Source of the DNA: Trichosphaerium sp. ATCC 40318
Lineage: Eukaryota; Protista; Tubulinea
Reading direction: 5' to 3'
Length of the DNA stretch: 59,029 nucleotides
NCBI GenBank assembly: GCA_038496445.1
Contig: JALMLS010000501.1
Location: 1-59,029, forward strand
In this document: in pieces, positions 1-59,029 of the stretch
Layout: each line of letters opens with the position of its first letter
Position numbering within the stretch: position 1 is the first letter of the stretch
Notes under the pieces: model-generated
Database searches by the model: none
What the model was told of the DNA's origin: nothing
The model's input: only the letters and a program-made list of their open reading frames with translations
Position numbers and translations under genes: made by a program

Positions 1-1688
1 CCCCCCTTCTACGCCACCAGCACGCCGTCCTACCGCACCCTGGGCCGAGCCGGGGCGATCGCGCAGCGGCGGCTAAGGCAGTTTAGCGCCATCCATTTTC
101 GGCGCGTCCCAATTCGGCTGGTGAGAAGTTACTCACTCCTTAGAGGATGACGACTTCCATGTCCACCTTCCAGCTGTCTAAACTGGAACACCGCCTTCGT
201 TGTCTTGGTTACTGCCTATTCGGGCGCCTTTGCTGCTGCTCGCGTTTAAAACCGTCTCGTCAGTCCTGCTTATCAAGACCGGCCCAATAGGGGTCCACCG
301 TCTCGGTGACCACAGCCATTCGGCCTGTGGTCGGTCGCCTCTTATGTGTTTGATAATAGGTCGATGGCAACTTTGGCCTCCGATACCTCTTTCCAGTGGC
401 TCTACGAGACGAGACCGGCGTCACGGACCCCCTCTATCCTTAGGGATACTTCGAACGGTACCAGCTACGTTGGCAGCTCGTTTGGTCTCTCGCCCCTATA
501 CCCAATGTCCGGCGAGCGATTTGCACGTCAGCAACGCTACGGGCGTCCAGCGGGATTTCTCCCGCCTTCCCCCTTTTCGGGTATAGATCGCTACCTTTCG
601 GGTATCGCCCAACGTACTATCGCCTGCCAAGAGAACAACGCCGGAGATGGCAAAGTGTATCTACTTTGGTGTGACGTGTTTTTAATTACTTGCGTAACAA
701 AAACATGATAATAGCATAGTCGGTTTTTTATGTCGATCTTTGCAAACTTATATAGTGTAATACGTTTGTTTTTATATAAGAAGAACTTGGCCTAGGAGCT
801 TATCCTTGGCTTCATTTCTGTGCGGGTTGGAGGTTTGATCTCACCCTCGCACGCTCGGCGAACTCCTTGATCCGTGTTTCAAGACGGGATACACGGAGGC
901 CATGGCCCAATAAGGGCATAGAGCCTCATTGAGGTTGTGGACGATGAATGACGAGCTTCGTTCCTTTCGGAAGACGTACATTCGGAGGTTTCAGTAATTT
1001 CAGTGAACCAACATCATTTAAAGGTTTAAAAGTGCTTTTTGATGTCCTTTCAACCAAACCCACGTTTTTATGCTTTTCAGCTTGTAGGATGGTGTGGACA
1101 GCACGATTAGCCAGTATGACTTTTTTGTGTTGGTCACCTCTATTACCTTCCCCTCGACGTTTTGTTTCATTATAATCTTCCAGGGCACAAGGCCCCGGTC
1201 GCTTTTCCCTCGCTACAAGAGCGTCTGCCATGTGCAGATTAGGTGCAGGGCACCTACGTACTCCGTGCCATTTGTACCCTTGCCGGCTTCGGGTCTTTTA
1301 ACCCTCTATCGAGGAGTGCTGTTTCAGTCTTCCCTCACGGTACTGGTGCGCTATCGGCCACCTCCCGATACTTAGCCTTGCCGGGTAACCTCCCGGTAAC
1401 TTCGTATGGCACGGCCAAACCATACTACTCCTGGACGATGGGACTCTATTTCCTCGGTTGACAGCGTACGGGGCTCGCACCCTCTACGGCTACGACTCGT
1501 GCGTAATTCCCGTCAACGTCTGGAAGAGCCACCACGCCTTAGCCCACAACTCCGATGCTAGGCTCGGATTCAGGCTTGAGCTTGTCCCCTTTCGCTCGCC
1601 GCTACTCAGGGAGTCCCTTTTGGTTTCCTTTCCTCTGCCCCAATGATATGCTTAACTTAGGCAGGTCGCCAAGTGTAACTCAGGACGC
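1..1688 (-). rRNA. 28S rRNA: 28S (LSU) rRNA, 5' portion; runs off the window edge
   Basis: The reverse complement has eukaryotic LSU landmarks: TAAGCATATCA..GAGGAAAGGAAACC, GAGTAGCGGCGAGCGAA, ACCGATAGCG..AGTACCGTGAGGGAA and CCCGTCTTGAAACACGGA. Its 5' GCGTCCTGAGTTAC pairs with the 5.8S 3' end. Confidence 0.95.
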
Positions 1689-1891
1689 AAGTTGTGTTTT
1701 TTTAATGCTTTCAGTTCAGTATGTAAACCAACCTTCCCTCTAAAGCTTCGCTTAAGTAAGCTAGGCATGAGTTCTGGAGGAACGTCACTTCCGGCAATTT
1801 ATTAATTAGTTGTGGCAACCACTTTCTTTTTTAGAAGATTAAGTGTGTACACCATACGCAGCACCAAATAAATTTAGTGTTTGTTTTGCTG
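1689..1891 (-). other. ITS2
   Basis: AT-rich spacer between the mutually pairing 5.8S 3' end and 28S 5' end. Confidence 0.75.
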
Positions 1892-2056
1892 GCGTCGCTG
1901 AGTCACGCTCCTTTGCCTGTGATTCGTGAGAATACAGAACGCGGCCTGAGGCATTCGGCAATGCCACCTTCAGATGAGAGCGATTCCGGTGGCTGGTTTC
2001 ATAGTGATCCATGGCCTTCTTCGGGGGAGGTGCCTAACCGTTCACCGACAAGGTTT
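1892..2056 (-). rRNA. 5.8S rRNA: 5.8S rRNA (very divergent)
   Basis: GC-rich block of about 165 nt between 18S and 28S. CCGAAGAAGGCC sits at the position of GATGAAGAACGC. The 3' GTGACTCAGCGACGC is complementary to the 28S 5' end. Confidence 0.75.
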
Positions 2057-2295
2057 GGTTTCTTTCGAAAATCTTGACGTTCTTTATAGTCGTGCCACGA
2101 CTGTGTTTTGGTTTGCCAAAATGGCGGTTGTGGAGCTGGCAGATATACAAGATATCACCACAGCAGAGGATGATTGCATCTTTCACTTACCGAGGTAAGA
2201 TTAGATTTACCAAACCAGAGCTGATACTCCAATTTTTTTCTTTTAAACTTGGTTAAAAGTTGGTTTAATTGCTTCTAAGGGTTTAATACCAATAG
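2057..2295 (-). other. ITS1
   Basis: Spacer between the 18S 3' end and 5.8S. Confidence 0.75.
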
Positions 2296-4951
2296 TATTG
2301 ATCCTTCAGCAGGTTCACCTACTGAAACCTTGTTACGACTTCATCATCCTTTATGAGCGCAAGTTCGAGCAGGTTCGATAACCGGCAAGCCGGTCGTCCC
2401 CCCTGGTCTCACTCGCACCCACATCGGTCGATGCGACGGGCGGTGTGTACAAGCAACAGGGACAGATTCCAGGTGCGTTGATGACACACCTGTACGAGGC
2501 ATTCCGCGTTCGTGGCTACAGTTACAGCAACCAGTCCCTAAGCACGCATGTGTCTTTTCGGAGAAGCAGCATTGAGCACACTTAACATCCAAATCGACCA
2601 CACGGTGCGCTTTCATGTATTTTTTTATGAACATTGCAGAAACTTACTTCATAATAAAGTTTGCCTTGGTAAAGATATAATCTTCCAAGTCAAAGCATTT
2701 AAGTGAAGAAGAAACCTTATTTGTTAATTTGAAACGATCCACAGCTCTTTCAATGTTTACACTAAGGAACAAAGTCCAAAGATGTAAGTTTTCATCTAAC
2801 AGCGCTTCTCATCTTAACATTAAAGGAATTTAACTTCCTAAAAAGCCTCGACGAGGGGGTTAACTCTTTATATTAAGGTTCAGGACAGACTTTGTTTTTG
2901 AAGGTGGTAGTTTCCGAAGGTGCGTTTAAGTGTAGTCGTATTTAGATAATTAAATCTGAGGTTTAACTCGCTGTCGTGAAGAAGTGTTCTGGCGGTTTCA
3001 GGGCTTGCCCGGATGCCTGTTCGGCCCAGGAACCCGTTGAACTAAGCAGTGTAGGCCGCGTGCGGCCCGGAATATCTGGGGGCATCCCGGATCTGTTATA
3101 GCCGCCGCTTCTTACGACTTTTCGCCGTCAGTCCTGCACAGGGGTCCCGCACGAGGCGGGGGAATCAATGTGACAGTAGCGATCTCGCCCGTTATCGGAA
3201 TAAACCTGACAGATAAGTCCACGAGCCTAAAACGACCATGCACCACCGTTAGCTAACTCGGAAAAGACCCTTCAGTCTGTTCGTCCCCTTAGAGCGTCCG
3301 ATCCCGGTAAGTTGTCGCGCGTTGAGTCAAATTGAGCCGCAGCCTCCAGAGCCTGGTGGTGTTGCTCCGTCAATGCCTTTAAGTTTCAGCCTTGCGACCA
3401 TACTTCCCCCCTGGGCCCGATTACTTCGGTTTCCCGTGGGAACGGGCCCCGAGCCTTGGTTTGCCCGGCGCCCATTCAGTCGGCATCGTTTACTGTGGAG
3501 ACTACACGGGTCTCTAATCCGCTTCGCTCCCTCCACCATCGTTCTAGATCACCGGCCACGCCCTTGCAGAGCGCCTTCGCTTCGGGTAGTTTGGATCAGG
3601 TCAAAAGATTTCACTCCTCGCTGATACCACACTCTCTACCCCGTACGCACCTAGTAATCGTGTGTTCTTTATTAGTGTGAAGACTAACTCAAGTTTTTCC
3701 TCAAAGTACTTTTGTAATTCACAATGTTTTTATTCCCTTAATGAAGAACATGAGTTTTCACTCAGACTTGCATATCAGGATATTGTTCATACTTAGTTAA
3801 AATGAGACTTGAGCGTCGCACTTGGTAAAGTGTTGTTTTTGTTTTTTTAAAGCCCAATTCCAGGATGCTGGTGGGTGGCATAGCGGCCGAAGCCTAAACT
3901 GACCTTGCGTTTGAGCGAAGCCATTTATGCCTGGTCGGGCGATGAAAAAGAGTCGGGGGGTTTATGTCAAGGAGTAAACTCCTATCTAAACCTTGTCCCT
4001 CTCAGCTGTGTCGTTGTTTGGACTGCGAGCGCTTTAACAGCAACAGCAAAAGTATAAGCTTTCGGAGTGGGTGTTACCGCGGGTGCTGGCACCCAACTTG
4101 TCCTCCAATAGTTTCTCAGGGCGACATTCAGTTGCCCCTCATTGCGACGACCGGTTTAAATACCGGCCTCGTTACACTCAGTCGCTGGCTCGATTTGCAA
4201 TCAATGGCCAAGTTACGCGCCTGCTGTTACCCGTAAGTACAGGGGCCGTATCTAATGCCCCTTCTCCGGGAACCGAACCCTAGTTCCCCGTTACCCGTCA
4301 CTGCCGCGGTAGGCCGTTACCCTACCGCCTGGCTGATAGGTCGGCCGCCCTTCCGACTCGTGGAGGGGGAGAACTCTCAACTTTATATCGATATGATCTT
4401 TTTTATGAAGAAGCACATTCAGCGAAGGATCGAGATTTGAACAGTGTTCATTTTTCTTTCACCTAGTTTCACTTATGTAAACTTTAACAATTTTTTTTTA
4501 GAAACATGTCTAGTCAGAGAGAACTCCTCATAACTCCATCGCATGCCCCAACGCCGCTCTTCCCGACGGAGTACGGACGCCGCTTCCTAAGGGGAGGCTG
4601 CTTCCCTTGGCGAACCAAGATGGGATCGGGTGATCGTCCGCTCCTGAGCGTTGGATGCGACCGATGGGTCCTTGCAGCAGAGGGGCCCATCGGCAGCGCT
4701 AGGCGCATTACGTATTAGCCGCAGGTTTCCTTTAATCCCGGTTATCCGCGGGGGAGGCCACGAGTTTTGGTTATAGTGCGTTTAGGAAAACAAGTTCCTG
4801 TGTGCAAAATGACGTGACCATTATTAGTCTTGTCGGGTGGGTTACGACCGTTTTAAGGAGCCGTTTGCGGCTCCGAGGATACCTCTTTGCTGAGCTTGCA
4901 TGGCTTAATCCTTCGAGAAAGCTTATCACTCCTGGCAGGCTCAACCAGGTA
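2296..4951 (-). rRNA. 18S rRNA: 18S (SSU) rRNA, about 2.65 kb, with long AT-rich expansions
   Basis: Starts TACCTGGTTGAGCCTGCCAG. Contains GATTAAGCCATGCA, GTGCCAGCACCCGCGGTAA, GAAACTTAAAGGCATTGACGG and TTGTACACACCGCCCGTCG. Ends AAGTCGTAACAAGG..GTAGGTGAACCTGCTGAAGGATCAATA. No anti-Shine-Dalgarno. Confidence 0.97.
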
Positions 4952-5679
4952 CCTTTTGCATCAGAGTTTTAAAGCAGACAGCTGCATTTAAAATAATTTC
5001 TCATCAGACCAAAGGTGGTTGAGGTTTTTAGGTGGTTTTTTGAAGAATGAACTTCATAAGAAACCATTCTATCTTTGTTCCTATTCTCTTTCAAGGAGGA
5101 TGTAAGATGAAGGTATTTTTGATGAACATCACAAATACCTGGTGCCGGACAACATCAGCCTTTCTTGTTGGAGAAGAAGCTGATGTGTCTTGGTTATGGT
5201 TTTTATGGCAAGAGATGCTCATAGAGCACATTGCCACAACAGCATAGGGTTGTGTCTTTTTAAAGGACTACTTTTCTTGATGAGTCATGCCTATTTTTTA
5301 CTGAGTAGCCCTTGAGGCATCGTCGGTAATAGCTTGCAACTGCATCATTTTTTATACACTCTTTTTTTTTTTTTTAATTTTTCTTTACTATTCAAGTACT
5401 TGGACTGTGCCTTTCCTTATTAACTCTTCAAGTTGTAGCTATTAGCTACACTTTGCTTTCATTGATGTACTTGGCTTGTGTGCCTTTCCATCAATTTGCC
5501 TTTCACATTTGCTTCAGGCTCACATCTATTATTTACCCAAGTACTTGATACTTGTCTTTCCATTGGGTGTTTTGGATGTGGTTATACAACTTCTGTGGAT
5601 TAATTGGAACACTTTCGATTCCTTTCATCCACCCAAGCATGTGACTTTGCACATACTTAGAGCTGTAGTATTGTTATGA

Positions 5680-6717
5680 CTCGATTAACATTTCTACACC
5701 TTCTTTAGAGAGAGTGTTATAATGTTAGAAGAGAACATGTATTCTTACATAGGCAGTTGTTGCCCACTAAGGGCTCCAGCTTGCTTTTTGTACCATCCAA
5801 GTCAATGTGACTTTGCACATCTTTGGATGCTCATGACTTTACAACTCGATTAGCATTTCTACACTTCAGATGAGTGTTCTAATGCTAGAAGAGAAGTACA
5901 TTTGTTGTCATCATCATAGAGTACTCGATTAGCATTTCTACACTTCAAAATGAGTGTTCTAATGCTAGAAGAGAATCTGTATGTTTTCTTACATAGGCAG
6001 GTTTTTTGCCCACTAAGGGCTTCCACTTGCTTTTGTAACTCCTGGTACTGTGACTTGCACACACACTCTAGGAACTATGTATTTGTAAACCTTTGAAACT
6101 CGATTAGCATTTCTACACCTCTGAATGAGTGTTCTAATGCTAGAAGAGAAACATGGTTTTTACATATATGGGTTAGTTGATGCCCACTAAGGACCTCAAC
6201 TGGACAACTACTAGAGTTGTAACTCTCAAACCCTTTTTGAGTTTTAGTCAATACCTCGATTAACACCTTTCTCAATCTGCTACTATTACAAGTAACAGAG
6301 ATAAGGTGAAAGAAGAGGGGATGACTCGTCTCCATTTTGTATTTGCACAATCGTCATCATTGTAGATGTCGTATTGCATTTACAAACATAGGGTGGTACA
6401 AAGACTCGATTAACATTTCTACGCTCGTTGTGTTTGGCGTTATAATGTTAGAAGAGAGAAGAGCTTCATCAGTTGTGAGTAACTCGATTAACATTTCTAC
6501 GCTCCATTATTACATTGGGCGTTATAATGTTAGAAGATATATAACTTCACATAATGTCACTGATATGAACGAACTCGATTAACATTTCTACGCTCATGTG
6601 TGTTCAAGGCGTTATATAATGTTAGAAGAGAAGAGCTTCTATCAGGTTGGGTTTGATGATGGCAACTCGATTAACATTTCTACGCTCGTTGTGTTCGGCG
6701 TTATAATGTTAGAAGAG
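5680..6717. repeat. Array of 9 interspaced hairpin repeats in the 5'ETS/IGS of the rDNA
   Basis: Consensus CTCGATTARCATTTCTACRC-loop-GYGTTMTAATGYTAGAAGAG. Copies start near 5680, 5845, 5924, 6099, 6255 (variant), 6405, 6483, 6574 and 6666. Confidence 0.9.
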
Positions 6718-8030
6718 AAGCACATGGTACCGTTTTGATTAAGGACACACAGCTCTATATTACACGCACACACAATCACGCCCTACTACTCCACTTTGGC
6801 ATCGTCATCGATGGATATACTAGGAAGGCAAAGCTCAAACAGCAAAGCCCCTTTCTATCTCATAAAAAGCTAGAGTAGCCGTAAACAAGTGGGTAGGTTG
6901 GGTTGGTTTTTCATGTGCGCCTACAGATTAATATCGGCTGTGCACCTTGCACTTAGGGCTCATCTCCTAGGTTAAAGAAGACAGCGACCTCTCAGGTTCT
7001 TGCGCTGTTTTTTTTTCGCATCTTTGTTGCGATTAACTGGCGCCGCAAATGTGCTGCACGGTGGGCGAACCCATGCCACCGTGCACTCCCTGTGGGCTTG
7101 TGTTTTGGGGGGGAAGAGGGGAAGGCAATTTCTGGAAAACGAAAAAAAAGAAGGGCTTGTTTTAACCCTTTTTTTTTTTTTTTTGTTTTCTTTCATAATT
7201 TGCCTTCAAACCACACCTCCTTTTGCCAAGGGAAGAGAAGCGACTTTCTAGAGGCGCGCACTACACTTTTTTTTTTGTTGCTCCTTCCGCGCGGTGCGTT
7301 CGCCTCGCGTTTTGCAGTAACTTGCTTTGTGTTGGTGCCCCTGTGTCGTCTTCTCCATTTGCGCCGCTTTAGGCTACACGGTTGTGAGACTCAGCCCCTT
7401 TCCCGAAAATATCGAGTTTTCGCCCCTTTACTACCTTACAACACTCTTATACCGCACTACGTCGCTGCGAGAATGGATACTGTATAAAAAATTGTCAAAA
7501 AAAAACCTACAACCTAGTTAAACAGCGTGGTTGGTGCCAACGGACAGTTTCGCACACGCTTTCCCATTCTTAGGTGCGCCCGCAACGTTTTTAAACGCGT
7601 TGGAGTATAACAGCTTCCGTAAAACAGCTCAATAGAAATTTTTGGAAGAATTTAGCAAATTTTCATTAAAATACAGTACAAGAGATATCCACGTGTCGCT
7701 AGGTCATAAAAATCGCCGTTTAGTACGGTTATGAGTGTTCTTGTACACAACGACTCAGTTAGACTCCCACGAATTTATTTGGTACATAGCCAGTACGTAT
7801 CCACAAAATAACAATTTCGTTTATTGGAACGCTTGTACCTCTACTTTTTTTTATAATTGTTGTTCAGTGGAAGTTTATTGTGGATAGACTTCAATGATTA
7901 TAAAGTATTTATTGTACATACAGCAAGCTATCGCTATGGTGAGACGTGATTATAAAGTTGGTGGTGTTGGTACTGAGCGTGGTGTACGGTGGGTTTTTTT
8001 TTTTTTTTTTTCCGTAATTTTGTTTCGTTG

Positions 8031-8526
8031 TTAAACGAGTTTCTCTGTTTCAGTGCTCATGTCCAAACTGAAATGCCCAGCAGGCCATATTTGAAATCCT
8101 CCTTGTACTTTTGCTGGTCCTCGTTTCTTTTTATGCCAAAATCCCTTAAAGAAAAAGGCGTCTGTTGAAAGCTTACACTCCCCTGAAAAAACTTCGCAAC
8201 TGGCTTGCCCGATGCTATATTTGAGACAACGTAGTTTTAACGTGCGATTGGACGACTAGAAAGTACATAAGGGGTGATGATTTAAAAGAGAAAACTTGTA
8301 ATACTTCCAAAAGAAAATTACGTACCTGCACAACAAATCCTTTGAATAGAAACTTTTTGCTGCTATTAAGTCTATCAATTGATCCAGTACCGACAACATG
8401 AATTAGAGTATTGTCAAGCCTATCAATAGTGAAGCGAAGCTTGTCAAATGAAAGAGCTTCTGATTCTCCTTTGACTTTGTAGAATCCTTCCCATTTACCA
8501 CTTTCAGGAACATCGACGATTGACAT
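8031..8526 (-). CDS. Hypothetical protein (about 140 aa, 2 exons)
   Basis: Exon 8526-8326, then a GTACGT..CTAG intron (8325-8256), then exon 8255-8031 open to TAA. Confidence 0.6.
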
Positions 8527-8644
8527 CTACATATAATTCCGTTTGGTTAGAAGGAGGGGGGGGTGCTTCGATTATTGTACATTTGATGTAGTTTGACACA
8601 TTGAAAGTGTCAACGTTTTCAAAACTTCTTTGTTTTTTTAAAAA

Positions 8645-10125
8645 TCAGTGCGTGCGTACCAGAGTTGACATGCCACATGTGAGCTCATCTCGTATGTTGC
8701 GAAGTAATGTGTCTATGGAGGTTTTTTCTGGAGCGCCTTTACATGTGGGAAGACCCAGTGCTTTGTATATAATTGCAAAACTAACCAAAAGAAAAACAAT
8801 ATTCATCAGTGCTGCAATCGCCCAGAATTCTACCATAGAAGTTGTGATTGCTTTTGATAGCGGCACCCATTTGATGAATATTGGATTAGCGATTGTTGGA
8901 AATGTGACACCATCATCGAGTACCTAGTTTGGACGTCAATTTCGCTAAATGACGATTTCTTTTTTCTCACAAAAACGACAGTGACAACTTATGTTTGTTA
9001 CTGTAATCAGGTGATCACATACCATGACTCTATTTTTTAGATTGTAGCGCTCAATGTCCTTGTCGCTAAGCCTTAGTCCCTGTCTACCACCTTCTTCCCA
9101 CGTGTCAGTACAAGTGTTTTTAATGTAGAAGCAGTCAGTTATATTTCTTGTGTTACGAATTTCACAAACTACAAAGAAGACGGCGGTTTCCTGGAACAAC
9201 ATGTTAGCACATTTGGAATGAACCAAAAAAAAAAGCTGGAAAATATACGCTGAGTTGGGCTGGTGCGTACTGTGTTGTTGGCCAGTGTAGTACTTGCTAT
9301 ATTTATTGTGATTGGTTTTGCACATACTAGGTCATGTGCTTTACCTTTTGTGAGGTGTACTCCAGTGTAACTAGTCATGTAATTGTAAGGAGACTGAAAC
9401 AAAAAAACGAAAGAAAAATTAAACATCACTAAATCAATGATTGAGATCGTACTATTTCGGATTCGCTAAAACCTTGTGTGGTGGCGTAAATTTGTAACCC
9501 AAAACGTCTCTTGGAATGGATTCCTGAAAGCTACATGTAAGTACAACCTAACACATCATTTTCGAGTACGTACTGGCGAATTAAAGTCTTCAACAGACAC
9601 TTCTGCGACACCTGGCAAAAACGATTTAGCACTTCAGTTTGTTTTTATATTATAGTGTTACCTCGTTGTATGTATTGCCAATAAGTGCCTCCAGCTTGTG
9701 CCATAGCAAAGCCAAGAATGAGCGAGAAAAGAATTGCTACGAAAGGCAAAACAAAGCGTAGTGCGCTCAAAAATCTGTCGTTTGTACGTTCTACAATGTG
9801 AATCAGCGATGTTTGGTTGTTTGTTTTGGTGACAAAAATAATTATAAACATTGCGTACTGGCCGACATCAAGTTCCTAAATGCCTTGAAATACACTACAA
9901 ATAGCGCAAGAGTAGCAACCATTGCTATCATGGCGATGGTAGCCACTAATGCAGAAACAAACTATGTGATAACGTCAAAAAACAGTACGTGCATTCGCTC
10001 AAATCGCGTACGATGGGTTGTGTGCTCGCTAGTACCCATAATCCTGTTGCAATAATATTTGCAGCTATCAACAACAGTAGTGCTTCGCCGTACAGAAGCA
10101 CTTGGCGAAAGATCGAGTCATTCAT
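8645..10125 (-). CDS. Hypothetical multi-pass membrane protein (multi-exon; ends approximate)
   Basis: Hydrophobic exons (LLLLIAANIIATGLWVL, IAMIAMVATLALFVVYF, FVLPFVAILFSLILGFA, FWAIAALMNIVFLLVSF) separated by GT-AG introns. Confidence 0.5.
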
Positions 10126-10492
10126 TGCAAGTACTCTCGTTTTCGGTGTTATTTTACTAAAACAGGAAAATGCACCTAAAAGAGAACCTAGCGCAGTTTT
10201 TATGGGAATGCAACGCTTGGTTATAACGCAGGCTTGGTGTGCTTTCGTGACAATAAATTGGCAGCGCTTAAACACCTAAGGCGACTTGTTAGAAGGACTC
10301 ATTTTAAAAAGCAAATCAAAAACACTCAAGGTAGCGATAGAAGTGAGCGTATACTCGGTTTGTGTAGTTCAAAATTTTTGTAAAATGTCACTAGCTACTC
10401 CAGGCTTATAAAAATGCAAGTACGTACGCTACTGTGGCTAGTTTAAATTATCAAGCGATATTAAATTAACGTCTGGTTTTTTGTGGCTAGAA

Positions 10493-13423
10493 ATGACCGT
10501 CGCATACGCTGCAAGAGTCCCAATAGCTCATTGGCACGCGAAAGAGAACCAATGTCACTTTTTAGAAGTAATTGCTAGCAAACTGCGCGTATACACCTTT
10601 AAAGGGTGGTATAAATTAAATCATTATGAATTACAGGATGTAGGAGGTGGTGTATTGCTTGACAAGTGCGTACAACTGTTTGTTAAAGTTCACATTTTCT
10701 TGTTTAACATTAAACCGCTCAGGCACGCCTCCTCGTTATCCAAGTGTTTAATGTGGTGCTACCCTCACTATGAATGGAAGCCGTGGAGGTTTTTGTACGC
10801 GTGAAGTTTGAATAAACGAGTGACACTAACAACAAGCTCTAGTACTACGCCCACAGAATTCTGGCAAAGCTTGGTTAATCAAAAGAGTGTCATCGATGAG
10901 GTAGGGCATAAACTTGGTGTTAAGGATCTCTCGGATTGGTACCAAGTCAATCACTATGACATATCCGCGACCAGTGGTCGTGGTGTGCTTGACATGTGCG
11001 TTATTGTTTTTACAATAATTATGTAATGTGTTGTTAACAACAGCTGATCTTTTGTATCATCAAGGTATGCTCTATCAATCTCGACTTGCCTACAAACTTT
11101 GTATCCAGAGTTTCATTGGAAACCGTGGTACTTTAAGTACGTTAAAGTTAGTTTAATCTAGTTGACAGTTATTTTATTAAGGTTTGCGCCGATGAGGTAT
11201 TGGTCTGATTTGCAGAACCAAAGGGCCGCTCTTGATGATATAGGAGAACACTTAAATGTCAAGGATCTAAGCGGATGGTATAAAATCACAAACAACTCTA
11301 TTTTCGCTCATGGTGGCAAGGGTCTTCTCAACATGTTCGTGAATACATTTTGTTTTATGGGTTTTACTAAATTCTTATCTTTTTTGTAGTTACGGATGCT
11401 CAATGTCTCTTTGCTTTCAAACTGTGTATCCGCAGTACCGGTGGCGACCTTGGCGCTTCACGCACGTGTTTTGTTTTGTATTACAGAAAAAGAGTTTCAC
11501 GTGGAACGTCATCTGACATCACGTGATTAGGTGCGCTCCCATGGGTTATTGGGATAGCGTCTACAATCAAAGAACTGCTTTTGAAGATATAGGTGAAAGC
11601 CTAGGCGTTAAGCACCTTGATGGGTGGTACAAGATTACAGTAAATGACATTATCGACTTTGGCGGTGCTGGTATAATCGGTCACGTGTACGTATTAATGT
11701 TTTAACCACGCTTATGTTCATATAAGAATGTGATACTCAACGTTTGTTTAGTTACAACCACGCTCTTGCACGGTGCCTTAGAAGTATTTATCCGGAACAT
11801 GACTGGCAGCCATGGAAGTTTATGTATGTAGATGCCAAAACCCCAAGAGTGCTTTTTTTTGATTGTTTTTCAAGGTTTAAACCAGTTGGTTTTTGGAAGG
11901 ATCTGGATACTCAACGAAGTGCTTTAGATTATGTAGCAGAAAAACTAGAATTAAAAGATTTGAGCGATTGGTATAGCGTGAAAACTGATGACATTGCTCC
12001 ATATCATGCTCATAGCATTATCTATATGTACCGTAGATCAATCGCTCATTGTGTTCAAACCCTCTACCCTGATTATGAATGGGAAAGAGATAGGTTTCTG
12101 TAAGTGGTTTGAAGTAAGGATTGTGGATGTTAACATATGTATTGATTAGGGTTGTTCCAAAAGGTTACAGGTTGAGTGACTTTTTACGTGAAAAGCGTAA
12201 AAGCAACAGCGATTTGGAGGAACATAGAGTGTTTTTGCATTATCTTGAGCGGCGATTCTCACTCAAAACTCTTGATGACTGGTACACAAAGGTTGGTGTT
12301 ATTACATTTAACAATGCACACACATTGATGAACCGGTACGGTACCTGTACAACAGCTGAATGCTAACCCTTATTTTATTTTGACATCTAAACTAAACCTT
12401 TGGAACGCTAATGTCAAGTAGGTTTGGTTCTGGTAAGCAGGCGTTGAGAGAGTTATACCCTAAGTTTGCTTGGAATGAACAGTTATTTACTTACAAGGAC
12501 ATTATGTTCTGGAAGGACATGTCAAACCAGAAAGAGTTTTTGAGGAGAGTCAAAGAAAAGTTGTTACTTGATAGACCAGAACTATGGTACACCAATGCCC
12601 TAAATACATCAAAGATACATGCTAATTGAAAATGAAGGTACCGTGTAACACTACCACAACTTGTAAGTATGGGAGGCAGTGGATTCCAGAGGTTCTGGCC
12701 AAAAGCTTTAACCATGCTTGAGCCTGATTTTCCGTGGGACTGGAAGTTGTTTCCGCAAAGAAACAAACAAAACAAGCAGTTGTAAGTAATTGTTAACAGG
12801 TTTTTGTTGTCGTCTTACCCCTTCTTGTTAGGTTACTCCTCAAGACTATTACGACTATACTTCCTGATGCCACTATTATTGAGGAAGCTAGGGTCATTGT
12901 ACAGTCTCAAGCCGATTCCTTGAGTGTTGATATTTACTTACCAGAGTATAATCTTGCTCTCGAGTATCAAGGTACATTCAACAATCTTACCAATTTTTTT
13001 TTTGATTTTTGCTGAATGTGAACGTGTAGGGGAACAACATTACAGTGATATATTTGGATGGCACTTGTCTGAAAGACAAAAGATGGTAGATATGGTTAAG
13101 AAACAGCAATGTACTGATGCAGGTAAGAAAAGTTACAAACTTTATGAGATTACGTGGCTTAACATCTTTTTCTCTTCAGGGATATGTTTGGTTCCAATAC
13201 CATATTGGTGGAATGGTGAGGCGGGTCCTATTGTTGCAACTATAAAGCACTATAAACCAGATATAAACCTTGAGAGTCCAGCGAATGCAAGGCCTTTATT
13301 GGAGGGAAATCAAACTGGGTCTACTTCTAAAGGTACTAATACATTTGCAATGTGATTCATGCTCATTGAAAGTAAATAACTTCATTAGGACCTTTAATGA
13401 TTGGATGCGCTCATGTTTTTTAA
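10493..13423 (+). CDS. Protein with about 7 tandem 75-aa repeats (W..NQ...L..DWY...GG...YP..W..W.F) and a C-terminal PD-(D/E)XK/RAP/Vsr-like nuclease domain
   Basis: Repeats are visible in successive ORFs. The C-terminus reads SVDIYLPEYNLALEYQGEQHY...D..KK..C..AGICLVPIPYWW. Introns splice in frame. Confidence 0.8.
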
Positions 13424-13767
13424 CACAACACAGCTTCACGCAACTTCTTGTAAATAAAATGTAAAGTAAAGTAAAAGTGCACACTAACTTCTTAGATTTA
13501 AATAGCTTGAATCAAAAGTGCAATCAAGTAACTACTGAACTTGGTCTCAGTTGTACCACTTCCTTGATTGTACACAGTTACGTTCTTCTCAATTAGAGCC
13601 GTACTAATGCAATTGTTGTATCAGCGTTGCTTTTGCAGAAAGGTAAATTTACAGTTGAGCTGTAATCGTTTATTTTCTTGTTCTGGCTTTAGGGCTTTCT
13701 TCCCTTTCTTGCCTGTTGTTTTTAGTTGTTGTGTATAGATTAATAATAGTCGTGTTTATAATTTGGT

Positions 13768-16700
13768 TTAGGCTGCTACATCTTCTTGATTTCTGAATAC
13801 TGCAGGTTCAGGAGACTTGTCTTTGAATACTTGGTCCAAGGCGATATTACGGGCCTTCCAGTATGCTTTGCCTAATGATTAAAAGTAAGTCGTCGTTTTA
13901 ACTATTTAACAAAAACTGCATACCAAGACACTTCCAGTCCAAGAGTGTACTCAAGCGTTCTGTTCTGTTACGTAGCTGAAACAATGTGTTAGCATTATCT
14001 CTTTGGCAGTGTGATGGTATGTACCTGGATACGTTCTCTTCGAGAAAGCTTGCAAAATTTGAAGAAGATGTTTGCCATTTGATGTTTGCAATCCTCAAAG
14101 TTCTTGTATCTCCTACATGTTTTGATGAGCACGTGATATCAAATACCGTTTTGAAAAACTTATTATAAAATGCAAGGATACTTACCTGTCTACAACATAA
14201 ATACCGTGATCTTCAGGGTTACGAACACGTCTAACCATGTAGTTTGCGAAACCAGTCAAATTGGATGTCAATGAAGGTACACCCATTACAGTGCATTCTG
14301 CTGGAGTGTATCCCCATGGTTCATAGTACGAAGGGAATGCGCCCATATGACAACCACGAACAAATTCAGGGTAGTCTAGAGAATATAAGCAAATATAACG
14401 TTATGGAGCAAATGCAAAGATCAAACTTGTTTAAAGTTGTTGACGTATTGAAGATGTAGTGTTTGAGATTTTTGGTTTTGTTCAGTGCAAAGCGTTGGAG
14501 AGTTATGTAAAAACGTACCTAATGGTAGAACTGGACTTGTAGCGTTGACGAATTCAGGATGGTAAATAACCTTTACTTTATCTTCTTTTTTATTCAACAA
14601 CTTACATACACGCAAATGTTGTAATATTTCTATAAAACAAGCGAATTAGTTTAACAAACAAAAGGTAAATGTGAAGAAAAAAAAGAAATGATTGAGCTGT
14701 CACAGGCCTCAAAGAAAAAAGCCCGTGAAAAGAAGCAAACTGAGGGAAAAGAAAACAAGTTTGTCAACAAAAAAACCCAAACAGCAAAGGAGTGGTACCA
14801 TCGTTTTCGGAGTCAATGACGTTGTGAGTGGTTATTGGCGGTAATCCGTAATGTTTGTTTACAGAGAAGACATGTCTCTTCAAGTTAACGATGTTTTCTT
14901 GTGTGAGTAGAGTGTTTGCATCAGGCATTTTTCCTTGTAGGATTGTTTCATACAGTCTGTCGCTGATTTTCTCTACTACTTTGTTACATACTTCGCGGAT
15001 TTCACGGCGCATGGATTGTCCCTAGAATGTCTGGTTAACCCAATAGCAGTACCAAGGCGTTGTGCTATAAAGAAGAAAAAAGAGAACAGTTGTGATTGTA
15101 ATCAATGGAAGGTAAACGTACCTTGATTGATTCTACGTTGTAACTGCTTGTACGTCCTGGTGTAATGATAAATGCAATTACAGTTATTTCACTTCCTGCG
15201 GTCTTAAGAAGGTGGTTGAGTTGAGCCAAGGCTTCAATGAATAGATCCATGCCTGCGCAAGTGTCAGTTTTTTTTCAGTAAAGTTTCTTGTTTGATACCT
15301 TTGTTAAAGTACTCTCGGCGTCCTGCTGTGAAGAAGTACAAAGTATTATCCAAATCAAAAGTGTAGTTACCCCAGAAGTGTCCCCTAGCATTTGTTAATC
15401 ACGTGGGTTTCGCTGTGATAATTTTTTGGAGTAGTTAGTACGTACTTTACAAATTCATTAATCTTAAGCTTGCTTTCAAGGTGAAGATTTTGGAACTCAT
15501 GGAGCGCTGTGAATTGCTTCAAGTTGAGGCCGTTTGGCGTAATGACGTCTGGGCGTCTTCCAAGTATATGCATTGCTTCGAATGATGTAATAGCAGATAC
15601 AGTAGTGAATACATTAGCGCCTCTTGCTAGACGAGAAAGTTACAAACAAAAAGTAAAGAAATGAAATGTACCTGCACCAACTTCAATCCAGTGTCTTTGA
15701 TAAATGTTTTTACCGCCTGCTTCAGCTTCAGGGTTGAGGTTCTCTAACTGAGCATAAAGGTCAAAGCGACCAGCAGCTAACCATCTTCCCAACAGAGTTG
15801 CGTGTGTTGTAAACAGAGATGCGATTGGAATATTACGTCTTTTTGCGACTATCAAACCAACAGAAGAGTTCCTAAATAATTATGAGAAAACGAATAAACT
15901 CAACAAGAATCGTGAGAAAATGTTTTTTGTAGTCTTTGCTAGCTGTACCATTCGTGAAAGTGAGCGATTACAGATCTTCCTTTGGCAGCAAGACAACATT
16001 CCTCAAGTAACCAGGCTACTTGGTAACCAAATACAATAGCGTCATTGGTTTCATTATCGTTTTCATTCTATAGTTTATTCGTCAATAACACCAAAACAAA
16101 AAAAATACAGCCACGGGCCAGTTTTATCCAAAAAATCAGAAAAAAAATTCTCAAGTAGAAACCAAGTGCTTATCTCCTTTTTCACTGCGTACCTGAGCAC
16201 TTCCCATAAGTCTCCATCTCCACTCTGCAACTTTATCGTAGGAGCTTCCCAAGTCAAGCAAAAACACTCTAGGGTACCCTAGAATAGCGTGTCAGATGAT
16301 ATTTAAAAAGTAGACTTGACAACAAACAAAGATGGGAACAAAAACCAAAACTTCAAAAAAACAAACAAAAACCACTCAAATAACTCTCAAGAGGTATAAA
16401 ACATGGCGCTTAGTGATGTAATACGTGTTTAAACAGTCATTACTATTTCGGCAAGAGATTAAAGAAAACCACGTGACAATGTAAGCAATAGCTAAATTGA
16501 TCACTAAACTAGTGATATAGGGTATGTACCTTTTATGAGCCATCTTCCAAAGTGAACTTTTACGCCGTGTTTTGCTTCCATTTTGTCTAAAATGTTTTGC
16601 GAAAGCTCGCTCGGTTTTATCTTCTCAAACTCTTGTTCTGCCTTGTAAGGATCCCATACGCCAATTAGAGCGTATCTAGATAGAATACTTACTAAACGGA

Positions 16701-17001
16701 AGAAAAAAACAAATATAAAATAACCAAATGGTTTCTGGTGAGTTGTGTAGTGTTTTTTTACGCGAAAGGGGTAGTTTTGATGTAAATAGTATCAATGTAC
16801 TGCTTCTTACCGTTCCCCAAACTCTGCTACAGTTACAGGCGCCTTTGAAGTGATAACAGTGTAAATACCACCTACTTTTCTGCCGGAACAGTTAGTTTAC
16901 GGCTCTAATCTTAACGCCAGTTCTAAAACGTACCTGCATACTTCCACAGATATGTCAAATAGCAAAGGTAGCTCCTCGGATGTTCGCGTATCCTTTTCCA
17001 T
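13768..17001 (-). CDS. GYS: Glycogen synthase (GT3 family)
   Basis: Motifs [57 protein letters not shown]-like [27 protein letters not shown] and LSTLLDW. Many introns. Confidence 0.96.
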
Positions 17002-17211
17002 AACGAGTTAATTTGTTTTTTTGTTTCAAAAGTAGGTCAAACAAAGTTAAGTACAAAAGTTATTCCGCGCAACTCTAGAAAACACTCAAAAGGGTATATC
17101 ATATACTCTTGGCGCATTCACAAAGTACAAAGTACGAATTCACTGTTTTTGTAGAATGACAGAGCAAGAATTGCTCGCGGAAAAAAATTTATTTTTTTTC
17201 TTTCTTTTCCT

Positions 17212-18718
17212 TTACTCCTCTTCATCCTCGGTTTCTTCACCCATGAGGAATTTTACAAGTCTGTGATAGTTTAGAATACCAATTGGTTCTTCTGTTGAGT
17301 CCATAACCCAGAGGTAAGGTGGCTTGTGGACAACAATATGTTTGATGACATCTTCGACAGTAGCTATGTATCAAAAAAAATGAGACACACTGACTGACTA
17401 TACATAAACACTTACAGTCGGCATCAATAGAAAACGGTTCAGCTAATTTATTAGCAAAGAAATCACCTGAGTGTCACATAAACAAGAGAACGGTATAGAA
17501 CTGTTAGTAACGCACCAACAGACCAATTCAGATTACTTAAACGGTCATAAGTATAAAACCCATGAAAGTGTCTGCCCTCTGAACCTACAAAGTACTTTAC
17601 AAGCGAACACTAAGAAAATAGGAATACCTGGTCCAACAGATGCAAACAATTTCCCTTCCTTGTCTTTGATACCAACTACACGTTGGCCATCTGTTCCACT
17701 GAACTTAAGCTGAAAAGAACAATTAGAAAACACGTTTTTAGGCTTCAGTTTTAAATATTTCTGGTAAATCGTTAGTTACCAGTAGATTTATCAGTCGCTC
17801 GTCGTAGTTCATAACCTCGACACGGTCGAGCTCTATGGTATCTTGTATCTTCATTTTAAGTTTATCAGGAGTAGCGAGGGTGACTTTCTTCAAATATTTC
17901 GCAAAAATGTTTCCAAGTGTCCCTGGTGTTAAGAAATTCCCTAAAAAGCAATGAGATGAGCGCGAACATGGCGCTAACGTTGGAATTCTTCGAGATAAAT
18001 CCTGTTGAGGAAAAAAAATGCAGAAAAAATTGTTGGCGTTACGTACAAACCATCTCGTCTTTATCGGACAGACCAACCAACTGCTTACCTAAATAGATAT
18101 TTAACGAATAGTATAAAAAAACAAGAACAGAGTCTGTGGACGAGGAGTAGCTTGGGGTCAGGTTGTTTCAATACAAACACAGGCGTACCAGAATCAAAAG
18201 CCTCAATGAGTGATCTTACATCTTCGTTCAAGTGAACTGTTGAAAATTCACGTGATGGCAAGTCCTACTGTAGTGAGATTTTGTTTGTTCTTTTCGTTCT
18301 TTTTGATAGCAAACATACTTTCACTTTGAGTTGGTTCATCAGGATGTCTACAGTTTCCTCCGTTAAATGACTCTCTAGAGCCTCTACAGATCCTGCTTTT
18401 GTGACCATAAATTTGACTAAGTCAAAGAATGTGACATAAGCCTAGAGCCACGTGTAAGTGTCAAGAAAAAAATTCCAAATATTTGATATTTTGTACGCAC
18501 GTCAATAGTCTTGTCAAATATAGGTGCTGGATTCTGTGACACCACTTGGAGTACGTGCAAGAAAGTGTCAGTTGGCTCAACACAAACCTAACGCACTATT
18601 AATTTAAACACCGTAGGTTATTATAGCTAAGAGGAAGAGCACGCACAATAACTGTCATAGGCACAAATTTACCAATTACAAGTTTAGGCCAGAACTTAGC
18701 TGCACCTTCTTCTTTCAT
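17212..18718 (-). CDS. CBS-domain protein (AMPK-gamma/Sds23-like, divergent)
   Basis: Exons give AYVTFFDLVKF and TVEDVIKHIVVHKPPYLWVMDSTEEPIGILNYHRLVKFL, a CBS-type pattern. Confidence 0.6.
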
Positions 18719-18771
18719 ATCGTTGTATTTACGCATTACAGAGCTAAACTCTAAGCGTAAACTGTCGAGTT

Positions 18772-19508
18772 CTAAACGAACGAAGTGTCAAAATTTTCAT
18801 TCTTGCAAGAACCGTTTAAACGCGTACCACGCGCCAAAGTAGTTGTTTCATCGCGCAAGTCTTGTTTGGTGACTAATTTTGCGGCTTTTCTAGGTCCTCC
18901 TTGAGCCTTTAGTTGTTCTTTACAAGAAGCAAGCTCATAATCTAATGCTTCTACACGCTCACGGAAGAGAACTAGCAGTGTTGGTTCGAAATAACAAAAA
19001 AATGTTGTGTCAGCGTTCTGGTGTTGTGGTACCTTTCTTTCTGCGTAGGAGTGAGTGTGGACGAGCAGTTTACGCTCAAAAAAATACATTTATGTCGTTA
19101 TTGATTACGCACCTGCTTTCGTTCTCCACGTAATTTTCAAGGCTTGTAAGCTGAGAATCGATCATTTGGAACATTGTTCGCAGCTTTTCTCTTTTGTAAA
19201 CGTCACATTAATTGTACAACGCTATTTAGGTACCTAATATCAGCATCCGGAACGTTTGTTGTATCCAGTACAACTTCCTGTAAAGTTTTTACTTGTTCGT
19301 TAATAGTAACAAACATATCGTAACGAGTGAGTAGCGTTTGGTTTGTTAGCGCAGTATTACCTTGTAACAGTTTTCGTTTAAGCCAGCTAAAAAACGCATA
19401 CCAGAAACGAATGGCGTAATCTCTGTGCCATACTCCACAAAGCAACTGTGAATATTTTATTTGGTGTTTGTGACACAAGTATACCTTTGATGACATATGA
19501 ATACGCAT
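18772..19508 (-). CDS. Hypothetical small coiled-coil protein (boundaries approximate)
   Basis: Heptad-like exons (MIDSQLTSLENYVE, RERVEALDYELASCKEQLK) with GT-AG introns. Confidence 0.4.
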
Positions 19509-19648
19509 ATGTCAAGGGCTGCTTCAAAACACTCCCTGCTAACAGTACGCGGATATAAAAAATGTCACAATCAATGGCACTCCGCGAGATTTTCAAGATA
19601 TTCTTTTACAGCAAAGCATCACCGTAGCAGTGCACCACGCAACCTGAG

Positions 19649-22600
19649 ATGATGAGAGTCGCTATATTTTTACTATTGGCAGCACTGTCTGTAGTCGCCT
19701 TGCGAGAACAGCGCATATTTCAGCAAGCTCCTGACTATTTGTTATTTGAAGCGGATGAATATACAGGCCTTGTAGATGGAAACAACGGTGACAGCTGTAA
19801 GTTTAGAAAAGAGATTATTGGAGGAGGCCTAGGTATAAGAGCGCCGGGAACATGTACCTCTGGCTCTGGATTTGACCCAGATACTTCAAAAGCAAATTAC
19901 CTTTTGCAGTTCAAGCATCCTGGAAAATATGAACTATGGGCTCGTGTCGCAAACTCTAATGGCGGTAACAATGGAGCATTCATGTCGGTGAGTTTGTAGT
20001 TTTTTCTCTTTTTCGCGTAGCAGTTTGTAGTAGATACCTACACGCGAAAAGGTGTTTTTTGGCTATTTTTTAGTGTACTTGTACACGTGCCCATTTCGTT
20101 TTGATAAAAAGTTGGTATGTTTTGGTTTACTTATATATGTTTCAGCGCGAATTCAATGGTCCTCCTTCACATCCTGTGCGCATGCAAGCATGTGAAACAG
20201 TTGGATGTAGTTACGGCTTTGGATGGGCTAGAGTTGGTATGTTTTATTTACTGAAGGTTTTATGATATTACCAAACACGTGTGAATCAATTAATTAACCT
20301 GGCTTTTCGAAATTAGGTTCGGGAGGTTCTACACATACTTTGATTGTACCAACCGGAGCTAAAGAACCGCTCACATTTCAAGTTGCTCCAATGGACGATA
20401 TGCTTTTTGATAAATTCGCTTTTGTCTCTGTTACAACATCCAACCGAGTGAATTTGGGTATGTTGTAATTTCTTTTATAACAGCTCAATAATGCTAAATA
20501 AATTCGTATAGCACAAGTAATGGTGTCACACCCAATGAGCATCGAGGTTAAGGGTCCTGCCACAAGCTTCGAAGGAACACCTGATGAACATGGTATGTAA
20601 AACAAAAGTCACACCTACGTCGTAATCCTAATTAATTGCAAGGATATTCTTCGCACTCAAGCCATCAAACATGGGTACGTTTTTTGTTTGTCTCTTTTAT
20701 CTGTAACATCTGGGATTGTAGGTTAGCGATCGTTATCAATTCTCCGGAAGCAGTATTTTGCGGTTTACACGTGCGCATTTTGATAAAAGTGGTTGGCTAT
20801 CTTTACCTCACATCCGGTTTAAGGTCTCGTTATGGATTCGGTCAGCCTCAGCCGTGGTTCAATGTTGTCGTTCAATTTGGCTTTTCCTGATCCTTCTTCT
20901 TTTACGTTTGGATTGAGGATCCGTGTCCATGGAGAAAGTACAAACGTTGTTGTATTTGTTGTGTTATTAATACTCATATTTCAGCATTCTCTCTAACCAG
21001 TGAGGAAATCGCAGCATACCCACCTGGCAAATGGATACGTAAAACATACCAAGTGGATAGAGCCGGAAGTGTAAGTGCTTGTTTTAACCTTTGCGCTGGT
21101 TGATTTACTAAAAAAGTACCACAGCTACAAATAGAAGGTTTCGGCAAAGAAGTTCTTATTGATAGTGTTGTGTACATGGAACATGGCACACAAGGTGGCA
21201 CATGTTGCACTGATGTCAGTCGATTCCCTAGACCTGTTGATGGTTGTATCTCAAGTGCGTTCATCTCTAGATTAGGTTGCTTTGTTTTTTGTTAACTGTA
21301 CTTAACAGACATGGTTATCAGCCGTGCTGATTGTCGTACAATTGGTGGTACTTTCCTAGAAGGGTTGAATAGATGTGATGAGTGTACACAAGTTGTAAGC
21401 ACTTGTTTTTGCTTCTTTTTTTATTTTCAATCACGATCGCAAGATATCACGTGATCTAACACGTGTTAGGAAATTGATGATTGTGAACAAACAGATATGC
21501 TCTTTGGTATGTTTATAAAAACGAGTAGGGATGGTTTTTCGTTATTAACGTTTTTTTTTTGTGTTTAGCCATCGATTCGAGCGTTCAAAACCTTCAAGCA
21601 TGCAAAGATTTTGTCACAAATTTCTTTGATTCTGAAGGTTTGAGCAGTACAGGACTTCGTGCTGGAGTTTTGTTCTTTGGTTCTACAGATGATATATCGA
21701 GAACATCTGGTCTTACTTACAGACAAAGCCGTATTCGGGAAATCATAGACAGTACGTTCTTCATTTTGGTTAATTTATTTGTTTCTCACCTCATACAGCT
21801 GCCCGTCCTACCACTGGTGCTACTTGTATCAGTTGCGGATTGAATGATGCATCTATAATCCTTGACCGTAATGCTCGAGAAAACGCAAGAAAAGTATGTG
21901 AACAAGTTAGTATTTCCTATTATTTACTTACACTCACTAGATTGTTGTTATCATTACTGATGGTATTACTGGTAGTACGGATACCGACCCATCTCCAAGT
22001 TGCGGTCGTGAGAGACTCGATTGCGCTAGAGACTTTTTTGGAACTCAAATGTACGTGAACAAATCAGTTGCTTATGTTTCACTAAGTTCGATGCTTTAGG
22101 TCAACTTGTTCAACTAAGGAGGATGAAGATGCACAACTAGATGCATGCGCGAGTTACCTACAAGCGAGAGCAGATATTGTGTCAAGTATAATTGTTGTCG
22201 GAGACGAGAGCAATGAGGCAGTTGTAAAGGTAAAAGAGGTCTAGTGTAGACTTTTTTTTGTAACTTGGATGTAGAGCTTGGCTTCTTCTGAAGATTATTT
22301 CTTCAATGTCAAAGACACAGCAAATTTGGATAGCCTCATTGATGTTTGTGAAGATTTAGCTTGTGCACCTCCTCTACTAGCAACTTCGGCAGGTCAATCG
22401 CCTTTGACTTGTACTGCTTTCTCTCCAAGTCTATCAACCGTTGGAACATTCAAGTATGATTACTTTTCGACCATTTCGCTTCATATTCACTAATTGTTTG
22501 TAGACTCGCTGATCATCCAACAGGAAGCGCAGCTCCACCAGCATTCTGCCTTCGTTTGGACGAACTTGTACCAGGTGTACGTACCCCATTCCTATGCTTG

Positions 22601-23263
22601 TAGACTTTCTAATGCTATTTACTAGATTGGCACATTCTCTTGTGAGAGTTGGGAGCTTTTCTTGAGCGTTGACTTTCCACAAAACATTGTACATATTTTC
22701 GGTACAGTTAATGGCGGTTTGGATACTGGAAATCAAATTTCTAATCCAACAGCATTAAACATCAAAATGGTCTACACGTGCGTATACACAAAGTTAGTTT
22801 TCTTTTTTCACTTGGCTAAGTTAGTTCTTTGTTTTAGTGGAGTAACTAATGAACCTGGTGAGAATGGAGGTACCGCTGTTGTATCTGCAACACCTGCCTT
22901 CGGTACTCTATCCTTTGGAGGAAATACATACAACGTACAATCTACATCTATGGGTGAACACTTGAGAATACAAACAGGCACTGCAGGTGCTCCAGCTGAC
23001 ACCTATGTCTTAACGTACGCCAAAACAAAACAACAAAACAAAGAGATCAAACAACCTGCCACCAAAGGGGAAAATACTCATCTTTGTAATTCTTCTTGTT
23101 AACGAATGTTACTAGCTCTGGCGCTGGTTATATTCAAGTGGCCCTTCCAGGAGATGCATTTTCCGGGGCACCTATTGTAAACGATTTCTTGGCTGTCGTT
23201 GGTCCATGTATTGCTGACAGATTTGATGCTACAGCACCACTTTGTACACTTCCCGAAGAATAA
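19649..23263 (+). CDS. Secreted Cys-rich protein with a von Willebrand A domain and an N-terminal beta-sandwich (CBM-like) region
   Basis: Signal peptide MMRVAIFLLLAALSVVA; LFEADEY..GKYELWAR; vWA motifs DMLFAIDSS, RAGVLFF, TCISCGL and KIVVIITDG. Last exon ends LPEE*. Confidence 0.75.
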
Positions 23264-24551
23264 GAAGGATAATCCGTTCATGATAAGTGATATGTTCCAA
23301 TTCGTGTAGAAAGTCATACTCAGAGAAAAAAAATAAACGCATTGATCTTTATGTATTTGCATTTACAAGTGCTACAGATGGGTGGTTTTTGTAGGTTTTA
23401 TCATGTGGATAAAAAACACTTTTAACTTTGCTTCGTTTTATTTAATTATTGTGGTTCCATTCTGTTGTAGAAACAGGTTTTTTGTGCTTACTACATTAAA
23501 TTACTGTTTTAAGTGCAGTTCGAGATATCATTTGGTTGTTTTACCCGTGATCAAAAGAACATGGCAGGCAACAGAAACAACAAAAAAACAGAACTCAGTT
23601 AGAACAAAACTTTTTGTAGCAAGGTGCCCTGTACGTACTCTACCCGTTTGATGACCTCAAAACCACTATACACCCAAAATGTAGTGAAAAACGCTTTGCA
23701 CGTGCGTTTGGATGCTTTAGCATTGCGTTTTAGCCGTAGGTATCTTCAAAAAACCCATTATTACCGTATTGGCACTTGTGACTAACCACAACGCCAAACT
23801 GTAGCGTATGTTGGTACCAACAGCGGAATTTTCGCTTGTCCAGAAAAGTTCAAAACGCTGCAATAAAACTTGTCTATATTACGTACAGTGTAGCTCTACC
23901 GCTTCAATAAATAGCTTTAGCACCCCTTTTGGTCTTATCGCAGTGTACCACCTTTTTGTGAGCCAAATGATTCATGAAAAAAAAATACGGAACATCTTTT
24001 AGAAGTCCCCAGTGCTCTGAACAAAAACCTCCGAGAAAAAATTGCAGTGTTCAGCGTTTTGCCTAATTGATACTAAGCATCATTGAGCATTGACTCCGTT
24101 TCCGAAATAACAATATCACGTGTTTTACTCCTTTTTGGCGCAGCTCGATAACTATCGAAGATGTCTAAGCGCCAATTGAACCATAAACGCGCAGGGGCAC
24201 ACAACAGTGAAGACATACCAAGCGAGCTTCTAAAACAGTTGAGAAGGCGCACTACAGCACGAATACGTATAAATTTACTTAACTTCAAACAAAAACCGGA
24301 TTTTTTGCGATTGTTGGATACTAAATGATCCGTAGAGTCACGTGATCCAAATATAACATTTACTCCGTACGCTGTCAATGATTATTTTTATTGATATACA
24401 CAACAACACCGTAGAGCCACTGTAAAGCACAGGGCTTGCGTAGAGCTTTAGAGAGAAAAAAAAGTCCCAAAGAAAACACTATTATTAATAACGCACATGT
24501 AGAGAAGCAGGGTTAGACGCTCAATTGTATGAAGCAGAAAAGAATCAAGGC

Positions 24552-27500
24552 ATGTCGTACATAAACTGAATTTTACCCGATATAGTCTCTTAATAGCGTC
24601 ATAATATCGTTACAACGCTTCGTATTTAGCGACATATGGCTGTTTCACTAACGCTGTATTTAGTAGCGGCATTGTTTAGACAGACATCACGAACTTTGAA
24701 TCTAAGTGGCGGGGAGTACAACGAATCGCAAAGCAAAACTACTTTCGCTGATGACACTCTCGAAACACTCATTTTAAGGTATCAATAAACAACATAAAAA
24801 AAAATACTATTTTCTTGAAGCTAACACGTGTAACAAAGCGATAATTTCCTTAGTTCTGTTCCCTCCGATATAGGTAAACAAAAAAAAGACTTCTTACCAT
24901 CTTTCTTTCGTTCTAAACCGCTACCGTTTAGTGAAACTGACAAACCTTGTTGAGCTATTTATCGATAACAACACAATAAAAGTAAGTCAATGACTAACTC
25001 AGGGCTAAGATTATTCTTTGTTTAACCCTCACTTAAAAGGACCTCCCAGACGATATGTACAAACTTGAAAACCTCACCACGCTCCGCGCTCAATCAAACA
25101 AGTTATCAAACTGTCCTGAGTGTGTCTTTAACCTCACTTCATTGCGTGGTATCTTCATGCAAAACAACACTCTACATAGCGTACCAGATTCAATTTCTAA
25201 ACTACAGAACTTGGAAACACTTCACCTTGGTTGGAACAAAGTAAGCTGGGTATCACACGGTCTATTCAAGTGTAAGAACCTATCAAAACTATACATGAAC
25301 CACAACGTTATAACCGGTTCATTTCCAATACAAGTCGGGAACCTTTTGAACTTGAGGATACTGAACCTCAAAAACAATGGGATCGAATCCCTTCCTGATG
25401 CCATAGGCCGTTTAAGTAACCTAGAGGTTCTAAGATTAGCCAACAATAAACTAGAATACCTACCAAACGTCTTACAAGGATTAACATCCTTAAAGACATT
25501 AGAGCTAAGCGGGAACTCAATAGCTACTCTATCAGATGATATTGGGTGCTTAGTTCGTCTTCAGACTCTTTCATTGGATGATAACTTGATATACGAACTA
25601 CCTTCTACACTTGGATCATTGGTTAGTCTAACACGTGTTAATCTATCGAGGAACAAACTTATGAGCTTACCATCAAGCTTCTATTCTCTGAAGAAGATCA
25701 AAACATTAAAACTAGCTTCAAATTTTATAAGACAGTTCAGCCACCATGCATGCGATTGGCAGAATCTTGAGTACTTGGACTTATCAGATAATAAGCTTCA
25801 AACTCTACCATGTGGTTTAGCTAGTATGAAGGCAACGATATTATTAGATAAGAACCCACTTGAGACAATTCCACCAGATATAACAGCACGTGGTTCAAAG
25901 AGTATTCTTCAATTTCTTTCACAACTAGAAGAGAAAGCGCCTTGGCGCAGAATGAAGCTAATGGTACGTATTGAGAAGAACATTCTTGATTGCTCTATTG
26001 GCAAGCTAAGCCTTTTTTTAGTTTGTCGGTGAGGAGGCGGTTGGTAAGACTTCTCTTAGAATCGCATTGAGTTCTATGGGCGCAAGAGAAAGGAGTATAT
26101 CAACTTTAAAGAAATCACAACGCTCTTCAGCACCTGTAGCTACAGTATGTTTTTTGTTTTACTTCCCCTTCAGTATTAAAAGTACCTAGGATGGTATTGA
26201 TATTACAGAGTGGTCTCGCCAACCATTAGACGGTTCAGATGAAACGTCACTAATTTTTTCATGTTGGGTACCATGCAATCAAGAAAAAAATCGAAAGGAA
26301 AGTATTAGTTCTTAACACTTTCTAGGATTTTGCTGGTCAGGAAGTATACTACCCAACACATCAAGTACGCTATTCTATTATGGTTTTTTTTACTAAATAC
26401 ATGCCTAGTTTTGTACGTATGCCGCATAGATGAAAGAACCAGTCTCCTTTTTTTTTTTTTTCATCAGCTCTAATTACTTGTTCAAGTTCTCACAACTCAA
26501 TGTATATACATCATGTGCTTCAACCTCGTTGCTGAGAACCCAATACCACGTCTTGAGTACTGGCTCAAGACAATAAAACGCCACGCGCCCAAGGCGAACT
26601 GTCTTATTGTTGGAACACACATGGACGATAAGGGATGTCATAAGAAGCATTTACAAAGTGAGTGTTTTGTTCTATGTTGTATTTACCATACTTACAAGTA
26701 TGTTTAAGTGATACTCGATAAGATTAAGAAGCTTCAAAGGAAATACAATACCATTAAGGACATTATTCCATTGAGTTCAAAAACGCTAAAAGGAGTTGAT
26801 ATCTTAGAGCAAAAGATCGTTGACATAGCAATGAATCAACCCTCTATAAAGGTGAATTTAGAATAGAGAGTAAACTCTAAACACAATATGGTTTTCTAAC
26901 GGTTTATTAAAAAGGCGCACGTGCCCAGAAGTTATATTTTCTTGGAGGGTAAAATAAAAACGCTCCGCCATCAGAAACAGATGATCCCTGTCTCAGATTT
27001 CAAGTATATTTTGCGCCTGCTACTATTCTTTGTGTTAAACTTATGTTGGTACTTAGGGCACTAGCAAGGGCATGTGGTATCTCTTCGAATGAAGCTATTG
27101 AAGTTGCAATGACATTCATGAGCGATGTCGGAATGATCATCCATTTTAATTATGCTGCAAGTGCATTAAAGGATATTGTAGTACTGAACCCACAATGGGT
27201 TGCAGACCTGTAAGTGACCGAACCCAGGGTTTTTTTCTTAATCATCTAATCCTCCGCAGTATGTCTTCTATTGTTACAATGAGGTTCGCTTATGGAAAGT
27301 CGTCAGCACTATCTAGAGGTACAAAAAAGATTTCATGAGAAAAAAATAAGAAATAAATCTCGGTGCCAGCAAAGGCTAACTTGGGGGTTTTTTAAGGCAT
27401 ACTTGAGGAGAAAGATTTATCTTTTATTTGGCATAATTATCCTGAAGATTTATACAGAGGGCTATTAAAATTACTCGAAAAGTTTGAGATTGCTTTCCAA

Positions 27501-30177
27501 GTAATGGACAGAGGTTCTACAAGTTTAAGATATATAGTACCTTGCCTCCTTCCAGAAAAACCTGATGAAAAGAAGTTAAGCGAACACTGGGGCGTATGGG
27601 ATCCAGATAGTTATGTACGCACTTACAAAAAAAAAACATTTTTAAAGAACTGCAATTGCATTCAAAGTTTTTTTTTGAAGTACCAAAGTTGACCGTCAAA
27701 CTATGCGTGTGCTACGCATACATAACTAATTTGTAACAACAAAAATATCAAGTACTGATTTGAGGATATTTCTTTAACATATATGTTGTAGAAGGATAGT
27801 TGTGGTCGTATTTATGATATAGGATTTTTACCTTTGGGATTTTTTTCAAGATACTTCATACGCGCATATCATATCCCTCATCTCAAACCTGTATATTATT
27901 GGAAATATGGTATGGTAGCTAAACTAGGACAACAACGTGCTCTTATAACTTATGGTACAATATCATATACGTGAGAAAAAGCTAACCACAGACTAGATCC
28001 AACGAATTTTGAGGTGTCATTTAGTGTCAGGTCAATAAATGGTATATAACATTGCACGTGTTTTAGGTATTTGTTTAACAAATACAACTAGATCCAATAT
28101 CAGATATGAGCGCAATAGCAGGTCGTTTACTTCGATATTTATCGAATAGCGTTGAAATTGTGCTAAGAGGTACGAATACAATTGCAGAGTAAACCATCAA
28201 CAAACAGATATGGGTTTTTCTCGATTTGCTTCATTCAGAGTGTTCTATGAAAATGTTTATCTCCATGTGTAGGTTGGTATAAAACAACAGCATCACAAAT
28301 ATGGATAACTTGCAATTGTATTGCTTGTCGTGATACCCAACCCACATTGTACAGTTACGAACAAGTAATGAACTCAATACAGAAATCTGAATACCTGTCA
28401 TGCATTGTACGTATTTGAACTGCACCCCAAAATGTTGTCGTGCCCTACCCCTCTCTTACACGAGATACACCTTTTACCTTTCATCATAACTCACAATCAC
28501 ATTTTGAGTGCCTAACACAACGCACATGAATGACTTTTTACCTAACTTAATTCCTCATAGAAAGATGAAGTAAAAACTGTTGTTTCACCAGAAGACGTTG
28601 CTCCAGATATTGCACTAAAAGACTTGCAACAGTTTGCAATACCATGTGATAATATAGTGATTGGTGATCAAATAGGAAGAGGTGGATCAGGCATTGTATA
28701 CACTGCGACATACAAAGAACAAACAGTTGCTGTCAAAGTCTTAAGTGAACAAAACGATGATACTGCATTATATAGAGAGCTTCAATATGAAGCTTACATC
28801 ATGTGGTAAGTTTCTTACTTCTACTCAACTCTCTCACGGCTTTGATTAACTTTCTATCTCGTAGTCAACTTAAACATAAAAATCTCGTTGGTACGTTTGT
28901 TTATTGAGCTGTAGAAAAATAACTTAGGTTTGATTGTATCTTTCTTACTTTATCGAAGAGTTTCTTGGTTTATGTAGTAAGCCTTCGTTGAGTGTTGTTA
29001 TGGAATACTGCGAACTAGGAAGTCTTGCAGATTATTTGACTGAAGAGAGTGATAAGTTCAGATGGCGGTACAGAGTCAAGGTATGAAATCAATTAATTAA
29101 ACTAGAAACAATTCCACTTCTTCAATGTCACACGTTTCTTAAAAAAACCTAGGGCGCCATGGATATTGCCGAAGGTATGAAGTATCTACACAAGCAAGAT
29201 TACATACACAGAGACTTAAGATCACCCAACATATTGGTAAACACTAAAAACGAAACAAAAAAAACACGTGTTATTTCTAATTTCATAAAAAAAGGTTGTT
29301 AGCTTGAATCACAGGGATACACTACGGTTAAAAGTTACAGATTTTGTACGTATTTGAACTACACGTGTGTTTTTTCTTCTCTTTGACTTTTGATTCAGGG
29401 TACCATTGTTCGCTATGCATCTTATGTACAATATGGAGATTTCAATCCTAGATGGGCGGCACCAGGTTAGTTGTGTTATTTCTTGTAGTTCTATCTGACA
29501 CACGTGCTACTGAACTATATGTATTGATTTGTATATGTCTACTACGGAGTAGCGGTTGATCTTTAGTTCAGCAATGTTGGACTGAGAAAAGTCATATTTT
29601 ACTTTTTTTTTTTTGACTGTTGATTGTAAGTGAGTTGATTGTTTATGTAGAAATTTTACGGCAAGAAAAATATACACAGTCAGTAGATGTGTATTCTTTT
29701 GGTGTTGTTGCGTGGGAGATGCTGCAGATAGGTTTTCCTTATGCCGAGTACAAGGAGTTTGATGGAACATCAAGGTTGGATTTTGAAGAGGCTATAATAA
29801 ATGGTTTAAGACCAACAATACCATTACCCGCTCCAAAGAAATATAAAGAACTAATCAAATGGTACAGCAACTAATCATCTATTTCAACTTTTTTACAAAA
29901 GACATCAATCCAACTTGTCAACACAAAAGCACCTTTGGTTTAAACCAAAGAATCGAAGAATCTCAATCTTGTTGATTCTTGATTGTTACTCATTTTGTTG
30001 TTTTTTTAAAAGTGGCTCATGTTTCTTAGGTGCTGGTCGGATGAAGCTGTAAATAGACCAACTTTTGACCAAGTTATATCATACTTGAAGGCATGGACAT
30101 CGAAGAAACTCAGAGACACAAGCCCTTCTACACGTTCACTGCGACCTTCAAAACGACATCTTGACCACTCTGCATAA
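24552..30177 (+). CDS. Roco family protein kinase (LRR-ROC-COR-TKL kinase; LRRK/Pats1-like)
   Basis: LRR exon 25055-25963. ROC motifs KLMFVGEEAVGKTSL, TDGIDI, WDFAGQEVYYPTHQFFL and IVGTH. COR motif LNPQWVAD. Kinase motifs IGRGGSG, VAVK, HRDLRSPN, DFG, NPRWAAPE and DVYSFG. Start codon uncertain. Confidence 0.93.
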
Positions 30178-30354
30178 GAAAAAAATATAATAACCCAAGA
30201 ACAATGTGATGTATGTAACAACAAAATAGTTTAATAATAGAGATACAAGATGAGACCGTCGCATCGGGTCATCAACAAAAAAAAAAAGAAATGAAAAAAA
30301 ATTATCCTACATGGTTTCCTTTTCTTTCTGAGGTGTCACGTGTCTTAAACTACC

Positions 30355-32347
30355 TCACTCCGTGTCAGAACAGTATACATTATATGTGTGGTTTGGTTTA
30401 AGGTTAAGATAACTGCGCCATGCTAATCTTAGTCTATGCATATTGACGTGTTTTGCTATTATCTTCTCTGCTGTTTGTTGTGTTACATTTGATTGGAACA
30501 CCCATACTTTGTTATGAACCTCCTCTAGCTTTTCTTTACTTGTTATTGCCAATTTTGTTCTTATTTTTATTATATCTAGAGGGTCACTAGCATCAGATGC
30601 AACAAACCATCGGCCTAGGACATAGGGATGAGTAAAAAAAGAAACGCAATAAACTTAAAAATACGTTTTATTTTTAGCAACATTCACGTGTATCTATATA
30701 GGCAATACGTTTTAAAACAAAATGAAATGCACTATTAAAAATACAGATATGTTGTCATATAACGAAAGAACTTGAAAATAAATCATCGAGTTCTTGGCGT
30801 TTGAAGAGAGGAAAGAAGAAAAAATTCTCTTCACGAATAAAAAAAAAAAAAGATAAATTCTCCTCACTCACCTGCTTTTTTTACTTCTCTCATCTCTTCC
30901 ACTGTAAGTTCTAATAGCTTTGCTTGTGTTGGTTCAATAATAAGTGATATTAATCTTTCCATTCCTTGTATTTTAAGTCCTTGTTCTTTCAATCTTTTAT
31001 CCTGACGTTTTATTTGTTTTTCTTGCTCCTTTAACTTCTCCTCCTGACTATTCAGTCTATGAAGTATATTCCTATTCGCTGTACAATACGTACATTTCTT
31101 CTCATGGACCTAAACACAACATATAAATCCAAAGAACCCGAAAAAAAACCATCCAACTCAGCGACCCGAAGATGAAAAACATTTTGAGTTTTTTTTTGTA
31201 GTTTCGTCTGTTTTCGGGGATTTTTTTTGTGTCTTCGATTTGTTTATACTGCTTGTTTTCTACGTACTCGCAACGTTTTTCGTGGCCCAACGTATTCACA
31301 ACCAAAAATACTTCCTCTACATGTCTGATGAGACTCAGGGCATTCTTTTAGGTGCCGAGATAATCTTGAGCGTGTAATACTACCACTACCGCATCCTTGT
31401 GGACAAGGGATTAAACATTCATGCTTTCTGTGATGCTCCAATTTACGCCTATCAGTTTTTTTAAAACAAGTCTAAGAGCGCGAAGTGATTGCCATTTCTT
31501 TCAGTCCCGTAACCGCGATTTCATTACATACAAGTATTGTACAAAAGAAAGAAAACAAACAAGTTATAAATGATGACTCTTCGAACAAAAAAAATAGAGC
31601 TAAAACTTGAAGTGTTTGGATAAAGAGAGAAACATAAATGTGTAAGAAAACGTAACAAAAAAAGATCACGTCATGATGAACGATATTTGGAGAATAAAAA
31701 AACAAACAAAAAGTAAAGATAAAGCGTGCAATGAAGTGGACTACGCGACCTACTTGACATCACGTGAAAAAAACGTGCTTTGAAAAAAAAAATCCCTTCG
31801 TTTCTCTTACCTCTTCATTTCCTTGTTACAGTCACCACATCGCACTACCAATCTATTCAATAGATTTGTTACGAGTTTTGGACTTGAACCAAGACCTAAA
31901 AAGAAAATTAGGACACACTTTTCCCCATCATCATTTTAAACCGCATAAAAATAAAACCAAATAGCACGTGTGTCCAAGCGGCAAAAAGTAAATTTCCCAA
32001 ACAACAACAAAAAAAAAAATTCTTGGTGTACTCAACTCCTGAAGCGTTCACGCCACTACTAAGATTAGCACCACACTTAGGACACTTGCTAAAATCATGT
32101 ATACATGCTGTACAGAATGTTTGACCACAATCCGGGGCGTAGTGCCTTAAATTTTGTCAAATTAAACTCAAAATGGTATTATTTGACAAAATAATATAAT
32201 AACATACGTAATAGGTGCATCGAAAGGTCTCTGACAAATGCTACATAAAAACTCTTTGTCTACATCCGAAACGTAGTCAACCTTTTGTAATGATGTCGAT
32301 TCGTGAATACTAAGTGTGCTTGTTGTTGTATCTGCTGACAGCTCCAT
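30355..32347 (-). CDS. RING finger + TRAF-type zinc finger + coiled-coil protein (probable E3 ligase)
   Basis: FLCSICQRPF..CGQTFCTACI..CPKC; LLNRLVVRC; HECLIPCPQGCG..HLKECP..CRGSIFGCEY; then a coiled coil. Confidence 0.85.
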
Positions 32348-33092
32348 CTTGCTTTGATTAGCAGATAAAAAAAGGCAAAGGTTAAGTGATGGGTAACTGA
32401 TTTAAAAAGTCATGACGTTATCGGTTAATTACAAGCGCTGTGACAACGTTTTTTTCTAAAACAGGTACACACAACCTGGCGTACGACTTGTCTCATCTCA
32501 TTCTGCAGATATTACATAACAGAACACGGAAATTTCTGAAAGAGAAACGTGATTGTTATTTCACCTTTCAAAAGTAGTACAACAAAGTACAAGAAATAAA
32601 ACACCGTTTTGTTGATGACATAATAACAAAAAAAAAAGAAGTTCCGTTACTGGCAACAACCTGTTTTTAGCGTCAAACACAAAATAAAATACCTTGCTAA
32701 ATTTAATCACGAACTACATATCTATCCATAACAACATGACCAATAAAAAGAAAAATGACAACGAAAGTGTATTGTAGCTATTTACCAACAATTTAAATTG
32801 ACGTTTATCAAAAAAGATACAAGCAAAACAGCTGGAACGCACGCTCATCAAAACAGATAGATCCTTCCTCACTTTGAAGTAGAAAAAAAATTGTTTTAAT
32901 TAATACCAAATGACACTGTTTCTAATCAAGTACAGTAAATTATATTATATCGTACATTGGTAAATCAATAAACAACTACGTTTTGGAATTTCTTTCCTTC
33001 TTGGAGCATCAAACGCCAAAGTTTTCGTTGGTGACTGTTTCAAACTGTCAGAACGCAATTAACACCAAAACCACTTCTAAAGAATGTCTCCT

Positions 33093-34688
33093 TTAGTAAT
33101 AGGTATAAGTAGTAGAGGTAGGTTGTTGAACAATAGTAGTAGTCCCATATTGAACAGCCGGCTGAACGAATACTTGAGGCTGGTTGCTTATATACGTAGT
33201 GGTAGTCACAGCTGGAGCAGCATATACTGGCGGTGGCATACCGGCTTGTACTATGCGTTGAGTATGTACAACAGGTTGTTGTTGGTACACTGGTGCCGGT
33301 TGTTGATAAACTACCTGTTGTTGAGGCTGTTGTTGGTACACTTGTGTCGCCATTGGTTGCTGTTGAACTATTTGTTGTTGTTGTGGAGCGTACTGTTGCT
33401 GTTGTTGTTGAGGTGGATAATATTGTTGTTGCTGTTGTGGAGGAGGTTGGTTATATTGTTGTTGCTGAGGAGGTGGCGCTTGTTGTTGTTGTGGGGCTTG
33501 CTGCATTTGTCGTTGCTGCTGTGGTTGTTGTTGAGGCTCAGGTGGAGCTACAATACCAGTAAGAGAGCTAACCACTTCGTGACAATATGGACACCGAACA
33601 ACAGGACCTATAACAAGAGTCATTACGATGTTTTGTGAAAAATAAATAAAGAAATAAAACATTGAAGAAATCTAAATAATTTCTTTTCTCTTTCTTGTTT
33701 CATTCGTACCTGTGCCTGGATCTACTTCAATTTCATTACTGCATTTACCACATTTGATTACTCCTTCCTAAATACGACAGTCAATAATAAGTTCATATAA
33801 CGACAGCAGTTTCATGTGAAAAAAAAAAAAATACCTCGAGTTGTTCCGGCGCAACATACTCTACAAGAGCACCATCACCAGAACCCTGTCCGCCTGTGTT
33901 TCCAGAAGCATTCTGGTTTTGAGCAGGCTTCTTCTTGCCCCTACAAGGTATTAGGATATGAAATTATGAAGAAATTTTTTGCACAAGGACTGACTGACAC
34001 GCAAAAAGTGTTTCGTACCCTTTACCGTATTTTAACTTTGCAGCCTCTGACGCGTCTTGAATACCCTAATCGTATTTAGCAAGCCTATAATAAAGAAAGT
34101 CGGGGATGAAGTTTAAAACCCAAACGATCAAAATGCGTTGTTAACGATTTATAGCGTTATGAGGGGTTGTAATTTAGTTGTTAGACGTATTCGTACCTGA
34201 TACCACTCATCAGTCTTGCCAGCAGGATTGTTACTTCCTAAAAATGAAATTAACACCGAAACAGCGCTCAATAGGGCAAGAGCTAGTACCATCGTATGTT
34301 ATTTTCATCTCCTTTCCGCCATAACTGCCAACAACCAATGTATAAGGGTCGTGTCTACGAATGTATAATTGATCTACGGGTATTGTCCCTTTGCGTTTGG
34401 TGCGCTGTAAAACATTAGGTTGCGTTAAATATAAAAACCCGGACTATGACGTTAAACTAAGGACCGCATTCATGTATTGGTTCCGGGTTTAGCCGTGGTA
34501 GAAGTGGAAATTCGTTATTTGTTTTGAATACGCACTGGTGCTGTGTAATAGTCCAAATAGCGCTCTGTGAGACAAAACCAACGGCGCTTAGCCTTTTTTC
34601 CAAGCGGCTTTTTTAACTTTTTGCCCTTTGCACTGTGTTTCTTGAACCAGCCTTCAAGTATAATTTCATCTACTTCATAAGATGCCAT
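33093..34688 (-). CDS. PH-domain protein with a CxxC..CxxC zinc ribbon and a Gln/Pro-rich tail
   Basis: ILEGWFKKH..KRRWFCLTERYLDYY..RKGTIPV..TDEWYQGI (PH); KCGKC..RCPYC; polyQ exon 33093-33607. Confidence 0.85.
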
Positions 34689-37155
34689 CGTAAATCGGTT
34701 TTATTGTGAGTGAAAATTCCATTGTTGGACTAAAGGTCGCAGCTATTCAACTCTCCCATTTGTAAACGCGACTATGCCGTCATGACAACGACGAGCTTGA
34801 GAAATAATATTCTAAAGCTACAAACGCTGCGAGTTTTACACTAATGGGGCCGTTGTCGTTCCAGACACGCTCAAGGCATTATTGGTGGTAGGTTAGAACG
34901 GAAATACGCATACGCTAACTTGTGAGGCCATATTTCGAAATTAATTAAGACTCCATAATGTGGGCGCTTCTGAGATTGAAATAACTGCTCTTCTTCAACC
35001 AACTACATCGCGTTCTAGTTCTAGCACGTTAATTCAGGAGCTAAAAGCATGAAATAATTTTGACACATTGTGACACATGAAATCATTCAATGTCGCCTCA
35101 ATTGCCGTAGATTAGAACTCAGGCATACATGAGTTAACAATAATAATAATCTCAAACTCAAAACGAGACTTTAGAGCAATAACCACAAAAAAAACGGCGT
35201 TGGAATAAGCCTTAACAGGTTCGTGAATACTACATTCCTTAGGTGTTGAAGCTGAACTTCAGGGCTATTTTAGCGAAGAATTCATGTAGACGTTGCTACA
35301 AATAGAACCTATTTTGGTTTAAATTTACATTTACGGCATATCTTCAAAATTAGAAGGTAATCTATGCGCCACTCGCTTCTATATGGTGTTTGTTTTGCAA
35401 ACTTGGGCGAATTGGTTATTACGCATTGTTTCTCCACTTTCACAAATGTCACTAAAAACGGACTAGGCCTCCATCTGATGCACTAAAGAAGTAGCCGTGT
35501 AGTGGAGATTTTTTTTTAATTGTACCAAAACTTCGAATTAACTTTCGGAGGGTCACTTTTGAACAGGTATGTAACGCAGTCGGCTTTGTTGGTAGCTGCC
35601 ATTACGGTTCTGACTTTTTTTCATAGTTTGTTGCACTTTTCTTTTTTTAAAGCTAAACGAGTGTACAATACAAGTCTTTGCAGAAAACAACCACAGCGAA
35701 AACTTCAACGGTTAGCACTTTTCGGGTTCCGAAACAAATTCACAATAACGCGTTCAGTTACTGTGCCGCAAATAGACAAACTACGCTTGAGTAGCGCGTT
35801 TTGGAATTCAGCGATAAACGCAAGCCTATACAAATATACTGGTGATCCAATTAAAGCGATTCAACAAGAAACGACCAATACTTTCAAAGTACGCGTTTTT
35901 AATGTATATCAATACATTCTAAGGCATTAGCAGTTGTAGTGGTTAAATAAAGGAAATAAAAAAATACGAGCTTCAGCAATCTTTACGAAAGATCTTCACT
36001 ACTCGCCCCAACCGCGCTTATACGCATAGCGTGATTGCCAACGTTAAATTCTTCTGAGTACTATGCCGGCTGTAAGCAAAACTGCGCCGATTTTACTTCT
36101 TTTCAAGTAAGTGCAGTTAATATTATCGCGTGCTAATTATCTAAGTTTGTAGCCATCTTTCGATCGTTGGTGCCTCCAACTCGGGCCCGAATCCCGAGTC
36201 AAATACAGCTTATAGCGCCAAGTACTACACACAGTGACAATTATGCAAAGAAGACGCGCACAAACGGTAAAAGAGCTGTTATCGAAAAAAAAAAGTATGT
36301 AACTTATTTTGTCATTTTTACCTTTCAAGTAGAAATTGCAAGCTATTGAAACATAAATATTCATCGAATAACACTACAATTTACATTAAATCGCAACGTT
36401 TACACAATATTATAGTTTAGAAACTTATATTCTGTAGATACGAAATCATTGTTGAATCGTCATAAATAGGTTTAAAATACTAAATAGAATCAATTTCGTG
36501 GTTGTAAATTTCGTGACAACGGTTTAGAAACGCTATATCCGCCGTAACGACCTTTTATGGATTTTGTCGGGGCGGTGGCAAAAATTGTTGTTGGACTAAG
36601 AAAAACGGATATTTAGACAGAAAAGCCACCAAGACAAACTTGGTTGCCATTTAAGTGTCAAAAAGATGAATTGATTTTTTTCTTTTTTGACGTTCTATAT
36701 TGACAAAACGAGCCGGGAATGTAGGAAATGGTTCTACACGCGTAGGTCTAACGTAAGACAGAGTTTGATTTACTAAAACGCAAGACGCTGAAATAGCCCG
36801 TAAAATTAGTCCGGTGACGTTTATCAACATGGAGAAAAACAAGTTAAACTCTGCATTAGTAGCGTAGAGCACACACTTGCCGAAAAATGAAGGACTCGTT
36901 TTGGATTTTTTCGTATACTGAGCTTCTAATATCGGACATTTGCGGCTAAACAATTATTTTTGTTGCATACGCTTTACTCTACACAAAACACATAATGATG
37001 AAAGAAAATTACTCGTATTAAAGAACGGGGTTTAAAGCACAGAAGAAGACCGTGATGACTTCTTTCGAAAAAGGTTAAGTTGCGACTCCGCATAAATAAA
37101 CTTACGGATTTTTCAGTCCGAAACTTCTGAAATTATAAACTTATATTTTTACACC

Positions 37156-37860
37156 ATGAACAGCCACTCTTCCTGCCACAAATCACACACAAGAAAACCT
37201 ACAAACAGAATGAACCTTCCTACGCTACTTTCAGGCCGCGTCTGCAAAGCCAAAACCGACCCGAAAGCTACTCATCACTGTATGAACGATACAGCCAAGG
37301 ATAATCACCTAGCATCTCTCCTGGTGTCCCTCGGGCAAAAAGTTAGGCCTAACCTTGCGGCCGATACGCGAAGCCAAAAAAAATCTACCGCATCTTATTC
37401 TTCTTCTGCCATACCAAAGTGGTTTCCAAGACGCCTACCATCTTTCATAACGGTACTCCCTACGCACACCCCAAACGAAGCGCAAGTTCCTCCGGCTCTT
37501 CAACAACAGCTACCAACCTTTTTACGACGATCAAACTTCCCTTTTGGCGCACCTGCATCGTACAAAGAGTGTAATCAGCACGTTTCAGAATGTTATTGCC
37601 AACAACGTATTCGCGAACTACAAAAGGAACGTACCATCTTAAACAGTGTTTCTCTATCACAACGAAGCACGCGACCACAACAACGACAGCAACAACAACA
37701 AAGCGCTATGCACTCACAAATTAAACCAAAACTTGCCCACCCTACTTGGATACCTGGCAGTTTGATACTACCGCCTCTTAAGACATTCTCAATGGAACAC
37801 CCAGCCACAGTTCGCTTCGTCGATCAACGCATTCGGATGGTTAATACTACCGTATGTTAG
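37156..37860 (+). CDS. Intronless hypothetical protein, 234 aa, low complexity
   Basis: Long ATG-initiated ORF with higher GC than its flanks. No recognisable domain. Confidence 0.5.
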   Translation: MNSHSSCHKSHTRKPTNRMNLPTLLSGRVCKAKTDPKATHHCMNDTAKDNHLASLLVSLGQKVRPNLAADTRSQKKSTASYSSSAIPKWFPRRLPSFITVLPTHTPNEAQVPPALQQQLPTFLRRSNFPFGAPASYKECNQHVSECYCQQRIRELQKERTILNSVSLSQRSTRPQQRQQQQQSAMHSQIKPKLAHPTWIPGSLILPPLKTFSMEHPATVRFVDQRIRMVNTTVC

Positions 37861-38621
37861 GCGGAAAGAAACGTTTTAAAACAGCGTTCTTTCTTATTTT
37901 TTCGACATTTTCCCGAAACGTCCGACATTTACAAAAGAAGCACATCTTTGGCTCAGTAAACGCTTCTTGGCGAACGCTTTTGGACATGATCTACGTGTTC
38001 AAATCAAAGACACTTGTATAAAGAAGCCTACAACCAGCGACAATCGCATTTTGTTTTTCTTTTTTCGAAACCACCGGAAAAAAAAAACTTGTACAGATAC
38101 CCACAACTCCCACAATCACGTATACAAAAACTTGCACTCCCCCTCGCGATAAATTTCGCAAACCTGTCTATAAAATACAATATTCCTAAACCACTTTGTA
38201 CCAATAATTAAAAAGAAAACAACCACATGAAATAAAAGAATTAAAACCAAATAACAAAAAAAAACCGCGTAGTTGAGTCAATTCTTTCGAAATAATAAAA
38301 AAAAACTTTCCTCACGTCTCATTTTACCAAAAACAATAACAAAAACGCCAAAAGAAAATAAAGTCCAAATCTTCTCTAAAGTGTTTCCTGCTTGTTCACT
38401 CCTTTTTTCTTTTTGTGTGAATCAAATATTCGCTAAACTACAAAAGACAAATTGTTGTCGGTTTTTTATTTGGGGTTTTATTACACTTACGCTGTACGTT
38501 TGAATAAACTCGCGTTGTGACACCAAGTAGAATAAACTTGAGCCGAAAAAAAAGAATCGCCAATTCTAGCCATAATCGCTCTAAATTTCCGTTCTAGCGC
38601 CAGCTACTTCCCCAGTGCGCT

Positions 38622-41600
38622 CTAAAGAAGCGTAGTTTGAAGAGCTAAAACGCGCTGTTGAAGATCCTCCTCGTCGCCCTCAATTTTTGAGAAGTTATCA
38701 AGCAGAAACTTCAAGTTTCTACGCTTACTACGTTGTTTAACCAACTTTTCAAGGTCTCGAGAGTAACGAGTAGCGGCTTTAACCTAAATCCGTAAAATCA
38801 GAATTTTGCGCAGTTTCATTTTCGAAATAGGTCATTTGGCATTTAAAGACGATACGTACAACGGTTTTAGGTAGTCTAGCAAGTCTTGCAACGTTTAAAC
38901 CATAACTTCTCGCTTCTACTCCTCTTTCTAACTTGTATAGGAATGTCACTCTACAAAAAATAAGGTTAAACGTATGAAGTCCACGATCATATATTTTGTT
39001 CAAAACAGGAAACTAGTCAGGTTTTTTTGTAATATTTGAAACTTTTGTCGGTTCCTCCTTCGTACCTATCATTTTCTTCGTCCTCTCCCGCAAGAAAGGC
39101 CATATGACAGTTAATAACGCTTGAAGAGAACGTTGCCTCCAAGTTTGCAAGCGAAGGATAATGTGTCACAAAAAGACAGTAAGGTTTTAATTGTTGTACT
39201 AAATGGTGAACGACAGCATAAGCTATAGCAACACCATCGTGAGTAGAAGTCCCTCTACCGAGCTAAAGAGGATTTTAACCGACAGTTTTTAAAAGAAAAA
39301 GATGAAAAAACTTTGAAGCCGAGTTTCCACAGGGTTTGTCTTTTTTGGACAATAGGCACTGCGTATAGATAAAAGACATTCGAGTGACCAGTTTGATATA
39401 CCTCATCCAATATTACAAGCGAGTTAGACGTCGCAGATTGTAAAATATGTGATGTCTCTTTTAGCTCAACCATGAACGTACTATCACCACTCTGTACGTT
39501 ATCAGAAGCGCCCATTCTAGAAAAAAAGTAAGCTCCACGATCAAAAAGATTTTCCTCCTTTGGTTACAGCAAAAACATTTGAAAAACAAAAAAAGCACCT
39601 TGTGAAGATACCATCAAGTGGATGAAGTTGTAAATTATCTGCAGGTACAAAACAACCAAGCTGGGCCATTATAGCAAGCAAAGCAACCATCCTAGTACAA
39701 CAGTCAAGGAGCGGGGAAATAATATGAATAGTTGACCGAATATCGGAAAAAATATAACGAATACGTAGTATATGATCAATCTAACCTTGTATAACATGTT
39801 TTACCACCCATGTTAGGTCCTGTTAATATCATACATTTTGTCCCTTCATCTACCATTTCTAGACCATTAGTAACGAATTGGTCTGTTAGGAGTTCTACGA
39901 TAGGGTGTCGTCCTTCTTCGATGATAAACTGGTTTTGTGTATATGTTAGTTCGAGTAAAAGCGAGTGCAGGTATGAAGTTTTGAGTATTTGTTAAAACTA
40001 TGTGACGTTGAGAACATCCCCGAAACTTTTTAGACCCTTTCACGCACAAACAACGTTGTTGGCGCACTTGGAGTATATTTTTTAATTCGAAAAGAGCGAA
40101 AAGAGAAGTTTCGTTTTTGCGTGCAACGGCAATGCTCGCTTTATTATGTAAACTTGTCTTCTAGTACCTTTTTTGCGTCATCTACGATTTCTGGTCGCGA
40201 GTAGCCGTCCATATTCGCAACTTCTGCAAATGAGTACAAGCAATCCAACTGAGCTACTATACGCATAACCTTTTGGAATTTGGAGTACTTGGTCCCAAAT
40301 TCGCTTAAAAAAACTGCGTTAGTTTCACGTAGTGGCACTTTACAAAAAAGGTTGAGCGCTAGAAATACAAATAACGTTGTTTGTATGTACCCAAGGAACT
40401 TTTGCCATGCTGCTTGAGCTTCCAATAGTAATCGTTCTCCCCATTGTTCCAGTAACTTTATTTGTTCATCAATGTATGGCGTATGAAATCTCTTTACGGA
40501 CTTTGTACTAGACAACGAGTAAGTTTTACTCGAGTAAGTCGGTTTTTTTTTTCTTTGAGCTCCAACTTTTCACAATAATTTTTTTCGAAGTCTCAGAAAA
40601 TTAGAAGGTTAAATAGTTGCTATAGATGTTTACCTTCCCATGATTATCCAATCTGAGGGTATTTTAACTTTTGTTGTCTTTTTTACTTCTATCAGATACT
40701 ACAACACTGTCAATTTTTTGGAACAACATGAAATAAATAATTATGAGGTTCCATCAACATTGTTTGCCCAAAAAATGATCCGGTTGCTTACTTGTGCAGT
40801 AGACATATGTGTATACTTCATTTTTGGGTCTTTCAGTATCCGTCTAATATCAAAAAGATGTGCCGACAATGTGTCATCTATTTCCCGAATACTCTTTGAT
40901 AAACAAACGTCAGCACTAATAAATAACGACAGAATAAAATGGGTACAGCGTAAACAACATTTTAAACTTGCGACTGGCCATAAATGGTATTGTCAAAAAA
41001 TCGAACATGTAAAAAAACAAAACTCAGGCGCACATTCTTTGCAGACGCTATCGCAGGGAACAGTGATAAATCTTTGAATAAATCTTCTAACTTTCTTTTC
41101 TTGTCGGTGTGTTCTATGTTGATAGACCCAAGAAAGTACTTCAACTCTTGCGTGAGATCTGGCATAGTTGTGAATAACTCACGTAAGAGTGGACTATCCA
41201 AGTTTTCGATACTCTACAAAACCCCAAAATCGTTAGCATGGCTCAAAGTAGCGTAAGGAAACTATTTGTAATAAAACAACGGCTTTTTAACGTTGTTTGA
41301 AAAACTTTTTTCAAAATGTCGTCACAACGCGTAAAAATAACGAGAAACGCCGAAAACATAATTTCCGTTTGTAATTAGAGCGTAGCGACTGGTTTTTAAA
41401 TTTTGTTTTTCTTTTTACCTCTTCGGATGGTCTAACATCTTGTAATGCTCGAAAACCGAGTAACACCGTAATAAACTCCTCTACAGTGCACTTTTTGTAG
41501 TAGATGCGAGTTATACCTCTTTCTAAATCGGGAAGACATCGTAACGTTTGGGCCCAAGAGCTTAACATTTCTGATGTTTGTTGGGCTATTTCAGCTACTG

Positions 41601-44000
41601 CATCAAGGCGTGCGTCGATGGCTCTATGCCCGCGGAATTAAATTTTCGGGGCGACCGTAATAACAACGAAAACAAAATATGTTTTTTATCAGTGTAAAGG
41701 TTAAAAACGCTGGTGTCGTACTGTTTTTTGATGAGGGGTTGTTTCATCCATTCTATGAGTTGTCGACGCCCGAAACGTGTTAGAGTGTGATCTATTACCC
41801 ATAAGAGGGAACCTTTCTCTTCTCCGGTCGCTATATGACGATATTAGGTTATAAAAAGGAGAAACCATCGATTTCGAAACGTTTTATTCAGAAAATACGA
41901 AAAGCAAAACGAGTACCATCGAACAAAAAAAAACGCCAAAAAATACCTTTGTTTGTCATTATTTCCAGGTTATCTAATGTTGTACCATCTAACTTCATGT
42001 GGTTCAATTGCATAAAGTGTTTGATATTACAATCAAGGCAAAAGAGACCTTCCAACTAAAGAAAACATTATCAATAAAACAGGAAAAAAAGCACGTGCGT
42101 TGAATGTCGTCAAGTGATCAATGAGCACACCAAAGCATCGTTGTATTGGTGTTGGGAGTTCGAGAATATAATCCAGTGATTTTGTAGTTTGCTCAGTGGA
42201 TTTATCGCCTTCATCCTAATAGTAAATTTAATCACAAGGTTCAACATTGTGTTAAGCAAAACTTACGCACAGTTACAACTAAATTCTTTTTGTACAAATC
42301 TTGAATGGCATCTTTGGTCGTAAGCTCGTCATACAGGGTGTTTGGTTTCTTCTCAAGCCTGGCACTATCTCCACTCGAGCGCGTACTAACAAAAAACATA
42401 GTCAGTTCGATTGCGTTGAGATATGAGAAGCACGAACCGAGTGAAGTGTTCTATTAGTTTTTCAGTTTCCTCAGACAAGTTTTCTGGTATTAACAGTTCA
42501 CAAGGGTTGATATGCGATAACCGCGTATCAAGCTCGGTACGTAAGAAAGTGTCTTCAAACGAATCAAACAGAATCTCCCCTGTGGTAGCACGTATTGCCT
42601 AAAAATGGTAAATAAGAAACAGATTAAAATAGATAAATACTTTACACAAACTCTTCGCGTACCACAAGGCTGATTTGGGCAGTTCTTTTATCCTTTTCTT
42701 CCTCGTAAAGACACAGTAAATATCTAGCAGTGCCACTCCCAACGCTCGCTCCACCCAAAGGATCATCAACCTCTTTTGTTAAAGTTACACAAATTAATTA
42801 ATCAATGAGAGATTAATGTACCGCCAACAAGTGTCGATTTTGTGTACAACGCTGTAAGAGCACGTTCAAATAACTTTGATTTTGTTGTACTCACTGCTTT
42901 TAGCGCTCTTGTTTCTGTTTGTGTAACAACACCGACCTTATGACCGGCCATAGCTAAGCTAAAGACATTGAAGTTAAACACTGTGCTTTCAATATCTTTT
43001 CACCTTACCGTTTTGCGTGCACGTGAAGACGATGAACAGGAAAAGAGGTTGTAAGAACACCACGTTTATATCCAGATCCAATATTAAGTACTTTGGCAGT
43101 GATCTTTGTACGTTGTAAGTAATCTTTTGAAGAACTTCGAAGGATTTTTGGTGTACCTCTGCGTCTTTGTTAAACATTACGTATTTATAACCATTCTCAA
43201 CAAACAGAATAGTATCTTGGTATTTACGCTTAATCTTTGCGTATTGTTCCTCAAATGGTGTCTTCTTTTGCTTCCTTTGTGGTGCCTTTGCAGGAGATTT
43301 TTTGTCTTCATCATCGTCATCTTCTCCTGTACCTGACATTCGCCTTTGATCAAACTTCTTTGCCCAATTTAGGTGGACCTTATTGTCTCTCTTCTAATGG
43401 TGTACGATTATCAAACAATGTTAAATTTCCAGTAAAAAACAATCACTGAAAGCAGTCTAAAGTGACAAGTATTTGTACCGTTGTTTTCAACTTTTGTTGT
43501 ATGAGTTTCACCATGTCTTGTTTGGAATTTGTTGCGTCTGTCATATCAACATCCTTGTTGTTTTTAGTAACGTTAGATTATTGTAGTAGCATAGATAGTA
43601 GTATTGATGGAGTGGATACAGTTTTAAGTGTACAAGTTTAGTCTGTCAAATAAAAGTTCAAAAAACAATATAAAAAGCCTACCTCATTATCGCTTGAATC
43701 GTCTAGGGAATCTGACAGCATTTTCTTCTGTTTTTTTTTGGGTGGTTCATCATCGGCCTTAAAAATGCGTTATTACGCGATTTTCAGTAGTATTGACGCA
43801 CGTCATCGATTTGGCGACGTTTTTGCCCTGTGATTGTCTTTGGTTTTGCTGCGAACTGAATTACAGGTTAAAAAATGCTTTTCGGTGCTATGGCATACCT
43901 GAGAGAAGTTTAGAGCAGGTTTCTTCGCAACCTTCTTTTTTTTTATTTTAATGGTTTTCTTCTTTTTGAAGTACTTGGAGATAGTGTTCTCCTGTGACAT
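38622..44000 (-). CDS. MSH3: DNA mismatch repair protein MSH3
   Basis: [15 protein letters not shown] (MSH3-type, lacks the F-x-E motif); [17 protein letters not shown]; ITGPNMGGK-like [10 protein letters not shown]; MGASDN..STFMVEL; [14 protein letters not shown]; FVTHYP; [10 protein letters not shown]. Confidence 0.93.
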
Positions 44001-44743
44001 CTTTGTAAGTGCCAAAGTTTTCGAGGTAAACGATTTCACGAAAGTTTTAAGCTAGTGCAGCGTACTTAACACATAACCGTTACATCCCGCCAAACTCATT
44101 ATTTAAAAAACCAATCAACAAAAACAAAGCAACCTCGTATGCTGACGTATGCTATTTCAACCGTGAGCACTCGCTCAGGCGAGAGAGTCGTTAAAAAAAA
44201 GGTGGTATTTGCAAGACCATGTGCTTTTGGCTCTGAGTACGTAGATTATGCGTTTATACAACTATTGTAACATTTTACTACAACAGCCCTCAAAAGAGCC
44301 ATGGATCAGTTCGAATTGTACTTTCTTCGTCTTCTATTCAACCCCTGCATTTACTAGTACAGCAAATAGCGCCTGGTGTACGATCAACTTCAGTTTTACA
44401 AGTTTACAATCTGTAGACACTACAATTCACTCGTATGTGTGACGATAAAGGTGTTCTATTCGTCAATAGCCACCAAGTTGGCACTACGCCGTATCAAAGC
44501 AAAAATAAAGACTACACTATTATACTGGGTACAAAGACGATACGTATAACAAGCGATGGCGTACGTACTACTTTTTAGCAGCTGCGATGCAATGTTTTTT
44601 CAGTTTTGCTTTTTTTTTGAAAGCCGTTAACTTTTGTAGGATGCCAAACCGCCCTCTGAACGACCTCAAAAACCAAAATCAACGGAAATTAAGGTACAAT
44701 GTCGCTTACACAGATAATTCCTAACTTCTCTAACTCACTTAAG

Positions 44744-47700
44744 ATGGCCACTACAAGTACTGACCCTAGTTCTCCGCCTACTTCAAGCGGTTTCGATGTT
44801 CATCAGCCAGCTTCAAGTGCTTCCGATAATGATCTTATCTATGCTCCACTATCTCAATCTCAAAAGTTCTCTACTGGACCTGCTCTTTCAGATGACAGTT
44901 TAAAAAGCTCGTTTGAAGCGAAAGCATCCCTGGCAACGGGTAATACCGAGGTTGTTACACCACAGATACCTCCAATGGACCCAGTACAACCAAAGGAAGC
45001 AGTGCAAAAAACACAACCAGCAGCGAAATCAACAGCGAAACAAGCTCAACCTAAAGTTACCAAAGTGAAACTTACAATACCAAAGAAAAAACTTGCTAAG
45101 AAGACACCTGCCAAGGTTACAAAACCTGCCAAAGACATAGATCCTGCTACCATTGTTGATGCAGAGGTACGTATCTCGCGAGTTTTCTTTAAGAACAGCA
45201 TTTGCTTGTCCTTTTTTGGAGTTAACACTCATTTTTTTGGTAGTGGCTTAGGAAGGCTTTGGAACCACACATGGATTGGTTAGCTGCTCATAAAGATGTA
45301 AATTGCGTCCGTAGAATCGCCACAATGCCAAAAGTTGGACCTAAACAAGCTGTGGTGAAACTAGGTGGCAAATATTGTCATGAGGGTATGAACTAGTATT
45401 TTTTTTTGTTTTACCACTAAAACTACCAATTTCTTATTGTACACCACCTGTGGTTTGGCTGTTAGTTCATTCAAACTCGTTTTAAGACCGTGTTCCTGTT
45501 TACTAATGTTTTTTTGTGATAGGTTACGAAGAGGTCCTGAAAGACTTGGGTTTTGTTCGTCACCCTGCGAAAAAAGGAACAAACGATATTAAATTTCGAT
45601 TGCTGCCTTCTGGCAGGTTAAGAAGCATGAAAGATGCGTTAATTAAATATTTTGAAGAACAAGAAGGAGAAGAGTTGGTACGCAACTGCAAACAACTCAT
45701 TTTTTTCGCTCTAAGCCAAAAATAGGCGTTTTGTTTATTTCTCATTATTTTCTCGTCCACGAGGTTAATTAATATTAACTTGTTTTTTGTAAATAGCGTT
45801 CTGATGGTACTATCCCTTCTTCTGATGGGTTGTTATCTTCAGAAGCAGATAGGAGTGGTATACATGGTAGTAGAAATACAACCGGAGGTTCAGCTACTTT
45901 CAACTCTGCAGTAGGCATCAGCGTCACTGAGCAACAAGCGCTCCAACAATGTAGCATTACTCTACCTGAAATAGCACTACCAGGCTTAATGAAACGTACG
46001 TTTGATACTCTAGCCATTCTGTATGAGTGATGTACTAACTTTTTTTCTTTTACAGCTGAGAAGTTTGTACCTAGCATGCCTATAGATGTACCCAATGACG
46101 CAGTTTTTTCAGGCATACCTGATATGCCTAATCCTACACAGGCCCATAAAAGTCCGTTCAGTGAGCTTGAACGTGGTACCGTTCAAGCAGCTCTTCCTGT
46201 ACCATTATCTGCGTTAGCCTTACCGAAGCCTGTTCCTATGGAAGATACTCAAGCAGACGTACCAAGTACCGTCACTACACCTAAGGAAGAAGCTGTTATT
46301 CAGAAGAAGGAAGAATTTGCAAAGCCTTTCACACCTAAAAGGAGGAAAACCATAAAGATCAAAAAGAGAAAAGCAACACCAATCACAAAGAAAAAGCATA
46401 AAGTTTGCACTGTATCTGAAGCAAGGACACAATCTAAGAAGACCGAAGAGTCTCCAAAAGAAGCGCTAGATAAAAAGCTTATGGAGGCAGCAAAAGAAGA
46501 AGAAGCTGCTATGGAGTCAGACGAAGTATCGTTTGAAGAAGAGTCGGATAGCGAGGCTGAAGAGTCAAGAGAAGTTCCACAAGAAGAACCGACACCATTA
46601 TCTGAGCAAAAACCTAAAGTATCTCGTAGAAGAAAGAAGAGTATTGTGATTATTAGAACTCCTAAGAAGAAGCAAAAGCAATCTGTTAAACAGAGTAATT
46701 GTGATAAGGAAAATCTCACACCAAATGACAGACGTAAATCAAAATCGTATGATGATCAATACAATGTCAACAAATACGTCAAAAATGGCTGTACGTTTTT
46801 TCTTTTTTTTTGCACCTTTTTTTTTCTCTTTACTAAGTCATTTCTTAGATGGTCTGGCACCTACTAGAATAGAAGATCAACGTGTTGGTGTAAAACGTAC
46901 TGTTAAAAAACCAGAGCGATTCGTGCCACCTGTTTCTGCCTCTCCAAGAAAAAAATCGAAATCTTTTAAGTCGCCTGCTAAGAAGTCAAAATCAAAAGTC
47001 TCAAAGCAAGACCAACTTGTACAAGTTGTACGTTCTCTTTCTTTGTTTTTTCTCTTTCCCCATCACTTTAGTTCTTTGACTGTTCTTGTACTCACTCTAT
47101 AAACTAGGCCCTTCCGCAGCTTCAATGGTACCCTCCTTTTGCTGCAAAAATAGATCGTATCCCTTTTAAATCGAAAGAAGATTTTTACAAGTACGTGACG
47201 AATGTTTTAGAAAAACCCCATAAATATCTCCTTTCAAATCGTTTTTTTTGCTAGTTGATATGAATATCCCTTCGATGATAATTTTTACACGGTGTTCTTT
47301 TCTTAGGCTAATTACAACGAACTTGTTGTTGCCCGAAGTGACTTTTTTGTTTTTTTTAACCAAATGTTCACTGACTTTTTTTTTGTTTTCTCGTCCTGTT
47401 GTTAACCCGTATTTTTTTTGTTTAGTGCTCCAATGTCAGAAATATGTTTGTCCTTGTTTAAATCCCTTGGTGGATTCAGATCTACTCAAGAACTAAAGTT
47501 TGTATTACAACAATCTGATATTATTCCTAAATTTGTTGTTTCCGCAATCACAGACTCGAACGAAGAGCTCTTAAGTACGTGATTATACTATTTCAAACAC
47601 AGCTTTTTAACACTACCTATAGATCATCTTGTACAATCAGGCGAATTGAAAGCAACTTGGGATACCAGAAACAAGTGCTACGCCTACATCCACCCAGAAG

Positions 47701-48179
47701 CAGCTCCTTACTTTAGTTCTCATGAAACTGGAATTGAATTCGATGCTGACCTTCTTCCTACTACTGATGTACTGGAAAATTTTTCAGAATTATTTGATAC
47801 AATCGCAAAGCTATCAAAGCAAGGCTCTTTTGTTTCAAAAGACACAAGCCTTCACGTGCCAACTGTAGAATTACTTAAGGTTTGTTTTGTAGTTTGTTGT
47901 TTAGTTTTCCCACAAAATTCTTACTTTTAAATTTAGAGGACTCTTGAACAGAACTTGTATCAGCGTCTTGGAGATTTCGTTTATGATATTCTAATGATCA
48001 TAAATTCCGATCTTGTACCTGACGCAAAGCCAGAACACTTTAATGCTGCTTTGGAAGCAAGGGTAAGTGTATCAGGTGTTTTCACTTTTTTATGGCTTGT
48101 TCTTCCTCCAACTTTTTACTTACACTGTTTGCCTTTTTAGCATTCCTTGGTATCAATTCTAGAGACCCATTACTTCTAA
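44744..48179 (+). CDS. Large hypothetical protein, Lys/Glu/Pro-rich, probably nuclear
   Basis: Several long exons (44744-45166, about 46036-46775) joined by GT-AG introns. Many basic NLS-like clusters. Confidence 0.65.
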
Positions 48180-48471
48180 AAGCTATTATAACCGCAAAAA
48201 GTAAATCCAACATGTACAATAAATGCAACCTACCAAACATTAACGGTCTTGCTCTTCTCTTTTTTAGTCGCTGTGGTTTCAATTTTTTTAGAAAACAATT
48301 CACTATTGAATAAAGAATGGTACTACATGAAACATCATGTATTTCTAAACGGGAGAACGCAGTAAAAAATCGTTTGCAGATTTAGGTATTCAAAAAACTG
48401 CAAAGAACAAAACTGGCATTGTAAAAGAAGGAATCAAAGTTATAGTTTGTTGGCTTTTTAGTTTTCATTTG

Positions 48472-49500
48472 TCACATTGTTGTACAATAAAAAGAAGATG
48501 ATTTGATAAGCACCTCATCAACGGTACCAGATATACAACGTAGAATTTCACGTGACACACCTTTGTAGTCCAAAACCTCCGCTTTTTCAAAACATTGTTT
48601 CCAATAAAATGGGAGTACCATTGCAAGCAGTTTTTAGCTGTTCAGCACTTTCCTGTTTGTTTCTTCCGGATACATGGGCAACAAGAAAACTGTTGTAAGC
48701 AGAGTCTATTTTGTGCTTGTTGCTGTTTGACAAGTGCAAGTAAGCCATCACAAAAACAAATGACATTAAATCACCGTTTGGTGTGTAGGCGTGTGTTGAC
48801 TCATCGTTTAGCCACTCCTCGTACACTTGTGGTGCAAACTTGGCGCGTCCACTTATTGGAATAGGTGCTGTGTTTGTTGTGGCAGATCCCCAATCAATCA
48901 ACACATAACGTGGTTCATCTTCAAAAGGTTGAGGTAGAAGCATGATATTCGAAACAGAGATATCTCTGAAGAGGTATGAATGAATAGGGAAGGGGTAAAA
49001 GAGTATGTGTACCTGTGAACAACACCTTTACTGTGAACAAGCTCAAGCGTCTCGATTATTTGTTTTGTCAGCAACACAAAGTCAAATGGAGCATATGTAT
49101 GGTCTTGATTCAGACGATCCAGAATTTGTGTTTCACGATCCAAGTTTGGCTGTACTGGATCCATATCCGTATCCTCTTTGAACTCTTTAAATGCAACATA
49201 CTTTGAAGGATCATTATTGGATAAGTACATCATGTAGACTGTCCCGTGAGCACCCAATCCAAGTACTTTTCTTGGTACATAGTCAACCCATTGATTGTGA
49301 ACACTTTTGATATGTATCCAAGATGGTCAGGTCTGTTAGTTTAATAAACTTACCAGGTCCTTTAATCCTTCACCTGGCATACCTGATTCAATCAAGTATT
49401 TTTCAGGTGTTGCATAGTCTTTAAAAGTTATATCAAATTCAGTCTTTCTGACCATCTTGTTTGTTACATAAAGAACATGAAGTTTCCGTGAATGGAATGA
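48472..49500 (-). pseudogene. Disrupted protein kinase resembling the kinase of CRN/CR effectors
   Basis: LGLGAHGTVY, VAFK, VVHRDIS..N, LIDWGSA and YTPNGDLMSF are present. There are apparent frameshifts near 49341, 49288 and 48625, and subdomains IV-V appear to be missing. Confidence 0.6.
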
Positions 49501-49559
49501 AAAATGCGAAATATATTTAACTGTTTTGACTTCAAAGACACCGCTAATACAGTTCCTTC

Positions 49560-51635
49560 ATGTGGCAAGTAGCTATAGTACTTGTAATTATAGTTGGATG
49601 TGATGCGCTTGTTTTAATTGACGCCAATAATACTGACCGTACTAGATTTTTACTCTTTAAGTATCTTACAATGCTAATGCCTACGTTTCTAGACTTCTTT
49701 GACACTCCTGACATCACGTGGCTCTCAAAAAATATTTGGAAACAGCACGAATCAATATCAGGTATTAATTTCTACGTAGTATTACGTCATGGTGGTATTA
49801 AACCGTGCAAGAGCGTTTAAAAAACGACAAAAAAAGGGAACTACAGTGATGTCTAGCGTTACGCTCTATACACTGTACCCTTCACGTGACACATTATTAA
49901 ATGTTTTATTCTGTTTAAGGTTCAAGGGTGCTAACTCTTTCTGTTACAGGAACTCTTGTTGGTTATACACATCCTAATATTTCTGGAAAGATCGTGTTTT
50001 TGCCTGTTGAGAGCGAAGTGGGGCAATAGCGTTATAGAAATTGCGGAAAGGGGTGCCATTGCTATCGTTATCTTTTTACTGGATAGCCACGGTAGGTAGC
50101 AAAATTAGAACTGCACATTTTACAAGTACTGCAAAAAAGTGAAACCAAGCCGTAACAATTATTTGAATTTGGTTGTCAGTTCTGGTTAGCGTACCAATCT
50201 GACACGTGAGGCGCTGTCTTCTTAGTTATTTTTTTCAAATCCTACTGTTGCTTGTATTCTTTTTTTACCTGTAGATTTGATTTTGCTCGTTGTTTATTTG
50301 TTCGTTTTTGCGCCAAGTTGCTTTCTCATATAACATAGTTGAGCATGGCTCACTAAACTATTTGCGTTTAAACACAGTGAAAAAAATGCCATGTATTGCC
50401 AGTGTGGAAGCTGGAGTAGACCTTGCAGAGATATTAAGAAGTACACTAATGCCGGACAATAGTGGATCTTTCTTAAGTTTCGAAGTCACCTTATTTCCTA
50501 ATGGTAACTAAAATAGTTTTTGTTTTGAACCAACATGGTTGTTCTCAAGTCTTTATTTTAGATCACAACCCTTGGAAAATCACAAATGAAATCGTTTTAG
50601 TACGTGTATAACTCTATTTGCATGAACTAAGACTGTCAATAAGATGTGACAGTACAACTGAACACTTCGAGCTTCTCACATATTTTCATTCTTATTTCTC
50701 TCCATAGGTTTTCTTCTCTGTTCTATTTGGTGGTCTGTGTTTTGGTGTTGTGTTTCTAGGTTCTCAAAAGCTATACTATATCTTCAAAAAACAGAAGCGT
50801 TTCGAGTTATCTTTCCCTATCTTATGCCTTGTCGTTGAAGTTTTTGCAAATACTTGTACGTTACAACTTTCCCCCCTGTTCATAATTTCTAACTCAACAA
50901 CTCAGTACGAGGGACTTATGCTGTTATTGATCCTTTGTACTCTCGAAGGATATTCCCAAGTGTTGTTCATGATATCTTCTTATTTGGGATACCTTCACTC
51001 TCGTTTGCAACCACTATCCTTGCTTCAATGTATTGGTGCGTAACAACACCTACCTGAGTTCATTCAATCTTGTTGTTTACTTGAGTAGGCACGATCTGTT
51101 GCACATTATTAGAAAACATTTCAAGACTGAAACTCATTTAACAAGAAGGGTTCTGATTGCATGGGTGTTTGCGATTTTAGTAGTTATAGTTGCGGACTTG
51201 ACCCTTTCTATTTCAGTTGGACTTCACAACTTGCGATTGTTGGATGTACTGTCTGTTGTCATAGTTGTGTCTATTACATTGGCTGGAGGTATTTATATGA
51301 TAGTTGTTGGATCTTTTGTAATATATGTGGTTACTCAACAGAAACAGAATGCGCTAGCTAGAGTATTCACAAAGGTAACATTTTTGTAAAGCACTTAAAC
51401 ATTGTTCACGTGTTTTACAGGGTTTTTTACATTTTTTTAGATTTTTGTACAGCTGATGATAAGTGCTGTGTTATTTACCTTATCTCCTGTAATTCCAGCT
51501 TTAATGGTAACTGTTATTGATACTGTAACTTCTACAACCATTGCTATTTTTGCTTTTTGGCTACAACTTACTTGCATCAGCTTTCTGCATGTCACGGCAA
51601 TAAAAATAGGAAAGAAAAGACAATGCTTGTGTTAA
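49560..51635 (+). CDS. Signal peptide + PA-like domain + about 7 TM membrane protein (one apparent frameshift)
   Basis: ISGKIVFL..AERGAIAIVIF (PA-like); TM exons with IDP..SR.I and YW. One extra G in the run at 50020-50023 breaks the frame. Confidence 0.65.
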
Positions 51636-52300
51636 AAACTGAATCATCAATAAAGACAATAAATTGGTGAAACAACAAACATTCTCAAATAAAGCTAGCA
51701 TGAACATCAATGAATTGTTATTACCCTTGTTTTATTTTCTTATGTACAAATTGAATTGCACTTATTTTTTTCTAATATTGCAACAAGCAGCCATTGCGCA
51801 CAAGCCACTATTAAGATAAATAACATTGTGATCCAGTATCTCCCATGCCAAAACGTGATGGTACAACGTACAATCTCATTCACGAATGTTTTTGAGTTGA
51901 GGTGTTATTCAAAAGAGTGATGGGTTCTCTTCATCACCAAATTTATTTTTTGATTGAAAACATTATGTGATGAACAACACAACCACCTGTAAAACGGTGA
52001 TAAAACGTTGTATTTAAGCTACCAGCTATACTTTAGCCAGAAGTATTGTATTTGGTTAACACTTTGTATTTGTTTACTACAAGAGTAAATACCAGAAAAC
52101 TGCACGTCAATTATTTTCAACGCTGATAAATTTCACGCAAAGTTGTCTTAGAACTCATCAACCTCTTGCAAAAGTTCCGCTGAAGGTGCTTGCTAAGTAT
52201 TTCAACCAGCTACTGAGACTGGGCCACAAACTCACCTCTAGTTAACTTAGCAAAGATAACAAAAAGATTGTCTCTGAAAGAGTATTTATTAGTACGTCTT

Positions 52301-54481
52301 TTACAGCACAACACGCATGGCCTTCCACATTTCTTCGGAGAATTTTGGGTCCTTATAAAGAGGAAGATCCTCAGAAATCCACATGCCAGTACCTAAAATA
52401 GGAGACAATAAGTGTTGGCTCAAAATAGTAGGATTCGTTTTTGTAAAAAATGTCAACTTTTCTCCACTGTTTATAGTAAACGATTGTTTTTTAGATTGTG
52501 CAGGTTTAATAATGTTACTCATTTATGTACCTCTTAGCCCAAGTTTCTTTGCATACTCATACTAAATCGAATGAATGTCAAAGGATTTTACGCAAGAAAT
52601 TTTGAAGTCTCTTTTAGTTGTTTGAACGTACTTTGGCTGTTAAACTCTCTATGTCGTCGTAACGAATTTGGTAAGTAATTCCATCATCACCATAAAGATT
52701 AAACCTACATACTACGTAAATAACTATGAAGAACAATTGAGGAAGGAAAGAAAAAAAAAAGAAGGTGGTACCAAGGTGCTTTATCTTTATCGTCCCATTG
52801 ACGACCATTTGTTTTATTATTTGCAAGCCACTCAAGTATTTGAGATATTGGAAATTGTTTACCAGCAGCATCACTACAATTCACTCCTCTGAAAGGTACC
52901 TTGAAAGAAATGTTTGATAAAAGAAACGACACCTTTAAAGGTTGAAACTCGTTTTTGTCTGAAAGAGTTCACGGCTAGTACCTTTTTGATAGGGCATACA
53001 GTATCGTTTGTAGGATTCAAGCAAGGGTATCTGTATCCATACCAAGGTACGCCACTAAATACGGCACAATGAGTTACTGGGTATGAGAAAGCAAACACAA
53101 ACAAAAAAAAAGGCAGTACATACAGAACAATGTTGTTTGGTTCGATCCCTAACTTCAAGAATGCTTCCATACCTAGGTCCGTTATGAACGCATGTAACTT
53201 ATTGGTTTTGTACCTTTTTGTACACCAGGTATTGGAGAGTTAGGAAGAGCAACACATGGACCAAAGATCTGATTGAAAACGTTAAGATGTCAAACATTAT
53301 TTCGTTTTTCTTGAAGTTCATTACCTGGCTCTGCATGTCATAATCCATAACAAATACGAAGTCAACAGTTCTATAAAATGAATTTAATACTATAAATTAA
53401 AGAACACGTGTTGACTCAATAAATTGTCACAAAATTCGAAAAGAAAAAAAATCAAGTCGATCCTTGTTTTTTTTGGTGTTTGGATTTGGTTGTGAAGCAT
53501 TCGTACTTGGCAAGTGCAGCATAATCGTAACAACGGACATCAATACAATCAGGAGACCAAGCTACATCGATTGAAAGCTAAGAGCAAATCAATAAGAAAA
53601 AGAAAAAATAAAGAAAAAAAAAAAACCACTTACCTGTGCGTTAGGCATTTCTTTCTTCATTGCAGCGCGTAACTCTTGCATCCACGTGACCATATATCCT
53701 CTAAATACAAGAAAATAAATAACATACTATCTTCCTCAAGAGCATACATCATAGGAGATCCTTTGGGAATAGGATTTTCGTAGTCAATATTTATACCATC
53801 TGCATAGTTTTGCTTTACTTCCTCTAATGTATCCGCGATCCACTTCTGACGTGCACTTTAAGTACCGTTAATAATAAACCAAGAATGGACTCAAACCCAA
53901 AAGAATTAGATCCATTCGACAGTCACAAAGAAACTGGCGGTTATACGCACGTTGGGCTTGGTAGATCTGCTGGAGGTATTGATTTGAGAAGTACTACTCT
54001 AATAGCATCGTTGTCAGCTCCCATAGAACCCAATTAGTGATATCAACGTACCTTGTGTTAGTAGAATGTGCTTTACATATAATGCCAGGATCCATAGTTC
54101 CAGCGCGAGCCAATGTGGTTATCTACAAATTCGAGTTAGATAAAACGCGTATTTCGCTGTTTTACTCACAGTGTTGTAGTCGAAATACTTCCAATTATCT
54201 CCTGGGCTACAAAATGTCAGTTGACAAGTTTTTCTCTAGTAGCAGTACAGCATCCAGCTGCCAGTGAAGGTAAATATCTCCTTTGATGCCATAGGTGTCG
54301 ACAGTGGAGCACACAAGCTCTTGTCGTCACAAATACATGGAATAGGAGTCCCTGTTGCCTAAAATGTTATTTAACTATTGTTGATGCTATAACAGTGACA
54401 TTCGCAATCAAAATTACTAATTCGTACTAAAACGGTTGTAACGCCAATAGATATCAACAATAGTGTCTGTAGCGCTCTCAT
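52301..54481 (-). CDS. CTBS: Di-N-acetylchitobiase (GH18)
   Basis: Signal peptide; CICDDKSLC; DGINIDYE; DVAWSPDCIDVRCYDY; FVMDYDMQSQI; GVPWYGYRYPC; FRGVNCSDAAG; YDD.ESL; GTGMW. Confidence 0.92.
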
Positions 54482-54912
54482 TTTTCTGACGCTACACCCA
54501 CAAATGGTTTAAACGTCTCTAACGAACAGTCAAAATACTTTTTTAATGAGTACTCACTTAAGAGCACTCACTTAATTGCTCAATACAAAAGACCACCTAC
54601 CAAGTGTCGTCTGGTAGTAGTACGCTACAAGAGGTGCCTATGCTACTAGTGGTAACTTGTACGTGTTTTAGTAAAAGCCTCAATGGAGTATGAAATCTCT
54701 TTGTCTCTCAATATTCCTAGTCTATATTTAGATATCACCTGGCACAACACTTGACACGTTCAACTTTGATGGAGACTTGACACATGACGATGCTTCAGCA
54801 TCGTAACAGTGCCTTTTATTTCCTTCTCATATTATAGTCTAACGAGTATACTTTTTAGGCATACTCTAAAGTAAGACAGAAACTTATTTCTAATGATATT
54901 TTTGTAAACAAT

Positions 54913-57900
54913 TTAGTGGTACAATCCGTTTGGAGCTCCATTTTGAGCTTCAGTCTTATTTTGACTCCCAGAAAATGATTGCACCTATATCATACGTTTA
55001 ATATAAAGGTTTTAAACTACAGAAAATACAAAAAACAAGAGACATCCTGTAGAGATGGAAAAAAAAAGCTGTTTTTTGCCAAGTTTTGGTTTTTTTTAGT
55101 ACCTGTAGAAGAAGTTCTCTGGCTGTTTCGTCAGTAGCAAAATGTGTTCTAATAGGTTCAAGTAATCTGTTAATTTCACGAATTAAATTTCGTCTCAAGT
55201 CTGAAGCAGTGATAAAGCCTTCCTAAAAGAAAAAAATAAGTTTGTGTGAAAAAAAACAAACAAAAAGGACAGTCGCTAGTACTAGGTCACATAATTTTCA
55301 CTCCGAATGGTTACGGGGCCGCAATATATATCCATCGGTAGTGTAGAGTACATAATATTTGTTTTTGAATAAAAGAAAACGTACACTGTAAGCTTTAGTG
55401 AAATCTTGTACTGCTCTAATTTCTATTCTCTTTCCATTTTGTGTATCGAAAACGACTGGAAGGTTTATGATGTTACCATTTCTTGTTTGTACATTAGGAA
55501 TCACAAGGTATTGCATCATTTCTGCACAAGGATTTCCTACTACCTATACAAACACTTGAGCAACTGACCGACTTTTGAAAAAAGTAAAAAAAAATGACAA
55601 AACTCGTACTTGTTTCTCAGGACAATAAGCGTTCATGACCTTTTGCTTAACAACAGCGGGTGTATCATCAACGAATATAGCTGCATCAGCTTTACTTTTA
55701 CTCATCTTACTCTTGCCATACAGGTCACTACAAAACAAAAACTATTAGACTATCACGTGACTTTTTGTTGATTTACAAGGATAAAGAGCTAACAGGAGTG
55801 ATACCTGATGTTTGAAGAAGAAAAAAAAAAGCGTCAAGGTAAAAAGGAAGGTAAAACGCTCAGGACAAGCGAAGAATTTGAACAAATAGAGCGGTATTCG
55901 CTGCAACTTGAGAAAATAAAGCTGCTGGTTTTTTTTTTGAAGTCAGTCGTACCTTATAATTGGGTTTGCTAGTACAATAGGTTTTCTGTACTGTCCTCCT
56001 GACTTATCACAGTATGCTCTAGCCATGTTTATAACTTTTGTTTGATCTGTTCCCATTTGACATACATCAGCGCCTAGAAATAAGGCATCTGCTGCTTGCA
56101 TACAAGTATACATTGCCATAGAAGCAGATAACTCATCCGTTGGTTCTCTTCCCATAATGACAGAACAGTCTTTGACATCAGCCAAATTAAATCTAATAAG
56201 AAGTAAGGAATGGTGGTGAAGGCACAAAATCAGAAAATCTCAAAAAGAATGAAGGTTGTAAAGGGTACTTTGTTGAAATATCAATGACTTGTGACCAATA
56301 TTTATCAGCATATTTTTTTTGTTCTTCTGATGCCCATAAGAATTGAACACGCGATAAATCTAGACCAGATGCTTTAAAAACTTCAATAAAATATTGTCCA
56401 ACAATCTTAATCTTTGATTTATCTCCACCCAACTAACAAAGAAAACAGTGAGCAACCGAACTCCAAAACGAACTAAAAGTCAACCATTTTTCACTTAAAA
56501 AATATCAAACAAAGTTGTTTGGGTTATAGTGGGATCCTTGGGTTACTATTTTTTTTGCTATCGTACACCTACCTTATGATTCATATATGCGAACCAATCG
56601 GCTATTAAAAATAAATATGTAAAACCAGAGGACGTAAGCAATTGAACCATATACTTCTTTGTAAGTATCTAAAAAAACAACACAGGGGTTAAAACACGTT
56701 GAGAACAGATGTGACTGCTTTCAAGTATTTGAATATCATCTAGTGTACCTGTGCTATTGTCATACGCCCACTAGGTTCGCAACCATCAAGTGCAACAGGA
56801 TTTCTACTAATACGAAGTAGTTCTTTAAACTCTTCTACACCACTGCACTCGACAGCCCATCGTGTACATCTATTTAATCTGTCATCGACAGTGAGTGTAG
56901 AGTACGGTGGCGGCAAAGAATATCTAGAGTTTGCAGGATTTGTAACATTCTTGAAGCTCTCAAAGAGAGATACGGGTTTATCAAGCAACTACGTAAAGTC
57001 AAAAAAAAACATCAACACGAAGAGGACTATCTCGAATCTAAGTAATGTACCTCAAGAGCTCTTTTGCAGCAACCATATTCTAAAAACCGTTTCTTTTTGT
57101 CAACGAGAGCGTAAGACTTTTCTATATACGTCCTACATACCAAACGAGTTAGTAATGATACCAACTTGAATTTGATAAAAATGAAAAAAAAGAGAAAACT
57201 TACTTGATTGGGTTTCCAACAGCCTCTAGTACTTCCTCAGCAAGGTTTGGATACTATTATTAAATATCAGTAAGCGTCCAAACAATTGGTTTGAAAACGT
57301 GTAGTTTACATAGGCTAGTAACAGGGAATTAAGGAAATAAAGGAGGCGTACATTTATGTTAAAGTTAAGTGAAATAGCACGATGAAATAGCTGAGCAGTT
57401 CCAGAATTTGCAACCCAATCAGGAACAATACATACATTAGCATCACGGAGTGTCTAAGATAAATATTAACAGATGTACAACCTACGTTGTTAAAAGCTTT
57501 TCATTTTGGCGTACACACTGTACTGATCCAGAATCGTCGCCCACCAATGCACCAGCTGATGTGACAGTACCATAAGGATTGTTTGCTCCACATACGAGAT
57601 ATCTACAACCATGTTAGCAATGCTTTGACTACCGAACTTATTACCTGTCTTTGACGTCTCTCCATGTTGTATGTATCATAGATTGTACAATATCGTTACT
57701 CACTTGATAACGCAATGCACAGGGACTAAAAACTTCTGCCTGCAAGCACAAAGAATGTCAACAAAAACTAAGAAAATTTTAAGATTTGCTCGATGATTAC
57801 CTTTGTACAAGCTAAAAACTGTGCAAGAAACTGTGCGTTACCGACAATTGAAAAATTTTGTGTTCTTGTGACAGCATTAAATTTTTTCTTTTGAGCGGGA

Positions 57901-59029
57901 CTCAAATTGCAGAAGAAGTTTTTAGCACTTTCAGCTATTCGTTTTGGAGAACCTTTAGACATCATCAGCTTTTGTATACGCCTGTAAAAATGACATATTA
58001 GCATCATGTAATGATACATGTTGTTTTGTATTTAAACTCACGCTTGACGTGCACATAATACATCATAGATGTCTAAACCATTATGATCAAAAATGTACCT
58101 TAGAGAAAAAGGTTAGCAAAAAAGTAAAAGGTGATGTTCTATTCCTATTCAAAGACTAACCCATCCTTGTCACATAAGGCGACGACCTTAGCTATATTTC
58201 TATGGACCAAATAATAAGCAAGCGAACTACCAACAGCACCAAAACCTTGAATGATAACACGGAATTTACCTATTCCATAAAAGGTACTGTTAAATGGTGT
58301 AACAACAAAGGTTCTTTTATGTACCAAGACCAGCAGGGTTTGTAAGAGTTATCGCTGTGCGTATAGCTTCTGATATACCATAGCCTACAGAACCCTATTT
58401 GTAACGTTGTTAGCATAAGCGGAACGTAAAAGAATAACAAGGTAACTTTTAAAACAATAAATACAACATCGTACTTCAATGAGCGGGAAAAACTTTTCTT
58501 TACATGCTGGATGTATAATTATAGAGGATAAGTTTCCAGCGCGATTTGGTTGTCCAGTAGCGCGTGAAAATGTCTGTGCTAGTACATGTCTAAATGAAAA
58601 AAAATCAATTGATGTAATTAAATTGTGAAAGAATTACTACAAATCACATACTGCATTGTTGGTAATCCCAAGTCATTTTGAATAACTTGTTCTATAAACC
58701 TGTCATCTGTATTTAAATCTCCTGCTGTAACCCATACATTACTCAAAAGAGTCTTATTATCAATAATGAATCGGCGAAGAACCTGTTAATAGACAATTAA
58801 TGTCTACTTTCGAAAAAAAGAAAAAAAAAAAAAAGTCGTCGTAAATGACGTACTTCTTTTGCCCTGGCATCACGATGATTAAATCGAATACCTATCTTTC
58901 TTTAAAATCAATGTGAGGTGAGGTGACGTTTCATATTTTCATAAGGGAAACGCAAATGTGCTACCAAAAAACGAAAACAGCAATGTGCGTTTTTATAAGC
59001 GATTTTTTAACGTGTTACCACTTACAGAA
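54913..59029 (-). CDS. Fusion of a Glu/Leu/Phe/Val dehydrogenase-like domain and a tyrosyl-tRNA synthetase-like domain (5' end outside the window)
   Basis: Dehydrogenase motifs AGDLNT, VGYG, IQGFGAVG, FSPCA, CGANNP and PDWVANSG. TyrRS motifs DGCEPSGRM, IADWFA, FLWAS, MQAAD, QMGTDQ, KMSKS and AYCP. Linker exons splice in frame with no stop. Confidence 0.85.

Follow-up and report, generated by a model that had tools for sequence, protein, structure and literature searches.

We report a gene in which an amino-acid dehydrogenase of the ELFV type is fused in frame to a class Ic TyrRS-like domain, on the minus strand of a 59,029-nucleotide stretch of Trichosphaerium DNA (the window). We consider it fairly likely that this one gene combines a probably active dehydrogenase for an amino acid other than glutamate with what is most likely a catalytically impaired pseudo-synthetase, as a member of a fusion family on which we found no paper.

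Results

The two domains lie in one spliced frame

The gene comprised 20 exons with GT-AG introns and a single frame that stayed open between 58898 and its stop at 54913. Along this frame, the ELFV-type dehydrogenase was followed by exons 57253-57204, 57132-57051 and 56988-56749 and then by the TyrRS-like domain. The sequence-only reading had drawn these three exons, on the minus strand with GT-AG introns of phases 0, 2 and 0, exactly as we found them, and the in-frame fusion that it had claimed was real, with one continuous spliced frame. When the 19 exons from 58782 to 54913 were spliced, they gave 2289 nt, or 762 codons, with a single stop at the end; the two alternative frames of the same 2289 nt contained 42 and 78 stops.

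Upstream of these exons, an additional 5' exon of the dehydrogenase half (58854..58898, minus strand, as are all features below) reads KIGIRFNHRDARAKE, in which 12 of 15 residues are identical to residues 102-116 of the homologue P0002. The 5' end of the gene lies beyond the window, and the N-terminal part of the dehydrogenase is outside it. The remainder of the dehydrogenase half forms an eleven-exon block (57051..58782). Exons 1-11 (58782-58652, 58589-58475, 58394-58325, 58269-58161, 58098-58042, 57981-57801, 57739-57645, 57602-57515, 57453-57352, 57253-57204 and 57132-57051) were defined by splicing and alignment with P0002, and three of the joints in this block were also seen in RNA. A GT-AG intron of 62 nt (56989..57050), at which the P0002 alignment was ungapped, separates the last dehydrogenase exon from the exon that encodes the interdomain linker (LLDKP...PPPYSTL; 56890..56988) and the start of the TyrRS-like catalytic domain with its altered site, LDGCEPSGRMTIAQ (56749..56889). 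The rest of the TyrRS-like domain, including the C-terminal anticodon-binding part, occupies the seven exons 13-19 (54913..56668), namely 56668-56573, 56432-56269, 56192-55953, 55727-55610, 55543-55385, 55222-55103 and 54984-54913, the last ending in TAA. A spliced contig of run X2 covered the 3' untranslated region (54809..54912).

Ten of the 19 introns were seen as joints in spliced RNA contigs. Contigs of run X1 contained the joints 57352|57253 and 57204|57132 and all seven joints within the TyrRS half, and those of runs X2 and X4 contained the joint 57801|57739. The spliced RNA contigs show that most of the gene is expressed. The interval 57400-56800, for which the sequence-only reading had proposed RNA evidence, was covered in part: it includes the first two X1 joints, but none of the RNA contigs listed spanned the decisive joint between the domains, 57051|56988. 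A search for short ORF fragments bridging this joint between exons 11 and 12 found none.

The lack of a spanning contig among those listed would fit two adjacent genes misjoined in our model, one coding for the dehydrogenase and ending close to 57027, the other TyrRS-like and beginning at about 56988. We regard this as extremely improbable. The gap between the exons is just 62 nt, and exon 12 (56988-56749) has no in-frame ATG ahead of the active-site motif. Further, full-length homologues carry both halves in one unbroken ORF, the alignment of the spliced protein with P0002 is ungapped across the joint, and transcript fragments from other organisms (P0001 and P0006) cross the same dehydrogenase/TyrRS junction. 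Keeping the intron 56989..57050 in the transcript leads to an in-frame stop. An operon-type or trans-spliced downstream cistron was also considered and was rejected because exon 12 has no in-frame start codon.

The gene belongs to a family of dehydrogenase-TyrRS fusions

The spliced window protein was colinear with P0002, with 46% identity over 744 residues. P0002 is an 827-aa fusion encoded in a single ORF, in which ELFV_dehydrog_N, ELFV_dehydrog and tRNA-synt_1b all exceed the Pfam cut-offs. The pairing of ELFV and tRNA-synt_1b domains (ELFV_N + ELFV + tRNA-synt_1b) was present in approximately 40 clusters at 90% identity, so the fusion is not a one-off. A eukaryotic assembly and a transcriptome contributed to these clusters, as did dense metagenome contigs of virus-like character, and some full-length relatives had been automatically named 'tyrosyl-tRNA synthetase' by JGI. 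We treat P0002 and P0029-P0067 as an unnamed ELFV dehydrogenase-TyrRS fusion family, in which both active sites are normally intact.

A phylogeny had been suggested for each half, and we built one of the TyrRS halves. In a tree that also included canonical eukaryotic, giant-virus-MAG and archaeal TyrRS, the TyrRS halves of the fusions formed one clade (SH-aLRT 99.9) with the window copy inside it. The sister of the window copy was P0001, a eukaryotic transcript fragment (support 100) that keeps the canonical synthetase residues. The colinear three-domain layout and the placement in this clade make the window copy a member of the fusion family.

Neither a set of 185,579 prokaryote species genomes nor IMG/VR yielded the fusion; in IMG/VR, all 19 matches were stand-alone TyrRS that aligned with the synthetase half only. 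A search of the ESM Atlas with P0002 gave no usable match. The sequence-only reading knew of no description of the architecture; this holds in that we found no paper describing a dehydrogenase-TyrRS fusion, but the approximately 40 relatives in public data bear out in part the refuting condition given with that reading, namely that the architecture is widespread.

The contigs that carry some of the fusion genes are dense, rich in ORFans and virus-like. For one of them (L028), a search of IMG/VR with its single-ORF topoisomerase II found no close relative. The mimivirus-type AAAATTGA motif occurred 6 times in L028 against 4.7 expected, and 19 times in a second carrier contig (L024) against 11.4 expected. 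Because neither the topoisomerase II search nor the motif counts were decisive, 'virus-like' here denotes only what gene density, ORFan content and Pfam content suggest. Giant viruses have a stand-alone TyrRS (PDB 2j5b of Mimivirus; GVMAG contigs, IMG/VR) of the same type, 45-54% identical to the TyrRS half of the family, but in the tree the IMG/VR matches fall among canonical eukaryotic TyrRS and not within the fusion clade.

The dehydrogenase half is probably active on a substrate other than glutamate

For the window gene, Pfam was run on single exons and the spliced protein was analysed with local scripts; full-length Pfam, structure prediction and the large searches used P0002 as the query. 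Among single exons, the best ELFV_dehydrog match was 4.7e-4 (20.4 bits against a Pfam cut-off of 23.4), a value that applies to single exons only. P0002 passed the cut-offs for ELFV_dehydrog and ELFV_dehydrog_N with 61.6 and 42.4 bits. The Lys codon at 58898-58896 falls opposite K102 of P0002, which is invariant in the family and, as the Lys of the GGAK motif, is the counterpart of the ELFV catalytic Lys; the position of the second catalytic Lys (K90) falls outside the window. The dehydrogenase half also contains TAGDLNT (Asp codon 58719-58717) and the Rossmann motif GFGAVG (58246-58229), and the eleven-exon block (57051..58782) encodes PDWVANSGTAQLFHR as well. Of 59 dehydrogenase positions conserved in the family, 55 are unchanged in the window copy, and the catalytic Lys, Lys and Asp of ELFV enzymes are retained in the fusion family. 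Judged from these residues, this half is probably active as an NAD(P)-dependent amino-acid dehydrogenase.

The best solved matches of the P0002 dehydrogenase half were small hexameric GDHs (PDB 1b26/2tmg and 4xgi; about 1e-13). Like these enzymes, it has ELFV_N and ELFV domains, an aligned catalytic Lys/Lys/Asp and a Rossmann GxGxxG. Unlike in GDHs, the Lys of GPxKGG is replaced with Gly in the fusion family and the Ser of the NAGGV..S stretch with Phe. When P0002 was aligned to the GDH 4xgi, the Lys of GPGKGG stood opposite Gly and the Ser opposite Phe, and Gly and Phe occupy these glutamate-ligand positions across the family. The window copy keeps the Phe at the Ser position (LFHR), and the Lys position is outside the window. 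Further, NCBIfam GDH models scored 59 bits against the P0002 dehydrogenase, compared with a cut-off of 620. The motifs GGGIFMH and ANSGTAQLFHR are shared by the fusion family and stand-alone relatives of about 460 aa. Since both ligands of the glutamate side chain are replaced family-wide, the substrate is predicted to be an amino acid of a class other than glutamate.

The synthetase half has lost invariant active-site residues

In the TyrRS-like half, the single exon 56191-55955 matched tRNA-synt_1b (1.2e-10; 41.7 bits against a cut-off of 21.1), three window exons matched the NCBIfam tyrosine--tRNA ligase model, and the whole half scored 396 bits against a local profile built from 102 canonical TyrRS. 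The TyrRS half of P0002 passed the NCBIfam tyrosine--tRNA ligase cut-off (301 against 220 bits) and shared 55-62% identity with named TyrRS from plants, algae and oomycetes. The best solved matches of the window exons were cytosolic TyrRS of the plant/apicomplexan type (PDB 3vgj, 8zmi and 7sc6; 1.7e-17 for 56191-55955), which share with the window copy the YDGFEPSGRMHIAQ-type N-terminal motif family, KMSKS and the C-terminal domain.

The window module differs from these enzymes in being fused behind a dehydrogenase and in three substitutions at its active site. Leu stands for the pocket Tyr (Y523L; codon 56790-56788), Cys for the neighbouring Phe (F526C; codon 56781-56779), and Thr for the His of HIGH (H533T; codon 56760-56758), which gives MTIAQ instead of MHIAQ; this His is also present in the PDB matches. 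Each of these three positions is invariant in 40 of 40 family members and is changed in the window copy alone. KMSKS is kept (55708-55694), as are the pocket Tyr/Gln/Asp/Gln (YTCMQAAD and CQMG), so that four of five tyrosine-contact residues are retained, among them the Asp that in TyrRS contacts the substrate hydroxyl together with the Tyr replaced here; we take the pocket residues to correspond to those of human and M. jannaschii TyrRS. Of the family-conserved TyrRS columns, 53 of 65 are kept, and the ratio of TyrRS to dehydrogenase identity was 0.96 in the window copy against a family median of 1.17.

Because the HIGH His, the Tyr that binds the tyrosine hydroxyl and the adjacent Phe are lost, the fused module is most likely a catalytically impaired pseudo-synthetase that would be kept for dimerisation or for binding of a ligand or tRNA, and would not be the working TyrRS of the cell. 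Residual or altered activity is possible, because KMSKS, four of five tyrosine contacts and the 396-bit score are retained.

We weighed these losses against a fully active two-step enzyme, in which the dehydrogenase would convert the corresponding keto acid into tyrosine, or into a close analogue, and the synthetase would activate the product and load it on tRNA. Both halves are intact and co-conserved in approximately 40 family members, the dehydrogenase pocket without glutamate-specific ligands fits a hydrophobic or aromatic substrate, and the window copy still has KMSKS and most of its pocket residues. However, it is the only copy that has lost the pocket Tyr, the Phe beside it and the His of HIGH. 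Further, the AlphaFold model of P0002 (pTM 0.58) has no confident fixed contact between the halves, which are joined by a low-confidence coil at residues 462-489. We consider such an enzyme rather improbable, and the channelled 'aminate, then activate' activity that had been proposed from the sequence is unlikely for the window copy, given the three lost residues. The other suggestion made at that time, a dehydrogenase with a non-catalytic ligand- or tRNA-binding module, fits better and would agree with an impaired synthetase half. The linker of the window gene, approximately 30 residues long and probably flexible, matches the coil of the P0002 model.

When archaeal TyrRS is engineered to accept unnatural aromatic amino acids, Tyr32 is the residue that is replaced, and the Leu in the window copy replaces the hydroxyl-binding pocket Tyr that we take to be its equivalent. 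The synthetase half may accordingly have been re-specified to bind, and perhaps adenylate, a different aromatic amino acid supplied by its own dehydrogenase, for a product outside standard translation. In its favour, the substitutions cluster where the substrate and ATP bind, the fold signal is strong (396 bits), and the frame is intact and expressed. Against this, the sole histidine of the HIGH motif is lost, and in bacterial TyrRS mutants such a loss usually costs most of the adenylation rate. Further, there is no known partner gene or product, and the closest relative, P0001, retains the canonical residues. We therefore view re-specification as unlikely. We are equally doubtful of a broader version, in which the family would be a bifunctional aromatic keto-acid-to-synthetase enzyme and the amoeba module would have been re-specified (Tyr to Leu and His to Thr) for non-translational use.

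For an impaired module, the pseudo-dimeric TyrRS of Leishmania (PDB 3p0h and 5usf; window exon match 1.1e-13) offers a possible parallel. There, as here, the TyrRS module lies within a longer polypeptide, and one of the two copies in the double-length structure is reportedly catalytically degenerate. By analogy, it may be a precedent for keeping a dead synthetase module for structure. In Leishmania, however, the partner is a second TyrRS copy, whereas in the window gene the partner is a dehydrogenase and the degenerate copy is the sole synthetase module.

The exons compared are under purifying selection

When the window gene was compared with contigs of a close relative, all 19 differences were synonymous, against 22% expected by chance. 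The exons compared are under purifying selection. Only one of the 19 synonymous differences falls in the synthetase domain proper, the other 18 being in the dehydrogenase half or linker, so constraint on the synthetase domain is poorly measured by this comparison; of the four in exon 12, three lie within the linker (56890..56988).

These differences also bear on whether the gene is a decaying, non-functional duplicate or a leftover haplotig, as the loss of active-site residues and the end of the window inside the gene might suggest. The 20 exons contain no frameshift or stop, all splice sites are canonical, the gene is transcribed and spliced, and every difference from the relative is synonymous. 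We judge decay to be very improbable.

Discussion

A single expressed, intron-rich gene of the protist Trichosphaerium thus encodes one protein, in which a divergent N-terminal ELFV dehydrogenase is followed by a probably flexible linker of approximately 30 residues and a complete TyrRS-like module of the plant/archaeal type. The gene belongs to a monophyletic dehydrogenase-TyrRS fusion family. We propose that the dehydrogenase half would be active on a non-glutamate amino acid, and the synthetase half, with aminoacylation presumably lost, would persist as an impaired module for dimerisation or for ligand or tRNA binding. The window protein is thus most likely an active non-glutamate dehydrogenase with a catalytically impaired or repurposed synthetase module.

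Aminoacyl-tRNA synthetases often acquire accessory domains. For a synthetase fused to a metabolic amino-acid dehydrogenase we found no description in papers, and here a whole clade carries this fusion with both active sites conserved. The clade-wide conservation of both sites points to a link between the making or sensing of amino acids and the charging of tRNA, which would concern protists and probably giant viruses. The family offers clear biochemical targets, although it does not settle a long-standing question. The amoeba copy is a natural experiment in which the dehydrogenase is conserved and the synthetase site is dismantled, and the module is therefore most likely kept for a role besides tyrosine activation.

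Gene structure and transcripts

The region 59029-54600 was taken from the minus strand and its exons were spliced by script. Nineteen exons from 58782 to 54913, with AG acceptors and GT donors throughout, gave a sequence of 2289 nt whose only stop is the terminal TAA (54915-54913); the remaining two frames contained 42 and 78 stops. The exons 57253-57204, 57132-57051 and 56988-56749, placed by a sequence-only reading with intron phases 0, 2 and 0, were reproduced exactly, and its observation of an in-frame dehydrogenase-TyrRS fusion was confirmed by the single frame over the exons and by colinear single-ORF homologues. An additional upstream exon at 58898-58854 (minus strand) encodes KIGIRFNHRDARAKE, with 12 of 15 residues identical to residues 102-116 of P0002, a full-length fusion homologue. 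The window therefore contains 20 exons, and the 5' end of the gene lies past base 59029.

Usual intron donors are GTAAGT or GTATGT. Thirteen of the 19 in-window introns (54913-58853, minus strand) open with GTAC (e.g., gtacgcc, gtacatt, gtacgag and, in the intron after the upstream exon, gtacgtc), and several introns possess a CTAAC-like branch site. The GTAC bias may be a species-wide preference. GC content in the window fell from 51% over its first 2 kb to 44% by 4-6 kb and was 35-40% elsewhere (38.7% overall), and introns were short; in the published Trichosphaerium genome, GC content is 37.7% and introns average 75 bp (PMC10521059).

When exons were searched singly against Pfam, tRNA-synt_1b was detected over the cut-off in exon 56191-55955 (1.2e-10), and ELFV_dehydrog was slightly under it in exon 58267-58163 (4.7e-4). 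Further, three exons matched the NCBIfam tyrosine--tRNA ligase model, and among solved structures the exons best matched TyrRS of the apicomplexan/plant type.

Contigs of the sequencing runs X1, X2 and X4 were placed on 54700-59029, and spliced contigs were recovered. The X1 contigs were 100% identical to the window except for one synonymous C>T. One of them (1105 nt) carried the exon-exon joints 56749/56668, 56573/56432, 56269/56192, 55953/55727, 55610/55543, 55385/55222 and 55103/54984, and X2 and X4 contigs carried 57801/57739. A second X1 contig carried 57352/57253 and 57204/57132, leading from the dehydrogenase exon encoding PDWVANSGTAQLFHR into two small exons. Thus, RNA showed the removal of 10 of the 19 in-window introns. 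Across 57400-56800, where the sequence-only reading had proposed an RNA check, the latter two joints were observed, but the decisive one, 57051/56988 between exons 11 and 12, was spanned by none of the listed contigs (X1 depth was zero in the bin 56875-57019), and a protein search found no short ORFs bridging it. Indirect support for this joint is strong: the 62-nt intron, if retained, brings a stop into frame eight codons on, no ATG lies in frame in exon 12 upstream of the active-site motif, and homologues run uninterrupted across the boundary.

One X2 contig (record 5, 57177-57273) contained exon 57253-57204 with unspliced intron flanks that diverge fast from the window and finish as loose ends, suggesting that X2 includes, besides spliced RNA, sequence of a related amoeba that is either genomic or from pre-mRNA.

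The fusion family and its carriers

Exon 12 was used as the query against 1.84 billion representative proteins, all of which were scanned, and three matches were informative: P0002 (827 aa; matched at residues 467-536), P0006, a fragment crossing the dehydrogenase/TyrRS junction, and P0001, a fragment of 422 aa from a eukaryotic transcriptome assembled with Trinity, which runs from the last dehydrogenase helices through the TyrRS part. P0002 possesses ELFV_dehydrog_N, ELFV_dehydrog and tRNA-synt_1b, each over the Pfam cut-off. The spliced window protein was 46% identical to P0002 residues 117-825 over 744 positions, and the alignment continues ungapped across the exon 11/12 boundary (KRALE/LLDKP opposite KLAAE/RLKQP).

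With P0002 as the query, about 40 more clusters (90% identity) were recovered that share its three domains and are 737-919 aa long. They come from JGI, ENA, Logan and NCBI, and seven of them were auto-named 'tyrosyl-tRNA synthetase' by JGI. Stand-alone dehydrogenases of about 460 aa (44-50% identity) were recovered as well. The domain pairing, which the sequence-only reading did not know as a described architecture, is therefore no one-off, and we found no description of it in the openly accessible full-text literature. We conclude that the window gene belongs to a real, sizeable fusion family with no published description found.

Unrooted maximum-likelihood trees built from TyrRS halves separated the 39 fusion rows, the window copy among them, from canonical eukaryotic, giant-virus-MAG and prokaryotic TyrRS by a single branch (SH-aLRT 99.9). 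This grouping is consistent with the fusion having arisen once. P0001 was the sister of the window copy (support 100), whose end branch was 0.78-0.92 compared with a median of 0.40-0.48.

The carrier contigs span 26% to 63% GC. GT-AG introns of about 45-50 nt interrupt the fusion gene of L003, a contig of an NCBI assembly (GCA_040384025.1), indicating that L003 is eukaryotic. Two such introns lie within its synthetase part (L003:12190-12480), and a prokaryote-style gene caller broke the gene at the introns into 737-aa and 72-aa products. Three other carriers (L024, L026 and L028) are densely coding (84-92%) and intron-free, with many ORFs without a Pfam match, and L028 encodes a type II topoisomerase as a single ORF; by these features they look like giant viruses and may be so. 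The L028 topoisomerase had no close relative in IMG/VR, and a mimivirus-type motif was counted 6 times in L028 (4.7 expected) and 19 times in L024 (11.4 expected). The fusion gene at L024:10001-12388 has 42% GC in a contig of 26.5% GC, which could reflect recent acquisition or protein constraint alone. IMG/VR contained no fusion, its matches of this type being stand-alone TyrRS of giant-virus MAGs. Among prokaryotes (one genome per species, 185,579 species), the best 80 matches, mostly from DPANN and Asgard archaea, all covered the synthetase half only. P0004 (465 aa) resembles the fusion linker and TyrRS start over its first ~110 residues and then switches abruptly to PAS-HisKA-HATPase_c, as in a bacterial histidine kinase, so that it is more likely an assembly chimera than a genuine protein. 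Because the Trichosphaerium genome paper describes extensive gene exchange with giant viruses (PMC10521059), the mixed eukaryotic and virus-like distribution of the family merits follow-up.

Dehydrogenase half

The dehydrogenase half of the family matched small glutamate dehydrogenases (GDH) at ~1e-13 but was far under all NCBIfam GDH cut-offs. K102, K90 and D138, which align to the ELFV catalytic Lys, alpha-carboxyl Lys and Asp, respectively, are invariant in the family (P0002 numbering). In contrast to GDH, Gly replaces the Lys of GPxKGG and Phe replaces the Ser of the NAGGV..S stretch; this Lys and Ser are the residues that bind the glutamate gamma-carboxylate in Clostridium symbiosum GDH. 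These replacements suggest that the substrate is probably other than glutamate; given the fused partner, one might conjecture that it is aromatic or hydrophobic.

The X2 and X4 contigs, which stem from a close relative or allele, differed from the window at 19 exonic positions, all third-position and synonymous, where 22% of the possible changes in the coding sequence are synonymous. Fourteen differences were in dehydrogenase exons, three in the linker, one at the first residue past the linker and one in the synthetase domain proper. Purifying selection thus clearly acts on the dehydrogenase and the linker, and the synthetase domain was hardly sampled.

Synthetase half

Alignment of 40 full-length members yielded 138 columns conserved at 95% or more. 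The window copy kept 55 of 59 such columns in the in-window part of the dehydrogenase half, with mild changes (C>M, A>K, L>I and C>V), and 53 of 65 in the TyrRS half, with changes including Y523L, F526C, H533T, W557L, W587F, H697N and G702D. Y523, F526 and H533 are each invariant in all 40 other members, LDGCEPSGRMTIAQ replaces the family YDGFEPSGRMHIAQ, and neither Y>L nor H>T was seen in the other members examined. Further, TyrRS is usually the better conserved half (median TyrRS/dehydrogenase identity ratio 1.17); the ratio of the window copy was 0.96, and just 1 of 40 members was as low. By these residues, the window copy is the exception in the family, with a synthetase site that appears dismantled.

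The window copy retains KMSKS and the pocket Tyr, Gln, Asp and Gln, and a local profile built from 102 canonical TyrRS gave its TyrRS half 396 bits, inside the family range of 313-588 bits. A synthetase module re-specified yet still active is unlikely. The sequence-only reading proposed a channelled two-step enzyme or a metabolic enzyme regulated by an amino-acid/tRNA-sensing domain; the fusion it rested on is real, but the dismantled site of the window copy and the sharing of the domains by ~40 further clusters leave its interpretation only partly supported. An AlphaFold2 monomer model of P0002 from a 22-sequence family alignment (mean pLDDT 88, pTM 0.58) placed a lower-confidence coil at residues 462-489 between two well-folded modules. 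The model lends no support to a fixed channel linking the two sites, and a monomer model is silent on oligomers. That the enzyme is fully active in both steps is slightly less probable still than re-specification, and both alternatives rank below the reading that we prefer.

The synthetase motif of P0063 is also unusual (YNGFENSG), YSACQIADTQML / YAACQISDTQML replace YPCMQCADIFFL in P0063 and P0070, and no family member has a lower TyrRS/dehydrogenase conservation ratio than P0063. The synthetase half may thus have drifted more than once. For the window gene, a predicted active non-glutamate dehydrogenase bearing a pseudo-synthetase module is the best reading, and we consider it somewhat probable.

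Follow-up and report, generated by a model that had tools for sequence, protein, structure and literature searches.

The tyrosyl-tRNA synthetase (TyrRS)-like domain encoded on a contig of the marine amoeba Trichosphaerium sp. ATCC 40318, analysed over a window of 59,029 nucleotides, probably serves the cell as a repurposed module for ligand binding, rather than as its tyrosine-charging enzyme, because the tyrosine that binds the substrate hydroxyl, the signature histidine and the arginines of the tRNA acceptor-stem surface have all been lost. The domain lies downstream of, and in frame with, a Glu/Leu/Phe/Val (ELFV) dehydrogenase half, as seen from the continuous reading frame and the ELFV match. 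The fuller proposal, that the TyrRS-like half has become a module that binds amino acid and ATP and no longer charges tRNA, is held at about even confidence, judged from the residues that changed and those that were kept.

The gene occupies the minus strand, to which all positions below refer, and contains many introns. Within the window it maintains a continuous frame of 773 codons across 19 GT-AG introns, and its 5' end falls outside, past position 59029. Twelve upstream exons (57051..58895) encode the dehydrogenase-like half from the catalytic-loop motif onward, and the TyrRS-like half follows, spliced with seven introns. Its exon 1 (56749..56988) carries the linker, strand beta-1 and the class I signature region LDGCEPSGRMTIAQ (56790-56749), which an 80-nt intron separates from the signature isoleucine Ile81 in exon 2 (56573..56668), an exon that also holds the conserved A-D-W-F and N-x-K elements. 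Exon 3 (56269..56432) covers the CP1/dimer-interface region, exon 4 (55953..56192) gives a PF00579 match and contains both changed and kept residues of the pocket and acceptor surface, and exon 5 (55610..55727) encodes the KMSKS loop. The anticodon-binding domain begins in exon 6 (55385..55543) and continues with its helices in exon 7 (55103..55222), where Asp347, the equivalent of the G34-binding aspartate, is retained, the His-Pro of the family reads Thr344-Ala345 and a family lysine is Arg349. The last exon with the stop codon (54913..54984) is placed by the spliced model and RNA-derived contigs. All motifs that the sequence-only reading had quoted from 55640-56800 are recovered on the minus strand after intron removal, and the spliced model confirms the changes it had described, namely HIAQG to TIAQI, pocket Tyr to Leu and DQRKVN to DQTKVI, with MQAAD and KMSKS kept. 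The idea of a free-standing TyrRS gene that starts by itself was considered and rejected, since the first methionine of the module is Met76 and the reading frame runs on from the upstream exons.

Spliced contigs from four studies (public runs X1, X2, X3 and X5) show all seven introns of the TyrRS half as CT..AC joints, that is, GT-AG on the minus strand, including those between exons 1 and 2 (56668/56749) and exons 2 and 3 (56432/56573). Four introns of the dehydrogenase half are likewise supported (57131/57203, 57253/57352, 57602/57645 and 57738/57800). The join 57051/56988 between the two halves is bridged by no spliced contig of the four runs, and the homologous junction is covered by the transcript of a related fusion, P0010. 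A 1105-nt contig of X1 shows no difference over 56749-56858, and the motif codons are free of errors in a transcriptome of Trichosphaerium sp. ATCC 40318 that was obtained independently and dates from 2015. Protein P0001, which comes from the MMETSP0405 transcriptome of this organism and corresponds to residues 111-403 of the TyrRS-like module, equals the spliced model from MNHK through the stop. An exact look-up returned no contigs encoding P0001, and a scan of metagenome contigs gave no match to the spliced exon 1-exon 2 junction. Compared with other strains or copies, the gene shows 21 differences, every one a synonymous change at a third codon position, and six of these fall within the TyrRS half. 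The gene is expressed and under purifying selection.

These data bear directly on the explanation that the unusual codons are sequencing or assembly errors, or that the gene is a decaying pseudogene. One unlocated mismatch at the extreme end of an X3 contig, near 56791, can be cited in its favor. Against it stand the open 773-codon frame over 19 introns, the spliced RNA of four studies, the wholly synonymous strain differences, the identical 2015 transcriptome protein and the codons themselves: CTT for Leu67 or ACA for Thr77 would need two or more substitutions to become any codon for Tyr or His. This explanation is rejected as vanishingly improbable, and the possibility of read error that had been named as a refutation of the original observation falls with it.

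The most prominent changes concern the substrate pocket and the class I signature. Residue numbers of Methanocaldococcus jannaschii (Mj) TyrRS are assigned by motif equivalence. The tyrosine hydroxyl is recognized in this enzyme by Tyr32 and Asp158 (PMC9499402); in the Trichosphaerium domain the tyrosine is replaced by Leu67 (56790-56788), and the aspartate is kept as Asp202 in the MQAAD motif (56101-56087). The pocket wall is altered as well, with Cys70 (56781-56779) in place of Phe, Leu101 (56608-56606) in place of Trp and Ala203 where the family has Ile or Val. In the signature, H-I-A-Q reads T-I-A-Q through Thr77 (56760-56758), followed by Ile81 (56668-56666) for a family Gly, and in the DQTKVI motif (56047-56030) the family Asn has become Ile221 (56032-56030). 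Among relatives, the pocket position holds Tyr in all 169 occurrences of the motif, with Leu confined to the Trichosphaerium protein, and Phe70 (145/146), His77 (142/146) and Asn221 (146/146) are nearly or fully invariant. The residues that contact the amino-acid backbone, Tyr195, Gln199 and Gln217 (Mj Tyr151, Gln155 and Gln173), are family-invariant and present here, and the ATP/ribose motif G-x-D-Q and KMSKS (55708-55694) are unaltered. Asp248 immediately precedes the KMSKS loop where the family has Gly.

Alignment with known TyrRS had been proposed as a check. The site alignment with Plasmodium falciparum TyrRS sets ICYDGFEPSGRMHIAQ against VALDGCEPSGRMTIAQ, and the plant GMDQRKVN corresponds to GTDQTKVI. 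A second check concerned sharing of the substitutions by relatives: none has the pocket Leu, and a few TyrRS relatives have the signature Thr. Active bacterial TrpRS, a class Ic enzyme of a different subfamily, normally carries Thr at the first position of its signature, TIGN (PMC10201369). Since TrpRS and these few TyrRS relatives share this residue, TIAQ alone does not prove a dead site, and the earlier argument from the signature is weakened to that extent.

Replacement of the pocket tyrosine is familiar from protein engineering. Engineered Mj TyrRS variants in which Tyr32 is exchanged lose the hydrogen bond to the hydroxyl, and their opened pocket admits other substrates (PMC9499402, PMC11723616), which bears out the earlier statement that substitution at this position is a route to altered specificity. 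Engineered Mj variants are also among the structural matches of the Trichosphaerium model; they usually alter Asp158 too and keep the tRNA-binding residues, whereas Trichosphaerium keeps the aspartate and loses the arginines. Y32L probably occurs in several engineered variants, and a literature search for an engineered Y32L/I159A variant did not find one.

This precedent makes it conceivable that the domain still works as a synthetase whose specificity is new or relaxed. It would then form the adenylate of an aromatic or hydrophobic amino acid other than tyrosine, perhaps the one that the fused dehydrogenase makes, and hand this amino acid on to tRNA or another acceptor. Leu67, Leu101 and Ala203 would enlarge and de-polarize the pocket, KMSKS and G-x-D-Q are unaltered, as are the residues that hold the backbone, and a Thr-first signature functions in TrpRS. 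The unaltered motifs and backbone ligands, which would also suit an adenylating enzyme, and the TrpRS precedent count against the preferred reading of a non-charging module. A working synthetase is nevertheless quite unlikely, given that the invariant Asn221 has become Ile, the glycine before the KMSKS loop has become Asp, the second hydroxyl ligand Asp202 is kept unlike in most engineered variants, no candidate for the acceptor is known and the acceptor-stem surface has undergone two charge reversals from Arg to Asp and one change from Arg to Thr. A more specific form, in which the Leu-for-Tyr pocket would make the domain a natural 'orthogonal' synthetase that adenylates a non-tyrosine aromatic made by the dehydrogenase and passes it to a non-canonical acceptor outside translation, is decidedly improbable. 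In such a scheme the protein would carry out two steps, making the amino acid and activating it, and the acceptor could be a tRNA reserved for the purpose, a carrier protein or some small molecule.

The acceptor-stem surface itself has lost three basic residues. A conserved Arg (141/146) is replaced by Asp172 (56179-56177), a conserved Arg or Lys (144/146) by Asp175 (56170-56168), and the equivalent of Mj Arg174 by Thr218 (56041-56039), with Lys219, the equivalent of Mj Lys175, retained. In M. jannaschii TyrRS, Arg174 recognizes C1, and Arg174, Lys175 and Arg132 together read the C1-G72 pair (PMC1934993). The Arg174 equivalent is also absent from a few otherwise canonical fusions, which read DQLK in P0296 and P0298, and because these proteins do without it, this arginine is perhaps dispensable; the point counts against the preferred reading of a repurposed module. 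The sequence-only reading had left two options, an altered substrate or a paralog that does not aminoacylate. The non-canonical character of the domain holds, with canonical clade mates, divergence focused on the core, expression and purifying selection behind it, and Asp, Asp and Thr on the acceptor surface favor the non-aminoacylating option.

The overall divergence of the domain is concentrated in the catalytic core. Of the 56 columns conserved to 95% or more, it departs from ten, where the median among 146 relatives is zero, and the family-profile score of 404 bits (median 540) is the second lowest of 147. Against the NCBIfam profile NF006330, the partial protein P0001 (profile positions 77-337) scores 188.4 bits, compared with 246.6 for the same segment of the canonical fusion P0016 and a curated equivalog cut-off of 220. 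Identity to the fusion consensus is 58% here versus 79% in the beta1-signature region, 57% versus 83% in the pocket2 region and 48% versus 75% in the KMSKS loop; the CP1/dimer region of exon 3 reaches 63%, against a mean of 69% in canonical fusions. The dehydrogenase half (43-54% identity) shows the conservation seen in any other fusion pair, whereas the TyrRS half lies about 10 points below the usual identity among fusion pairs, a moderate acceleration that weighs somewhat against the preferred reading. Homology to the Rossmann-fold catalytic domain and the C-terminal anticodon-binding domain of archaeal/eukaryotic (plant/protist-type) class Ic TyrRS is evident from Pfam PF00579, which matches P0001 at 2.9e-30, exon 4 at 1.2e-10 and also exon 5, and from an AlphaFold model of residues 111-403 (pLDDT 89.6), a segment that excludes Leu67 and Thr77. 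Over these residues the model superposes on plant and Plasmodium TyrRS with a TM score of 0.83 and an rmsd of 2.1 A.

The uneven divergence could also mean that the TyrRS half is a pure scaffold, dead both as a catalyst and as a ligand binder and kept for the dimer interface of the dehydrogenase assembly. Consistent with this, no part is better preserved, when measured against canonical fusions, than the CP1/dimer region, and erosion is strongest in the catalytic regions. A long drift free of ligand would not be expected to leave Tyr195, Gln199, Gln217, Asp202, G-x-D-Q and both KMSKS lysines intact. The pocket changes run toward smaller or hydrophobic residues and are not random, and the six strain differences in this half are without exception synonymous. 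The scaffold explanation is unlikely, although it retains some weight.

The Trichosphaerium protein belongs to a larger set of ELFV-dehydrogenase-TyrRS fusions that comprises about 43 sequence clusters of environmental and genomic origin (P0016, P0276-P0311, P0057, P0100, P0105, P0107 and P0124). In the tree, all six fusions included group with the Trichosphaerium TyrRS half in a clade of 15-16 rows (SH-aLRT 95). These proteins share the two-domain architecture, with the dehydrogenase half 43-54% identical overall and 70-80% identical in blocks, and at the sites altered in Trichosphaerium they keep Tyr, Phe and His, and mostly Arg and Asn. The pocket tyrosine and signature histidine are found in 43 of 43 other fusions, and Trichosphaerium alone departs from the canonical AYDGFEPSGRMHIAQG core. 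Literature searches on a dehydrogenase-TyrRS fusion or on Trichosphaerium returned nothing relevant, and the fusion family appears to be undescribed so far.

The canonical fusions offer some support to the idea that the domain is an ordinary housekeeping TyrRS that tolerates its substitutions and serves as the sole cytosolic tyrosine-charging enzyme, as about 43 of them have a fully canonical TyrRS half that could be housekeeping. Moreover, a second Trichosphaerium TyrRS is absent among the 120 matches listed by a search that is blind to human/fungal-type TyrRS. The invariance of the pocket tyrosine in all relatives, the loss of the acceptor-stem arginines and the second-lowest family score make this idea very improbable.

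An intermediate state is provided by P0010, a EukProt Trinity transcript that is 5'-truncated by adapter and is the sister of the Trichosphaerium TyrRS half (SH-aLRT 100, about 50% identity). Both share Ile81 within ILTKK, Asp172, a non-Arg residue at 218 (Ile218 in P0010), Ala203, Ala226 and the linker at the domain junction. Unlike Trichosphaerium, P0010 keeps Tyr67, Phe70, His77, Trp101, Arg175 and Asn221. Because P0010 has Asp172 and Ile218 yet retains Tyr, Phe, His and Asn, the comparison suggests that tRNA contacts were lost first and the pocket was altered afterwards. The family forms a natural before-and-after series, from intact canonical fusions through the acceptor-stem losses of P0010 to the rebuilt pocket and signature of Trichosphaerium.

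Among known systems, the best sequence and structure matches are plant/apicomplexan-type TyrRS (Phaseolus vulgaris 7sc6/8zmi and P. falciparum 3vgj/7ror), with 37-41% identity, the same domain order and the KMSKS, MQxAD and G-x-D-Q motifs. Relative to this type, YDGFEPSGRMHIAQG has become LDGCEPSGRMTIAQI, NLKRxxRC has become NLADVKDC, and the domain is fused behind a dehydrogenase. The double-length TyrRS of Leishmania and Trypanosoma (3p0j) likewise contains a TyrRS-derived module that has partly lost its catalytic apparatus within a larger chain, and this pseudo-dimeric protein is functional despite the catalytic loss of one copy (PMC8319005, PMC5370408). There, two TyrRS copies are joined, of which the dead one lacks KMSKS (ARAVL); in Trichosphaerium the TyrRS-derived module is joined to a dehydrogenase and retains KMSKS, and the changes lie in pocket, signature and acceptor surface. 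Origin as the second half of a pseudo-dimeric double TyrRS was rejected, as the upstream half is ELFV-like and not TyrRS-like.

Translation enzymes have been recruited to metabolism and regulation as repurposed synthetase paralogs, among them HisZ, PoxA and, in trypanosomatids, the dead half of TyrRS. HisZ, a HisRS paralog, senses an amino acid and regulates the metabolic enzyme HisG. The residue pattern of the Trichosphaerium domain fits a HisZ-like class, in which tRNA charging is lost, amino-acid binding is kept and a metabolic enzyme is coupled; the analogy is one of function and does not imply homology, HisZ being a paralog of class II that forms a subunit of its own. The module is the C-terminal part of a conserved fusion of an ELFV dehydrogenase and a plant/protist-type TyrRS and, in the proposed scenario, would have left tRNA charging and been rebuilt as a non-translational domain in the Trichosphaerium lineage. 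It would still bind an amino acid of probably aromatic or hydrophobic character, without specificity for tyrosine, may bind ATP as well, and would no longer dock the acceptor end of tRNA-Tyr, which a separate enzyme would charge. Its predicted role is to serve the fused dehydrogenase as a ligand-sensing and/or dimerizing domain, in the manner of HisZ and HisG.

Such a protein would be of broader interest, as the family unites an amino-acid dehydrogenase with a TyrRS, and the tyrosine replaced naturally here is the one targeted in engineering work to alter the specificity of TyrRS. It could turn out to be an allosteric amino-acid sensor of synthetase descent or to have a novel adenylating activity. 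As for the origin of the fusions, the sole viral match, a TyrRS that is not fused, lies on a viral contig of 1.26 Mb and speaks neither for nor against a giant-virus source. The fusions P0107 and P0276, the two whose DNA was checked, are encoded by uninterrupted open reading frames, in contrast to the Trichosphaerium gene with its at least 19 introns.

The minus strand of the window carries an intron-rich gene whose TyrRS-like half lies in eight exons, with limits set by eye and by script: 56988-56749, 56668-56573, 56432-56269, 56192-55953, 55727-55610, 55543-55385, 55222-55103 and, including the stop, 54984-54913. Exact joints for all seven introns of this half occur in spliced contigs from four public runs of four studies, and a MMETSP0405 transcriptome protein of Trichosphaerium sp. 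ATCC 40318 (Amoebozoa) matches the model at 100% from MNHK to the stop. Upstream exons on the same strand, from 58895 to 57051, encode a Glu/Leu/Phe/Val (ELFV)-dehydrogenase-like domain, and RNA joints back four of their introns. The in-window model is a single 773-codon frame across GT-AG introns, and the 5' end of the fusion gene lies beyond the window. No contig among the spliced contigs of the public runs bridges the 57051/56988 join; the homologous linker is crossed by a transcript of the nearest relative, P0010 (EukProt). Judged through the canonical fusion P0016 aligned to solved glutamate dehydrogenases, the dehydrogenase half retains the Gly-rich catalytic-Lys loop region, the P-A-x-D Asp, GFGAVG and the C-terminal PDWVANSG block. 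The part of the gene in the window (54913-58895) contains 19 introns, many with donors starting GTAC; the shortest measure 42 nt, such as the RNA-supported 57603-57644.

Once spliced, the protein contains the motifs proposed by the sequence-only reading. It runs VALDGCEPSGRMTIAQ (56790-56749) and, in the next exon, ILTKK, beginning with Ile81 (56668-56666), followed by MQAAD (56101-56087), GTDQTKVI (56047-56030) and an intact KMSKS (55708-55694), all on the minus strand, with residue 1 as the codon starting at 56988. In phmmer alignments against solved structures, VALDGCEPSGRMTIAQ pairs with ICYDGFEPSGRMHIAQ of P. falciparum TyrRS, and YTCMQAAD...GTDQTKVI with YPCMQCAD...GMDQRKVN of plant TyrRS. 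The pocket Tyr to Leu and HIGH His to Thr changes are genuine, and the altered codons are not read errors, because a 1105-nt contig of a 2015 run shows zero differences over 56749-56858 and the codons of Leu67 (CTT) and Thr77 (ACA) are both at least two substitutions from Tyr/His codons. One contig of another run has a single mismatch at its end near 56791, its exact place unlocated; an artefact as the source of the altered half can be practically set aside.

The domain was aligned with 146 relatives covering it. Position 67, Leu here, is Tyr in every relative and in 169/169 motif occurrences, and position 221, Ile here, is invariably Asn (146/146). Further departures are Cys70 (Phe in 145), Thr77 (His in 142, Thr in 2, Asn in 2), Ile81 (Gly in 130), Leu101 (Trp in 121), Asp172 (Arg in 141), Asp175 (Arg/Lys in 144), Ala203 (Ile/Val in 143), Thr218 (Arg in 135) and Asp248 (Gly in 141). 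Retained are Glu71-Pro-Ser-Gly, Ala103-Asp104, Asn110 and Lys112 in the N-terminal part, and Tyr195, Gln199, Asp202, Gly214, Asp216-Gln217, Lys219, KMSKS and Asp347 later on. Among columns at least 95% conserved, 10 of 56 are broken here; the relatives break 0 at the median, 0.76 on average and never more than 10. The family profile gives 404 bits against a median of 540 (second lowest of 147). For the partial segment compared, the NCBIfam TyrRS equivalog model (cut-off 220) scores this domain at 188 bits and a canonical fusion at 247. An ordinary housekeeping TyrRS is very improbable.

By motif equivalence, Leu67, Asp202, Thr218 and Lys219 are taken to correspond to Tyr32, Asp158, Arg174 and Lys175 of the M. 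jannaschii enzyme (Mj), and Asp172 and Asp175 presumably lie in the helix with Mj Arg129 and Arg132. With Leu67 in the place of Tyr32, the hydroxyl-binding Tyr is gone; the residues lining the pocket are smaller or more hydrophobic. In Mj TyrRS, Tyr32 and Asp158 bind the hydroxyl of tyrosine, and replacements open the pocket to other substrates, which bears out the suggestion that a change at position 32 is a route to altered specificity in the engineered enzyme (PMC9499402, PMC11723616). C1 is read by Arg174 and G72 by Lys175, with Arg132 assisting through water, and these three residues are conserved across archaeal and eukaryotic TyrRS (PMC1934993). Three positive charges are missing from the acceptor-stem surface here and two negative ones have been added; backbone ligands and ATP-side motifs are retained. 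A still-active adenylating or charging enzyme with a new specificity is quite unlikely. The His to Thr change is real but weaker evidence than had been supposed: E. coli TrpRS has TIGN where HIGH is expected (PMC10201369), and a small group of relatives including P0009, P0072 and P0245 has TFAQC at the signature.

Fusion proteins were gathered by running phmmer with exon 4 across the whole library and then a word search with P0016. This yielded about 43 clusters of ELFV-TyrRS fusions from metagenomes, Logan assemblies and two NCBI assemblies, labelled at most 'tyrosyl-tRNA synthetase'; all keep the pocket Tyr and signature His. Literature searches found no publication on a dehydrogenase-TyrRS fusion. 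Maximum-likelihood phylogeny pairs the Trichosphaerium domain with P0010 as its sister (SH-aLRT 100), inside a clade (SH-aLRT 95) holding all six fusions in the tree. The two share Asp172, non-Arg at 218, Ile81, Ala203 and Ala226, and P0010 retains Tyr67, Phe70, His77, Trp101, Arg175 and Asn221. We infer that acceptor-stem contacts were lost in their common ancestor and that the Trichosphaerium line later rebuilt the pocket and signature. Two canonical fusions, on a 10.2-kb contig of NCBI GCA_020063865.1 and a 257.7-kb contig of JGI 3300037466, are intronless; the former has a gene-dense, two-stranded neighbourhood with few Pfam matches, and compact protists or giant viruses are candidate hosts of both. 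The viral collection gave a single match, an unfused TyrRS carried by a viral contig of 1.26 Mb.

Contigs of other runs, which represent strains or diverged copies 90-99% identical to the window, differ from it at 21 sites, every one a synonymous third-position change (six in the TyrRS half, fifteen upstream). In canonical fusions the TyrRS half is better conserved (48-61%) than the dehydrogenase half (43-54%). The Trichosphaerium protein has a dehydrogenase half in the usual range (43-54%), and its TyrRS half, at 44-48%, is some 10 points lower than usual. Within that half, the largest losses of identity to the fusion consensus are in the beta1-signature (58 vs 79%), the KMSKS loop region (48 vs 75%) and the second pocket segment (57 vs 83%); the smallest is in the CP1/dimer region (63 vs 69%), CP1 being what we take as the dimer interface of TyrRS. 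The AlphaFold model of residues 111-403 (P0001, the MMETSP0405 protein; 74-row alignment) has pLDDT 89.6 and pTM 0.83, and superposes on Phaseolus and Plasmodium TyrRS with TM 0.83 and rmsd ~2 Å. The retained fold, dimer region, ligand-backbone and ATP motifs are under purifying selection. A pure scaffold is unlikely beside the kept ligand motifs. A repurposed domain fits best, because fold, dimer region, backbone-ligand and ATP motifs are kept while the ligand of the hydroxyl, the pocket walls and the surface for the tRNA acceptor end are rebuilt. The odds are about even for this reading, in which the domain would still bind an amino acid, and perhaps ATP, would no longer charge tRNA-Tyr, and would act for its dehydrogenase partner as a sensor, a dimerisation module or both.

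Over 56819-58249, one run holds contigs >99% identical to the gene and others 90-97% identical, with all differences synonymous, which suggests that one organism has a further, diverged copy or allele of the gene. On the contig that holds the window, this protein-coding region lies less than 50 kb from an rDNA unit (1-4951, minus strand), comprising LSU rRNA (1-1688, cut by the window end) and SSU rRNA (2296-4951; 2656 nt against a 1831-position model). G+C at the window start is 47-51%, against ~37% elsewhere, because of this unit.

Other TyrRS relatives also depart from the usual form. P0032 (763 aa; Logan/ENA 32.8-kb contig) has a PLP-dependent (aromatic-type) decarboxylase domain and, after it, a TyrRS domain with AYNGFEPSGRTHIAQAA and KMSKS, a second kind of amino-acid enzyme-TyrRS fusion. 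The T-F-A-Q-C group, stand-alone metagenome proteins that also include P0272, P0273 and P0275, may represent a further non-canonical lineage among TyrRS paralogs; in P0009 and P0245 the Arg174 equivalent is Leu or Val. P0002 (753 aa) is a double-length TyrRS of the plant/protist pseudo-dimer type with two full copies: the first bears KMSTS and has Gln where the Arg174 equivalent would be, and the other is canonical.
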